A DNA stretch of 64,000 nt from Mobula hypostoma. Its lineage: Eukaryota. The stretch lies in the NCBI RefSeq assembly GCF_963921235.1, contig NC_086097.1, positions 22,508,001 to 22,572,000 on the forward strand, in the 5' to 3' direction. The translations under genes and the position numbers were made by a program. A model generated the notes under the pieces. The model worked only from the letters and a program-made list of their open reading frames with translations. It did no database searches and was not told where the DNA came from. Below are positions 1 to 64,000 of this stretch, in pieces (positions within the stretch are counted from its first letter, which is position 1; the number at the start of each line of letters is the position of its first letter).

Positions 1-254
1 AGGAATTTAACTTGTGTGAACAACTGACGGAAGATGTATATATCTGTGTGTAGCAAAGGCCATAGGGAGATTTAAAACAAGAGTGTTGAATAGATTGAAG
101 AAGCTATTTTCATTGGCTGTAGGTTCAATAACCACGGGGCACAGGTACAGACTTGTTGATAAAAGAGACAGAAGTTCATCAATGAGAAACAGAGGACAAA
201 CCAGGGAGGACTTGCATAGGTACTGATAAACACAAGCAGATTCTATTGATGCTG

Positions 255-1218
255 GAATGGCCACCCTTTTTAATTCCTCTTCCCATTCCCATTCTGACAT
301 GTCAGTCCATGTCTGTCTCTACTGCCGTGATGAGGTCACACTAAGATTAAAGGAGCAATTCCTCATATTCTGTCTGGGTAGCCTCTAACCTGACGGCATG
401 AACATTGTTTCTCCAACTTCTGGTAATTTCTCCTCCTCCCCTTCTCTCTTTTTTTCCATTTTCCATTTCCGGTTTCCTTTTTAACTTTTCCCTTCTCCTC
501 TGTTGCCAATCATCTCTGTCTGATGCCCCTCCTCTTCCATGGTCTACTCTCCTCTCCTATCAGATTCCTTCTTCAGCCCTTTACCTCAAAAGTCAAAAAG
601 TCAAAGTCGGAGTAAAGTTTATTATCAGAGTTCATACATGTCACCACATACAACCCGGAGATTCTTTTTCTATGCGCATACTTATCAAATCTATGGTATA
701 CTAACTGTAAACAAGACCAATGGACAATGAACTGTGCAAATGCACATATGAATAAATAACAATAAATAATGAACATGAAATAACAAGACATAAGCGTCCT
801 TAAATGAGTGTAGTTATCCCCTTTTGTTCAAGAGTCTGATAATTGAGGGATAGTAACTGTTCTTGAACCTGGTGGTGCAATTCCTGAGGCATTTGTACAT
901 TCCACCTGATGGCAGCAGTGAGAGAAGAACATGGCCTTGGTGGTGAGGATCTCTTCCAGCTTCTCACTTCATCCACCCTCCCCACCCATGCCACCTTCCC
1001 ACTCACCTGGTCTCAACTTTCACCTGCCAGTTTGTACCCCTCCCCCTCCCCCTCCCCCTCCCCCAACCCCCTGCCCCACCACCACTTTCTTATCCTGGCT
1101 TCTTCATGTTTCCATTCCAGTCCTGATGAAGGATCTCGATACAAAACTCCGATTGCTTTATCTCCTCTATAGATGCTGCCTGACCTGCTAATTTCCTCCA
1201 GTGTTTTGTGTGTGTTGG
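255..1218 (+). mobile_element. Penelope-like element 3' fragment (GIY-YIG C-terminus, pyrimidine-rich UTR, degenerate hammerhead, tail), interrupted by a LINE tail at ~587-945
   Basis: Degenerate ..FNSSSHSHSDMSVH..EQFLIFCLGSL*PDGMNI; cagtcctgatgaagg at ~1118; tail gatgctgcctgacctgct...gtgtgtgtt. Confidence 0.75.
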
Positions 1219-1219
1219 T

Positions 1220-1766
1220 AGGGCACTGAGGAGTGTGGCAGAGTAGAATCTAGGAATACAGATACCGGTAGATAGGGTTGTAAAGAACCTTTGGCACATT
1301 GACCTCCATAAGTCAACATATTTAGCACAGGAATTGAGATGGTATGTTGAAGTTACTGGTGAGGCTGAATGCGGAGTATTGGGTGCAGTTCTGGTCAACT
1401 ACCAAGAGGAAAGATATCAATAAGTTTGAATGTGAGTGAAATTTACAAGGATGTTACCTGGACTTACAGACCTGACTTATAGGAAAAGTTTGAACAGGTT
1501 AGGACTTTATTTCCTGGAGCATAGGAGATTTAGAATTTGATAGAGGTATAAACACGATGAGGGCTATGCATAGGATTAATACAAGCAAGCTTTTCCCACT
1601 CATGTTAGGTGAAAGTAGAACTAGAGGTCATAACTTAAGGGTGAAAAGTGAAATATTTAAGGGAAACATCTCACTCAAGGGGTGGTTTGAGTGTGGGACG
1701 ATCTGCCAGCAGAAGTGGTGGACGTGGGTTCGATTACAACATTTAAGAGAAGTTTGGATAAGTTCA
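1220..1766 (+). mobile_element. CR1 LINE 3' RT fragment
   Basis: Degenerate EYWVQFWS..RKDINKFE.., ESRTRGHNLRVK motifs. Confidence 0.8.
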
Positions 1767-1768
1767 TA

Positions 1769-4455
1769 CAGTGCCTATAAAAAGTATTCACTCCCCTTGG
1801 AAGTTTTCATGTTTTACAACATTGAATTACAGTGGATTTAATTTGGCATTTTTTTGACACTGATCAACTGAAAAAGACTGTTTCGCGTCAAAAGTGAAAA
1901 CAGATCTCTACAAAGTGATCTAAATTAATTACAAATATAAAACACAAAATAATTGACTGCATGATTATTTACTCCCTTTGATATGACACACCAAATCATC
2001 ACTGGTGCAGCCAATTGGTTTTAGAAGCCACATAATTAGTTAAGTAGCTGTCACCTGTGTGCAGTCAAGGAGTTTCAATTGATTGTAGTAAAAATACACC
2101 TGAATCTGGAAGGCTCAACTGCTGGCATGTCAGTATCCTGGCAAAAATTACACTATGAAGACAAAAGAACTCTCCAAACAACCCTGCAAAAAGGCTATTG
2201 AAAAGTACAAGTCAGGAGATGGATGCAAGAAAATTTCCAAGTCACTGAATATCCCTTGGAGTACAGTTAAGTCAGTCATCAAGAAATGAAAAGAATATGG
2301 CTCAGCTGTAAATCTGCCTAGAGCAGGCCATCCTCAAAAACTGAATGACTGTGTAAGAAGGGGACTAGTGAAGGAGGCCACCAAGGGACCTATGACAACC
2401 CTGAAGGAGTTACGAGCTTCAGTGGCTGAGATGGGAGATACTGCACGTGCAACAACTGTTGCCTGGGTGCTTCACCAGTCGCAGCTTTATGGGAGAATGA
2501 CAAAGAGAATGACAAAGAGAAAGCCACTGTTGAAAAAAGTTCATGTGAAATCTTGGCTAGAGTTTCCAGAAGGCATGTGGGAGACTCTGAAATCAGATGG
2601 AAGAAGGTTCTATGGTCTGCTGAAACCAAGATTTAACTCTGGCTATCAGATTAAATGCTAAATTTGGTGTAAGCCAAACACTACACATCATCAAAAACAT
2701 CCCATCGCTACTGTGAAGCATTGTGGTGGCTGCATCATGTTATGGGGATGCTTCACTGCAGCAGTCCCTAGAAGGCTTGTGCAGTTAGAGGGTAAAATGT
2801 ATGGAGTAAAATACAGGGAAATCCTGGAGGAAAACCTCAGAGTCTAGACAGCAATCCAATTGAGAATTTGTGGCTGGACTTGAAAAGAGCTGTTCAGTTG
2901 TGATCCCCATGCAATCTGACAGAGCTTGAGCAGTTTGTAAAGAAGAATAGTGAAAAATTGTGATGTCTAGATGTGCAAAGCTGATAGAGAACTATCCACA
3001 CAGACTTGAGGCTGTAATTGCTGCCAAAGGTGCATCTACTAAATACTGACTTGAAGGGGTGAGTAATTATGCAATCAATTATTTTGTGTTGAATTGGCTT
3101 TATTACTTGCATCCTTGAAATACATGGAGAGTAAAAATCTTTACGTTACGTTTCCATTCAAATGTGCAATTATAGTAATTTATAATATGTACAACAGGAT
3201 AGTCAATATAACAGAAATACAGTAGCGCCAACATGAATTAAGCAGACTGACGGCCTGGTAGAAGAAGCTGTCCTGGAGCCTGTTGGTCCTGGCTTTTATG
3301 CTGCGGTACTGTTTTCTGGATGGTGGCAGCTGGAACAGTTTGGGGTTGGGTGACTCTGGTCTCCAATGATCTTTCTGGCCCTTTTTACACACCTGTCCTT
3401 TTAAACATCCTGAATAGTGGGAAGTTCACATCTATAGATGTGCTGGGCTGTCCGCACCACTCTCTGCAGAGTCCTGCGATTGAGGGAAGTACAGTTCCCA
3501 TACCAGGCAGTGATGCAGCCAGTCACAATTCTCTCGTGCCTCTATAGAAAGCTCTTAGAGTTTGGGGGCCTCATACTGAACAACTTCAACCGTCTGAGGT
3601 GAAAGAGGCACTGTTCTGCCTTTTTCACCGCACAGACGGTATGTATAGACCACGTGAGATCCTCCGTGATGTTTGTGCTGAGGAACTTAAAGCTGTTCAC
3701 CCTCTCAACCCCAGATCCATTGATGTCAATAGGGGTTAGCCTGTTTCTGTTCCTCCTTTGTTTCTACAACATTGAAGGAGAGGTTGTTTTCCTGACACCA
3801 CTGTCAGAGGGGCAAAGGTGATGGAGCTCACTCTTACCACCTGCCGGTGATCTGACAGGAAGTCCTGGATCCAGCTGCACAAGGCGGGGTGAAGGCCGAA
3901 GCCTCTGAGCTTCTTGTAGAGCCTGGAAGGAATTATGATGTTGATTCTGAAACGTAGTCCAAGAACATTCTCACATAAGCATTCCTCTTCTCCGGATGTG
4001 TAAGGACAGTGTGTAGAGCTGTGGCTATTGCGTTGTCTGTTGGTTGGTTGTGTTGGTAGGCAAAATGTCGGGGGTCCAGTGTGGGTGGTAGCATGCTGCA
4101 GATGTAGTCCTTGACCAGCCTCTCAGAGCATTTGCTTATGATTGAAGTGAATGTGATACATTCAGACATGTTACCTTGGTCTTTTTAGGTACAGGCACAA
4201 TGGTGAATGTTTTGAAGCAGGAGGGCACCCTACACTGGGAGAGGGAGAGATTAAAAATGTCTGTAAAAGATTTAAAATGTGTGTTTAATAATTGTAATAA
4301 ATTTAGACTAATTTGTAGAAATTTTTTCATTTTATCATGAAAGAAACTTTTCTGTTGATCAGTGTCAAAACCAAATTAAATCCACTATGATTCAACTTTG
4401 TAAAGCAATAAAGGAAATAAACTTCCAAGGGGGTAAATACTTTTTATAGGCCCTG
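1769..4455 (+). mobile_element. Tc1-like DNA transposon, decayed (transposase ~2155-3049), long TIRs, right TIR split by a Rex/Babar insertion
   Basis: TA|CAGTGCCTATAAAAAGTATTCAC left end; ..ATACTTTTTATAGGCCCTG right end. MKTKELSK.. start, [32 protein letters not shown] end; stops and an internal deletion. Confidence 0.9.
3091..4270 (-). mobile_element. Rex1/Babar-type non-LTR retrotransposon, 5'-truncated
   Basis: [80 protein letters not shown] in ORF track. Confidence 0.85.
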
Positions 4456-4457
4456 TT

Positions 4458-4762
4458 GGAGCAGAATTAGGCCATTTGTCCCATCGGGTCTGCTCTGCCA
4501 TTTCATCGTAGCTGATCCAATTCTCTTCTCAGCCCCAATCTCCTGCCTTCTCCCCAATTCCTGACCAATCAAGAATCTATCGACCTTTGCCTTAAATATA
4601 CTTAAAGACAGCCTCCATAACTGCCTGTGGCAAAGAATTCCACAGATTCACCACTCTCTGGCTAAAGAAGTTTCTCCGTTCTAAAAGGACACCCCTCTGC
4701 TGAGGCTGTGTCCTCTGGACTTAGACTCTTTCACCATGGAGACATCCTCTCCACATCTACTC
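4458..4762 (-). mobile_element. CR1 3' tail fragment
   Basis: ggagcagaattaggccatt..caagaatctatc..gaattccacagattcaccactctctggctaaagaa, shared with other CR1 tails here. Confidence 0.7.
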
Positions 4763-6064
4763 TTGCACTTGATATTTAGATGGTTTGGAATGTACTAAGG
4801 TGCTTGTATTGCTAATTGGTAGATTGACCTTGCTTCCTGCAACATATTTGGCCAATTAGAACATATAACATAGAAGAGTTCAGTTCAGTACAGGCCTTTT
4901 GGCCCACAATGTTGTGCTAATTTTTTAACCTACACTTAACTTGCCTTTCTTGATGTGCCCTATTTCATTAGTTCCCAATAGAGAGAACTAATTAATTGTT
5001 AACTTTTTTGCTTTATAGCTAAGAATAAATAACTGGTTTCCCATTATACTAAAGTGTATAGAACATAGAACAGTACAGTGCTGGCCTTTTGCACCCACAA
5101 TGTTCAAGTTTATTGCCATTTAACCATATCCATGAATACTACCAAATGAAACAACGTTCTTCCAGGCCAAGGTGCGTAACACAGTTCACATAACTCACAC
5201 ACAACATATAAATAAATTCACAAATAATAAACAAGAGAAAATCTGCAGATGTTGGAAATCCAAGTAACATTTGTGTGTGTTGCTCGTAAATAATAAGGTG
5301 TATTTACAACACAGGTTTAAAAAGTAAACTGTATATTGTGCCAAACCATTCCCTTCTTCTAGCATAAACCTCCATTTTTTGTCATCCATGTGCTTATCTA
5401 ATTGTCTCTTAAATGTGTCTGTCTTTACCACCACCCACTGTCTGTACAAAGTTAGCTCATTTCATCTGACACTGAATGAGTCAGTTAGCTGTTTATTGTA
5501 TTAATCCATTATCTTTTCTCTATTTCTTCTGGTGCCATCATTATTGCCTTTCCATAACCCTCAACACTCCAAATCATTCTTTTTCAAATACTATTGGAAA
5601 ATTACGCAAACTACATATTTTCTCTGGTTACAGACACCTAGTTTATGCATCTTTGTGCAGATGAACATATATTAGGGAGGTTGGTGGATGGATGGGGGTA
5701 GATTTACCGACTGATGTGGTGCTGCAGGCACCTTCAGTTGGGTGGGAACAAGATAATTCTTCGTGCCATGTCAGTGAGTCTGATGACAGCCACTCTTCCA
5801 GCGTCTCCTTGCCCTCCTATGATGGTTGATTCTGTGATCCTCTCTCTCACTTTTTTTTTGTTCATATTTCTCTTTAAGAAGTTAACAAGTTACAAACTAT
5901 TCTCTTGAATGGAATCCTGTTGTAAGGGGACTTCCCATAATTAATGCATATAACACAGGACATGGGAGGAAGCCAAAACAACAGGCAGGAACCCATGCGG
6001 TCATGGGGAGAATGTACAAGCTCTACTACAGGGACAGAACTTGAGATCCCAATTTCCAACAGTA

Positions 6065-8730
6065 ATGACCATAAGACAAAGGAGCAGAATTGGGCCATTT
6101 AGCCTATCGAGTCAGCTGCACTATTCAATCATGGCTGAACCTTTTTTTCTGCCCTCCTCAGCCCCCTCCCCAGCCTTCTCCCTGTAACCTTTGATGCTGT
6201 TGCCAATCAAGAACCTATCAACAAGCACCTGAAGTTCACCCAAAGACCTGGCTTCCACAGCTGCCTATAGTAATAAATTGTACAAATTCACCATCGTTTG
6301 GCTAAAGCAATTTCTTTGCATCTCTGTTTAAATGGTCCCCCCTCTATCCTGAGGCAGTGCCCTCTTGTCCTAGACTCCCCCACCTTGGGGAACATCCTTT
6401 CCTCATCTACTCTGTCTAGGCCTTTCAACGTCCAAAAGGTTTCAATTAACCTCCTCTCTCTCCCCCCCCCCCCCAACACCCTATCTTTCTAAATTCCAGT
6501 GAATAGCAGCAGCCCAGAGCCATGAAATATTTCTCATCTTTTCATTTCCAGAATCATCCTCATGAACCTCCTCTGAACCCTCTCCAATGCCACCACATCT
6601 CCTCTTAGATGAGGGGCCCAAAATTGTTCACAATACTCAAGATGAGGCCACACCAGTGCTTTATAAAGCCTCAGAATCACATCCTTATTCTTGTGTTCAT
6701 GACCTCTTGAAATGAATGCTAACATTGCATTTGTCTTCCTCACCACTGAATCAACCTGCAAGTTAATCTTTAGGGTGTTCTGCACAAGGGCTCCCAAGTC
6801 CCTTTGTATCTCAAATGTTTGGATTTTCTCCGTTTAGAAAATGGTGTGCACATTTATTTCTTCTACCAAAGTGCATGATCATGCATTTTCCAACATTAGC
6901 TCCCTAATTGCCTCTGGTTCATTATATAACATCCAATCTAGGATAGTTGATCCCATAGTAGTCAATAACAAACTGCTCTAAAAAGCCATCTCAAAGACAT
7001 TCAACTAATTTATTCTCTCGAGATCTATTACCAACCTGATTTTCCCAATCTGCCTGGATGTTAAAATCTCCCATGAGTATCATAAGATTGCCCCTTTGAC
7101 ACGTCTTTTCTGTTCCTCATCACAGCTACTATTTGGAGACCTGTATATAACTGCCATCAGGGTCTTTTTACCTTTGCAGTTTCTTAACTCAACTCACAAG
7201 GTTTCATCATCTTCCAATCCTACGTGATGTCTTTCTAATGATTTGATACCATTCTTTACCCGCAGAGCCACACCAACCACTCTGCCCATCTTTCTATCCC
7301 TCTGATACAATATGTAACCTTGGGCATTCAGCTCCCAACTACAACTATCCTTTAGCCATGATTCAGTGATGGCCACAACATCATACCCGACAGTCTGTAA
7401 AAGTGCAAAAAGATCATCCACCTCAGGGTCCGGCCCGAAACATTGACTGATCGTTTCCACGGATGCTGCCTAACCCGCTGAGTTCCTCCAGCGTGTTGTG
7501 ACTGTTGCCAAGATCATCCACCTTATTTCTTGTACTCCGTGCATTGAGATAGGAGCAGAAGTGGGCCATTCGACCCATTGAGTCTGCTCTGCTGTTCAAT
7601 CATGGGCTGATATTTAAGAATCAGGAGACGGTTCGTGAGATGTAATACTTAGAGTGCTGTATTTTCTACCCTTTCAGATATTGCATCACTAATGCACTGA
7701 TACTCACCCTGCTGGTTGCAATTTTGTCCTATCATCTGCCTGCTCTTCCTGACAGTCTGATTGCAGGCTATCTTGGCTTTTAACCATTTGTCCTAACCAG
7801 AGTCAATCACTCTGGTTCCCACTCCCCGGCAAAATTAGTTTAAATCTTCCCCAACAGCTTTAACTAATCTATCCACGAGAATATTGGTCCTCCTTGGGTT
7901 CAGGTGCAAGCCATCCCTTTTGTACAGGTCATACCTCCCCCAGAAGAGATCCCAATGATCCAAGAACCTGAAGCCCTTCCCCTGCACCAACTTTTCAGCC
8001 ACACATTTATCTGCCTGATCATCCTGTTTCTACCCTCACTGGGGTGTGGCACAGGTAGCAATCCAGAAATTACTATCCTGGAGATCCTGCTTCTCAGCTT
8101 TGTGCCTAACTCTCTCAATTCTCTCTTCAGGACCTTTTCCTTCCTATATCATTGGTACCAATATGTGCCAAGTCGTATGTCTTCTCTCCCTCTCCCCTCC
8201 AAAATGCTGCGGATGCAATCTGAGACATCCCTGACCCTGGCACCTGGGAGGCAACACGCCATCTGGGTTTCTTGTTTACGTCCACAGAATCTCTTGTCTG
8301 TTCCTCTGACTATTAAGTCCCCTGTCACTACCACTCCGCTCTTCTCCCTTTTTCCCTTCTGCACCATGGATCCATGCCAGTAACCTGGTCTCTGTGGCGT
8401 TCCCCTGGGAGATCATCCCCCTCAACAGTATCCAAAACGGTATTATTATTGAGGGGTATGGCTACAGAGGTGCTCTGCTCTAACTGCATATTCACCTTCC
8501 CATTCCTTCTACTGACAGTCTCCCAGCTACTTGCCTCCTGCATCTCATGGGTGACTAATTCCTTGTAACCCTGACCGATTATCCTCTCACTCTCCCATAC
8601 AAGCCGAAGGTCATCCAGCTGCTGCTCCAAAAGAGCTGCACCCAGATGCACTCCACACACAAGTAGTTCTCTGGGAGACTCTGGGTCTTCAGCACCTGGC
8701 AAGAAGAACACATAACAGCCATTTAAACTA
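6065..8730 (-). mobile_element. CR1 LINE with ORF1 esterase (SGNH) remnant, endonuclease remnant, large internal deletion and 3' RT/tail
   Basis: VVVTGDLIVRGTDKRFCG..CCLPGARVRDVS (ORF1); YDVVAITESWL..GVAL (APE); RPHLEYCEQFWAP-type and ESRTRGH motifs. Confidence 0.85.
7424..7509 (+). mobile_element. 86-bp 5'-truncated Penelope-end insertion with 14-bp TSD
   Basis: TSD aagatcatccacct at 7410-7423 and 7510-7523; insert gggtccggcccgaaacattgactg..gatgctgcc..gagttcctccagc. Confidence 0.8.
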
Positions 8731-8769
8731 CATTACGTCCTCCTGACAGAGTAAGAAACAAGGGAATAA

Positions 8770-10362
8770 TAAAGTATTGTGAGCAGTTTTGGCCCCTTTT
8801 CTAAGAATGGATGTTCTGGCATTGGAGAGAGTCCTGAGGAGGTTCAGAATAATGATCCCTGGAATAGCACATAGAACATAGAATTTTACGGTACACTACA
8901 GGCCCTTCAGCCCATAATACTGTGCCGACCAGTCTCTACTCTAGAGACTGCCTAGAGTTTCCCTAGCTCATAGCCCTCTATTTTCTAAGCTCCATGTACC
9001 TATCTAAGAAGCTCTTAAGACCCTAATGTATCCAAATCTACCACTTTTGCCAGCAGTGCATTCCACCCATCCACCACTCGCTGTGTGAAAAACTTGCCCC
9101 TGACATCCCCTCGGTACCTATTTCCAAGCACCTTAAAACTATGCTCCCTCATTATCCATTTCAGCCCTGGGGAAAAAGCCTCTGGCTATCCACATGATCA
9201 ATGCCCCTCATCATTTTATATACCTCTATCAGGTCACCTCTCATCCTCCATTGCTACAAGGAGAAAAGGCCAAGTACACTCAACCTATTCTTCATAAGGT
9301 ACGCCCTCCAATCCAGAGAACATACTTGTAAATCTCCTCTGCACTCTTTCTATAGTATCCACATCCTTTCTTTAGTGAAGTGACCAGAACTGAACACAGT
9401 ACTCCAAGTGGGTTCTGACCAAGGTCTTGTATAGCTATAACATTACTTCACGGCTCTTGAACTCAATCCTACAGTTGATGATGCCAACACACCATACGTC
9501 TTCTTATCAACACTGTCAACCTGTGAGTGTCCTATTGATGTGGACTCCAAGGTCTATCAGATTCTCCACACTGCTAGAATATAATATATTATATTTTCTT
9601 CATATTGGACCTACCAAAAGGGACCACTTATCTGGGTTGAAGTCTATCTGCCGCTTCTCAGCCGAGTTCTGCATCTTATCAATGTCCCGCTGTAACCTCT
9701 GACAACCCTCCAGACTATCCACAACACCCTCAATGAAATGAAACGGTTAATATATGAAGAGTGTTTGATGGCTCTGGACTTGTACTCGCTGGAGTTCAGA
9801 AGGATTAAATGGGATCTCATTGAAACCTATTGAATAGTGAAAGGCCTAGATAGAGTAGATGTGGAAAGGGTGTGTTCTATCATGGGGGAGTCTTGGACCA
9901 GTGGGTACAGTCTCAGAATAGAACATCCCTTGAGAAAAGATGGGGAGGAGTTTCTTTAACTAGAGGGTGATGAACTGGAGAAGTGATCTTATTGGAATAT
10001 GAGAATGTTTGAGGCTTTGTCAGGTTAAATGCTGGGAGGATGTTTCCCCTCAGAACATTTTGGAACACAGGGTATTATCTTGAGAAAGGTGATCACCACA
10101 AAGCTGTGAGGATTCTATCCTTGAATATGCGAGAAGCAATTTCTTTAGCTAGAGAGGGGGTGAATGGTTGAATTCAATGCCACTGATGGCTGTCGACACA
10201 AAGGCCTTGGGCATATTTTAAGCGGAGGTCAATAGGTTCTTGATTAGTAAGGTTGCCAAAGGTTATGGGGAGAGGGCAGGAGTGTGGGGTTGAGAGAGAT
10301 AACAAATCAACTATAAATGAATGGCAGCGCGTACGTGGCCTAATCCTGCTTTTATGTCTTGT
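8770..10362. mobile_element. Nested CR1 fragments (+ strand copy interrupted by a - strand copy at ~8868-9735)
   Basis: EQFWPLF..ERV on +, resuming near 9735; inner copy starts with the (catagaa)n tail complement. Confidence 0.7.
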
Positions 10363-10539
10363 GGTATTCATTCAGGTTCAATTGAAGGGGGTCAGTGGAA
10401 GGAAACGTGGAAATTTTTGGAGATAGAATTAACTTCAAATTTCACTATTTTTACTGAGAATAATAGATTCATCCCTCATTTTGATACACTGATTATGAAC
10501 TTGGGAACCCTTTTTATATTTTAAATATATATATATATA

Positions 10540-10770
10540 TTTTATTGCGTGATACAGCTCAGTAACAGGTCCTTCGAGCCCTTAGCTTGTGCTGCCCAAT
10601 TTCACCCATGTGGCCAATTAACCTACTAGCCTGTACGTCTTTGGAATGTGGGAGGAAACCCGCGTGGTGATTGGGAGATTGTGCAAACTGCTTACAGACA
10701 GTGGCAGAATCGAACCCGTGTTGCTGGCGCCATAATAGCGTTACATTAACCGCGATGCTAACGTGTTGCC
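10540..10770 (-). mobile_element. tRNA-derived V-SINE-like element
   Basis: Complement of gggtttcctcccacattccaaagacgtac..ggttaattggc core; B-box-like gggttcgattc. Confidence 0.7.
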
Positions 10771-11415
10771 CATTTAATTGGAACATGAGAAGGCTGCCGA
10801 TCCCCAATCTCAAAGTTGGGTGGTTTAATTCCACTGAAGTTGCTGTTTTAGCCTGCATTTTGGATGATCTATGGAAAGAATTAACCTATGCTAATCAAGC
10901 TCAATAGACATGGAAGCATTGTTGTTTAAATTAAAATGACTTAAAACAAATTCAAAAATATTCAGATCTTAATGCTCCAGTTGTACATTTGAATGCATTC
11001 TTCTACTTCAAATCTGGTGTTCTTGGTCTAAAATTCATTTTACAAGCACCTCAATCAATTTTCATTTGCATTTGTATTGACACGAGCCAGCCTTATTTGC
11101 ATAAAAATTGTTGTGGACATCTTATTCTGCAGCGGTAAACCTGTGATGATTTCCTGATTAAGCACAGTGATTGCATTTCAGTCTTTGAATCGAAAAGGTT
11201 AACATCATTATGGATTTGGCCTTGCTGGTCAGCAGCAGTGTCAAATGAAGGCATGCAAATTGCTCTGGAGTTGAATAAATTGATCTAGATTTTCATTGAA
11301 TCAAATTTTCCAATCCCTTGAAATAATCCCTCCACATTACACAGACTATTGCACCATACTGTCAAATTCCTTAAGCTGATTTTGGGAAGGATACTGTAAT
11401 ATGTATTAATATACT

Positions 11416-11712
11416 TGGGGAAGCACGGTAACATTGTTGTTAGCACAGAGTTTTATGGTACAGACCACCGGGGTTCAGTTCCTGTTGCCGCCTGTAAGGA
11501 GGTTGTACATTCTCCCTGTGACCACGTGGATCTCCTCCAGATGCTCCGGTTTCTTCCCACAGTCCAAAGATGTACTGGTTTGGAGGTTAATAGGTCATTG
11601 TAAAAGGTCCTGCGAATAAGCTAGCATTAAGTTGGGGGAATTGCTGGGCAGCATGGCTCAAAGGGCCTATTCTGTGCTGAATCTCAATAAATAAATAATA
11701 AATTAATTAATA
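11416..11712 (+). mobile_element. tRNA-derived V-SINE-like element with (aata)n tail
   Basis: Head ggggttcagttcc; core tgctccggtttcttcccacagtccaaagatgtac..gttaataggtc; tail aataaataaataaataaa. Confidence 0.75.
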
Positions 11713-12598
11713 AATTTCTAGTCTGTAAAATCAGGGCTTCATGATTGCTCCAAAATATCTCTTCTGTCTGCCTACCAACTGTACCTTCCTGAGTGCGGTC
11801 TGTGAATTTAGGAATTACACCCTTGTCTAACACACACAAAATGCTGCATAGCAGGTGAAGCCGTGTCTATGGAGGGGAATAGACTGTCAGTTTTGGACTG
11901 AGACCCTTCATCGGAACTGGCAAGGAAGGGGGAAAGAGGCGCGAATAAGAAGGTTGGGGGGGGAGGGGAGAGGAATAAATACAAGCTGGCAGATGATGAG
12001 TGAGGCCAGGTTGAGGGCGAAGATGCTACTAATCCACATCTTGCATTTTTTTGAAAGTGGGAGGCATCTGGAGCACCCAGAGGAAACCCACATGTTCATG
12101 GGGAGAGCGTACAAGCTCCTCACAGAATTGAATCCAAGCAGTGATTGCTGGTGCTCTAGTAACATTATGCTATGCTAACTGCTGTGCTACTGTGCTGCCC
12201 AATGGAGAGCTGATGGCCATAGAATCATAGAGAGCATTCCAACTGACCGCATCACTGTCTGGTATGGTTTGGGGTGGGGGTGGTGCTTGGGTGGGTGCTG
12301 CTATTGCACACGATTGAAATCAGCTGCAGAGAGATGTAAACTTGGACAGATCCATCATGGGCACTATCCTCCATAGTATGCAGCACATCTTCAAGTAGCA
12401 GTGCCTCAAAATGGAGGCATCCATCATGAAGGACCCCCATCACTCAAGTTGTGCCTTGGTCTCATTGCTACCAGCAGGGAGGAGGTGAAGAAACCTGAAG
12501 CCGCACATTTGACGATTTAAGAATGGCTTCTTTCTCTGTCATCCAATATCTGAATGGACATCGAACCCATGAACGCTAGCTCACTACCCTTTTTTAAT

Positions 12599-14460
12599 GC
12601 AACACACAGACATAGTGCTGGAGGAACTCAGCAGGCCAGGCAGCGACTATGGGAAAGAGTACAGTCGATGTTTCGGGCCGACACCCTTCATCAGGACTGG
12701 AGAAAAAATAATGAGTCAGAGTGAGAAGGTGGGGGGAGGGGAGGAAGAAACACAGGGCGATAGGTGAAACCGGGAGGTGGGAGTAAAGAGCTGGGAAGTT
12801 AATTGGTGAAAGAGATTCAGGGCTGGAGAAGGGGGGATCTGATGGGAGAGGCCAGAAGGCCATGGAAGAAAGAAAAGAGGGAGGAGCACCAGAGGGAGGT
12901 GATGCGCAGGCAAGGAGATAAGCTGAGAGAGGGAAATGAAAATGAGGAAGGAGAAGGGGAGGGGCATTACTGGAAGTTCAAGAAGTTGATGTTCGTGCCA
13001 TCAGGTTGCAGGCTACCCAGTTGGCATATAAGGTGTTGTTCCTCCAACTTGAATGTGCCTCATCGCAGAGGTAGAGGAGTCCATGGACTGACATGTCAGA
13101 ATGGGAATTGGAAGTGGAATTAAAATGGGCGGCCACTGGGAGATCCCGCTTTTTCTGACGGATGGAGCACAGGTGCTCGGCAAAGCAACCTCCTAATCTA
13201 CATTAGGTCTCACCGATATACAGGAGACCACACCAGATACAGTAGGTGACACCAAGAGACTCTCAGGTGAAGTGTTGCCTCAGCTGGAAGGACTGTTTGG
13301 GGCCCTGAATGGTAGTGAGGGAGGAAATGTTGAGGCAGCTGTAGCACTTGTTCCGCTTGCAAGGATAAGTGCCAGGAGGGAGATCAGTGGGGAGGGATGA
13401 ATGGACAAGGAGTCACATAGGGAGCATTCCCAGCAGAAAGTTTGGGGGGGGGGCGCAGGAAAGATGTACTTGGTGGTGAGATCCCATTTGAGATGGCAGA
13501 AGTTAGAGAATTATCCGAGTAACTATGCTCTGTCCACTGGGAAAAAGCGGGATATCCCAGTGGCCATCCATTTTAATTCCACTTTCCATTCCTATTCTGA
13601 CATGTCAGTCAATTTGGAGGAGCAACATGTTATATTCTGCCTGGGTAGCCTCCAATAAGATTATGAGGGCGATAGATAGAGCTGATGTGGATAGCCTTTT
13701 TCCATTGAGAGTAGGGGAGATTCAAACAAGAGGACATGAGTTGAGAGTTAAGGGGCAAAAGTTTAGGGGTAACACGAGGGGGAACCTCTTTACTCAGAGT
13801 GGTAGCTGTGTGGAACGACCTTCCATTAGAAGTGGTAGAGGCAGGTTCGATTTTGTTATTTTAAAAATAAATTGGATAGGTATATGGACAGGAAAGGAAT
13901 GGAGGGTTATGGGCTGAGTGCAGGTAGATGGGACTAGGTGAGAGTAAGCATTCGGCACGGACTAGAAGGGCCAAGATGGCCTGTTTCCATGTTGTAATTA
14001 TTATGTTATAATCTGATGGCATGAACATCAATTTCTTGAAGTTATAGTTCTCCCCCCCCCCCACCAAACTCCATCCCTTTTTCCCTCTCTTACCTTATTT
14101 CCTTATCTGTCCATCACCTGTGGATGCTGCTCCCCCTTTTTTCTTCCATGACCTTCTGTCCTCTCCTATCAGATTTCCCCTTCTCCAGCCCTGTATGTCT
14201 TTCACCAATCAACTTCCCAGCTCTTTACTTCACTCCTCCCCCTCCAGTTTCACCCATCATCTGTGTTTCTTCCTCCCCTGCCCCCACCTTCTAACCCTGA
14301 CTCCTCATCTTCTTTTCTCCAGTCCTGCTGAAGGGGCTCAGCCTGAAATGTCAACTGTACTCTTTTTCCACAGATGCTGCCTGGCCTGCTGATTTCCTCC
14401 TGTATTGTGTGTGTGTTTGTGTGTGTCTGTCTCTTGGATTTTGCTCTTGTTTGTGATTGG
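12599..14460. mobile_element. Penelope-like element in inverted (divergent) two-arm configuration, with a CR1 fragment inserted at ~13660-14005
   Basis: Left arm on - (tail, hammerhead, UTR, GIY-YIG YIGET..FAEHL..VAAHFNS..EEQHLI..GSLQPDG); right arm on + (RDIPVAIHFNSTFHSYSDMS..EEQHVIFCLGSLQ, UTR, degenerate hammerhead, tail). TSD-like cctttttaat on both flanks. Confidence 0.8.
12661..12700 (-). ncRNA. Minimal hammerhead ribozyme motif of Penelope pLTR type
   Basis: - strand reads ccagtc CTGATGA a ggg tgtcgg ccc GAAA c ATC gactgt: intact core, stem I cagtc/gactg, stem II ggg/ccc. Confidence 0.65.
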
Positions 14461-14499
14461 ACCTTTTTAATTTCTGTTTTTACACTATTTATTTAATGT

Positions 14500-15116
14500 A
14501 ACATAGAAACATAGAAAAATTACACCACAATACAAGCCCTTCGGCCCACAAAGCTGTGCCGAACATGTCCTTACCTTAGAACTACCTAGGGTTATCCATA
14601 GCCCTCTGTTTTTCTGTGCTCCATGTACCTGTCCAGGAGTCTCTTAAAAGACCCTATCGTCTCCACCTCCACTGCTGCCAGCAGCCCATTCCAAGCACTC
14701 ACCACTCTCTGTGTTTATATAAAAAAAACCTTACCCTGACATCTCCTCTGCAAGCACCTTAAAACTATGCCTTCTTGTGCTAGCCATTTCAGCCCTGGGG
14801 GGAAAAAGCCTCTGATTATCCACACAATCAATGCCTCTCATCATCCTGTACACCTCTATCAGGTCACCTCTTACCCTCTCGCTCCAAGGAGAAAAGGCCG
14901 AGTTCCCTCAACCTATTCTCAGAAGGCATGCTCCCCGATTCGGGCAACATCCTTGTAAATCTCCTCTGCACCCTTTCCATGGATTCCACGACCTTTCTGT
15001 AGTGAGGTGACCAAAACTGAGCACAGAACTCCAAGTGGGGTCTGACCAGGGTCCTATGTAGCTGCAACATTACCTCTGGGCTCTTAAACTCAATCCCATG
15101 GTTGATGAAGGCCAAT
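14500..15116 (-). mobile_element. CR1 3' fragment
   Basis: ORF MAFINHGIEFKSPEVMLQLHRTLVRPHLEFCAQFWSPHYRK; (catagaaa)n tail complement. Confidence 0.85.
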
Positions 15117-15705
15117 AGCTATGTAATAAAATGAATTACAGTAAATATATATACATGTATTTACTGTAACTCAGCTAATTTTCTCTATTATATATTGCAT
15201 TGGACCGGTGCCACTAAGATAAAAAAAAATTCACAACATATGCTGGTAGTATTAAACCTGATTCCGATTCTTCCAATTCCTTACCCATCTTTTATTTCAG
15301 AGTTCTAACAAAACTCATGTTTGAATGCCTCTAGTAAATTTTTCCTTTGTTTCTGTAAGGTAAAAGATCAGATTTTATTGTGGATCTCTGTATAAATTAG
15401 AAAGATTAAATTAGCTTTTACCATCCTAGTTCCGTTCTAGTAAATCTCTATGAAGACCTTGACATCCTTCCCAAAGCCTAGACCTTCAGCTCTTTGCAGG
15501 CTCTGCCCATGAAAGATAATTTAATGCAAGTGATGTCATAATGGTATGTTATTTGAAACTTCTATGCCTTTCAGAATGCCTCCGTGTGTAAAAAGTTTTG
15601 CATTCAATCTGATCCAGTTATAAGTATTAGATCATAATATTCCCTCAGGGCTTTGATTAAGCTACCTTGCTTAGTGCATTGTGTACAGCGTGAGAAATTT
15701 AGGGT

Positions 15706-16050
15706 GACACATGCAAAATGCAGGAGGAATACTGCAGGTCAACCACCGTCTATGGAGGGGAATAGATAGTTGTTTTGGGCTGAGACCCTTCATCAGGACT
15801 GGAAAGGAAGGGGGAAGAAACGATAATAAGAAGGTAGGTGGGGAGAGGAAAGACCAGGTGAGGGGGAAGGTGCATTGGGGAGGTGGGGGGGATGAAGTAG
15901 GAAGCTGGGAGATGATAGGCTGAAGAGGGAGTCTGATAGGAGACGATCGTGGACCAAGGGAGAAAGAGAAGGAGGAGGGGCATCAGAGGGAGGTGAGGAG
16001 ATCAGAAGGATAAGGGGAACTAGAATGAAGATAGTCGGGTGGGAGTAGGA
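15706..16050 (-). mobile_element. Penelope-like 3' end (degenerate hammerhead + UTR)
   Basis: gggctgagacccttcatcaggactgg followed by purine-rich UTR complement. Confidence 0.7.
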
Positions 16051-17744
16051 GAGGGAAAGCTGTGCTTAGTAAGGTCCCATTGTGTTTATAATTTTAGGAT
16101 GAATGCATTATACAGGGCTAATCCTCCAAGCTTCAGTTACAGACCTCAGCGTATTTTCTGATTTAGTAAGTATGTTTATAAAAAAAAAAGTGGAGCAGAA
16201 TTAGTCCAATTGGCCCATCAAGTCATCCCATCGTGGCTGATTTATTATCCCACTCGACCACATTCTCCCCATAACCTTTAACACCCTTACTAATCAAGGA
16301 CCTATCATCCTCTGTTTTTAAATGTACCAAATGACTTGGCCTCCACAGCCACCCTTCGCAATGAATTCCACTGATTAATCCACCCTCTATCTAAAGAAAT
16401 TCCTCCTCTTCTGCTCTGTAGGGACATCCCTGTATTTTGAGGCTAAAACTAAACTACTAGAGGAATGCAGTGAGTCCAACAGCATCTACAGAGGCCGAGG
16501 AGTGGTCAGCATGGTGGGCTTTTGCTCCAGACTTCATTTTCTTGTGTCATAGAATTAATTGCTCAAGAAACTACAGTCCTGAAGAAGGGTCTTAGCCCAA
16601 AATATTAACTGTTTACTTTTTTTCCATAGATGCTGCCTGGCCTGCTGAGTTCCTTCAGCATTCTGTGTTGCAAAATGAGTTTTGGGGAAGGGGAGTGGAG
16701 GTCTACGTTGCTTGTAACAACATTTCCAACATAGAGCTAGTCTGAAGAAGAAACAATATATGTATATTGCTGAAGGTAGTTTTTAAAAAATAAAGTTGGT
16801 AGTGAGGTGGGGCTTGGCATTTTTTGATGCTGGTTTTTATTGAGGGGGACATTTTTACTCATGAAACAATTCTGTTGTACAATCCACAATCCTTTACTCT
16901 GCCCAAGCTCCTTAAACTGTACAGAAATATTCCTCGAGATTGTGTGCACATCACAACAGGTAGATCAAACATTACTCCATAATATCTAACCAACTTAACA
17001 TTCTCTTTGACTGATTGCCTTCCTTGGCTCAACAATTTTTATTGACTCAGCAGCCGAGGAATAATAATGTTGCAGAGTATGTTTGATTATTTTTTCTCTG
17101 AGCTTACAGTTATAATTTGTATTCATATTAATAACCAAATGTTGCTTCATTTATCTCTTTAAGCCCATTAATTGGTACAGCAATAAAGCCCATCTTACAC
17201 ATCCGCCACTCTGTGGAAGACAATATTTCTTAATTTTAAGTTTTCTATGACACCTACTAACTTTATACTCTTCTAATTCCGCCCTCATTGTCAACATTAA
17301 ATCACTTTCTGATGCAGTATGTTGTGTCTTCAAGATAGTTTATCAGATCAACTATTTTGCTCGTCTAGATCCTTAAAATACATTTAGACCATTTCTCTAG
17401 AATTAGGATATTGTTAGCAATCAGACCAATGTGGCTGAAAAGTCTTTAGAGATGAATTTACTGATCTTGATGATATTTGGGAAGTAGGATAGCAGAAAAG
17501 CAGCACTAGTATAGATGAAACAAAATCACACCCAAAAGAAACCTTACATTTCACTGCTCTTAACTCTCTCAAAATTGTGTGCCATGTTGATTAATTCTTG
17601 TTCTGCTTTGTTTTAGGCCTTTGTCTTTAAGTTCAATGTTTGAAATAAATTTATTATCAAAGTGTGTATAAATTTATTTTTGTATATCACCATGTACAAC
17701 CCTGTGATTCATTGTCTTGTGGGCATGATCAATATATCTATAGA

Positions 17745-18404
17745 ATTAGATTATGAGAACACTCAGTCCTCTTTTATTGTCATTTAGAAATGCATACATG
17801 CATTTAAAAAATGATACAATGTTTCTCCAGAGTGATATCAGAGAAAACAGGACAAACCAAAGACTAACGCTTTCAGAACCACATAATTATATAGTTACAG
17901 CAGTGCAAAGCAATACCATAATTTGATGAAGAACAAACCATGGGCACCTTAAATAAAATCTCAAAAGTCCCCGAGTCGATCGACTCCCCAGTCCCCGATA
18001 GCGGTGGCAAAAGGGGGAAACTCCCCGCCATAAACCTCCAGGCACCGTCAACTTGCCGATGCCTTGGAAGCAGTTGACCACAGCCGACACTGCGTCCATC
18101 CGTCCGAAAACTTCAAGCTTCCGTCCAGCCTTTCCGATACAGCCTCCCGAGTGCCTTCGACCTCGCCTCGGCCGCTGAAACAAGCAAAGCCAAGGATTTC
18201 GGGGCCTTCTGCTCCAGAGATTCCGGTTACCACACAGTAGCAGCGAAGCGGGCATTTCAGAAGTTTTCCAGATGTTTCTCCACACTCTCACGTCTGTCTC
18301 CATCAAATCAGGATTGTGCACAGTCCCCTACCTGACAGATTATGGATATCACCACCAAAGTGGCTGTGCGCACTGCCCTCGCGCTGCCATCTTCTCCTCC
18401 TCCT
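17745..18404 (-). mobile_element. ~660-bp non-autonomous LINE-derived element, copy 1
   Basis: Colinear with 38283-38966; - strand starts ggaggagaagatggcagcg and ends aataaaag..cataatctaa. Confidence 0.7.
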
Positions 18405-19264
18405 GCGAGGAGCTGAATAATAACCACAACAGAATTAATGAAAGACTACCACTTTGGGTGTTCAACTGGTGTGCAAAAGATAACAAACTGTGCAAATACA
18501 AAAAGAAACATAATAATAATAAACAATAAATCCTGAGAACATGAGATGAAGAGTCCTTGAAAGTGAGTCCACAGGTTGTGGGAATATTTCAATGATGGGA
18601 CAAGTGAAGTTACCCCCTTTGGTTCAAGAGCCTGATGGTTGAAGGGTAATAAATGCTTCTGAACTTGGTGGTGTGTGTCCTGAGTCTCCTGTACCACCCT
18701 TCTGATAGCAGCAGCAAGAAGAATTCAACTCCCAAATTTCCCTTTCCTCTATATTTCTTTCTTGAAGAAATGCACCATTGCAACCAACATAACATTATGA
18801 ATCTGAGCGAATTAGTTAAGTTCATTAATAAAATTTCCATTCTTTTTCTACCTTTACTCATGGACATCCTTACATGATGTTCCACGGACTTTATTAATAT
18901 ACTGGAACTTAAATTTATCTACATTATAAATCAGTATTTCCTTCATCCACTTTCTTAATTATTGAGTTTTCTGCTACCAATCTGTCTTGCACTGGGACCT
19001 GTTTACATTGCTCAGTTACATTAAATCTTGTGATACCAGTCCTTTGATATGAACAGATTCCATTTATCAATTCTCTACTGCTCTGCAAATCCCCAGAGAT
19101 CATTTTTGTCATTTGTCCCCATTTTAGTTAAACTAAACTTGCCTTCAACTCAGTGAACTAATTTGATATTCTTCCTACAACAACTTTAATCTTTATGTAA
19201 GTCATAACTGAATTTAATATCCACTGACATTTATGATATCCTAACTTTTGAGTACACAATTTCT

Positions 19265-19650
19265 CAGAATCCAAATCAGGATTGTTATAACTGACATGTC
19301 ATGAAATGTTTTGTGGCAGCAGTACAGTGCAACACATAAAATATGCCATAGATTACAACAAGAAAGTAGTGCAGAGAAAGAGCATAAATAGTGAGGTAGT
19401 GTTCATGGGTTCATTGTCCATTCAGAAATCTGATGGCGGAGGGGAAGAAGCTGTTCCTTGAGTGTGTGTCTTCTGGCTTCTATACCTCCTCCCTGATGAT
19501 AGTAATGAGAAGTGGGCATGTTTTGGATGGTGGGGCTCCTTAATGATGGATGCAGCCTTTCTTTTTGAGGCATCCCTTTCGAAGATGCCCTTGATGCTCG
19601 GGAGGCTAGTGCCAAGATGGAATTGGCTGAGTTTACCACTCTCTGTATAG
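19265..19650 (-). mobile_element. Rex/Babar-type LINE 3' tail
   Basis: Complement of ..SIIKEPHHP..FSLLSSGRRYRS..NSFFPSAIRFLN 3' end. Confidence 0.65.
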
Positions 19651-20109
19651 CGAACAAAATTAAATGCACTTTTCCCTTTTACTTAGCTCCATGCACTTCT
19701 CTCCTCATCAGTATGTGCAGAGAGCTGTATCTCCTTGGGTAAATGCTCTTCTCCATTGTCTGTCAATCATGCATAATTGTTCACAAGCATTTAAACTCAG
19801 AAGACTGTCTGGAAACCAACTCTGGAAAAGTGTCCTTGTTGCAATTAATTCCCTTTGTTTTAATTTCCTACTCCTGTCACATTGATTTTTCATTTTTTTT
19901 GCTTCTGTTTTCCAATGCACGTTGTTTGAATACTTAGCTGTTTCAGCATTTGTTGTGTTTTTTGCTTTTTCTCTCTTGGATTCTCCTTCCAGAAACTCTT
20001 GTCAAGTCATTCTTTCACCAAGATGATGGAGCTGTTTGCTTACTTCAGTTTGGATGGAGCTCTGTGAATGCTTACAAGATAGAATAATGTCTGAGAGGAC
20101 GTTAACATC

Positions 20110-20436
20110 AGGGCAGCATGCTAGTTAGTGTAACGCCATCGTAGCACCAGTTGTGAGATTGGGGTTCGATTCCCACCACTGCCTGTAAGGAATTTGTACA
20201 TTTTCCCCGTGGCCTTTCTCCGGGTGCTCCAGTTTCCTCCCATGGTCCACAGATATACGGGTTAGTATTAGTAAGTTGTGGACATGCTATGTTGGTGCCA
20301 GAAGCATGGTGGCACTTGCGGGCTGTCTCTAGCACATCTTGTATGTTGGTCGTTGACATAAGCAATGCATTTCACTGTACCATATATTCAATGTTTCAAT
20401 GTACACGTGATAGATAAAGTTAATCTTTATCTTTTT
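20110..20436 (+). mobile_element. tRNA-derived SINE with LINE-type tail
   Basis: ggggttcgattccc B box; gggtgctccagtttcctccca core; tail aaagttaatctttatcttt. Confidence 0.7.
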
Positions 20437-22329
20437 ATCATTAACAGCTATTTTCTTTGTAGATATCCTTAAAATTTTACTCAATTAATTAATAATTAAT
20501 TAGGTTTTTCAGTGCTTGTTACTGTTGCCCTGTTTCTAGGTTCAGTTGACCAAACCAAGAATAAGGGGCTTTGACTTTTAATCCACTCCTTTTCTAAAGT
20601 ACAAATACTTCATTTGACACTGAGTAGAGTGGAAATGCATGACATAATCTTTCATTACACCATTTGGGGACACTAAACTGTGAAGTTCACTGATCATCCA
20701 CTTAATTAGAACTACTGCACCTTACAAAAAATATAAATGCTTAGAAATTTGCCACCAATTAGTAGCATATAAACACATTTATATATCAGATTCCTTCCTT
20801 TCCAGCTTCTTACTTCGTCCTTGTTCCCCCACCCACTCAACTTCACCCTCACCTGGTTTTACCTATCGCCTGGCTGCTTGCTTTCCCTCTCCTCCTCCTC
20901 CTACCTTCTCATTCTCTCTTCTTCCCCCTTCCTCCCAAATCCTGTTGAATAGTCTTGGCCCAAAACTTTGACTGTATTCCTTCCTGTAGATTCTGCCTGA
21001 CCTGCTGAGTTCTTCCAGCATTTTGTGTGTGTTGAACAAGGTGTAATTTCTTAAGACAAAGATCATACCCAGGAGGGTGTAGTTGGTGAGTATACAGAAG
21101 ATATGTTTTGGCCTGACTTGCCAAGTTCCTCTGGCACTTTGTGCATGTGTTCCTCAAGATTTCCAGCATCTTCATTTCAGTCCTTTGATATAAATGGTAT
21201 GAATGTCAGGGACAAAGTACAGTGCTATGAAAATTTGCACTTAGCTCGACTGATCAAGGATCAGTTCAAGCAGTAGAAGTTACAGGATAACACACCTTTC
21301 AGCTCAACAAAGAACAATTGTTCATTCTCTGCACGGGCCTCTTTACAGCCTACCCCACCTGTAAATCCTCCTGTTTTCACACCTTCATCGGTGACCTTGA
21401 ATTTATGCAGCTAACCATTCCACTTTCTAATATACACAGACACAAGTTTTTCCAATCTGATCTGTCTGATTTTAGTTTGAATTGGGTGTCTAAGAATAGA
21501 GTGGCAAAATAGGATTGTTGCCTCACACCTTGAATGACCGAGATTCAGTGCTGACCTCTTGTACTGTATGAGTTTTGCAGTTTCTCTCTGTGAATCTTGA
21601 ACGTTTCCCCGAGTGGTCCATTTTTAGGCCACTTCCCAAACATATACTTTGGTAGGCTGAGTGGGCACAGGATGAAGCGTCTTGGCCAAAATGTAGGCTC
21701 TTTATTCCCTTCCATTAAAAGCTACCTGACCCGCTGAGTTCAAAGGATTTAAAGTACATTTATTATCAAATATGTATGCAGCATACAACCCTGAGGTTCG
21801 TCTTCCACACATACAGCCAGGAAACAAAGAAGAAATGTGGAACCCATTCCAAGAAAAACATCAACTCTTCTCCACGTGCAAAAATAATCAGGCAAATGGC
21901 ATCTTAAAAATTGAGCAAAATCACAGAATGCAAAACACAAAATCAAAAGGCATATTTCAATTTAGCTTGGCGTTCCTTTTCGGCAGGCTTCTTTGATTCA
22001 AAAATCGCCCAAACTAGCAACAAAAAAAAGGAGCGACCGGAAACACTAGAAACGCATCATAAACGCATTTCAGTCCACAATCCACAAACAGCGTTGATTA
22101 AATCTTTCTCCGGCACCATCCTCCGACAGCATCAAGGGGGAGAGAGAGAAATCATTCCTCCAGCACTTTGTGTGTCACTATAAATTGCCCTATTTTGTAG
22201 GTTAGTGTTTAAATTGGGGGCTGTTTATGGGTGTGCAAGAAGAATTAAAAAAGAGGAATTAGCATAAGATAAATTTTAAAGGATGCTTCCTGATGTGCGA
22301 GAACCACTGGATAGAAGCGCCTATTTTCT

Positions 22330-22580
22330 TATTTTTATTTAAAGATTCTGCATGTTCACAGGCTGTTCTGGTCCAACAAGGCCCTGCTGCCCAATTACTC
22401 CCATGTGACCAATTAACCTACTGCTCTGAATATCTTTGGAATGTGGGAGGAAAGCAGAGCGCCCAGAGGAAACCCACATGGTCATGGAAAGAGAACGTAC
22501 AAACTCCTGACAGAGCTGGAACTGAACTCTGGTCACTGGTACTGTAACAGTATCACCCGAACCACAACACTATCACACCC
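22330..22580 (-). mobile_element. V-SINE-like element
   Basis: caattaacctac..ctttggaatgtgggaggaaa..cccagaggaaacccacatggtca. Confidence 0.7.
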
Positions 22581-23031
22581 TGATTTCAGTTAGTGTTTTC
22601 TACATAGCCACAAATAAATAAATACTTAAAAAAGATTAAATATTGGTAATAAAACACAGAAATACTTGTAAATAAATATAAATATTTAACTAATATAGAA
22701 TATTTAAACACAAACTCTTCTCCATTAACTCCTTTATTAGAATCCCTTTGGAAATCTCACGAGTGAATATCCTAAGCCACGTTTCACCGGGCATGGGATA
22801 GTAGTGACATGACACTCCATAAAGCATCAGCATTCCAGCAAGACTAGGCTCCGTAGGGATTTCTGTGACTCTGACTCGGTTAAACTGTCAATAGCTGAAG
22901 GTTTTAACATTATAAAGCAAATAGTAAATTTCACACAAACAATTTTTATTGTCAGATCTGAGGATTGTGTAACAAAATATACACATTTTTAACATATATT
23001 CACAGTTTGCAGATGGCCTCGTGGAGGAAAT

Positions 23032-23240
23032 GGTGGAGGAATGCAGCAGGTCGGGCAGCATCCAGGGAAAGGAATACACAGTTGACCTTTTGGACTGAGA
23101 CCCTTCACCTGAACACGTGCTGAAGGGCCTCTCCCTAAACGTAGACTGTTTATGTTTTCCCGTGGCTGCTGTCTGACCTGCTGAGTTCCTCCATGTGTGC
23201 TACTCTGGGTTTCCAGCATCTGCAGAATTTCTTGTGTTGA
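23032..23240. mobile_element. Older degenerate fold-back Penelope-end mini-element
   Basis: Left arm cagcaggtcgggcagcatcc..gagacccttca; right arm tgaagggcc..gctgtctgacctgctgagttcctcca plus ttccagcatctgcaga tail; same layout as 48252-48512. Confidence 0.65.
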
Positions 23241-24308
23241 ATCAGAATCGGGTTTAATAACCATAGCCATAAAGTATAGGATTTATTATGGCCATAAGCA
23301 CTGGCATATGTTGTGAAATTTGTTGCTTTGCAGCTGCAGTACAGTACAATACATAATAAAATACAATAAGGAGAATACATATATAAAATGCAGATGGGCT
23401 CTCAGTTTTGTGGCTGTAATAATCTCCTTACTAACACCTACCCCTGCAAACATTATGGCAGGAATTCGGCACTTACTGCCCAGAGCTGTACGTGTGTAAT
23501 ATTACCAGCTGCTTATTTCACCCTTCTCCAATAGAACCAAATGTTAGAATGGGAACTTTAGGGATGGCTCATGTAATTCAGTGAAGAATAGTGATGCCAA
23601 TAGTGAAAATAATTCTGATGCTAACTACTCCTTAAAACAAAACAGGAAGACATTCTGAGCTAGATGATTTGTCTTCTTCATATCAAACATAAAACAAAGA
23701 TTGTTATGCTTGGGAGGGGGAGCTGTTCCAGGACCAACAACCTGGAAAGGAGGGCGAAAAAAGTTTAAAAGTTTAAGAGGATTTTTTATATGGTCAGTAA
23801 GAACTTGCTGCTTTTCTCTGAAGGTAAGAGAAGTCCTTTCAATCTGAAAATTGCTTGCATTTTCAAGTGCTATATCTGCAATGAAGGTGACTTGGCAAAC
23901 CACACATGCTATTCATATGGTCTTTTAGTATTGTCAGTTCTACAATTGGTTGTAAATTTTTATATTTTTAGGAGAGCATGTTCACCATGCTAAAAATTTA
24001 CTGGAGAATCCTTTTGTAGAAACAAACAATTCAGTTGTACAATGACTAAAGAATATTTTGAAATATTCTTAATTATCGTTGAGTAGCTTTCTCTTCTTAA
24101 GTGAGAACCGATCTGATTCCAGCTGCCGGACAGATGATGAAATGTGAAGTTTTGTTTTGTAAAGTTCATACATGCACAGTGTTTATCGCTTGCATGTTCA
24201 AACGCATGGTCCTTCTGTTCTTGTGCATGATGCAGTTCCATGCAAAGACAAATGCTGGCAGTGTGTCTAACGTCTGGTTCTTTCCTTCCTTGCAATTTCC
24301 GCTTTCAG

Positions 24309-24326
24309 AAGTCAACCGTGTGCCAG
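24309..24326 (+). CDS. NRXN3: Alpha-neurexin SS1 micro-exon (18 nt, phase 1-1), (E)VNRVP(G)
   Basis: Acceptor tttccttccttgcaatttccgctttcag, exon AAGTCAACCGTGTGCCAG, donor gtgagc. Size and phase match the first SS1 mini-exon (recalled mammalian NRXN3 DVSQDP, NRXN1 EDNNVE); followed in order by the other two SS1 exons. Confidence 0.85.
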
Positions 24327-25498
24327 GTGAGCTCTTCCTCCACCAAGTAAATTTAACCAATGACTAACTTGCAAGATGTTGCCAATCTTCTGCTTTGCTA
24401 AAAATGGCATTAAATAGCAAAGATTTTGAAAAAGTGTTGCACGATAACTACTCTTCCCCAAAGGAGCTGCATTAGGCAAGGCAGCTCAGTCAGTATTTTG
24501 ACAAAATAAAAACCCTTGCTTGAGTTATCTGCATTGAAAGGCAGTGAATGTCTAAAGAAATAGAGCCATAACAAATGAGAATGAACCACTATGAAATTGG
24601 GCAGGTTTATCTAGTGGGTGATGTTGCAGATAGCACCAAGTTGCTCTTCTGTGGAGAAAAAGATTAATGATCACTAAGGCAGTTATATTACTGACTAAAC
24701 TATTTTTCTAAAAAAAAACTGGTAATGGTTTCACTGAGAGGAATTGGCGAGCTGAGTTTAAAACTGTTCAGTAATTGACCAAAAAGAATTAAATAATCAT
24801 TTGATTTATTTCCCATGTTAGCTACTTTTTTTTTGTTCTTGCCTACATCTTCTCCACCAACCCAAAACTAATGAGTTGTACTCTTTGTCACTGTAAATAA
24901 ATGACCCTAATTCAGTAATAACTTTGCGTTCCTTTGTAATGATGTAGCATTTTGCAGAAGGAGTTTGTGCATGCTGTATCTTTTATGAGCAAGAGGGAAA
25001 ATAAAGGGTTATCTGGAATACATTCCTTAATTCCTTATAGTAAACAATTAGCCGCCAGATTTATTGATGACTCCTTAGTGTGCCAGTCATAATAATATAT
25101 GGTTAAAATTATGATTCGTTGTTTGTACAAGAAAACTAATTACAGGATGTTATACTTAATAGTTGTAGCTAATAGTTGAAGATTTGAAAGAGGAGGAGAA
25201 ATTGAACAAATACCTCATGTCCATAGCTTAACCTAGACAGTATCTAAAAGGGATACAGCTTGCATAGTTTTTATGCTGCTTATATATGTTCAAAGGCAAA
25301 AGGTGACTCGTTTGATTCTTTGGAATGAATTTAGTCTTTCTTAGTTTAATAGTGATGTAAGCTTTTTCCGCTCGTGGCAAAAAGCTTCAGTGTGACTGAT
25401 AACATACTTAACCTTTAAGTATGTGATATCACAATACCAACCGGTATTGTATGAAACTCTTGTTTATCTTCTTTGACCTTATTTCTTCCTCTTCAAAG

Positions 25499-25528
25499 GT
25501 TTCTCACATCTGATGATGGGCGAGCAAG
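25499..25528 (+). CDS. NRXN3: Alpha-neurexin SS1 micro-exon (30 nt, phase 1-1), (G)FSHLMMGEQ(G)
   Basis: Long pyrimidine tract ending cttcaaag, exon GTTTCTCACATCTGATGATGGGCGAGCAAG, donor gtatgc. Peptide closely matches recalled NRXN3 GLSHLMMSEQ and NRXN1 GLAHLMMGDQ. Confidence 0.92.
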
Positions 25529-26237
25529 GTATGCTATCTTTTCCTGTCTTTCTGCTTCTATTAACTTCCTTTTCTCCACCCCCCTCCCCCCCGCTGCTAG
25601 TCTGTTGAGTAGCAATGTGGCGGGTGAATTTCTGTTTCCTGCGTTAGCTATTTCAAGGCTTTCTATTACTGCAGCCTGTTTAATTTTGAATGCTGAGTGG
25701 ATGATTCCGATGGCTCTTTTGGAGCGTGACTGCATCATGAGGGTGAACACCTGATATTCAGGATGCTTTCTTAATGTGTCGCTAGCTACACTTGCAGTGA
25801 CCCCAGAGAACATTGTATATGTATGCACAGATTCATATTTTCAATGTTGCATGATTCCAAGGGACTTAATAAAAAATCCCAATAATAATTGCTGAATCGG
25901 GGCTATCAATGGGTGGAAATAATGCACATGATATTTTCACACTGGTGACCATTGATATCCAGAACTGCCTAAGCAGTTTAATTTTTGCACTTTGGTTTTG
26001 CCATTGCACGTATGTGTATATTATGTTCAGTGCTGCATCTACGTGATTTTCGTATATTTTTCAACAAATTTAGTGGATTACTGCAGATTTCTGCAATAAT
26101 TCACAGCTTTGATTTTTCTTTGTTGTGTTTGGTGTGTGATGTGTTGAAGTGTTCCTAATTTGTTATCCTTCCCCCTTCTTCATTGCCCCTCAATGATGGA
26201 TTTCATGCTTTCTTGGATCCAAACTTCATTTCTGTAG

Positions 26238-26249
26238 GTAGAAGTAAAG
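26238..26249 (+). CDS. NRXN3: Alpha-neurexin SS1 micro-exon (12 nt, phase 1-1), (G)RSK
   Basis: Acceptor cttcatttctgtag, exon GTAGAAGTAAAG, donor gtagag. GRSK is the recalled NRXN3 form (NRXN1 has GKSK). Confidence 0.85.
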
Positions 26250-28280
26250 GTAGAGTTATGTTTTTTTTATTTTCACTGCTTACAAACAAAGATGTGTTCG
26301 TTAAAAATATATTTTGTATTTAAGATTGTTGATCTGTCATTGTGGTATCGCAACTCAGCTGAAATGCGTTTCAGACTTTGGCTTGGTAATATTGACTGGA
26401 AATTGTTTTACTCACATAAGCTTCAGTTTTTCTATCTTGATGTAATTGCTAAAATAATGCATATGCTGGTTACGTGGAGAAGTACTATCTATTTTAATGT
26501 TAATGCATTTGATGTTGAATTCCATTGAGAAGATATTGTCTAGATTTTTTAGAGTTTGGTTTTTTTTTAAACAGTAAAAATCCTATGCAATGTTGAAGCA
26601 TAAGCACTTGCTTTACGTGAGCTGAACTGTGAGCTAATGCTACATTAGAGCCTTGTAGAGTCATATTCTTAAACACCTCTTTGTGTGTTATGTGGACAAG
26701 CCCCACTATTACTACAAAGCAAATGAAGAGTTGGTGAGAATTATTTTGGCTGATTTCATGGATTCAAAAACAGTCGTTGCCAATTAAATAGTGATGGATG
26801 TTAATTAAGTATATTAATCCAGCTTTTCATGCTGAACAACACAAATAAACTCCTACAAGTATATCAAAAGATTTGTGTGTAATTGTGTAAATTTAAACCT
26901 ATTACAAGGATTGGTTAGATACTCGATTGACAGAAAGAATTGACTGTTGCAGTCTGTTTTTATTTTCATGCTGTCTCCATGTACTACAAATATGAATTTA
27001 TTTGACAGAAAATTACTTCATCTCACTATAAGTAGAAAGGAAGAAAGTGAGGTAGCTAGTACCGTTTTCCCCACTATGCCATTTTATTTTCAGTCTGGTT
27101 TCAGGAATAGGTTGACAGCTTTCTGATAAACGATGTCATCGTTTGCACTTTCCACTTGCTCTCTAATTAGGTTTTTCAACATTATGTTGCAACATTCCTT
27201 TTTTTAAATATCTTAAGGAAAGATGCATGTGTTCATTGTGGGTGATGTGTCAACTTCCCTGTTAGTGCTTTCACAAATTTTAATTTTCTGTGGTATATCA
27301 AATGTTGGCTGACTTTTCATAGGATGAAAATTTAAGATCTATTTTGTGCATCAATAAAGTGAATGTAATCACATGCTGTTTTCTGAATACTCTGGTAAAG
27401 AACAATTGATGTTAGTAATACTAAACAACAGCACGTGCTACAATGTAGTGAAGAATTCAGCAGAGTGTACAGCCATGTTTTGTCCACTGGTAAACATTGT
27501 GTTCTGCTGTGATTGAATTTCTCTTCTTTGAGGAATGTGAACTTAGAACCTTAATGTTTGTAAGGATATTTGGATATATAGAACCTGTTTGTCTATCTGC
27601 TCCTTCCATGGGGATAGTTGCCATATTTCTCCAGTTAGTATAGAAAGTATGAAGATAGAAAACAGATCTAATGGTATTCATATATGAATCATACCCATAG
27701 AAATTTCCCAGTTTCACTTCAAAGCAATGAGACAGAATATCTTCATTGATATCTATTAAAACAGTAATTGGAACAGATTGATATTGTGTCACACATAGTG
27801 TTTTTGTAATGCTATGTGCAAATATTAATAATAAAACTCTTGAGCCTTTTTGTACCAATGACAGTCTATGTTCGCTTTAACTCTGTAGATGAATTGGGGG
27901 AAAACGCTATTGAGGTTTTCAAATATCTTCATCTTTTATTTATGTCACTTTGTTTATAACAGTCTTTGGAAATCTTAACTGAGCATATACTCTTGAAACA
28001 GGTGCTGTAGGCCCATTGTGTTTTCAAAAGACATTTTGCTTTGGGTCTGAAATAAGCAGGATGCTCCATTGATATGGTTAATGAAAGATTAAGAATTGTG
28101 GCAAAAGTAGTAACTAATAAAAATAACCAATTGAATATTCTATCTTCAGGAAATGTAAGACAATGAATACAATTCTTCTATTCAACTCCAATAAGACTTT
28201 GCAAAGTCAATTATCAATATGCAAATCTGTTTAAATTTACAAATGCACAGTTCTGTGTTTTTTCATTTTCCTTGGGTTGT

Positions 28281-29232
28281 ATCTGGGGATCATGGGGAGC
28301 ATAATATACTTTCTTTTTGACAACCACAGCAAGTCTGCAGATGACTGTCATGAAGAGAAATTTTCTCAGTGAATGTTGACTTGTATCTCCACGCTATCTA
28401 ATTGTGCTCTTCCACTCCCCTCACCCCTGATTTCACTTGTGCAACTTTTCGTGCACTATCAGTAGTCTCAGACGACAGGGAAGTAGCATTTTTACTTAGT
28501 CTATGCATTAGAAAGGCATTTGTATTTTGCTTGCATTTTTAGTTTTTGTTATCCATATTCATTATGTGAATCTTTATTGGAAAATTGAATTTCCCTTTCC
28601 AACCCCACTAATAATCTCCAGGGCACTCTAATATTATTCCAACAATTACCACCCTTTGGCTTTTGCAAATACCATTTATTTTTGGCTCTTTGTAGTTGGT
28701 GTCAACTGACCTTGATGTCACTTAAAATGGAAATTTACTCAAAAAAAGCTTTTGGAATTGAGTGGATTTTTTTTCTGTAAAATTTGGTACCAAAATTAAG
28801 GTCCCTGAACATGTGGTTTAAATGCTGATGAAAGACTATTAAAAAGAAACTTTAAATATCTGTAAACTGAATTTCATCCATATTTGATGTGCCAAATGCT
28901 TGATGCAGTCTAGTGTCCAAATGGGCAACTTCCAGAAAAGCCCAGTCAGATTTTTTTTTAATGAATCTTTTTTTGCCCTATTTAGACACTGTAATATGCA
29001 ACCTAAATGGTTACCAACAGCATCTAGGGATTATGGGGAGCATATTATATACTTTTCATGACAACCACAGCAACACTACAAAAGATGGTCATGGAGAGAA
29101 TTTTTTCAGTGAAAATTGATATGTATTTCCACTGTATTAAGTTGTGCGCCTACCACTCCTGTCATTCTGATTTTGCTCATGCAACCCTTCCTGCACAATC
29201 AGTAGTCTCAGGCCACTGAGAAGCAGCATTTT
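28281..29232. repeat. Diverged direct repeat pair (~210 bp; 28281-28493 and 29022-29232)
   Basis: Shared colinear blocks tggggagcat, tgacaaccacagcaa, gtcatg-agagaa, tcagtgaa, ccactcc, ctgattt, atcagtagtctcag. Confidence 0.8.
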
Positions 29233-29439
29233 AGAAAAGGCAGAGCTAACAGCAGTAATCTCTGTAGTAAAAAGCGACTAAAGTAAGCAGATACACAAGC
29301 AGAAAAGCAATCAGACAGGCACCAGTAGACCAGCGAGGACGTATGACTGGTTACGTGATGTATTGCTTGTTCCTCCTTTGGTGAGTGAAAAACCCAGGAC
29401 ATAGGATCCATGTTTTCTTCCATCAGCTTAAGTTGTTAA

Positions 29440-30096
29440 GGAGAATATGGTCGGATTATGTTCATTTCTGATCGCCTCATTGTAGGGAGGATGCCTTGGA
29501 GAGGGTGCAGAGGAAATTTAGCGTGATGCTGTCTGGATGAGAAAGCATGTCTTATAAGGAAAGGTTGAGTGAGCTCTGGCTTTTCCTTTTGGAATGAAGG
29601 AGGATGAGGTATACCTCATGGGTATGGAGGGCAATGGTCCGGGTCCAAGTCAATGGACAAAGCAGTTTAAGTAGTTCATCATGGACTAGATGGGCCAAAG
29701 AGCCTGCATCTGTGCTATAGTTTTCTGTGCCTCTATGGCTTGATATAGTGTATAAGATGATGCGAGGCATTGATAGTGCACAGCCAGGACTATTTTCCCA
29801 GGGCTGAAATGACTGTTATGAGAGGGCATCATTTTAAAGTATTGGGGGGAAAGTGGATGTCAGAGGCAGTATTTTGCACAGAGTGATGTGTGTTTGGTAC
29901 ATGCTGCTAGGGGTGGTGGTGGAGTCTGATACATTAAAGGCAGTGAAGAGACTCTTTGATAAGCACATGGGTAAAAGAGAAGTGGATGGTTTTGTAGGAC
30001 AGAAGTGTTAGATTGATCTTGCAATAGGATTAAAAAGTTCGGCACAACATTATGGGTTGAAAGGCCTATACTGTGCTGCACTGTTCTATGTTCTAT
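29440..30096 (+). mobile_element. CR1 3' fragments with tail
   Basis: ttggagagggtgcagagg.., ..ggcctatactgtgctgcactgttctatgttcta tail. Confidence 0.75.
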
Positions 30097-32494
30097 TGTT
30101 TACCAGCCCCACCCCAAATAAATAAAACTTTTGTTAGAATAAATAAAACAGAACTAAACAATAGAGTGGCAAGGGAAAGCAAGGGTGTGCAAGAGGATTT
30201 GTGTAATCATTAATTGCAAGTTGGCAGTTTGAGATCGGAGGTTTGTAGGACTGAGGATGTTACATCATTAGATTGTTGGATTGGTCGATATTAAAAATTC
30301 AACATGTCTTCCATTGACTGTTAAAATATTAGTGCAGTAATACCTGATATCAATCAATATTAGTATGTTTGTGCTTTCTGGGGGATTTTCATTTGCTCCC
30401 ACTTTGGAAGTTACAGTGCATAAGTAAGGCACATAAGATTGCTGGTACTAAGCTGGAAACAGCTGAGAAATGATTGATAGATGGAAAACAGAGTAGGAAT
30501 AAATGGCCCTTTTTTTTGTGTGGCTGATAATGACTAATAGGTGCCATGAGGATGACAATTGGACTGTTAGGAAAATTTACTTATTGGCATGAAAGATCTA
30601 ACATTTCCAAGTTTGCAGGATGGTTCTCCAAAACTGGTGCTAATTTGGCCTTCAGACCTCATTTGCATCCTGAGATAGTCATGCTCCCAAAGCTACTTCT
30701 ATCAAATCCTCCCTCCGTGTTTCATCTTACAGAATTCTGCCATCAATTTTTAAAACATCTTGAAGGCAGGAAAGTTAGTTACATATGCAAGATATAATTA
30801 TGGAATAGAAGTAGCAGCTAGTTAATTCAAAAGGCAAACAGTCTGCAAAGAAAACCCATTACATGTAACCTCCCCACAGTATTTAAACAAATACATTGTC
30901 TTTAAGAATGCATCTACCACGATGGAAGGCCGTTTAAGAGATTTATTTTGGAAATTGACAAGGCAATCTACTCTATTGACACTTGTGAAGTATTATATCT
31001 GGAATGTGAAATCCATTGATTCTTAAGGTGATTAAAAATAGTCTTTGGGTGTGGACATTTGTTTCTGTGCTGTTGTAAGTACACGGGGAAAACAGCAAAT
31101 ATTTGTGTTAATCAACCATCACTGAATTTATTAGTTTCTGAATTTCTGTTTACGGCCTGTCTTCAGGAATGGAATACTATGTAACCTGGGTATTGCCTGT
31201 ATTTTTGGAGCTTGTATGAGATCCACCTGAGGGTTAGTGGAGTCCAGACACTTGGTTTTGGACAACTCCAGGCTGTAAAGATTGTCTGCTGTATTGTAAT
31301 TCAGACTCTAACCATGTTGCACTCTTGATTTTAGCAAGACAGTCATGCTAATTATGTATTTTTGAAGAGCTGCATTTCCATCCATGCATTGCTGAAAATA
31401 GTTTGGCAATAGGTATGTGCCCTACATTGCATTTAACTGGTCTTACAGGTGAGGGAGTAAGCAACATCATCGAACAGAAATAGGAGGAAAATGGTCATCC
31501 TCTTGTTCCATGGTATCTTCATTTTTTCCTGTCACTGATGATAAAAATGTATGATCAAAAATAAAAAAAGTTTAAAGAATCAAAGATGTGCGATAGATTT
31601 TAATCATTGGTTTGTGCACTGTCCTTTATTTAAATGTCAGGTTTACTTCGTGAAGTGCAGTTAGTCTGGGGATGTGAAGGTCAATGATTGCCTCAATGTC
31701 AAAGTCATTTATCAGGAATAATGGCATTTTTCTTTCATGGCTGGTCTTACCTCTGTAAGGTACCAGCTGCTAAGGCATCCACAGTTAGCAGAGGCTGATT
31801 TTCCCCTTTGTTATTGGTAACTTAAAGAGATGTCTGAACAATCGTAAGATTTCTCATATTTTGGTAAAGTGTATCAATGAGGCAGAGTATTAGTGATCAG
31901 TTGTGTGCTCTTTTTTAAACAATATTGATATTAAGGAATGTTACCGTTGTGAAACAAACAATAGGCTTGTGGATAATGTCTGAAACACTTAATCTGATGT
32001 ACAACATTTCATAAAAAAAGATTATGTTAAAACAGTGTAATTGAAACGTTGACAGCAAAATAATAATGCCAGCATTGCTCCAGTTATCTGTCAACATTAA
32101 TTTTAAAATTGGCACTCATAAAGGCAAAATCCAATTTTCATTAAAGATGACTGCCTGTTTTAACATGTGTCTGTGTGAATATTGACATAGTAGATCATTC
32201 TGTGAAGAACAGATCTCTTGTTAATGTTGTATACCATTCTCTTTGAAATATATAGTTTGAGCTTATCCATTTTGGGCTGAGACAGGAAGAAACCTATTCA
32301 CTCCAACGGTTGTAAATATTTGGGGTTCACTGCTCTGAGGACCATAGAAACTGTCTGTGAATGTTTTTTTGAGACTCTGTGAAGTAGATTTTGGGGATGA
32401 AAGCTATGACTTTTCTGCAAACCAAATACACCTTCACAAAGGTTAGTGCATATATGTGATCTTCGGAGTAAATGAGAAAACAGTTTCGAACAAA

Positions 32495-35400
32495 GTAGTA
32501 GCTCCTGTCGTTGGGTGACAGGGGGTGGTGCGGGGAAGCAAAGGTGAGCAGACAGGTAGTGCAGAGCATCCCTGTAGCCATTCTTCTGAATAATAACTTT
32601 ACTGTCCTGGATACTTTTGGCGGGGACGACCGACTAGGTGTGAGGCATGGTGGCAGGGCCTCTGGCACTGAGTCTGACCATGTGGTGCAGAAGGGTGGGA
32701 CGGAGAAGGGGAGAGCTGTCGTCATTGGAGACTCTATAGTCAGGGGAGCAGATTTTGTGGACGTGAGAAGGACACCCGCATGGTTTGTTGCCTCCCGGGT
32801 GCCAGGGTCCGGGATGTCTCTGACCGGGTGCACGACATCCTGGTACAAGAGAGAAAGCAACCAGAAGTCGTGATGCATGTTGGTACCAACGACATAGGCA
32901 GGAAGAGGGATGAGGTCCTGAAGTGTGAGTTTCGGGAACTAGGTAGAAGGCTGAAGAACAGGACCTCAAGGGTGGTGTTCTTAGGATTGCTTCCAGTGCT
33001 ACGTGACAGTGATGGTAAGAATTGGAGGAGATGGCAGTTGAATGCATGGCTGAAGAGTTTGTGCAGGGAGCAGGGTTTTAGATTTTTGGATGATTGGGAT
33101 CTCTTCTGGGTAAGGTGGGACCTGTACAGATTGGATGGGTTGCACATAAACTCGAGGGGGAGCAATATCCTTGCAGGTAGGTTTGCTAGCATGGTTTGGG
33201 AGGGTTTAAACTAATTTGCAAGGGGGATGGGACCCGGAGCAATAAAGCAGTGAAAGAAGTGCATGGAGTAAAGCCAGATCTAACATATAGAGAGGCTTTG
33301 AGGAAAGAGAAACAGAATAAAGGGTGTAAAGGTAGTAAGGTAGAAGGGCTAAAGTGTGTGTTCTTCAATGCAAGAACCATCAGGAACAAAGGTGATGAAC
33401 TGAGAGCTTGGATACATACATGGAATTATGATGTAGTGGCCATTACAGAGACTTGGCTGGCACCAGGGCAGGAATGGATTCTCAATATTCCTGGATTTCA
33501 GTGTTTTAAAAGGGATAAAGAGGGGGGAGAAAGGGGAGGAGGGGTGGCATTACTGGTAAGGAATACTATTACAGTGCATCTACAGAAAGGGTTGGTAATG
33601 TAGCAGGATCCTCTTTTGAGTCAGTATGGGTGGAAGTCAGGAACAGGAAGGGAGAAGTTACTCTATTGGGAGTATTCTATAGGCCCCCTGGTAGCAGCAG
33701 AGATACCGAGGAGCAGATTGGGAGGCAGATTTTGGAAAGGTGCAAAAATAACAGGATTGTTATCATGGGTGACTTTAACTTCCCTAATATTGGTTGATAC
33801 CTGATTAGTTCCAAGAGTTTAGATGGGGCAGAGTTTGTTAAGTGTGTCCAGGATGGATTCCTGTCACAGTATGTTGACAGGCTGGCTAGGGGGAATGCCA
33901 TACTTGATCTAGTATTAGGTAACGAACCAGGCCAGGTCACTGAACTCTCAGTGGGTGAGCATCTAGAGAACAGTGACCACCACTCCCTGGCCTTTAGCAT
34001 TATCATGGGAAAGGATAGAATCAGAGAGGACAGGAAAATTTTTAATTGGGGAAGGGCAAATTATGAGGCTATAAGGCTAGAACTTGCGGGTGTGAATTTG
34101 GATGATGTTTTTGCAGGGAAATGTACTATGGAGATGTGGTCAATGTTTAAGGATCTCTTGCAGGATGTTAGGGATAAATTTGTCCTGGTGAGGAAGATAA
34201 GGAATGGTAGGGTGAAGGAACCATGGGTTACAAGTGAGGTGGAAAATCTAGTTAGGTGGAAGAAGGCAGCATACATGAGGTTTAGGAAGCAAGGATCAGA
34301 TGGGTCTATTGAGGAATATATGGTAGCAAGAAAGGAGCTTAAGAAAGGGCTGAGGAGAGCAAGAAGGGGGCATGAGAAGGCCTTGGCAAGTAGCAATAAG
34401 GAAAACCCCAAGGCATTCTTCAATTATGTGAAGAAAAAAAGGATGATAGGAGTGAATGTAGGACCGATTAGAGATAAAGGTGGGAAGATGTGCCTGGAGG
34501 TGGTGGAAGTGAGCAAGGTCCTCAATGAATACTTTTCTTCGGTACTCACCAATTAGAAGGAACTTGATGACATGAGGACAATATGAGTGAGGTTGATGTT
34601 CTGGAGCATGTTGATATTAAGGGAGAGGAGGTGTTGGAGTTGTTAAAACACATTAGAACAGATAACTCCCAGGGGCCTGACGGAATATTCCCCAGGCTGC
34701 TCCATGAGGCGAGGGAAGAGATTGCTAAGCCTCTGGCTAGGAACTTTGTCCTTGTTGTCCATGGGGATGGTACTGGAGGATTGGAGGGAGGCAAATGTTG
34801 TCCCCTTGTTCAAAAAAAGTAGTTGGGATAGTCTGGGTAATTATAGACCAGTGAGCCTTACGTCTGTGGTGGCAAAGCTGTTGGAAAAGTTTCTTAGAGA
34901 TAGGATCTCTGGGCATTTAGAGAATCATGGTCTGATCAGGGACAGTCAGCATGGCTTTGTGAAGGGCAGATCGTGTCTAACAAGCCTGATAGTGTTCTTT
35001 AAGGAGGTGACCAGGCATATAGATGAGGGTAGTGTAGTGGATGTGATCTACATGGATTTTAGTAAGGCATTTGACAATGTTCCACATGGTAGGCTTCTTC
35101 AGAAAGTTAGAAGGCATGGGATCCAGGGAACTTTGGCCAGGTGGATTCAGAATTGCTGTGCCTGCAGAAGGCAGAGGGTCATGGTGGAGGGAATACATTC
35201 GGATTGGAGGGTTGTGACTAGTGGGGTCCCACAAGAATCAGTTCTGGGACATCTACTTTTCGTGATTTTTATTAACGACCTGGGCGTGGGGGTAGAAGGC
35301 TGGGTTGGCAAGTTTGCAGATGATACAAAGGTTGGTGATGTTGTAGATAGTGTAGAGGATTGTTGAAGATTGCAGAGGGACATTGATAGGATGCAGAAGT

Positions 35401-36203
35401 GGGCTAAGAAGTGGCAGATGGAGTTCAACCCGGGGAAGTGTGAGGTGGTACACTTTGGAAGGCCAAACTCCAAGGCAGAGTACAAAGTAAATGGCAGGAT
35501 ACTTGGTAGTGTAGAGGAGCAGAGGGATCTGGGGGTACATGTCCACAGATCCCTGAAAGTTGTCTCACAGGTAGATAGGGTAGTTAAGAAAGCTTATGGG
35601 GTATTACGTTTCATAAGTCGAGGGATAGAGTTTAACAGTCATGATGTAATGATGCAGCTCTATAAAACTCTGGTTAGGCCACACTTGGTGTACTGTGTCC
35701 AGTCCTGGTCGCCTCATTATAGGAAGAATGTGGAAGCATTGGAAAGGGTACAGAGGAGATTTACCAGAATGCTGCCTGGTTTAGAGAGTATGCATTATGA
35801 TCAGAGATTAAGAGAGCTAGGGCTTTACTCTTTGGAGAGAAGGAGGATGAGAGGAGACATGATAGAGGTATACAAGATATTAAGAGGAATAGATCGAGTG
35901 GATAGCCAGCGCCTTTTCCCCAGGGCACCACTGCTGAATACAAGAGGACATGGCTTTAAGGTAAGGGGTGAGTAGTTCACGGGGGATATTAGAGGAAGGT
36001 TTTTTACTCAGAGAGTGGTTGGTGCGTGGAATGCACTGCCTGAGTCAGTGGTGGAGGCAGTTACACTAGTGAAATTTAAGAGACTACTAGACAGGTATAT
36101 GGAGGAATTTAAGGTGGGGGGTTATATGGGAGGCAGGGTTTAAGGGTCGGCACAACATTGTGGGCCGAAGAGCCTGTACTGTGCTGTACTATTCTATGGT
36201 CTA
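32495..36203 (+). mobile_element. Near-full-length CR1 LINE: ORF1 esterase (~32510-33214) and ORF2 APE+RT (~33196-36110), disabled by stops and frameshifts
   Basis: VVIGDSIVRG, HVGTNDIG, DGLH (SGNH); FNARTIRNK, YDVVAITETWL, SDH (APE); NYRPVSLTS, QHGF, YMDFSKAFD, SGVPQESVLG, KFADDTK (RT); tail gtgctgtactattctatggtcta. Confidence 0.95.
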
Positions 36204-37736
36204 CACAAATTAAGGATGGAAAGTGGAGTTGAGATAGATTAACTATAATATTAAATAACAGAGCAGCTATGAGAAGCCATGTATCCCACTTAAAGTTCAT
36301 ATATATATTATCAAAGTACATGTATCTCAATACATACAATCTTGAGATTCATTTTCCTGTGGACATACTGAGCAAATCTCTCGAGTAGTAACTATAACAG
36401 GATCAATGAAAGATCAACCAGAGTGCAGAAAACAACAAACTGTGCAGATGCGAATATAAATGAATAACGAATACATGAGATAAAGAGATAGAGTTCTTAA
36501 AGTGAGTTCATTGGTTGTGGGAACATCCCAGTGATGGGGCAAGTCAATGTTGTGATCCCCTTTGTTCAAGAAACTTACAGTTCTTATACAGGCAACCTCT
36601 GTATTATTTGGGGAGTGAAGTGGTTTTGATTCTAGAAAATGGTCCCTATTGTATTTTCTGCAATGAAAAGGCACACTATTTGTGCAGTGCTAAAAAAGAA
36701 TGTGAATTGAGAAAACAATAGTGCACCTGCTTATTTACTTTTCTTGCATCTATTTTGTAAGAGTGAATTACTATTCTGTATCTCAGTTTTCTTGGTAGTG
36801 ATTTGGGGGTTCTGTAAGGGCAAATTTCAATGACCCAAGCTGCCATAAGGTGAAGATCACCTGTATTGAATGCATGGTGTTTCTATCGTCCTTTGCTGCC
36901 TTCAGAACTTCCAGAACTTTGTCACACTGTTGATTATTTATATGATGCATTCAAGTCAACTAGTTCTTTATTGCTGAAAAATTTGGGATTCGGATTCAAC
37001 TGGGGTTTATTTATCATATATACATTTGAAACGTAGAGAAATGCAGCTTTTGTCTCAATAGCTGACACACCCGAGGATGAGTTGGGGGCAGCCTGCAAGT
37101 GTCACCACACATTGCAGTGCCAACATAGCATATCTACAATGTTCTGCAGAACTACACAAGCAACTAGAACTACAAAGCTGTACAATCCCTGTTTAGCTGG
37201 TATAGCTTGAGAAAATTTAATTTGAAGACATAAATTAATTCAAGGAGATTACTTTCTTCAAGCATGATTTTTACAGGGTGGGGTGTTGTAATTTGTATTT
37301 TGCAAAGTTTTGGAATGCAGGCTGACCGCAGTAAGCCTAATATTGGTTGTAGATAAATTACTAGAGGGAATTCTAAGATCTAAGATGTACATGCATTTTT
37401 AAAGCAGGGCATGATTAGGGATGGTTAACGTGACTGTCTGGGAGATCATGTCACATGAATTTGATTGAGGGGTTTTTGAATAAATAACCAAGAAGGTCGA
37501 TGAGAGCGTGGTTGTAGAGATGCCTGTATGGGCTTTGATAAAGTTCTAAATGGTAGACTGTTATGGAAGGTTAGAGTTCATGGGATTCAGGGAGAGGTAA
37601 CTATTTAAATGTACAATCAGCTTAATGATAAGAAGCACACAGTGTTGGTGGAAGGCTATTTTTTGGACTGGAGGTGCATGAATAGTGGTTAGTTAAAAGT
37701 TTAAAGTAAATTTTATTAACAAAGTACATATGTCAC

Positions 37737-38108
37737 TAGATTCGGGTAGATGGAGCTCATCAGCCTGGGAAGGCAGTCCATCTAAGAGAGGGAAAACTCT
37801 GCTTTCAAACCTCCTTGTGGCCATACCCACTCATGGGAAAGGCTTTGGGAGTAAACCCCGAGGACAAATCCGGAGCCGGAGTCCCTAAGACAGTCCGACA
37901 TTGCCTTCAACTTCATTCTGGCAACTCCTGCGACGATGCTGTATCGGTCCTTGCCCTTCCCTTGGACAACACCAGTGGCGTGGAGAGGGGAGACTTGCTG
38001 CATGGGCAACTGCCGGTCTACCATACAACCTTGCCCAGGCCTGTGCCCTGGAGAGGACTTTCCAAGCACAGATCCATGGTCTTGCGAGACTAACAGATGC
38101 CGCCACCA
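37737..38108 (+). mobile_element. Non-autonomous retroelement without tRNA head (RTE-like, inferred), TSD atatgtcac
   Basis: atatgtcac at 37728-37736 and 38109-38117; 3' half near-identical to tails of SINEs at 56737 and 59477. Confidence 0.65.
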
Positions 38109-38282
38109 ATATGTCACCAGGTAAAATGCTGACATTCATTTTCTTGTGGAAATTCTCAGCAAATCTACAGAATAGTAACAGTAACAGGAACAATGAACAA
38201 TCAACCAGAATGCAGAAGACAACAAACTGTGTAAATGCAAATATAAATAAATAGCAATAAATAATGAGAGCATACGATAACA

Positions 38283-38966
38283 AGATTAGATTAGGTTATG
38301 AGGACACTCAATCCTCGTTTATTGTCATTTAGAAATGCATGCATTAAGAAATGATACCATATTCCTCCAGAGTGATATCACACAAAAACAGGACAAACCA
38401 AAGACTAACACTGACAAAACCACATAATTATAACATATAGTTACAGCAGTGCAAAACAATACCATAATTTGACAAAGAATAGACCATGGGCATGGTTAAA
38501 AAAAAGTCTGAAGTCCCAATCGACTCCTATAGTCCCTGATAGCAGGCAGCAAAAAGGGTGAAACTCCCCTGCCATAAACCTCCAGGCACCAACAACTGAC
38601 AACTGTGGATGCATTGGAAGCACCTGACCACAGCCGACAGAGTCCGTCCGAAAACTTCAAGCCTCTGACCAGCCTCTCCGATACAGCCTCCCGAGCGCCA
38701 TCCTCTGCCGAGCACCTTCAACCTGGTCCCTGCCGCCAAAACAAGCAAAGTCGAGAACTCAGAGGCCTACTCCTCCGGAGATTCCGGCCTACACAGTAGC
38801 AGTGGCAGCGAAGCGGGCATTTCAGAAGTTTCTCCAGATGTTCCTCCGCGATCTCATGTCTGTCTCCATCAAATCAGAATTGTGCACAGTACCCAACTTA
38901 ACAAATACGGATATCATTCCGGAGCGGCCGCGCGTGCTGCGCTGTGCCGCCATCTTCTCCTCCTCC
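38283..38966 (-). mobile_element. ~680-bp non-autonomous LINE-derived element, copy 2
   Basis: Colinear with 17745-18404; - strand starts ggaggagaagatggcggc; (atcta)n tail. Confidence 0.7.
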
Positions 38967-40107
38967 CTAAAGAGTGAGATCATTGGTTGTGGGAACATTT
39001 CGAAGATGGGGCAAGTGAGTGTAGATATCCCCTTTTATTCAAGAGCCTGATGGTTGGGGGATAGGAACTGTTCTTGAACTTGGTGGTACGGGTCCTGAGG
39101 CTCTTGTACCTTCAAACTTATGGCAGCAGCAGCAGAAAAGAGCATTCCCTGGGTGGTGGGGCTTCTCTGATGATAGATGCTGCTTTCCTACAACAGCATT
39201 TCATGTAGCTATACTCAGTAGTTGGGAGGGCTTTACCCGTGATGTACTGAGCTGAATCCATTACCTTTTTGGAGGTGCTCCAACCATTGCTATTTGTCAT
39301 CTATATCAATGTACAAGGCTTGGTTGCAGGTGACACGGAAGTCAGTGGTATTGTCAATAGTGAAGATGGTTATCAGGGATTAAAAGGGATCTTGATCATC
39401 TTAGTACATGGACTGAGAAAAAGTGAATAGAGTTGAATTTGGCTATGTGTAAAGAGTTGCATTTTGGAAAGACAAATGAGAGTAGAACCTTCACAGTGAA
39501 CCACAGTGCCCTGGGGAGTGTTGTAGAACAGACAGACCTAGAAGTACAAATACATGGTTCCCTGGAAGTGACATAATAGGTTAACAGGATGGTGAAGAGA
39601 GACTTCATCAATCAGGGGATGGGATATTATGTGGCATTTGTACAAGATATTGACGAGTCTGCATTTGGAATATTGCATTCAGTTTTGGTCAGCTTGCTGT
39701 AGGAGAGATGACATTAAAGTGCAAAGAGTGCAGAGGAAATTTATGGGGATGTCACTGGGACTTGAGGAACTGAGCTATGGAGTCAAGTTGAGCTGTTTGG
39801 ACCTTTATTCTCTGGAGTGTAGAAGATGAGGGGTGATCATATAGAGGTGTATAAAATCACAAAGGATATAGGTAGGGTTGATGCACACAGCCTTTTTCCA
39901 GGGTGAGGGAATCACTATCTGGGGGATGTGGAGAGAGATTTAATAGGAAACCGAGAGGCACCATTTTCACCCAGAGGATGGTCATGAGTTGTCAGAGGAA
40001 GTGGGTGAAGCAGGAACATTCAGAACATTGAAACGTTGCTTGGAAGGATAAATGGAGAGAAAAGCTTTGAGGGATGTGGGTCAAGCACAGCAAATGGGAT
40101 GACCTTA

Positions 40108-40838
40108 AGGCTGATTTATACTTGTGCGTACTAGCATACACAAGTGGCCTACACCGTTGTGAGCATTTATACTTGTGTGTTGGTGTGTCTGCGTCATTCT
40201 GCAATTCACCGCCAAAACACTAGTTGGCGGTGGGGTTTCTATGCCACTGTGTTGAGTTTTTTCGTGTTGAAACTCAACACAAAGAAACTCAAACTTTAAA
40301 CAATCTCAACTGAAACTGGAGGAGGGTGAATTTTCTGTGCTTGTCCGGCCACTGAGAGACATGGATGAGGAAGTGCATTTCAAATATTTCCGGATGTCAG
40401 CAGGTAGATTAGACGACTTGGTTCATCGTCTCCAACCATTTATTTTGCATCAGTGTACGCACAGTATACTCAGAGACTGGCAATCACCATTCGAGTTTTA
40501 GCTTCAGGTGGAAGTCAACAGGCTGTAGCAGCTAGCTACAAACTGGCTTCAAGCACAGGGTCCTCCATAATTTCGGAGGTTTGTAAAGCTTTATGGAAAG
40601 CATTGCAGCCAGAGTTCCATCCCTGCCTTTCAGTCGCCCAATGGGAAGCTGTTGCAGCGTAGGAGGAAATGTGATGCTACCAAGCGGACTAATCACAGTT
40701 GTTGCGGTCTGCATTGCCACGATGCATAGTTACATTTTTGGGGAGGTGCACGTCAGGCTACGGCATAGGGTATGGCGTAGGTTACGCGGCTAAGCTGTAC
40801 CTACGGCGTCGATTCGACGCAGAAGTATAAATTGGCCT
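40108..40838 (+). mobile_element. PIF/Harbinger deletion derivative with TIRs and N-terminal transposase fragment
   Basis: TIR aggctgatttatacttgtgcgt / acgcagaagtataaattggcct flanked by [17 protein letters not shown] and [30 protein letters not shown] (Harbinger HTH); no DDE domain. Confidence 0.85.
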
Positions 40839-41949
40839 TACGATGGGCATCTTGGTAGGCATGCACTTGTTGGGCTGAGGGGCCTGTCTCCGTGCTGTAT
40901 AAATCAGTGGCTGTTTCTAAAAGGATGTATTGTACGGGGACTAAATTTATTTTGACCTGAGGCGAATCAGAGGTGAGCAACTCTGCTGTAATGCATTTGG
41001 ATTCATTCCTATGCCTGGTGCTTTGTAATTTGTTATGGTAATTCACTTGATAGGAACTCAGATGCTAATAACTGCCTGCAACTGTGTTTAAATATCCGTA
41101 ATTACTGCATAATATTATGTTAATAAATAATGTTCCTCCCTGCCAATCTCAATTTTCCATTAGTTTACTTCAGTACTTAAAAGGTTGTCTTGCTGTTGGG
41201 ATAATAATGAAGTACTGGTAATCTCTAATATTGAACCTGAGTAGTTGCTCTCACCTGTTAATGTATCGAGTGAGTGTCATAGAGTCATTGAGATATATAA
41301 CATGGATTGAGAGTAATAAGCCTTGGTCACTTTTAATTCCACTTTTCAGTTACAACAGTGTATTCTGACATCAGGAACAATCAATTGGTTACAGACTGTA
41401 ATATGTTAACATTAAACATATAATCAAAAAGCACAATACTGCAGATAACTGGATCTGAACTATATTGTTGGAAATGTACAACAGAATGATAATAATCTTG
41501 ATCATCGCAGGCAAAGCAATTCAGGAAGATCACTCGTCCTTTTGAGCTCTGTCCTCGAAAGAACTAGCCTGCTTAAACATTGCACCTTAGAGAAGTCGGA
41601 TATCAGCATGGGTTCCTACTAAATCTGGATGGGTAATGTTTTAGTTCATGAGCCCTTCTACTCCAGCTTCCTCATCTTTCATATTGCTGACCGTGATGAC
41701 TCCACCTCCACGTCATCCAAGAAGAGAGTGTGGATTAACATACTTTGAACGACACCGGAGATCATGGCAGGGAATGTACGTGTCATTGGATTCACAATAA
41801 TGTAGTTTCAGACGATAGGTTATTGGTCAAAGCCGGCTATTCTGTGAATAACCATAAACTGTCATTTATTCATTTTTTTTAGACCTATGAAGATTTAGAG
41901 TTAGATGAAATTTAAAGATCGTGGGGTATTGGTCTATGATTCTGATTCT

Positions 41950-43030
41950 AAGTCATGATGCAGCAATATAAAACTTTGGTTAGGCGTTCAGTTGGAGTAT
42001 TGCCTGCTGCTTTGGTCACCATATTAGAGGGCTTTGGAGAGGGTGCAGAAAAGGTTCATCAGGATGCTCCCTGATTAAAGGGTGTTAGCAATAAAGGGAG
42101 GTTGGACAAGCTTAGATTGTTTTCTCTGGACTGTCTGTTGCTAAGGGGAGACATGACAGAGTTTATAAAATTCGGAGAGGGATAGATAGAGGAGGCATCT
42201 GGAATCTATCTTTTAGGGTGTTGACTCCTACAGAGCATAGATTTAATGTGAGAGTGGAAACGTTCAAAAGCTTTTCACACAGAGTGATAGGAGTCTGGAT
42301 CATGTTGCCAGTGATGACGGTGGGAGCAGATAGTGGTGTTCAAGGTGCTTTTAGATAACCACATGAATATGCAGGGAATAGAGGGATATAGATGATGTGC
42401 AGGCAGAAGACCTAATAAAGAGCAATGTGCCCAGTTTTGGTCAACAACCTACAGGAAAGATGTTATTAGGGTTAAAAGAATACAGAGAGAATTTACAAGG
42501 ATGTTGCTGGGTCTGGGGGAACTGAGTGATATGGAAAGATTGAATAGGTTAGGACTTTATTCCTTGGAACACAGAAGACTGAGAGGCAAATAAAGTTATA
42601 AGGGGTATAGATCAGGTAAATGCAAGCAGGCTTTTTCTACTGAGGTTTGATGGGACTACAATTTAGAGGTCATGGGTTAAGGATGAAAGGTGAAAAGTTA
42701 AAGGGGAACATGAGGTGAAACCTCTTCGCTCAGAGAGTCATGAGAGTGTGGAATGAGTTGCCAGCGCCAGTGGTGCATGCGAGCTCGATTTCAATGTTTA
42801 AGAGAAATTCAGATAGGTACATGGATGGTAGGGGTATGGAGGGCTATGGTCCAGGTGCAGGTTGATGGGAGTCTAAATGCCTCGGCATGAATTAGATGGG
42901 CCAAGGGGCCTGTTTCCATGCTGTACTTTTCCATGACCATGACTAAGGGACGAGTTTAATTGGACATCATGCTCAATACAGACTTGTGTGAAAAGCCTGT
43001 TCTTGTGTTGTACTATTCTATATTCTATAA
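41950..43030 (+). mobile_element. Stacked CR1 3' fragments
   Basis: YKTLVRRSVGVL/QFWSTTYRKD-type RT C-terminal remnants and two tails. Confidence 0.7.
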
Positions 43031-43544
43031 TGATGAGCATGTGTGTGAGAATGAGCAGCAGGGAAAAGTGGGAGAACAACATCATGCTGAGGGCTAACAT
43101 ATTCCCGATGGGTCAAACGTCTTCATCTATCATTGTGACAAACGAGAAAGAAATGAGAAACTTACTTATTTTGTGCTGAGCTTTGTTCCAAATGTTAGGT
43201 CCAAATTGCTGGCCTTCGCAAAACTCCCAATAAAGTACAGCTATTTTGCAGTTCAGAATTGGCTTACCGCTGATGAGAGCAATTTTGGGCATCTTGCTGG
43301 TCCCTAGATAACATGTTTCATCCAGCTTATGGTACATAAATGGGTTCTATGTTCACGCCTAAAATCTGATCTGGGAACTCACTAAAGCAGTTATCAAATT
43401 GATAAAGTGTACCTTTAAAATTGTTTTGCTGATACAACTACAAGACTACGAGAACGAGGGACAGGAGCAGACTTTTCAGCCTCTTGGTCCTACTTCACCA
43501 TTCAATACCACCATGGCTACTTCCACGTTTTTCAGATTTGCTCT

Positions 43545-44110
43545 CCTTGGTTATCCTTGGTTGGTTGCGGTTGACCATGGATATTGCAGCCCAGCTGTCT
43601 GCATCACATGCAAGCCTGGGCAGTATGATACAGAGAGCAAGCTGTTGCCCAGGCAGCAGGTACCCCTTCTCCATGCCGCTAATGAACCCAAAGGAATGGC
43701 AGAGACTGATACAGTTTGGCACCAGTGGCTTTGCAGGAGTTGCCAGTCAGCATCAAACTCAACTTATAAGATTGCTGTAGGGACTCCAGCTCCAGGTTTT
43801 TTCATCGGGGGTTTACTCTTGAAGTCCTAACAATGAGTGAGTATAAGCAGCGGAGGTTTGAGAGCAGTTCTCCTTCTCCTTGGTGAGCTGGCAACCATGG
43901 ATGACGAGCCCCATCTGCCCGAAGCGACTGGTTTTAAGGAGCCATTAACCTGCCTTTGCCCCTTCAGTAGAACTGGTTCTGCCGGGCTTAGTAGCTAAAT
44001 CACATGTGAAGGCCAGGAGCTGGTTGTCATAGGCAATTTGAGACACATGACATTGGAAGCATTTAATAGTAGAGTTTATCTCTACTACTCCACTCCTCTG
44101 ACCCCTCCAG
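43545..44110 (-). mobile_element. Longer, diverged relative of the 37737-38108 element
   Basis: - strand ttcgggcagatggggctcgtc..ctggcaactcctgc..gggcaac..atccatggtc, colinear with 37741-38085. Confidence 0.6.
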
Positions 44111-44169
44111 TTATGACAAACTTGGAGGAACTTTCTCAAGGGGATCCTTGATCTATCCGCTTACTGGTT

Positions 44170-47100
44170 AACAATCTATCTAGTTCAGCTTTTAATATAA
44201 GACCATATGATATAAAGTCTCAGCTTTAAACATACCTAATGACATGGCCTTTCCAGTTGTCTGTAGCAATAAAGTCCCCTGATTCACCACCCTCTGGCTA
44301 AAGAAATTCCTCCTCATCTATTCAAGAATAGAATCTTCACAGCTTTGCGGTGACCACCATTTCTGAGATCATTCCCTGTGGTCCGGAACATCCTCCCAAC
44401 ATTTAACTTGGCAATGCCCCAGAAATTTTCATGTTTTAATAAGATCACTTTTTATTTTTCTAAATCTAATGAATACAAATCAAATATGTTCAAACCTTCC
44501 TCATAAAGCCAGCCCCTCCATACCTGGGATCATCCAACCAAATCTACCCCAAATTGCCTGCAAGTCTAAGGTGGTTTTTATTTTTAAAAAAAGACCAAAA
44601 TTATTCATTGTACTCTAGTTGAGGCTTCACTTGTGCTATTTACAGCATTGTTTTATGCTCTAGGAATCCTTGAAACCTATCTTGGGCCAAAGTGTTGACT
44701 GCTTATTCCCCTCCATAGATGCTGCATGACCTTCTGAGTTCTTCTATCATTTTGTGTGTGTTGCTCAAGATATCCAGCATCTGCAGAATCTCTTGTGTTT
44801 AGTATCTCTCTATATACAGGTTTTATCCCTTCAAAACTTGCTTTCCATTCTATTTTTGAATGATCTGCAATTCTGTAAACAGAACGTCTGATTCCTTCCT
44901 CCAAATCATTAATAGACCTGGTGTGCTGCCTGTAGTACCCCACTGCTGACAGTTTGTCAAAATACAGATGACCCAGTTATCCCTACTCGCTGCCTCCTAG
45001 CTAGTGGTCTCTCTATCCATGTTAATATTACCTCCAACACTGCAAGCTGTTGTGAAGTAACAACAATTTTGTGTAATAACTTATCAAGCATATTTTGAAA
45101 ATATAAATCAATTACTTCTACTGAATTCCCTGTATCTACTCTGGAAAGAACACTAATAAATTTGTCAGACACGATCTTCCCTTTGTGAATCTATGTTGAG
45201 CTCTTTTCTCAGATAATGTTCTGCTATTCTCTCCTTAGTAATGGATTCTAGCAATTTCCAAAAATAAATATTAGCCTTCCACTCTTTTTGAAAACAAATA
45301 TCACATTGCACTTTTCCAATTCTTATGTTCTTCTCCAGAATTTAAGAATTTTTGGAAGGTTATAACCGTTACATCCACCATCTCTGTGGCTTCTTCATTT
45401 AGAATCCTAGGATCCAAACCAGCAAGTCCTGGCCTTTACCAACTTTTAGGATGATTACTGCATCTGGTTCAGAGCTTTCTGAAAAGATGGTGATGATACT
45501 CAATTTCTCCCCAGGTTTTAATATTTGTTTTTAGGATGGCAGCTACTCTGTACGTGACGGCAATAAACTGCCGAGAGTTGTGGGACTGAGCTCGGTACAT
45601 GACAGACACCAGCCTCCCTTCTGTGGACGCTGTCTATACTTCTCGCTGCTTCAGCAAAGCAACCAGCATAATCAAAGATCCCACCCACCCCAGACATTCT
45701 CTCTTCTACCTTCTCCCATCAGACAGAAGATACAAAAGCTTGAAAGCTCGTACCACCAAGTTCAAGGACAGCTTCCCTCCTACTGTATCAGACTCTTGAA
45801 AGAGACTTCTTGTACAATAAGATGGACACTTGGCCTCATAAACTGCCTAGTTATGATCTCGCATTTTGTTTACCCACACTGTACCGTCTCTGTAGCTGTT
45901 ACACTTTTTACCTTGTTTTACCTTGTTCTACCTTACTGTTGAAGCACCTTCAATAATTCCAAAAGACTGAAGTAGGGTAAATACTGAAAGGCTCTTATTC
46001 GCAGTAAAACGTGACCTCCATGCTGGGTGTCTGCCCCTGGTCTGAGGGGGAGGAGCAGGATGAAATCGCCTTTATTCAGGGGACTGTGGGAGGAGCCACA
46101 GGGGAAGTCAGCAGAGGGGCATGTCCAGACAGTTAACCCAGTTACAACATATATATATATGGTTTACCACAACTGTGTAATGAACTGTATGAACAGCATG
46201 CAAGACACTGATTGGAAGATATTACAAAGAGAACAGAACACAAATACTAATTTATTGCCATAATGACAGATGCAGAATATCTGTTTACCTCCTCTGGTAA
46301 CCCCTCATTCTCTACAACTCTTTCCCAACTTCATTCTTTAAGCCAGGGATCTATATTTACATTGTAAACACAAGAGATTCTGCAGATGCTAGAAACATTT
46401 GTCTTACGGGGGGGAAAGTTTTTATTGTCAGCTTTTACATTTTTTGCTTGTTTGCTGTAATAGTTTCTCTGACCTGATTACTTTTTTAGTCCTCCTTTTC
46501 TGGGTTCTGAAGTTACCTAATATTTTTTTTAAGCCTAAAACTAACTTTTGCAGCCGTGTGTATTTTCTCTTTCGACCTAGTACTTTCCTCAATTTCCATG
46601 CTTAGACATGTCGCCTTCAATCCCTTGTTTCATTTAGAATCTTTCTGAGATATATTTTTGCTTGCAATCATAAATTATCCCGCTAAATGTCTGCCACAGC
46701 TCGACTTTTATCTTGCCCACTAGCATACTTGCCCAGTCCACTTTAGTCACTTCACTCCTCATTCCGTTGTAATTCTCTTATTTAAGTTTAACACATTTGT
46801 TTCAGATCCAAGCTTCTTATTCTCAAGTTGAGGGCTGAATTCTATCATGGTGTGATCACTACTTCCTAGGGAGCTCTTAACTCTGAGATCATTTATTAAA
46901 CCTGTCTTATTACACATTACCAGAGTCAAAATAGCCTGTTCCTTGATTTGTTCTATAGTGGAGTGTTCTGGGAAACTATCCCAAATGTACTCAGTGAATT
47001 AATTTTCATGGCCACCATTTCCAATTTGATTAACCCAATCAAAATGAAGATTAAAGTCACACATGATTAATCCACCACTCTTTTTCACTGTCCCCACTCT

Positions 47101-47520
47101 TTCTTGATTTATGCGCCTTCCTACAGTGTGCCTGCTGTTTGGGGGCCTATAACAATTCCTGTCTTCATCTTTCATCTGATACGATTTAACTTCCAGCCAA
47201 ATATACTTCTCCCAGACTGTACATTGTTACTCCAAAACATTAAGCTAATTAAAAGGAAAAGACAGAGTCTGAAATGTGAGCCTTGGTTCATTCTTTACTT
47301 CAAGTGTGGCATGCATGTATCATGTGTAAGCGTCATAACGTATGGAATTAGCTTATTTTTAGAAATAAATAATGCTTAATCAGATCATATATTTACAATA
47401 TTACCCAAATACTATATTAAATACACAACATACTTATCCTAATTTCTTATCAGCAAAGCTTCACCATCATGCTTTCATTCTTGACTGTCCTTTGTTAAAA
47501 GTCAAATTTCAGTGTATGTT
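44170..47520 (-). mobile_element. Old fragmented CR1 (RT and APE remnants) with nested insertions
   Basis: - ORF VEVIDLYFQNMLDKLLHK..WIERPLARRQRVGITG; SDHTMIEF-like remnant near 46850. Confidence 0.55.
45940..46171 (-). mobile_element. 232-bp solo LTR with 5-bp TSD, inserted in a Rex/Babar-type tail (45540-46205)
   Basis: TG...CA termini; TSD ACTGT at 45935-45939 and 46172-46176; AATAAA on - strand. Confidence 0.7.
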
Positions 47521-47544
47521 GAATTCTCAGCTTTGATTGCCACA

Positions 47545-47975
47545 TAAAACATAGAACTGTATAGCACAGGAACAGGCACTTCGGCCCATAATGTTGTGCC
47601 GAACCAGTTAATCAAAGACCCCAAAAGCTAATCCCTCCTACCTACATGATGTCCATATCCCTTCATCTTCCTCATAGTCATGTGCCTATGTAAATGTCTC
47701 TTAAAAGCCTCTAATGTATTTGCCTCTACCACCATGCCAGGCTGCGTCAATCCAGGTATCCATCACTCCCTGAGTAAAAAGAGTGTGATCCCCTCATATC
47801 CCCTTTGAGCACACTCCCTCTCAGTTTCAATGCATGCCCTCTGGTATTAAACATTTCTGCACTGGAAAGATATTCCCTGTCTACTCCATCCATGCCTCAT
47901 AATCTTGTAAACCTCTACCAGATCTCCTCCAGCTTCCTTAGCTCCAAAGAAAACAATCCTCATTTGTCCAGCCCC
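47545..47975 (-). mobile_element. CR1 3' tail fragment
   Basis: aacatagaactgtatagcacaggaacaggcacttcggcccataatg.. tail complement. Confidence 0.7.
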
Positions 47976-48310
47976 ATGTGCCCATGGATACATGTATCGA
48001 TGGAGCATTCCCTTTCATTGATTTTTGCTTATTTAGATCTGCAACTCCTAATTTTGTCTTTTTATTACGTTTCCTTGCATTAACTCCACCTTTTGAGTTG
48101 ATTGTAGTGTTGTTGGTCTCTTGGCCTCTTTTCCCCTACTTTCAACTTTAGCTGTTTGTTTTTTTGTTCAATTTATGTTCTCGTTTTTCTCTCCTCCCCA
48201 CCCCTGTATAGAACATAGAACAGTACAGCACAGGAACAAGTCCTTTGTCCTGCAACACACACAAAATGCTGGTGAACGCAGCAGGCCAGACAGCATCCAT
48301 AGGAAGAAGC

Positions 48311-48350
48311 ACAGTCGACGTTTCGGGCCGAGATCCTTCATCAGGACTAA
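48311..48350 (-). ncRNA. Minimal hammerhead ribozyme motif (left arm)
   Basis: - strand tagtc CTGATGA aggatctcggccc GAAA c GTC gactg. Confidence 0.65.
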
Positions 48351-48375
48351 TTGAAAGAAGAGATCTCTTCTTCCG

Positions 48376-48416
48376 GTTAGACCTGATGAAGGGTCTCGGC
48401 CCGAAACGTCGACTAT
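48376..48416 (+). ncRNA. Minimal hammerhead ribozyme motif (right arm)
   Basis: tagac CTGATGA agggtctcggccc GAAA c GTC gacta; one stem-I mismatch. Confidence 0.65.
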
Positions 48417-48869
48417 GCTTCTTCCTATGGATGCTGTCTGGCCTGCTGCGTTCCACCAGCGTTTTGTGTGGGTTGCTTGAATTTCCAGCATCTGCAGATT
48501 TCCTCGTATTTGAAGTCCTTTGTTCTACAATGTCTGTCTCGACCATTTTCCCCACCTAAACTAATCCCATTTGTCTGCACATGTTAATCTCTGTCTGTTC
48601 CCTGGCTGTGTGTGTGCTTGTCTGTGTGCCTCTTAAACATGGCTGTCATTTTTGCCTCTGCCTCTTTCCCTGGCATTGCGTTCCAAACCCTTATCGTTCT
48701 CTTTGTAATCAAAAACTCCTTTGAACGCTCCTCTTCTTACCTTAAAACCATGCCCTCTGGTATTTGACATTGCCACGCTGGCAAACAGATTATGACCATC
48801 CACCCCACCCCTGCCTCTTTATATTTTAAGGCACACCTATCAGGACACCACTCAGCCTCTGGTGCTCCC

Positions 48870-49125
48870 GCTAAAATGTTAGTGCTTAGTGTAATGCCAT
48901 TACAGAGCCAGCAACCCCTGTTCAATTCTGCTGCTGTTGTGTGTAAGGTGTTTCCACATTCTCCCCATGACCGCAAGCGTTTCTTCTGGATGTTCCAGAT
49001 TCCTCCCCCATTCCAAAGATGCACAGGTTTGTGGGTTAATTGGTCACATGGGTGAAATTGGCTGATGCAGGCTCGTTCAGCCAGAAGGCCCTGTTACCCT
49101 GCTGCATCACAAATAAAAAAAATAA
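48870..49125 (+). mobile_element. V-SINE-like element
   Basis: gttcaattc head; ttcctccccattccaaagatg..ggttaattggtcacatggg core; A-rich tail. Confidence 0.65.
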
Positions 49126-49996
49126 TACAGCAATCTCAATCTGCTTAGTTTTATAGCTATTCCAGACAACAGCCTTATTAATTTAAGTCCAAACCAAGAG
49201 CACTAGCAAGCACCCCAGTGAGGATATGAGTTCTTGTCCTCCTTGGGCTCAACTAATCAGCCTGTAAAGTTTCCATGTTTTCCAAAATCTAAAATCCTGC
49301 CATCTGTAGCATTCAGTATGTTTTCATCTTATCAGTCCATCCATGTCGTTCTTGTTAACATCTGGCATTCTGTACAACTTTAGAAACCAATATTTTTTAA
49401 AAATTTAATTTATGTCCTATCTCCACACATTGAATTTCCAGAACCTTTGTCGCTTTATAAATCCCTTACTGCTGAGGGTATTTTTATATAAAACTTGCAG
49501 AGGCTGTATTATTCCCATTTAAAGTGTTGAGAATCTTGTCAGGGCAGCTAAAGGCCACCCTATGGTAACAACAATAAGTTGCCATGGAGATGAGGGAATG
49601 TGGAGAGGATAAAGGTGGACACAGGGAGAATGAGGGGAGATTTGACAGAGATATACAAAATTATGAAGAGTATAGATAGGGTAAATGCAAGCATGGTTTT
49701 TGCCACTGAGATTGGGTGAGACCAGAAACAGAGGTCATAGATTTAGGGTGAAGGGTGAAAGGTGAAATATTTACAAGGGGGAGCTACTTCAGTCAGAGGA
49801 TGGTGAAAACATGCAGAGAGCTGCCAGCTGACATAATTGTACCATTTAAGAGAAGTTTGGATAATTGCATGGATGGGAGGAATATGGAGGGATAGTCCAG
49901 GTGTAGGTTGATGGAACGAAGCACAGACTAGATGGGCTGAAGGACTTGTTTCTGTGTTGCATTGCTCTATGACTCTGACTCTATGGCATATACTTG

Positions 49997-50691
49997 TGTA
50001 GCCCCCCTGGCCAGTCTCAGGGATGCTCGGCTCGCTGTCGTCTAGGGAAACAGCCCCCGGCCCCGCCAAACTGGGTAATAAGTTTGTGTGGATGCTGTGT
50101 GATGTACCCCACCCCGCCCAAATAACAGACAATACACCAGATATGATTAAATGATTTACAGTTTATAGATATTACTGGAACTATATAATTAATAGAGAAT
50201 AAAATATAAAAGGGAAATAAAAGGCGCCACACTTATCAAAGTTCAATCTCTTCGTGCACAAATAGTTGGAGCTCAGGACCCGTCTTCTTCACCCTGCGAC
50301 CCCTCGGACCACCTCGACCGGTCGCCTGGGACCAACAATGGTGGTCGACCAGACACTCCACAAGAGTCCGTCTCCGTCTCCTCTCCTCGCTGAACACCCC
50401 GCTCGGGGTCCGACCCCATTAGTGGACTCACAGCACCTGGTCCATCCTCTGTCTCTCTCTCCCGCCTCTGCCCCAAAACCCCACGCGTGTAATATCTTAC
50501 AAACACACGAAAAGCATAACAACTATCCCAATTGGTTCGTAACATCTTCTTATCAGTAACGTGATCCAAACTGCTAGTGGGAGGACTTTCTCAGCAGATA
50601 ACATAACAAAGAAGCACTTTCAATTATAACATAACAAAGAAGCCATTTTAATTAGACTACGCAGTGACATATAAAAAAGAAACCCCTTACA
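49997..50691 (-). mobile_element. 695-bp solo LTR with 4-bp TSD (Gypsy or ERV1-like)
   Basis: TGTA...TACA termini; TSD CTTG at 49993-49996 and 50692-50695; CpG-rich interior suggests a young insertion. Orientation inferred. Confidence 0.85.
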
Positions 50692-51052
50692 CTTGTTATG
50701 GGTCAGATCAAAAATGCTCTTACCTTCCCATATAAAGCCTCAGCATCCATGGGTAATTGGTTTGTTCTTGAGTGAAATTCTTACTTGTTCACATCATTAG
50801 ATGCTCTGTTCCCTAATCCCACCTCCATGAACGCCTGATCCTTTTAACAGAGTCAGGACATCCTGGAAATTTCAGGGGATTGCTGATGTTATTTTGCCTG
50901 AGGTAATTAGTTACCTTTATTTTGCAAATTTTTAGCAAAAATGTTCTTGGATGTCTTACAATCTGTGCACTCCAAAAATTGCAGGACATCCAATTATAAT
51001 AAAATATTTTTGTTCATGTTGTGCATACTAAATTGCAATCAATATGAATATA

Positions 51053-53075
51053 CACTCAGTGGCTACTTTATTAGAAATGCTGCACACCCGCTCATCAATG
51101 CAAATGTCTAACCAGCCAATTATACGGCAGCAGTTCAAAGCATAAAAGCATGCGGACATGGTTGGCATGGTTTTATGAAAAGTGAAAAGTTTAAGGGGAA
51201 CATGAGGGGATACTTCAAAGAGGGTTGCGAAAGTGTGGAATGAGCTGCCAGCATAACTGATGCATTCGAGCTCGTTTTCAACATTTAAGAGAAGTTAGGA
51301 TAGGTACATGTTGATGGTCCTGGTGCAGGCTGATGGGAGTAGGCAGATTAAATGGTTTTAAGACCATAAGATATAGGAGCAGAAGTAGGCCATTCGGCCC
51401 ATCGAGCCTGCTCCACCATTCAATCATGGGCTGATCCAATTCTTCCAGTCATCCTCACTCCCCTGCTTTCACCCCATACCCTTTGATGCCCTGGCTAATC
51501 AAGAACCTATCTATCTCTGACTTAATACATCCAATGACTTGGCCTCCACAGCCACTCGTGGCAACAAATTCCACAGATTTACCACCCTCTTACTAAAGTA
51601 ATTTCTCCGCATCTCAGTTCTAAAAGGGCGTCCTTCAATCCTGAAGTCGTGACCTCTTGTCCTAGACTCCCCTACCATGGGAAATAACTTTGCCATATCT
51701 AATCTGTTCAGGCCTTTTAACACTCTGAATGTTTTGATGAGTCTCCCCCCCCCCCGCCCCCAAATTTCTCCTGATCTTCAGGGAATACAGCCCAAGAGCT
51801 GCCAGACGTTCCTCATACTGTAACCCTTTCATTCCTGGAATCATTCTCGTGAATCTTCTCTGAACCCGCTCCAATGTCAGTGTATCCTTTCTAAAATAAG
51901 GAGCCCAAAACTGCACACAATACTCCAAGTGTAGTCTCACGAGTGCCTTATAGAGCCTCAACATCACATCCCTGCTCTTATATTCTGTACCTCTAGAAAT
52001 GAATGCCAACATTGCAATCGCCTTCTTCACAACCGACTCAACCTGGAGGTTAACCTTTAGGGTATCTTGCACAAGGACTCCCAAATCCCTTTGCATCTCT
52101 GCATTTTGAATTCCCTCCCCATCTAAATAATAGTCTGCCTGTTTATTTCTTCCACCAAAGTGCATGACCATACACTTTCCAACATTGTATTTCATTTGCC
52201 ACTTCTTTGCTCATTCCCCTAAACTATCTAAGTCTCTCTGCTGGCTCTCTGTTTCCTCATCACTACCCGCTCCTCTACCTATTTTTGTATCATCGGCAAA
52301 TTTAGCCACAAATCCATTAATCCCATAGTCCAAATCATTAACATACATCATAAAAAGCAGTGGTTCCAACACCGACCTACGTGGAACTCCACTGGTAACC
52401 GGCAGCTAGCCAGAATAGGATCCCTTTATTCCCACTCTCTGTTTTCTGCCGGCCAGCCAATGCTCCACCCATGCTTGTAACTTCCCTGTAATTCCATGGG
52501 TTCTTATTTTGCTAAGCAGCCTCATGTGCGGCACCTTGTCAAAGGCCTTCTGAAAATCCAAGAACACCACGTGTACTTGAAGAAAATCCAAGTTTTAGCA
52601 TGGACTAGATGGGCTGAAGGGCCTGTTTCTGTGCTGTGCTTTGCAATGGTGAAGAGGTTCAGTTGTTGCTCAAACCAAATATCAGAATAGGGAAAATAGG
52701 TGATCTAAGTGACTGACTGTGGAATGATTGTTGGTGCCAGATGGGGTGGCTTGAGTATCTCCTGTAATTTTCATGCACAACATTCTCTGGGGCTTACAGA
52801 GGGCAGCGCAAGAAACAAAAATAAAACAATCCAGTGAACGAAAGTTCTGTGGGTGAAAATGCCTTTTTAATGAAAGCTCAAAGGAGAATGGGCAGACTGG
52901 TTCAAGCTGACAGGAAGGCAACAGTAAACCGGAGAGCTACACGTTATAACAGTGGTGTGCAGAAGAGCATTTCTGAACGCACAACATGCTGAACCTTGAA
53001 GTGGATGGGCTACATCAGCAAGAAGACCACAAACATACACACACAGTGGCCACTTTATTAGGTACAGGAGGTACA
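51053..53075 (+). mobile_element. Tc1-derived non-autonomous element split by nested CR1 copies (element parts ~51053-51163 and ~52648-53075)
   Basis: TA|cactcagtggctactttattag left end; MGK..DLSD..GMIVGARWGGLSIS Tc1 N-terminal remnant; cagtggccactttattaggtac at right end. Confidence 0.7.
51360..52575 (-). mobile_element. Relatively intact CR1 3' 1.2 kb (RT through tail)
   Basis: FLDFQKAFDKVPH, KFADDTK, RDLGVLV, LVRLHLEYCVQFWAPY, ESRTRGH. Confidence 0.9.
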
Positions 53076-53729
53076 TGAATTCCAGCGTCTACAGAGAAGT
53101 CTGTCATGTAAAGTTCTTGGAAAAAGAACCAAGCCATCTCTAAATAAATAACAGGATTGACAGACTTGACTAATGTGGAGAGACAGGACAAAATGGATTT
53201 AGTTGCCTTAGAGCATAGGAGAAAAGGAAATTAAAATATAGTCAATGTAGAAAAACTGTTTTCACTGACAGGAAAGTCAATAACCTGAACATTTGCCATA
53301 AGAATTGGCCAGCAAAATGAAGACTTTTGTTTGCTTTCTCTCTCTTTTTATAAACTCCTTTGAAATGATTTGGACTCCAAGGCTAAAAAGGCAATTAAAG
53401 CAGATTCAACATGAGCTTTTGAAGAAAATTGGATAAATATGAGCAAAAAGAAACAGTATTGCAGGTCTAATTGATCCTAGGCCTTGCTGTATTCCTGTTC
53501 GGGCTACAAAACTTAATGTTCCATATGCAGTCCATTCTGTGTTGTATTGTGTGCAAAGCCTTAACTCTGCACGTCATACAAATCAAAATGTCAATGGCAA
53601 CAGTTCCTCTGCAAAGATAAACATCCTGCAACTAAAGACCTATAAGTCTCCATGCCCATCCTGCGTGCTTCAGTGAGACGAGGGGAAATCGGACGAAACC
53701 TCCTCCCCTCAGGTTTAACTAAGGGAGTT

Positions 53730-55265
53730 TAGACCATAAAACATAGGAGCAGAAATAGGTGATTTTGTCCCAGCGTGTTTGCTCCATCATTTCATCATGG
53801 TTGATCCCTCTCAACCCCATTCTCCTGCCTTCTCCCCGTACCCTTCGGCTCCTTTACAATAAAGAACCTATCAACTTCGGCTTTAAGTACACCCAGTGGC
53901 TTGGCCTCCATGGCCAACTATGGGTGAATTCCACAGCTTTACCATCCTCTGGTGAAGGAGATTCCTCTTCATCTCTGTTCTAAAGGGACATCCTTTTAGT
54001 CTGAGGCTATCCCCTCTGGTCCTAGACTCCAGCACTATAGGAAACATCTCCCCCACATCCGCTCCATCTAGGCCTTTCAATACTTAGTAGGTTTTAAGGA
54101 GTTCCCCTCCACCCCCCCCCATCATTCTTCTAAACTCCGGCCAGTACAGGGCCAGAGCCATCAAATGCTCCTTATAGGTTAGTCCTTTCATTCGTGGAAT
54201 CATTCTCATGAACCTGCTCTGCACTGTCTCCAATGCCAGCACATAACTAAGGGGCCCAAAACTGCTCACAATACTCCAAGTGAGACCTCACCAGTGTCTT
54301 ATAAAGCCTTAGCATTACAGCCTTGTTGTTATATTCTAGTCCTCTCAAAATGAATACTAACTTTACATTTCTTTTTATCGACTCAACCTGGAAGTTAACC
54401 ATTAGGGAATCCTGAGCAAGGACTCGCAACTCCCTTTGCACCTCTGATTTCCAAATTTTCTCCCCACTTAGTAAATAGTCTAGGCCTATATAGCTTCTAC
54501 TAAAGTGCATAACCATACACTTCCCTAATTAGACCAGGTAATTCGCAATTCTCTTCACAGGTTCCAGCAACTTTTAACCATCAACAAGGTCAGTGTTCAT
54601 TTCTCCATAGTGACTGAAATTGGTGCAAATGTGTGCAAATGTCTTAAGAGGAAAAGCTGAGCAAGCTAAGGTATTTTTCTTTGGTGCGAAGAAGGATGGG
54701 AGATAGAGGTGTATAAGATCATAAGAAGTACAGATTGAGTAGATAGCCAAAGATTTTATCCCAGGGCAGAAATGGCTAATACACGGGGGCATTATCTAAA
54801 CGTCTGTTCGGTGTTGCAATCCATTACTTCCACTGGTGGTTCATTCCCCACTTGCATCACCCTCCAAGAGAAGAAGTTCTGCATCAGGTTCCCGATAAAT
54901 ATTTCACCTTTCAATCTTCACCTATGACCTCTAGTTGTAGTCTCACCCAACCTCAGTGGAAATGGCATGCTTCTATTTATCCTATCTATACTCTCATAAT
55001 TTTGTGTACCTCTGTCAAATCTCCCTCACTCAAGGAATAAAGTCCTAACCTGTTCAACCTTTCCTTCTAGCTCAAATTCTCAAATCCTGACTGCATCCTT
55101 GTAAATATTCTCTGCACTCTTTCAATCATATTGATGTCTTTTCTGTAAGTAGTTGACCAGAACTGCTCACAGTACTCTAAATTTGGCCTCACCAATGTCT
55201 TGTACAAATTCAACATAACATCCCAATCGGTGTACTCAGTGCTCTGATTTATGAAGGCCAATCTT
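53730..55265 (-). mobile_element. Cluster of CR1 3' fragments (mostly - strand)
   Basis: LYKTLVRSHLEYCEQFWAP; LYKTLVRPNLEYCEQFWSTTYRKD. Confidence 0.8.
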
Positions 55266-55636
55266 TAGCCTTTGAATGGCCAACTTGCCCCCCCCCACCA
55301 CCACTTCTCTTGGCCCAGTTCCTGACCTCGCCCCCTCCAGCTTCCTGATCGCATTGAATCATATTCAAGAGATTGCAGATTTGGTCCACTGCCACTCGGT
55401 GATGGTAAGGAAACAATGTTAATTAGGCACCTAGTAGATCAGTAATTTTAGCAGGAGCTCTATTCTTATTCTTCTGGGGTACTGCATCTATGTCCCGAGG
55501 ATCCTTCCATTGAATATTAGGATATTTGCCTCTGTGAGACCAAGAATTTTGCTTGCTTTACCAATCTGATGGACTTAACCATCTTCAGATTCGAATAGAC
55601 GAAGCTGAAGGCTTTCCTGTTATTGCAGCCATTTCA

Positions 55637-55776
55637 AGTCACGATGAAGGGTCTCGGTCTAAACGTCAGCTCTTCATTTCTTTCCATCGATGCTGCCTGA
55701 GCTGCTGAGCTCCTCCAGTGTTTTGAGTGTGTAACTCTGGATTTCCAGCATCTGCAGAATCTCTAGTGGTTATGGT
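55637..55776 (+). mobile_element. 140-bp Penelope-end insertion with 14-bp TSD
   Basis: TSD ttgcagccatttca at 55623-55636 and 55777-55790; insert starts at a degenerate hammerhead (agtcacgatgaagggtctcggtctaaacgtc). Confidence 0.8.
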
Positions 55777-56736
55777 TTGCAGCCATTTCAGTCTGGAAGT
55801 TCATGGAAGAGTGAAAAATGGCACATTAAATTGCAATTTAGCAAATGGTAAATAAGGCAAAAATAATAATGGAAATACACCACAGAAAAGAGACTAAGGA
55901 ATTAAATGGCAAGGCATTCAAGTTTAGAGAACCCATGTGATTTCCAAGGACAAGCAAGGAGACAATCATTAAAGATTAGTCAGAAATGGCCCTTTGCAAT
56001 GAAACAGGCAGCACCTCATTCAGAACCAGTAACAACAGCCATCAATCACAAGCAAATCTTTACAAAAGAGCTCATTATATCATCCAGGAACCCATAACAA
56101 ATACACAACGACGGCTCATATCATGACTCTACATCAGAACTGAACACTTTATGAGTCGAACACTAATGCATAATGAGAAAGCCTTAAGTAGTGATCTGAA
56201 CTACAGAAGGAAAAACACTTAAATATATTATTGCCCATTTAGTGGGAAATTGCATTCCATTTCACCTCGCCTGAAATGTATGATGCATGTACAAAATTGT
56301 TATCTATTCATTTGCACAAAGCCAAATGACATTGAAGAACAAAAAAATTAAAACACAAAAACTGCACACACATTCCCATCATCGGGTCATTCATCTGTCA
56401 TTTGATGTAGAAATGAAGCTGCCCTTTTAGACAGCATGAGTCTGAAAAAGACTGGCAATAGCTAGTCTGCAACTTAACTCTTTTATTCTGTTAGCTTGAC
56501 CTTCAGTAGATTTTTGTTAGCAAGAATATTAGCCTCAGTTTTGATATTTTCGATTATACTCTCAAGCGAACTTGAAAGGAAGATTTGCAACACTGGCTCA
56601 ATATGTTCTTGAAGATTTCAACATTGAACCTCCTTCCTCTGACTATACAATATACTTCAAAAAAATCTACAGTACAGGATTAATGATGACCAGGATTCAA
56701 AATTGTTTATTGTCTTCCTTTATTACAGAAATAAAT

Positions 56737-57046
56737 GGGCACGTGGCCAAGCGGTTAAGGCATTCGACTAGCGATCTGAAGGTCGTGAGTTCGAGCCCCA
56801 GCCGAGGCAACGTGTTGTGTCCTTGAGCAAGGCACTTAGTCACACATTGCTCTGCGACGACACTGGTGCCAAGCTGTATGGGTCCTAATGCCCTTCCCTT
56901 GGACAACATCAGTGGCGGGGAGAGGGGAGACTTGCAGCGTGGGCAACTGCCTATCTTCCATACAACCTTGCCCAGGCCTGTGCCATGGAGTGCGAAGACT
57001 TTTCAGGCGCAGATCCATGATCTCGCAAGACTAACGGATGCCTTTA
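56737..57046 (+). mobile_element. tRNA-headed SINE with tail shared with the 37737 element
   Basis: A box tggccaagcgg, B box gagttcgagcc; TSD attacagaaat at 56722-56732 and 57047-57057. Confidence 0.85.
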
Positions 57047-57604
57047 ATTACAGAAATGTAAAAGAGAATGAAATGATTGTTGCTCTGGATCTGATACAGC
57101 ATTAAAAAAACAATACGCATAAAAAATCAATGCTATAGAACACTATGAGTGTGGCCACATATACGTAAGATTAGATTGTATGCAGAGACTGTATCGACAT
57201 AAAGTGAGTCTAGGTGCAACAGTATCTGAACATAAAGGTGACATAAAGAGAACAATGTCCATATAAAGTTCTAACTTTGCTATGATTTTTCAAATTGTGT
57301 TTGATTACAAAATAAATCTGGACTTTTAAGGCAAACCCAGAGAGCTGTAGAGGGTCTCTTTAACCAGAGACCATTGCATGACATTTATACTGTGAGGCTG
57401 CTGCCTGTAAAGAGTTTGTACATTCTCCCCGTGACTGACTGGGTTTCCTCCGGGTGCTCCCGGTTTCCTACCACAGTCCAAAAATACCGGTTGGTAGGTT
57501 AATTGGCCTTTTTAAATTGTCCTGTGATTAGGCTAGGATTAAGTCAGGGGATTGCTGGGTGGCAGGTCTTGAAGGGCTGGAAGGACATATTCTGCACTAA
57601 ATCT

Positions 57605-59107
57605 CAGAGCGTATAAAAAGCATTCCCACCTCCTCTCTTGGAAGTTTTCATGTTTTATTGTTTTACAATGTTGAATCACGGTGAATTTAATTTGGCTTTT
57701 CTGACACTGATCAACAGAAAAAAGACTGTTTCATGTCAAAGTGAAAAGAAATCTCTACAAAGTGATCTAAATTAATTACAAATATAAAACACGAAATAAT
57801 GGATTGTATAAGTATTCACCCCCTTTTAATATGACACACCAAATCATCACTGGTGCAGCTAATTGGTTTTAGAAGTCACATAGTTAGTTAAATGGAGATC
57901 ACCTGTGTGCAGCCAAGGTGTTTCAAATGATTGTAGTAAAAATACACCTGTATTTGGAAGGTCCAACTGCTGGTGAGTCAGTACCTTGGCAGGAACTACA
58001 CCATGAAGACAAAAGAACAATCCAAGTAATTCTGTGAAAAGGTTAATAAAGAGCACAAGTCAGGGGATGGCTACAAGAACACTTCCAAATCACTTAGAGT
58101 ACAGTTAAGTTAGTTATCGAGAAATGGAAAGAATATGGCACAGCTGTAAATCTGCTGAGGGCAGGCCGTCCTCAAAAACTGAGTGACCATGCAAGAAGGG
58201 AACTAGTGAGAGAGGCCACCAAGAGACCTATGACAACTCTGGAGGAGTTACAAGCTTCAGTGGCTGAGATGGGAGAGACTGTGCATACAAAAACAGTTGC
58301 CTGGGTATTTCACCATTTGCAGCTTTATGCGAGAGTGGCAAAGAGAAAACCACATGAAATCTTGGCATGTGTAAGACTCGGAAGTCAGCTACACATCATT
58401 AAAAACACACCAACCCTACCGTGAAGCATGGTGGTGGCTGCATCATGCTCTGGGGATGCTTCACTGCAGTAGGTCTTGGAAGTCTTGCGAATGTAGAGGG
58501 TAAAATGAATGCAACAAATACAGGAAAATCCTGGAGGAAAACCTGATGCAGTCTGCAAGAGAACTGTGACTTGAGAGAAGATTTGTTTGCCAGCCAGACA
58601 ATGACCTCAAGCATAAAGCCAAAGCTACAGGCAAATGGCTTAAAAACAACAAAGTTAATGTCTTGGAGTGGCCAAGTCTGAGTCCAGACCTCAATTCAAT
58701 TGAGAATTTGTAGCTGGACTTGAAAAGGGCTGTTCATTCACGATCCCCATGCAATCTGACAGAGCTTGAGCAGTTTTGTAAAGAAGAATGGGGGAAAAAC
58801 TATAGTGTCCAGATGTACAAAGCTGATAGAGGCCTATCCACACATCAACAAGGCTGTAATTACTGCTAAAGGTGCATCCACTAAATACTGACTTGAAGGT
58901 GGTGATGACTTATGCAATCAATTATTTTGTGTGTTATATTTGTAATTAATTTAGATGACTTTGTAGAGATCTGTTTTCATTTTGACACTTTTTTTTTGTT
59001 GATTGGTGTCCAAAAAAAAAACAAATTAAATCTACTGTGATTCAATGTTGTAAAGCAATAAAACATGTAAACTCCTGGGGATGTGTGAATACTTTTTATA
59101 GGCACTG
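57605..59107 (+). mobile_element. Second decayed Tc1 copy of the same family (transposase ~58003-58891)
   Basis: Ends cagagcgtataaaaagcattc and gaatactttttataggcactg|[38 protein letters not shown]. Confidence 0.9.
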
Positions 59108-59164
59108 TAATAAATAAATGAAAAGCTTTCTGCACCAATTGATGTTGCTACAGGTGGAGATGGC

Positions 59165-59460
59165 ATTTATTTATTTATTTATATTAGAGATATAGCACAG
59201 AAGAAGCCCTTCCCACCCAATGAGATGCACTGCCCAGCAACCCAGCTATTTAACACTAGCCTAATTACAGGACAATTTACAATAATCAATTAACCTACTA
59301 GTCGGGATACCTTTGGACTCTGGGAGGAAACCTGACCAACCAAAGGAAACCCATGCGGTCACGGGGACAATTTGCAAACTCATGGATGCAACTAGAATTG
59401 AACTTCTGAAATCCCCCTCAAGCTGTAATAACATCACGTTAACTGCTGTATTACTGTGTA
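59165..59460 (-). mobile_element. V-SINE-like element
   Basis: (ttta)n tail complement; caattaacctac..tttggactctgggaggaaacc. Confidence 0.65.
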
Positions 59461-59476
59461 GTTGTGTTGTTGTGTT

Positions 59477-59777
59477 GGCACGTGGCCAAGTGGTTAAGGC
59501 GTTGGTCTAGTGATCTGAAGGTCGCTAGTTTGAGCCTTGGCTGAGGCAGCGTGTTGTGTCCTTGAGCAAGGTACTTAACCACACATTGCTCTGCGACGAC
59601 ACCGGTGCCAAGCTGTATGGGTCCTAATGCCCTTCCCTTGGACAACATTGGTGTCATGGAGTGGGGAGACTTGCAGCATGGGCAACTGCCGGTCTTCCAT
59701 ACAACCTTGCCCAGGCCTGCGCCTGGAAACCTTCCAAGGTGCAAATCCATGGTCTCACGAAACTAATGGATGCCTAT
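59477..59777 (+). mobile_element. tRNA-headed SINE, second copy
   Basis: Colinear with 56737-57046. Confidence 0.85.
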
Positions 59778-62700
59778 AGAATATATAGAACAGTGTAGTT
59801 ACATGAATAACTATTTCATTTGGTGTGTGCCTGTTATCAGAAAAATGTCAGGTCTATAAATGGAGTACCAGTACCATTCCAAGCTTTACACTTAATAATT
59901 CTGAATTCTTATTATTAGAGATATTGTTTTGGTTTTCCCTTGTTCTTCCTCAGTAGACTGTGCAATTATTTGATCTGTATGACCAGTATGCAAGATGAGT
60001 TTTTCACTGTATTTTGGTGCATGTACCATAATATGCCAATACCAAGTTTGTTGTGATTTCACCTGGACTCTGTGTCTCTGTTGTTTCCTCCGTGCATATA
60101 ACAGTGTGATAGTGACCAGGGGAAATCACTTTTTTTTCCTGATTTTTTCTGACCAGATAATGGCAAAAAAGAGTTATGTGAGCTCACTTTTAAGCGCTCT
60201 ACAACTCATCTTCTCAGTCTTATTTATTTATTTATGCGTGTATTTATCTATTTATTATTTATTTGTTTTCTTGTTTTTGTGTGTGCAGAATTTATCTTTT
60301 GTACATTGGTAGTTGAACACTCTGTGTAGTTTTTCATTGATTCTATTGTATTTTGTTCTACTATGAATGCCTGCTAGAAAATGAATCTCAGGATAGTGTA
60401 TAGTGACATATACATACTTCGTTAATTTATTTTGAACTTTGAATTTTGAACTGACTTGTGTTATGTCCGTGGTAAGATTCTTTAATAGCAGATTAAAGGA
60501 TTAGATGGGATTGGACATTTGTTCCTTATATCAAAGGCATATCAGAATGAATGAAATCGTCTTTCTTTTTATACTTCCCAATGTTGTTTAAAGTTTCTCC
60601 ATTACTTGCTAATATTTCTTCCAGTCTTGCAAGGCTGTTCTCTTTCCTTATCTGCTGGTGGGTGTGCTGAGATTTGGATTTCTCTCTCAAAGTTTTCCTA
60701 GCTGCCTTCCTCTCTTTAATATCTCTTTCACCAAGTAATTAGTCAGTTATCTTTATATGGCTTGGTGTTAAATTTTGACTGAGTATTCCTAAAACGCACA
60801 ACCTGGCTGATGCTATTGTTATTGGGAAGCAGGTTGACTGGTTTGGTAAGTGAGACAGAAGGCACTGATTATGAATGAGCACATTAGCCGTTTATTTTCG
60901 GACAAACAGTAAAACATTTGACCAAACATCTAAGCCACCTGAAGTTACAAAGCTGCACGCTAATCTTTCAGTAACACTTCTCTCTCAACAGGTCTCTCCA
61001 AGTTACACAACTACAAAACTAAGCATTCAATAAACAGATACTTAGCTAAGTATGTGCATGGGTCCTTCTATATCTGCAGCACACTTTCCCAATGGTTGTT
61101 CAGCATTGGTGACAACCTCAGTATGAAGGTAAGCTCCTGGAGACAAAGTAAAGAGCGCTTGTCTCTCGCACATGCTATTCTTATACCCCTGAGGTACCCG
61201 GAACCAGACACCATTGCCATAGTGAGAAAGGCAACCGATGGGAAATAGCTGCTGCATCTTTCAAACGGGCCAGTCAATGCCCAGCGCAGCAGAAGCGGCC
61301 GTCAACCGACAAGTAAACTAACCCTTCACGTTACAGTTATATTTTATAATGCTGTTTACATTGTAAATTCATGCCTGTATTTATTTATTTATAAACTTTT
61401 TATCTGTCGTTTAAACTCTAACTTTATTACTTTTCAATTTATATATATAATTTATTTTTAACATAATTCTTTCTGTAAAATTGATAAATATTGTTTTTGT
61501 AGCATATCACACTCTGACCAACACACCACAGCAAATTCCTAATACATTTAAATAAATATGGCAATTAAAATTGATCCTTGATGTAATGGTACCTGTGTGC
61601 ACGTGAGGCCTAATACATCTTTTGTCCACATAATAAGTTAACATAATCTTTTTTTTTGGCACTTGTTCATCCTAAATAAAGTACAAATGACATTTTAGCT
61701 TTACCCAGCTGATATTTTTATGAACTAATTCATATTTTATAGTATACTTATTTTGTAATCTGTACTGGCTGTCAACTGAATTACAAGCCAATGACTGCGT
61801 AAATAGTGGAAAGCAGCAGGAACAATTGAAATGCTGTCTGAAACAAGCCAATGGATTAGGTCTATAAAAAGCAAAGGATGCAGTCAACGGTTAAGATGTA
61901 CTACATGGTGCTGTTTAACACAGTGGGCCTTAAATTCACTGGAAGTATTCAAGACAGGAGGATATACTGAGTACATGAAGTTGAGATGGTAGATGTAGTT
62001 GCCACAGTACGTAATACTAATCGGGCTATTGGAGATCAAATCTAATGCAACAAAACAGCTCCAACAGGCAAATGACACAGCTTGATGTACAAGCGAAGCA
62101 ACATAAGGAAAGAAACGCAGATTTTGGAAACCTGAAACTTTAAAAAAAACTGAAAATACTGAAAGCATTTAGCAGGTCAGGCAGTATCTGTGGAAAAAGA
62201 ACTATAATTAGGATTTCAGGTTAAAGAGTTTTCATTTGAACTGTTAGATGTGCACACTTCAACCTGAAACATCTGCTCCATGTTTCCAGCATTCTGTGGT
62301 TTTTGGACATGCCACGAGATGACTCAACGCATTAATTTCCACTAAATATCTCTCTTGGGGTTTGAAGTACAGTAAAATACCTTTCGTGTGTCTGTTTAAG
62401 GAGGGATTTGCCATCTGAGAAGATTATTAATTTCTCCAATAAATAGGTTGATTTATGAAAAAAGACTAAGAATTGTTGTGTTTGTATTCAGTGGAGATTA
62501 GATTAGAAGAATAAGCAGTGATCTTATTGAAATTTATGTTTTTAGGGGGTAGATACTGTAATGGGGAACATTGTAACTGGAACGCAGAGTTTCAGAATAA
62601 ACATTCACCCATTCAAGATGGGAACGAGGAGGTTTTAATTTCCCACACAGCATCCTGACTTTTGGACTTCCCTACCCAAGAGAGCTCTGGAGACTGAGTT

Positions 62701-62929
62701 TTAAGCATATTCAGGGCTGAGATGGTGAGCTTGAGGGATATGAGATGAAGGCAGTGGTGAGTCAGCAGGAGAGTGGAGTTCAGGCCATCAGATCAACTGA
62801 TGGCTTTGAATGCTAGGGCAGGGCTTATGGATTGTTTGACCAAAGTTGGCTTTGTACCTGAGGCAATGGACAATCTGCTCGAGGAAACCAGTAGATTCAG
62901 CTGCATCTGTGGGAGAAAAGGAACTATCC

Positions 62930-63900
62930 TATCAGGTCAGCGGTAGGTGATAAGAGTGGGCTCCCTTTATCTTCACCCCTCTGACTTTCAATACAGGAGC
63001 CCCTCAGGGGTATGTACTAAGTCCCCACCTTTACTCGTATACCCATGACTGTGTCACCACCCACAGCTCTAGTCTGCTAATTACATTTGTCGATAACACT
63101 ACATTGATTGGCCTTATCTCAAAAAATAACGAGGTGGCCTACAGGGAAGAAGTCATGTCTCTGACACAGTGGTGTCAAGAAAACAACCTCTCCCACAATG
63201 TCACAAAAACAAAGGAGCTGGTTGTGGATTACAGGAGGAATGGAGATGGGTTAACCCCTATTGACATCAATGGATCTGGGGTTGAGAGGATAAACAGCTT
63301 TAAGTTCCTCGGCATCCACATCACTGAGGACCTCACGTGGTCTGTACACACCAGCTGTGTGTAAAAAGACACAACAGCGCCTCTTTCACCTCAGGCGGTT
63401 GAGGAAGTTTGGTATGGGCCCCAGGGGAACAATTGAGAGCCTCCTGACTGGCTGCATCACTGTCTGGTATGGGAACTGTACCTCCCTTAATCGCAGGACT
63501 CTGCAGAGAGTGATGCAGACAGCCCAGTGCATCTGTAGTTGTGAACTTCCCATGATTCAGTACATTTACCAAGACAGGTGTGTAAAAAGGGCCCAAAGGA
63601 TCATTGGGGACCCAAGTCACCCCAACCACAATCGATTCCAGCTGCTACCATCCGGGAAATGGTACTGCAGCATAAAAGCCAGGACCAACAGGCTCCAAGA
63701 CAGCTTCTTCCACCAGGCCATCAGACTGATTAACTCACGCTGATTTGAGTGTATTTTATGTTACATTGACTGTTCTATTTATTATAAATTATTATAAATT
63801 ACTATGATTACACACTGCACATCTAGACAGAGACATAACGTAAAGATTTTTACTCATGTATGTGAAGGATGTAAGAAATCAAGTCAATTCAATTGAATTC
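62930..63900 (+). mobile_element. Rex1/Babar-type LINE 3' part
   Basis: TGAPQGYVLSP, FVDNTTLIGLI, FKFLGIHI, QQRLFHLRRLRKFGM, SFFHQAIRLINS; (aattc)n tail; same family as 3091-4270. Confidence 0.88.
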
Positions 63901-64000
63901 AAAATCAACATTTCGAGTCATAATTCTGCATTAGGACACCTGGTTGTGGCCAAACTAGGGGCATGGAAATAGAGCTGGAAGCTATGTGAATTTGCATCTG

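Follow-up and report, generated by a model that had tools for sequence, protein, structure and literature searches.

The hammerhead ribozymes carried by Penelope-like elements (PLEs) reportedly cleave as dimers, a result said to go back to Lunse et al. in 2017. The minimal hammerhead ribozymes (min-HHRs) of metazoan PLEs lie in the PLE repeats and are characterized by positions 9 and 10.1 being separated by an unpaired base, a G10.1–C11.1 pair, palindromic positions 15.2–16.2, a short helix I, and the absence of helix III (Cervera and de la Pena, 2014; PMC4209133). Pairs of these motifs have been found on opposite strands 100–700 bp apart, and a dedicated descriptor was needed for their detection, helix III being absent (PMC4209133). 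PLE hammerheads are thought to act as a dimer of two sense cores (PMC4209133; likewise PMC6765202), and the published PLE min-HHRs cleave poorly, either as dimers or with the aid of protein (PMC4209133; PMC11167929). Regarding integration, PLE inserts are described as bearing an adjoining inverted 5′-truncated copy and a tail of 30–40 bp at one end only (PMC8557442). Furthermore, a lizard PLE cleaves and extends both DNA strands in vitro, and reverse transcription begins at two adjacent internal sites, the spacing of which equals the tail (Frangieh et al., 2024; PMC11167929).

The present analysis is focused on a palindromic insert in the window, that is, the whole 64-kb stretch of DNA under study. 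The insert is very probably a single, dead, and heavily 5′-truncated PLE insertion in an older repeat, in which the last ~113–149 bases of the element are present twice, head to head. It has the structure that has been described for PLE insertions (Craig et al.), and it represents an already known type of structure, here from a PLE family of very high abundance, not a new mobile element.

Structure of the insert and its target site

A first-pass annotation of the window had described a fold-back of ~225 bp, centred at 48363/4 and lacking a spacer, and this description was confirmed by a repeat search. The spacer-less palindrome extends over 48252–48476 with the centre AGA/TCT at 48363/48364. 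Its inner arms (48274–48363 and 48364–48453, 90 nt each) are 93% complementary with 0 nt between them, and its outer part (48252–48274 and 48454–48476, 23 nt, 91%) is shifted by a one-base indel. Overall, the arms diverge at ~7% of positions. The palindrome is followed on its right by 36 bases without a counterpart on the other side. The features are as follows, in the order of their positions in the window.

48205..48255, no strand assigned: left part of an older, unrelated SINE-like interspersed repeat, with copies at 47536–47660 and at loci L033, L034, and L042
48238..48255, no strand assigned: left copy of the target-site duplication (TSD), 18 nt (14 if its last four bases are counted as arm), 16/18 identical to the right copy
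48256..48363, minus strand: left arm, inverted 5′-truncated PLE 3′ end without the tail, family positions 1 to ~109–113, 91–94% identical to natural copies
48317..48344, minus strand: putative minimal hammerhead core with all core bases present and a stem I of five pairs
48364..48476, plus strand: right arm, direct 5′-truncated PLE 3′ end, family positions 1–113
48383..48410, plus strand: putative minimal hammerhead core with a 4-bp stem II and a 4-nt loop, cleavage predicted after 48410
48477..48512, plus strand: 36-bp tail, on the right arm only, with the 10-nt palindrome ATCTGCAGAT at 48490–48499
48513..48530, no strand assigned: right copy of the TSD, a direct repeat of 48238..48255
48531..48600, no strand assigned: host repeat resumes, as seen by comparison with other copies of the host repeat

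The direct repeat that bounds the insert (AAGTCCTTTGTCCTGCAA on the left and AAGTCCTTTGTTCTACAA on the right) can be read as 14–18 bp long, since the final four bases of the left copy are assignable equally well to the end of the left arm. The 14-bp duplication with one mismatch that was reported initially is thus the 18-nt repeat minus its last four bases. The duplicated segment is single-copy in intact copies of the host repeat (L042, L033, and window positions 47536–47660), which identifies it as a true target-site duplication, and because one TSD encloses both arms, the two arms are the product of one insertion event. One arm ends at a tail-bearing terminus and the other at a tail-less terminus ~36 nt further in. 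In the contig sets of all four sequencing runs (from four organisms, the contigs being of uncertain kind), the repeat stands at very high depth from 48206 onward. The flank contigs of runs X9 and X10 end at 48232 and begin again at 48525, so that neither the insert nor an empty site is spanned.

Palindromes are a familiar failure mode of long-read libraries, and a chimeric fold-back read that made a palindrome out of a single arm would be an assembly artefact of this kind; consistent with that, no contig of the runs bridges the centre with zero differences. A fold-back read would, however, yield identical arms and not arms that differ by ~7%. The bounding TSD is drawn from a host repeat in which the segment is single elsewhere, the tail is one-sided, and the same architecture is present at 16 other places, each with its own TSD. 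In addition, a contig of run X1, which is perhaps the assembly's own sample, covers 48483–48852, from the tail into the right flank, with zero differences. Taken together, these points leave an artefact with next to no credibility.

The RNA of 48252–48512 is predicted to fold into a single hairpin of −205.9 kcal/mol. Shuffled versions (n = 200) gave −76.2 ± 5.5 kcal/mol (z = −23.6), and 0 of them were as stable as the native sequence. A double-stranded RNA stem of ~110 bp, as envisaged in the first-pass annotation, is accordingly what the folding model predicts. Such a hairpin, transcribed in a host gene, could have been co-opted as a source of dsRNA, small RNAs, or a microRNA-like precursor. 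In favour of this, its fold is very stable, and several Rfam microRNA-precursor models match it with E-values down to 2e-11. Nevertheless, the scores for MIR6136, mir-5429, and the other microRNA-precursor families remain below the Rfam gathering thresholds (best 64.1 bits vs 99); they reflect generic pairing of the kind found in any long hairpin, and both strands score alike. The ~7% drift between the arms lacks a compensatory pattern, as neutral decay predicts. Co-option is therefore very improbable, and the insert most likely has no present function. As to the neurexin intron in which the insert had been placed, a Pfam search of the 60 longest of 301 stop-to-stop frames (at least 62 aa), which short exons would escape, gave transposon domains only, namely RVT_1, Exo_endo_phos, a GDSL-lipase-like domain, Tc3-type HTH domains, and ALKBH8_N.

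The arms and their hammerhead motifs as parts of a Penelope-like element

The 149-nt right arm was found at 91–95% identity at 40 other scored places among 2298 first-look candidates in the 3.48-Gb genome. Beyond the arm, 26 of the 29 other loci listed continue upstream into common family sequence, and the three exceptions (L006, L008, and L015) end within 18 nt. In 30 loci, the family sequence reaches upstream for anything between 19 and at least 1500 bases, and coverage falls steadily away from the 3′ end, which is the pattern of 5′-truncated retroelements. Genome-wide and with up to three mismatches, a 25-nt pattern across family position 0, i.e., the centre of the window insert, has 56,014 matches and a 25-nt pattern within the arm has 93,368, compared with 0–3 matches for the reversed-pattern controls of both searches.

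The nature of the family is indicated by a 426-aa open reading frame (P0001) of locus L034, which is contiguous with arm sequence. P0001 is 42% identical (E = 4e-95) to residues 392–800, the C-terminal half, of the 806-aa protein P0003, and the alignment takes in the GIY-YIG stretch of P0003 (708–751). In P0003, a reverse transcriptase match (RVT_1, 29.4 bits, just missing the cut-off of 29.6) is followed by a GIY-YIG match (25.0 bits; cut-off 22.6). Pfam gave no match on P0001 itself, an ORF too decayed for it, and 60 homologues carry precomputed PF00078 and/or PF01541 annotations. Reverse transcriptase followed by GIY-YIG is the architecture that defines endonuclease-bearing PLEs, and by sequence comparison the arms are assigned to the 3′ end of a canonical EN+ PLE family.

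The copies at two loci (L055 and L056) have a common 5′ boundary about 2.5 kb from the 3′ end, upstream of which arm sequence is absent. Among the few long copies examined, a clean pLTR-ORF-pLTR copy was not found, and a pseudo-LTR was absent from the longest 5′ regions, those of L055 and L056. One further locus, L010, has a nested and partly tandem arrangement; a 368-bp apparent gap in it, considered as a sign of a spliced copy, turned out to be a nested short insertion and not a splice.

A near-perfect inverted repeat bracketed by a direct duplication is also what a miniature DNA transposon with long terminal inverted repeats (a MITE) would present. The TSDs of transposases are of fixed length, however, and those of the fold-backs vary among places from 11 to 18 bp; the ends of the insert are asymmetric, the 36-bp tail being one-sided; and the arms correspond to the 3′ terminus of a retroelement that has an RT/GIY-YIG ORF and shows a 5′-truncation profile. 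A MITE is therefore extremely improbable.

The hammerhead motif is situated in the 3′ untranslated region of the PLE family, ~100–130 nt from the 3′ end of the element. A descriptor scan of both strands of the window gave exactly two matches, one in each arm (48383–48410 on the plus strand and 48344–48317 on the minus strand), which substantiates the initial observation of a core on each arm's own strand. Both cores read CTGATGA-A-(stem II)-GAAA-CG-TC followed by GACT. Helix II has 4 bp (GGGU/GCCC) with the loop CUCG, and the GACU after the core is able to pair with the bases directly 5′ of CUGAUGA as helix I. The conserved core (C3 U4 G5 A6 N7 G8 A9, G12 A13 A14, A15.1–U16.1, and H17) is complete in both arms, and the only common core variation across family copies concerns N7 (T or C), the one free position. 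Outside the core, pairs read by eye show one lesion per arm: a T>A change at 48381 in the right arm, relative to most family copies, produces an A–A mismatch in stem I, and a G>A change in the left arm, again relative to most family copies in a comparison with 33 other arms and 29 other copies, breaks one pair of stem II. The stems are near-invariant across subfamilies and 10 older relatives in the window, and such variation as occurs is decay, which provides neither covariation nor contradiction.

The features of the PLE min-HHR that can be read in the sequence are the extra A after CTGATGA, the G10.1–C11.1 pair, the palindromic ACGU, and the missing helix III. The hammerhead call thus fits the description of PLE min-HHRs by reading, and the palindromic stem III ACGT noted at first inspection has its counterpart in the ACGU on the published feature list (PMC4209133). 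The covariance-model check that had been recommended came out negative: Rfam hammerhead models gave no match at E ≤ 10 in 47800–48900 or in the single arm 48366–48430, and nothing in the 64-kb window reached an Rfam gathering score. With helix III missing, the Rfam miss is expected, yet it is still a negative result.

The proposal of a ribozyme on each strand stands in part. The motif agrees with the PLE min-HHR (PMC4209133), whereas a functional consequence does not follow, since the sense core would be paired to its antisense copy. Any one transcript holds one sense and one antisense core; a dimer of two sense cores is therefore impossible within it, and in the full-length transcript the sense core would be buried, leaving room for neither the monomer fold nor the dimer. 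The two opposite-strand cores are a geometric consequence of inverting the PLE 3′ end, and the cores appear to be passengers with no role in the hairpin.

Fold-backs elsewhere in the genome

An abutting head-to-head inverted copy is present at 12 of 30 loci, a sample that is probably enriched for fold-backs, as a place with two arms has double the number of words in common with the query. The inner ends of these copies lie between about −1008 and +84 relative to the window centre; most of the pairs are asymmetric, and there is a gradual transition from the long asymmetric versions to the short ones. Searching with a query across the centre gave 17 distinct places, counting that of the window insert, with centres within ~10 nt of that of the window, a likeness that follows from retrieval by such a query. 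Exactly one arm is tailed in all 17: the tailed arm reaches family position 144–149, and the tail-less arm stops at 77–131 (at 109–116 in 12 places). In 16 of the 17, the insert has its own TSD of 11–18 bp with up to two mismatches, all of different sequence; just 6 bp of TSD were found at the remaining place, L052. The fillers at the centre vary as well (none, CC, TAA, CA, AG, or 6–10 extra family bases on one side). The 17 places span several subfamilies, and both arms of each place carry the same subfamily or private variants. The identity between the two arms of a place averages 92.5%, vs 89.3% for 272 cross-place pairs, and a place's own partner ranks first in seven of 17 cases. Left/right differences that recur number 23; CpG sites account for 14 of them, several are seen in both directions, and each is confined to at most four of the 17 places. 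With a strict 26-nt palindromic centre and up to three mismatches, 19 places were retrieved, seven of which, including the window, have an AGATC-type centre.

A sample independent of the centre was taken as the first 100 exact in-arm pattern matches listed on contig C1 in coordinate order. An exact match through the centre at the right offset is present in 57 of the 100 arms. The other 43, read by eye with 70 upstream bases, comprise 32 that continue into the family, five that give way to unrelated DNA between about −20 and +1, and six, at five places, that adjoin an inverted family piece. As read by eye, the inner ends at these five places are about −20 and −10, −32 and −32, −29 and +45, −43 and +126 (tail only), and −6 and +28. 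The first-pass annotation had held that a different centre and arm length in every copy would mean independent integration by-products and not a family; none of the five shares the centre of the window, and all differ from the window and from each other in both respects.

Two ideas regarding the centre were discarded in view of this sample. The ends, at about −43, −32, −32, −29, −20, −19, −18, −11, −12, −6, and 0, have no peak, and a junction hot spot at the window centre was rejected. A transcript 5′ end or intron branch point at the centre, considered on account of a pyrimidine tract and CAG just upstream of helix I, was likewise dropped since an end peak is missing. The window also contains an older fold-back at 23020–23238, with its centre near 23113.

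These observations bear on the origin of the hairpin. In the first-pass annotation, it was offered either as the minimal product of Penelope fold-back integration or as a member of a protein-free family of ambisense ribozyme hairpins, i.e., a non-autonomous element transcribed whole and retrotransposed in one piece by PLE enzymes. In favour of the latter, a closely similar architecture with a centre within ~10 nt of that of the window is found at 17 or more distinct places, seven places have the AGATC-type centre in common, and non-autonomous PLE derivatives exist in other taxa (PMC8557442; bioRxiv 10.64898/2026.07.22.740005). The similar centres, however, are due to the centre-spanning query, and in the coordinate-ordered sample five of five fold-backs have different centres. 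Were the hairpin copied as a whole, asymmetries would be inherited and co-variation of the two arms could not arise; what is found is several subfamilies with the arms of each place co-varying, which is impossible for a unit copied by descent, and an arm asymmetry that is never inherited, the recurrent differences being mostly CpG decay in either direction. Centre fillers differ among places, and the short fold-backs grade continuously into long asymmetric ones. The data thus fit separate events, in each of which both arms were drawn from one source RNA, and the fold-backs as independent by-products of integration. With centres and arm lengths that vary and arms that share local variants, a propagating hairpin element is accordingly highly unlikely, and the integration product is upheld: the arms are a PLE 3′ end, and an abutting inverted 5′-truncated copy with a tail at one end is what PMC8557442 describes. 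The statement that Penelope elements often insert with inverted ends agrees with a published hallmark of PLEs, the adjoining inverted 5′-truncated copy (PMC8557442).

Possible course of integration and comparison with known systems

From the end product, which alone is observed, and by analogy with known PLEs, we infer the following course of integration. The PLE enzyme would nick both DNA strands with a stagger of ~14–18 bp, and each 3′-OH would prime reverse transcription of the element RNA, one from the outer and one from the inner start site. Both cDNAs would end after ~110–150 nt at the same base, either because one truncated RNA served as the template for both or because the enzyme reversed its course on the first cDNA. 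One cDNA would then be extended on the other, resulting in a palindrome without a spacer; alternatively, in the last step a single reverse transcriptase may turn back onto its own cDNA. Two-strand priming is known from one lizard PLE in vitro, and the placement of the family described here as a canonical RT plus GIY-YIG PLE does not imply that it shares that clade. Independent priming on two strands alone explains neither the stop of both arms at the same base nor the single tail in 17 of 17 places.

The seven AGATC-type centres exceed, by a rough estimate, the expectation for independent ends, and some process of symmetric turnaround therefore seems to exist. This excess, the place with inner ends at −32 and −32, and the 23020–23238 fold-back suggest that a minority of fold-backs are made symmetrically. 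A further, rather unlikely extension is that tight, spacer-less, one-tailed PLE fold-backs are a distinct 'turn-around' product and at the same time a self-made dsRNA for the small-RNA silencing of PLEs. If so, the reverse transcriptase, or the second protomer bound to that RNA, would retrace the first cDNA as far as the tail-less start site, and perhaps thousands of perfect ~110-bp hairpins per genome, many of them inside transcribed introns, would feed the silencing of PLEs.

The single locus is of little import and should be annotated as a PLE-derived decayed fragment; labels such as ribozyme gene, microRNA, or new element do not apply. As a class, by contrast, mini fold-backs preserve within 260 bp the junction of a single PLE integration together with its two ends, and a genome-wide catalogue of centres, fillers, tails, and TSDs could constrain the mechanism by which inverted PLE copies arise. 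Screens should take into account that PLE fold-backs resemble microRNA precursors when searched with covariance models and can break short-read assemblies.

Among known systems, the non-LTR retrozymes of animals resemble the insert in bearing hammerheads and in being related to PLEs (bioRxiv 10.64898/2026.07.22.740005). Retrozymes, however, have direct or tandem ribozyme repeats and spread through circular RNA, whereas the insert has inverted cores, one sense core per transcript, and no excisable unit; with cores on opposite strands 38 bp apart, membership in the retrozymes was ruled out. In the twin priming that produces the 5′ inversions of LINE-1, both nicked strands prime as well, and an inverted 5′ segment comes to lie inside one TSD. 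Twin priming inverts the more 5′ part of the RNA, and no sequence is duplicated, whereas the arms of the window insert are the same sequence twice. A literature search returned no paper on PLE fold-backs in cartilaginous fishes, which does not imply that none exists.

More closely related are the min-HHRs of metazoan PLEs (PMC4209133), which share with the insert type I topology, a core of CUGANGA and GAAA, the ACGU palindrome, and a helix I of 4–5 bp. The min-HHR families of schistosomes have a helix II of 7–8 bp, whereas that of the window cores is 4 bp with a 4-nt loop. The min-HHR pairs of PMC4209133 are 100–700 bp apart, and the window cores, which are without an Rfam match and putative by sequence, are 38 bp apart. 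In the Poseidon element PAc of Anolis carolinensis (PMC11167929), the hammerhead similarly precedes, by ~65–100 nt, two alternative 3′ termini between which the tail lies, and the cleavage and extension of both strands would give inverted copies. PAc belongs to another host and another PLE family, and its ORF starts inside the hammerhead; most copies of the window family, by contrast, read CTGACGA and hence have no ATG in the hammerhead.

The closest counterparts are the complex inverted insertions of canonical and Naiad/Chlamys PLEs, which share with the insert the head-to-head arrangement, the 5′ truncation, the one-sided tail (36 bp here), a TSD that encloses the complete insertion, and a hammerhead within the repeated portion (PMC8557442). 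The insert differs from them in that both arms are cut to ~110–150 bp at the same base and in that it has no ORF and no spacer. It is thus the short, symmetric extreme of the known range of inverted PLE insertions.

Module shared by diverged PLE subfamilies

The window carries eight further old PLE 3'-end fragments:
1103-1220, 7400-7512, 12590-12715 and 14305-14420: first four fragments
15710-15816, 16559-16672, 20925-21040 and 55625-55745: last four fragments

Compared within the window, these are 70-82% identical to the arm of the fold-back insert. The part common to the diverged subfamilies in the window is, as judged from these alignments, the hammerhead-to-start-site module (family positions ~16-113, counted from the centre of the insert), because similarity to the arm starts at helix I and the CTGATGA box and mostly stops at the tail-less terminus. 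In the whole genome, a 25-mer within the arm has 93,368 matches, as against only 56,014 for a 25-mer through the centre. Only about 11% of the arms in a sample of 100 end nearby, and the gap must therefore mostly reflect sequence divergence between subfamilies upstream of helix I. Across window 47900-48900, the arm has a very high summed depth in the contigs of four differently coded organisms (X1, X3, X9, and X10), and the unique flanks of the insert are matched at ~93-97% identity in two of the four; on the strength of these matches, the family is common to related species.

Variant fold-backs and the tail palindrome

Two further fold-backs and one element of the tail have these positions:
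Window 23020-23238: second, older PLE fold-back, arms ~75% complementary
G000:C1:30015990-30016084: fold-back at L083, another PLE locus in the same genome
Window 48490-48499: perfect 10-nt palindrome ATCTGCAGAT, inside the tail of the insert

The older fold-back derives from a diverged PLE subfamily; its centre, near 23113, falls exactly where the hammerhead box begins, unlike that of the 48252-48476 palindrome, and its tail is confined to the right arm. L083 is an extreme asymmetric variant, in which an inverted piece of ~24 bases, comprising the tail only, is fused directly to a direct copy that begins ~43 bases upstream of the family position forming the centre of the insert. The tail palindrome ATCTGCAGAT is kept in nearly all copies printed and forms a small stem-loop in the predicted RNA fold of the insert; it may be part of the recognition or start-site structure of the enzyme.

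Insertion target and other transposon remains

The fold-back was inserted into an older, abundant SINE-like repeat, which starts with TAGAACATAGAACAGTACAGCACAGGAAC and has a second copy 700 bp upstream of the insertion (47536-47660) and more copies at window 5055, 30071, 36179, and 49940. The target repeat and the other elements lie as follows, the domains of the latter coming from a Pfam search of the 60 longest of the 301 open frames in the window:
48205-48255 and 48513-48600: SINE-like target repeat
32678-35972, + strand: LINE-type retrotransposon open frames (GDSL-lipase/OSK-like domain, Exo_endo_phos, RVT_1)
62954-63361: another RVT_1 fragment
2290-2658 and 58098-58421: Tc3-type transposase HTH fragments

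Splice-site-like stretch beside helix I

Family positions -40 to +13, which immediately precede hammerhead helix I (window 48364-48376 plus an upstream part known from loci such as L011, another PLE locus), include an extended run of pyrimidines, the motif CTTAC, and TTTCAG, and by its motifs this stretch resembles a 3' splice site. No spliced PLE copy was seen among the family copies examined. In Drosophila virilis, Penelope has an intron whose end falls at helix I (PMC4209133).
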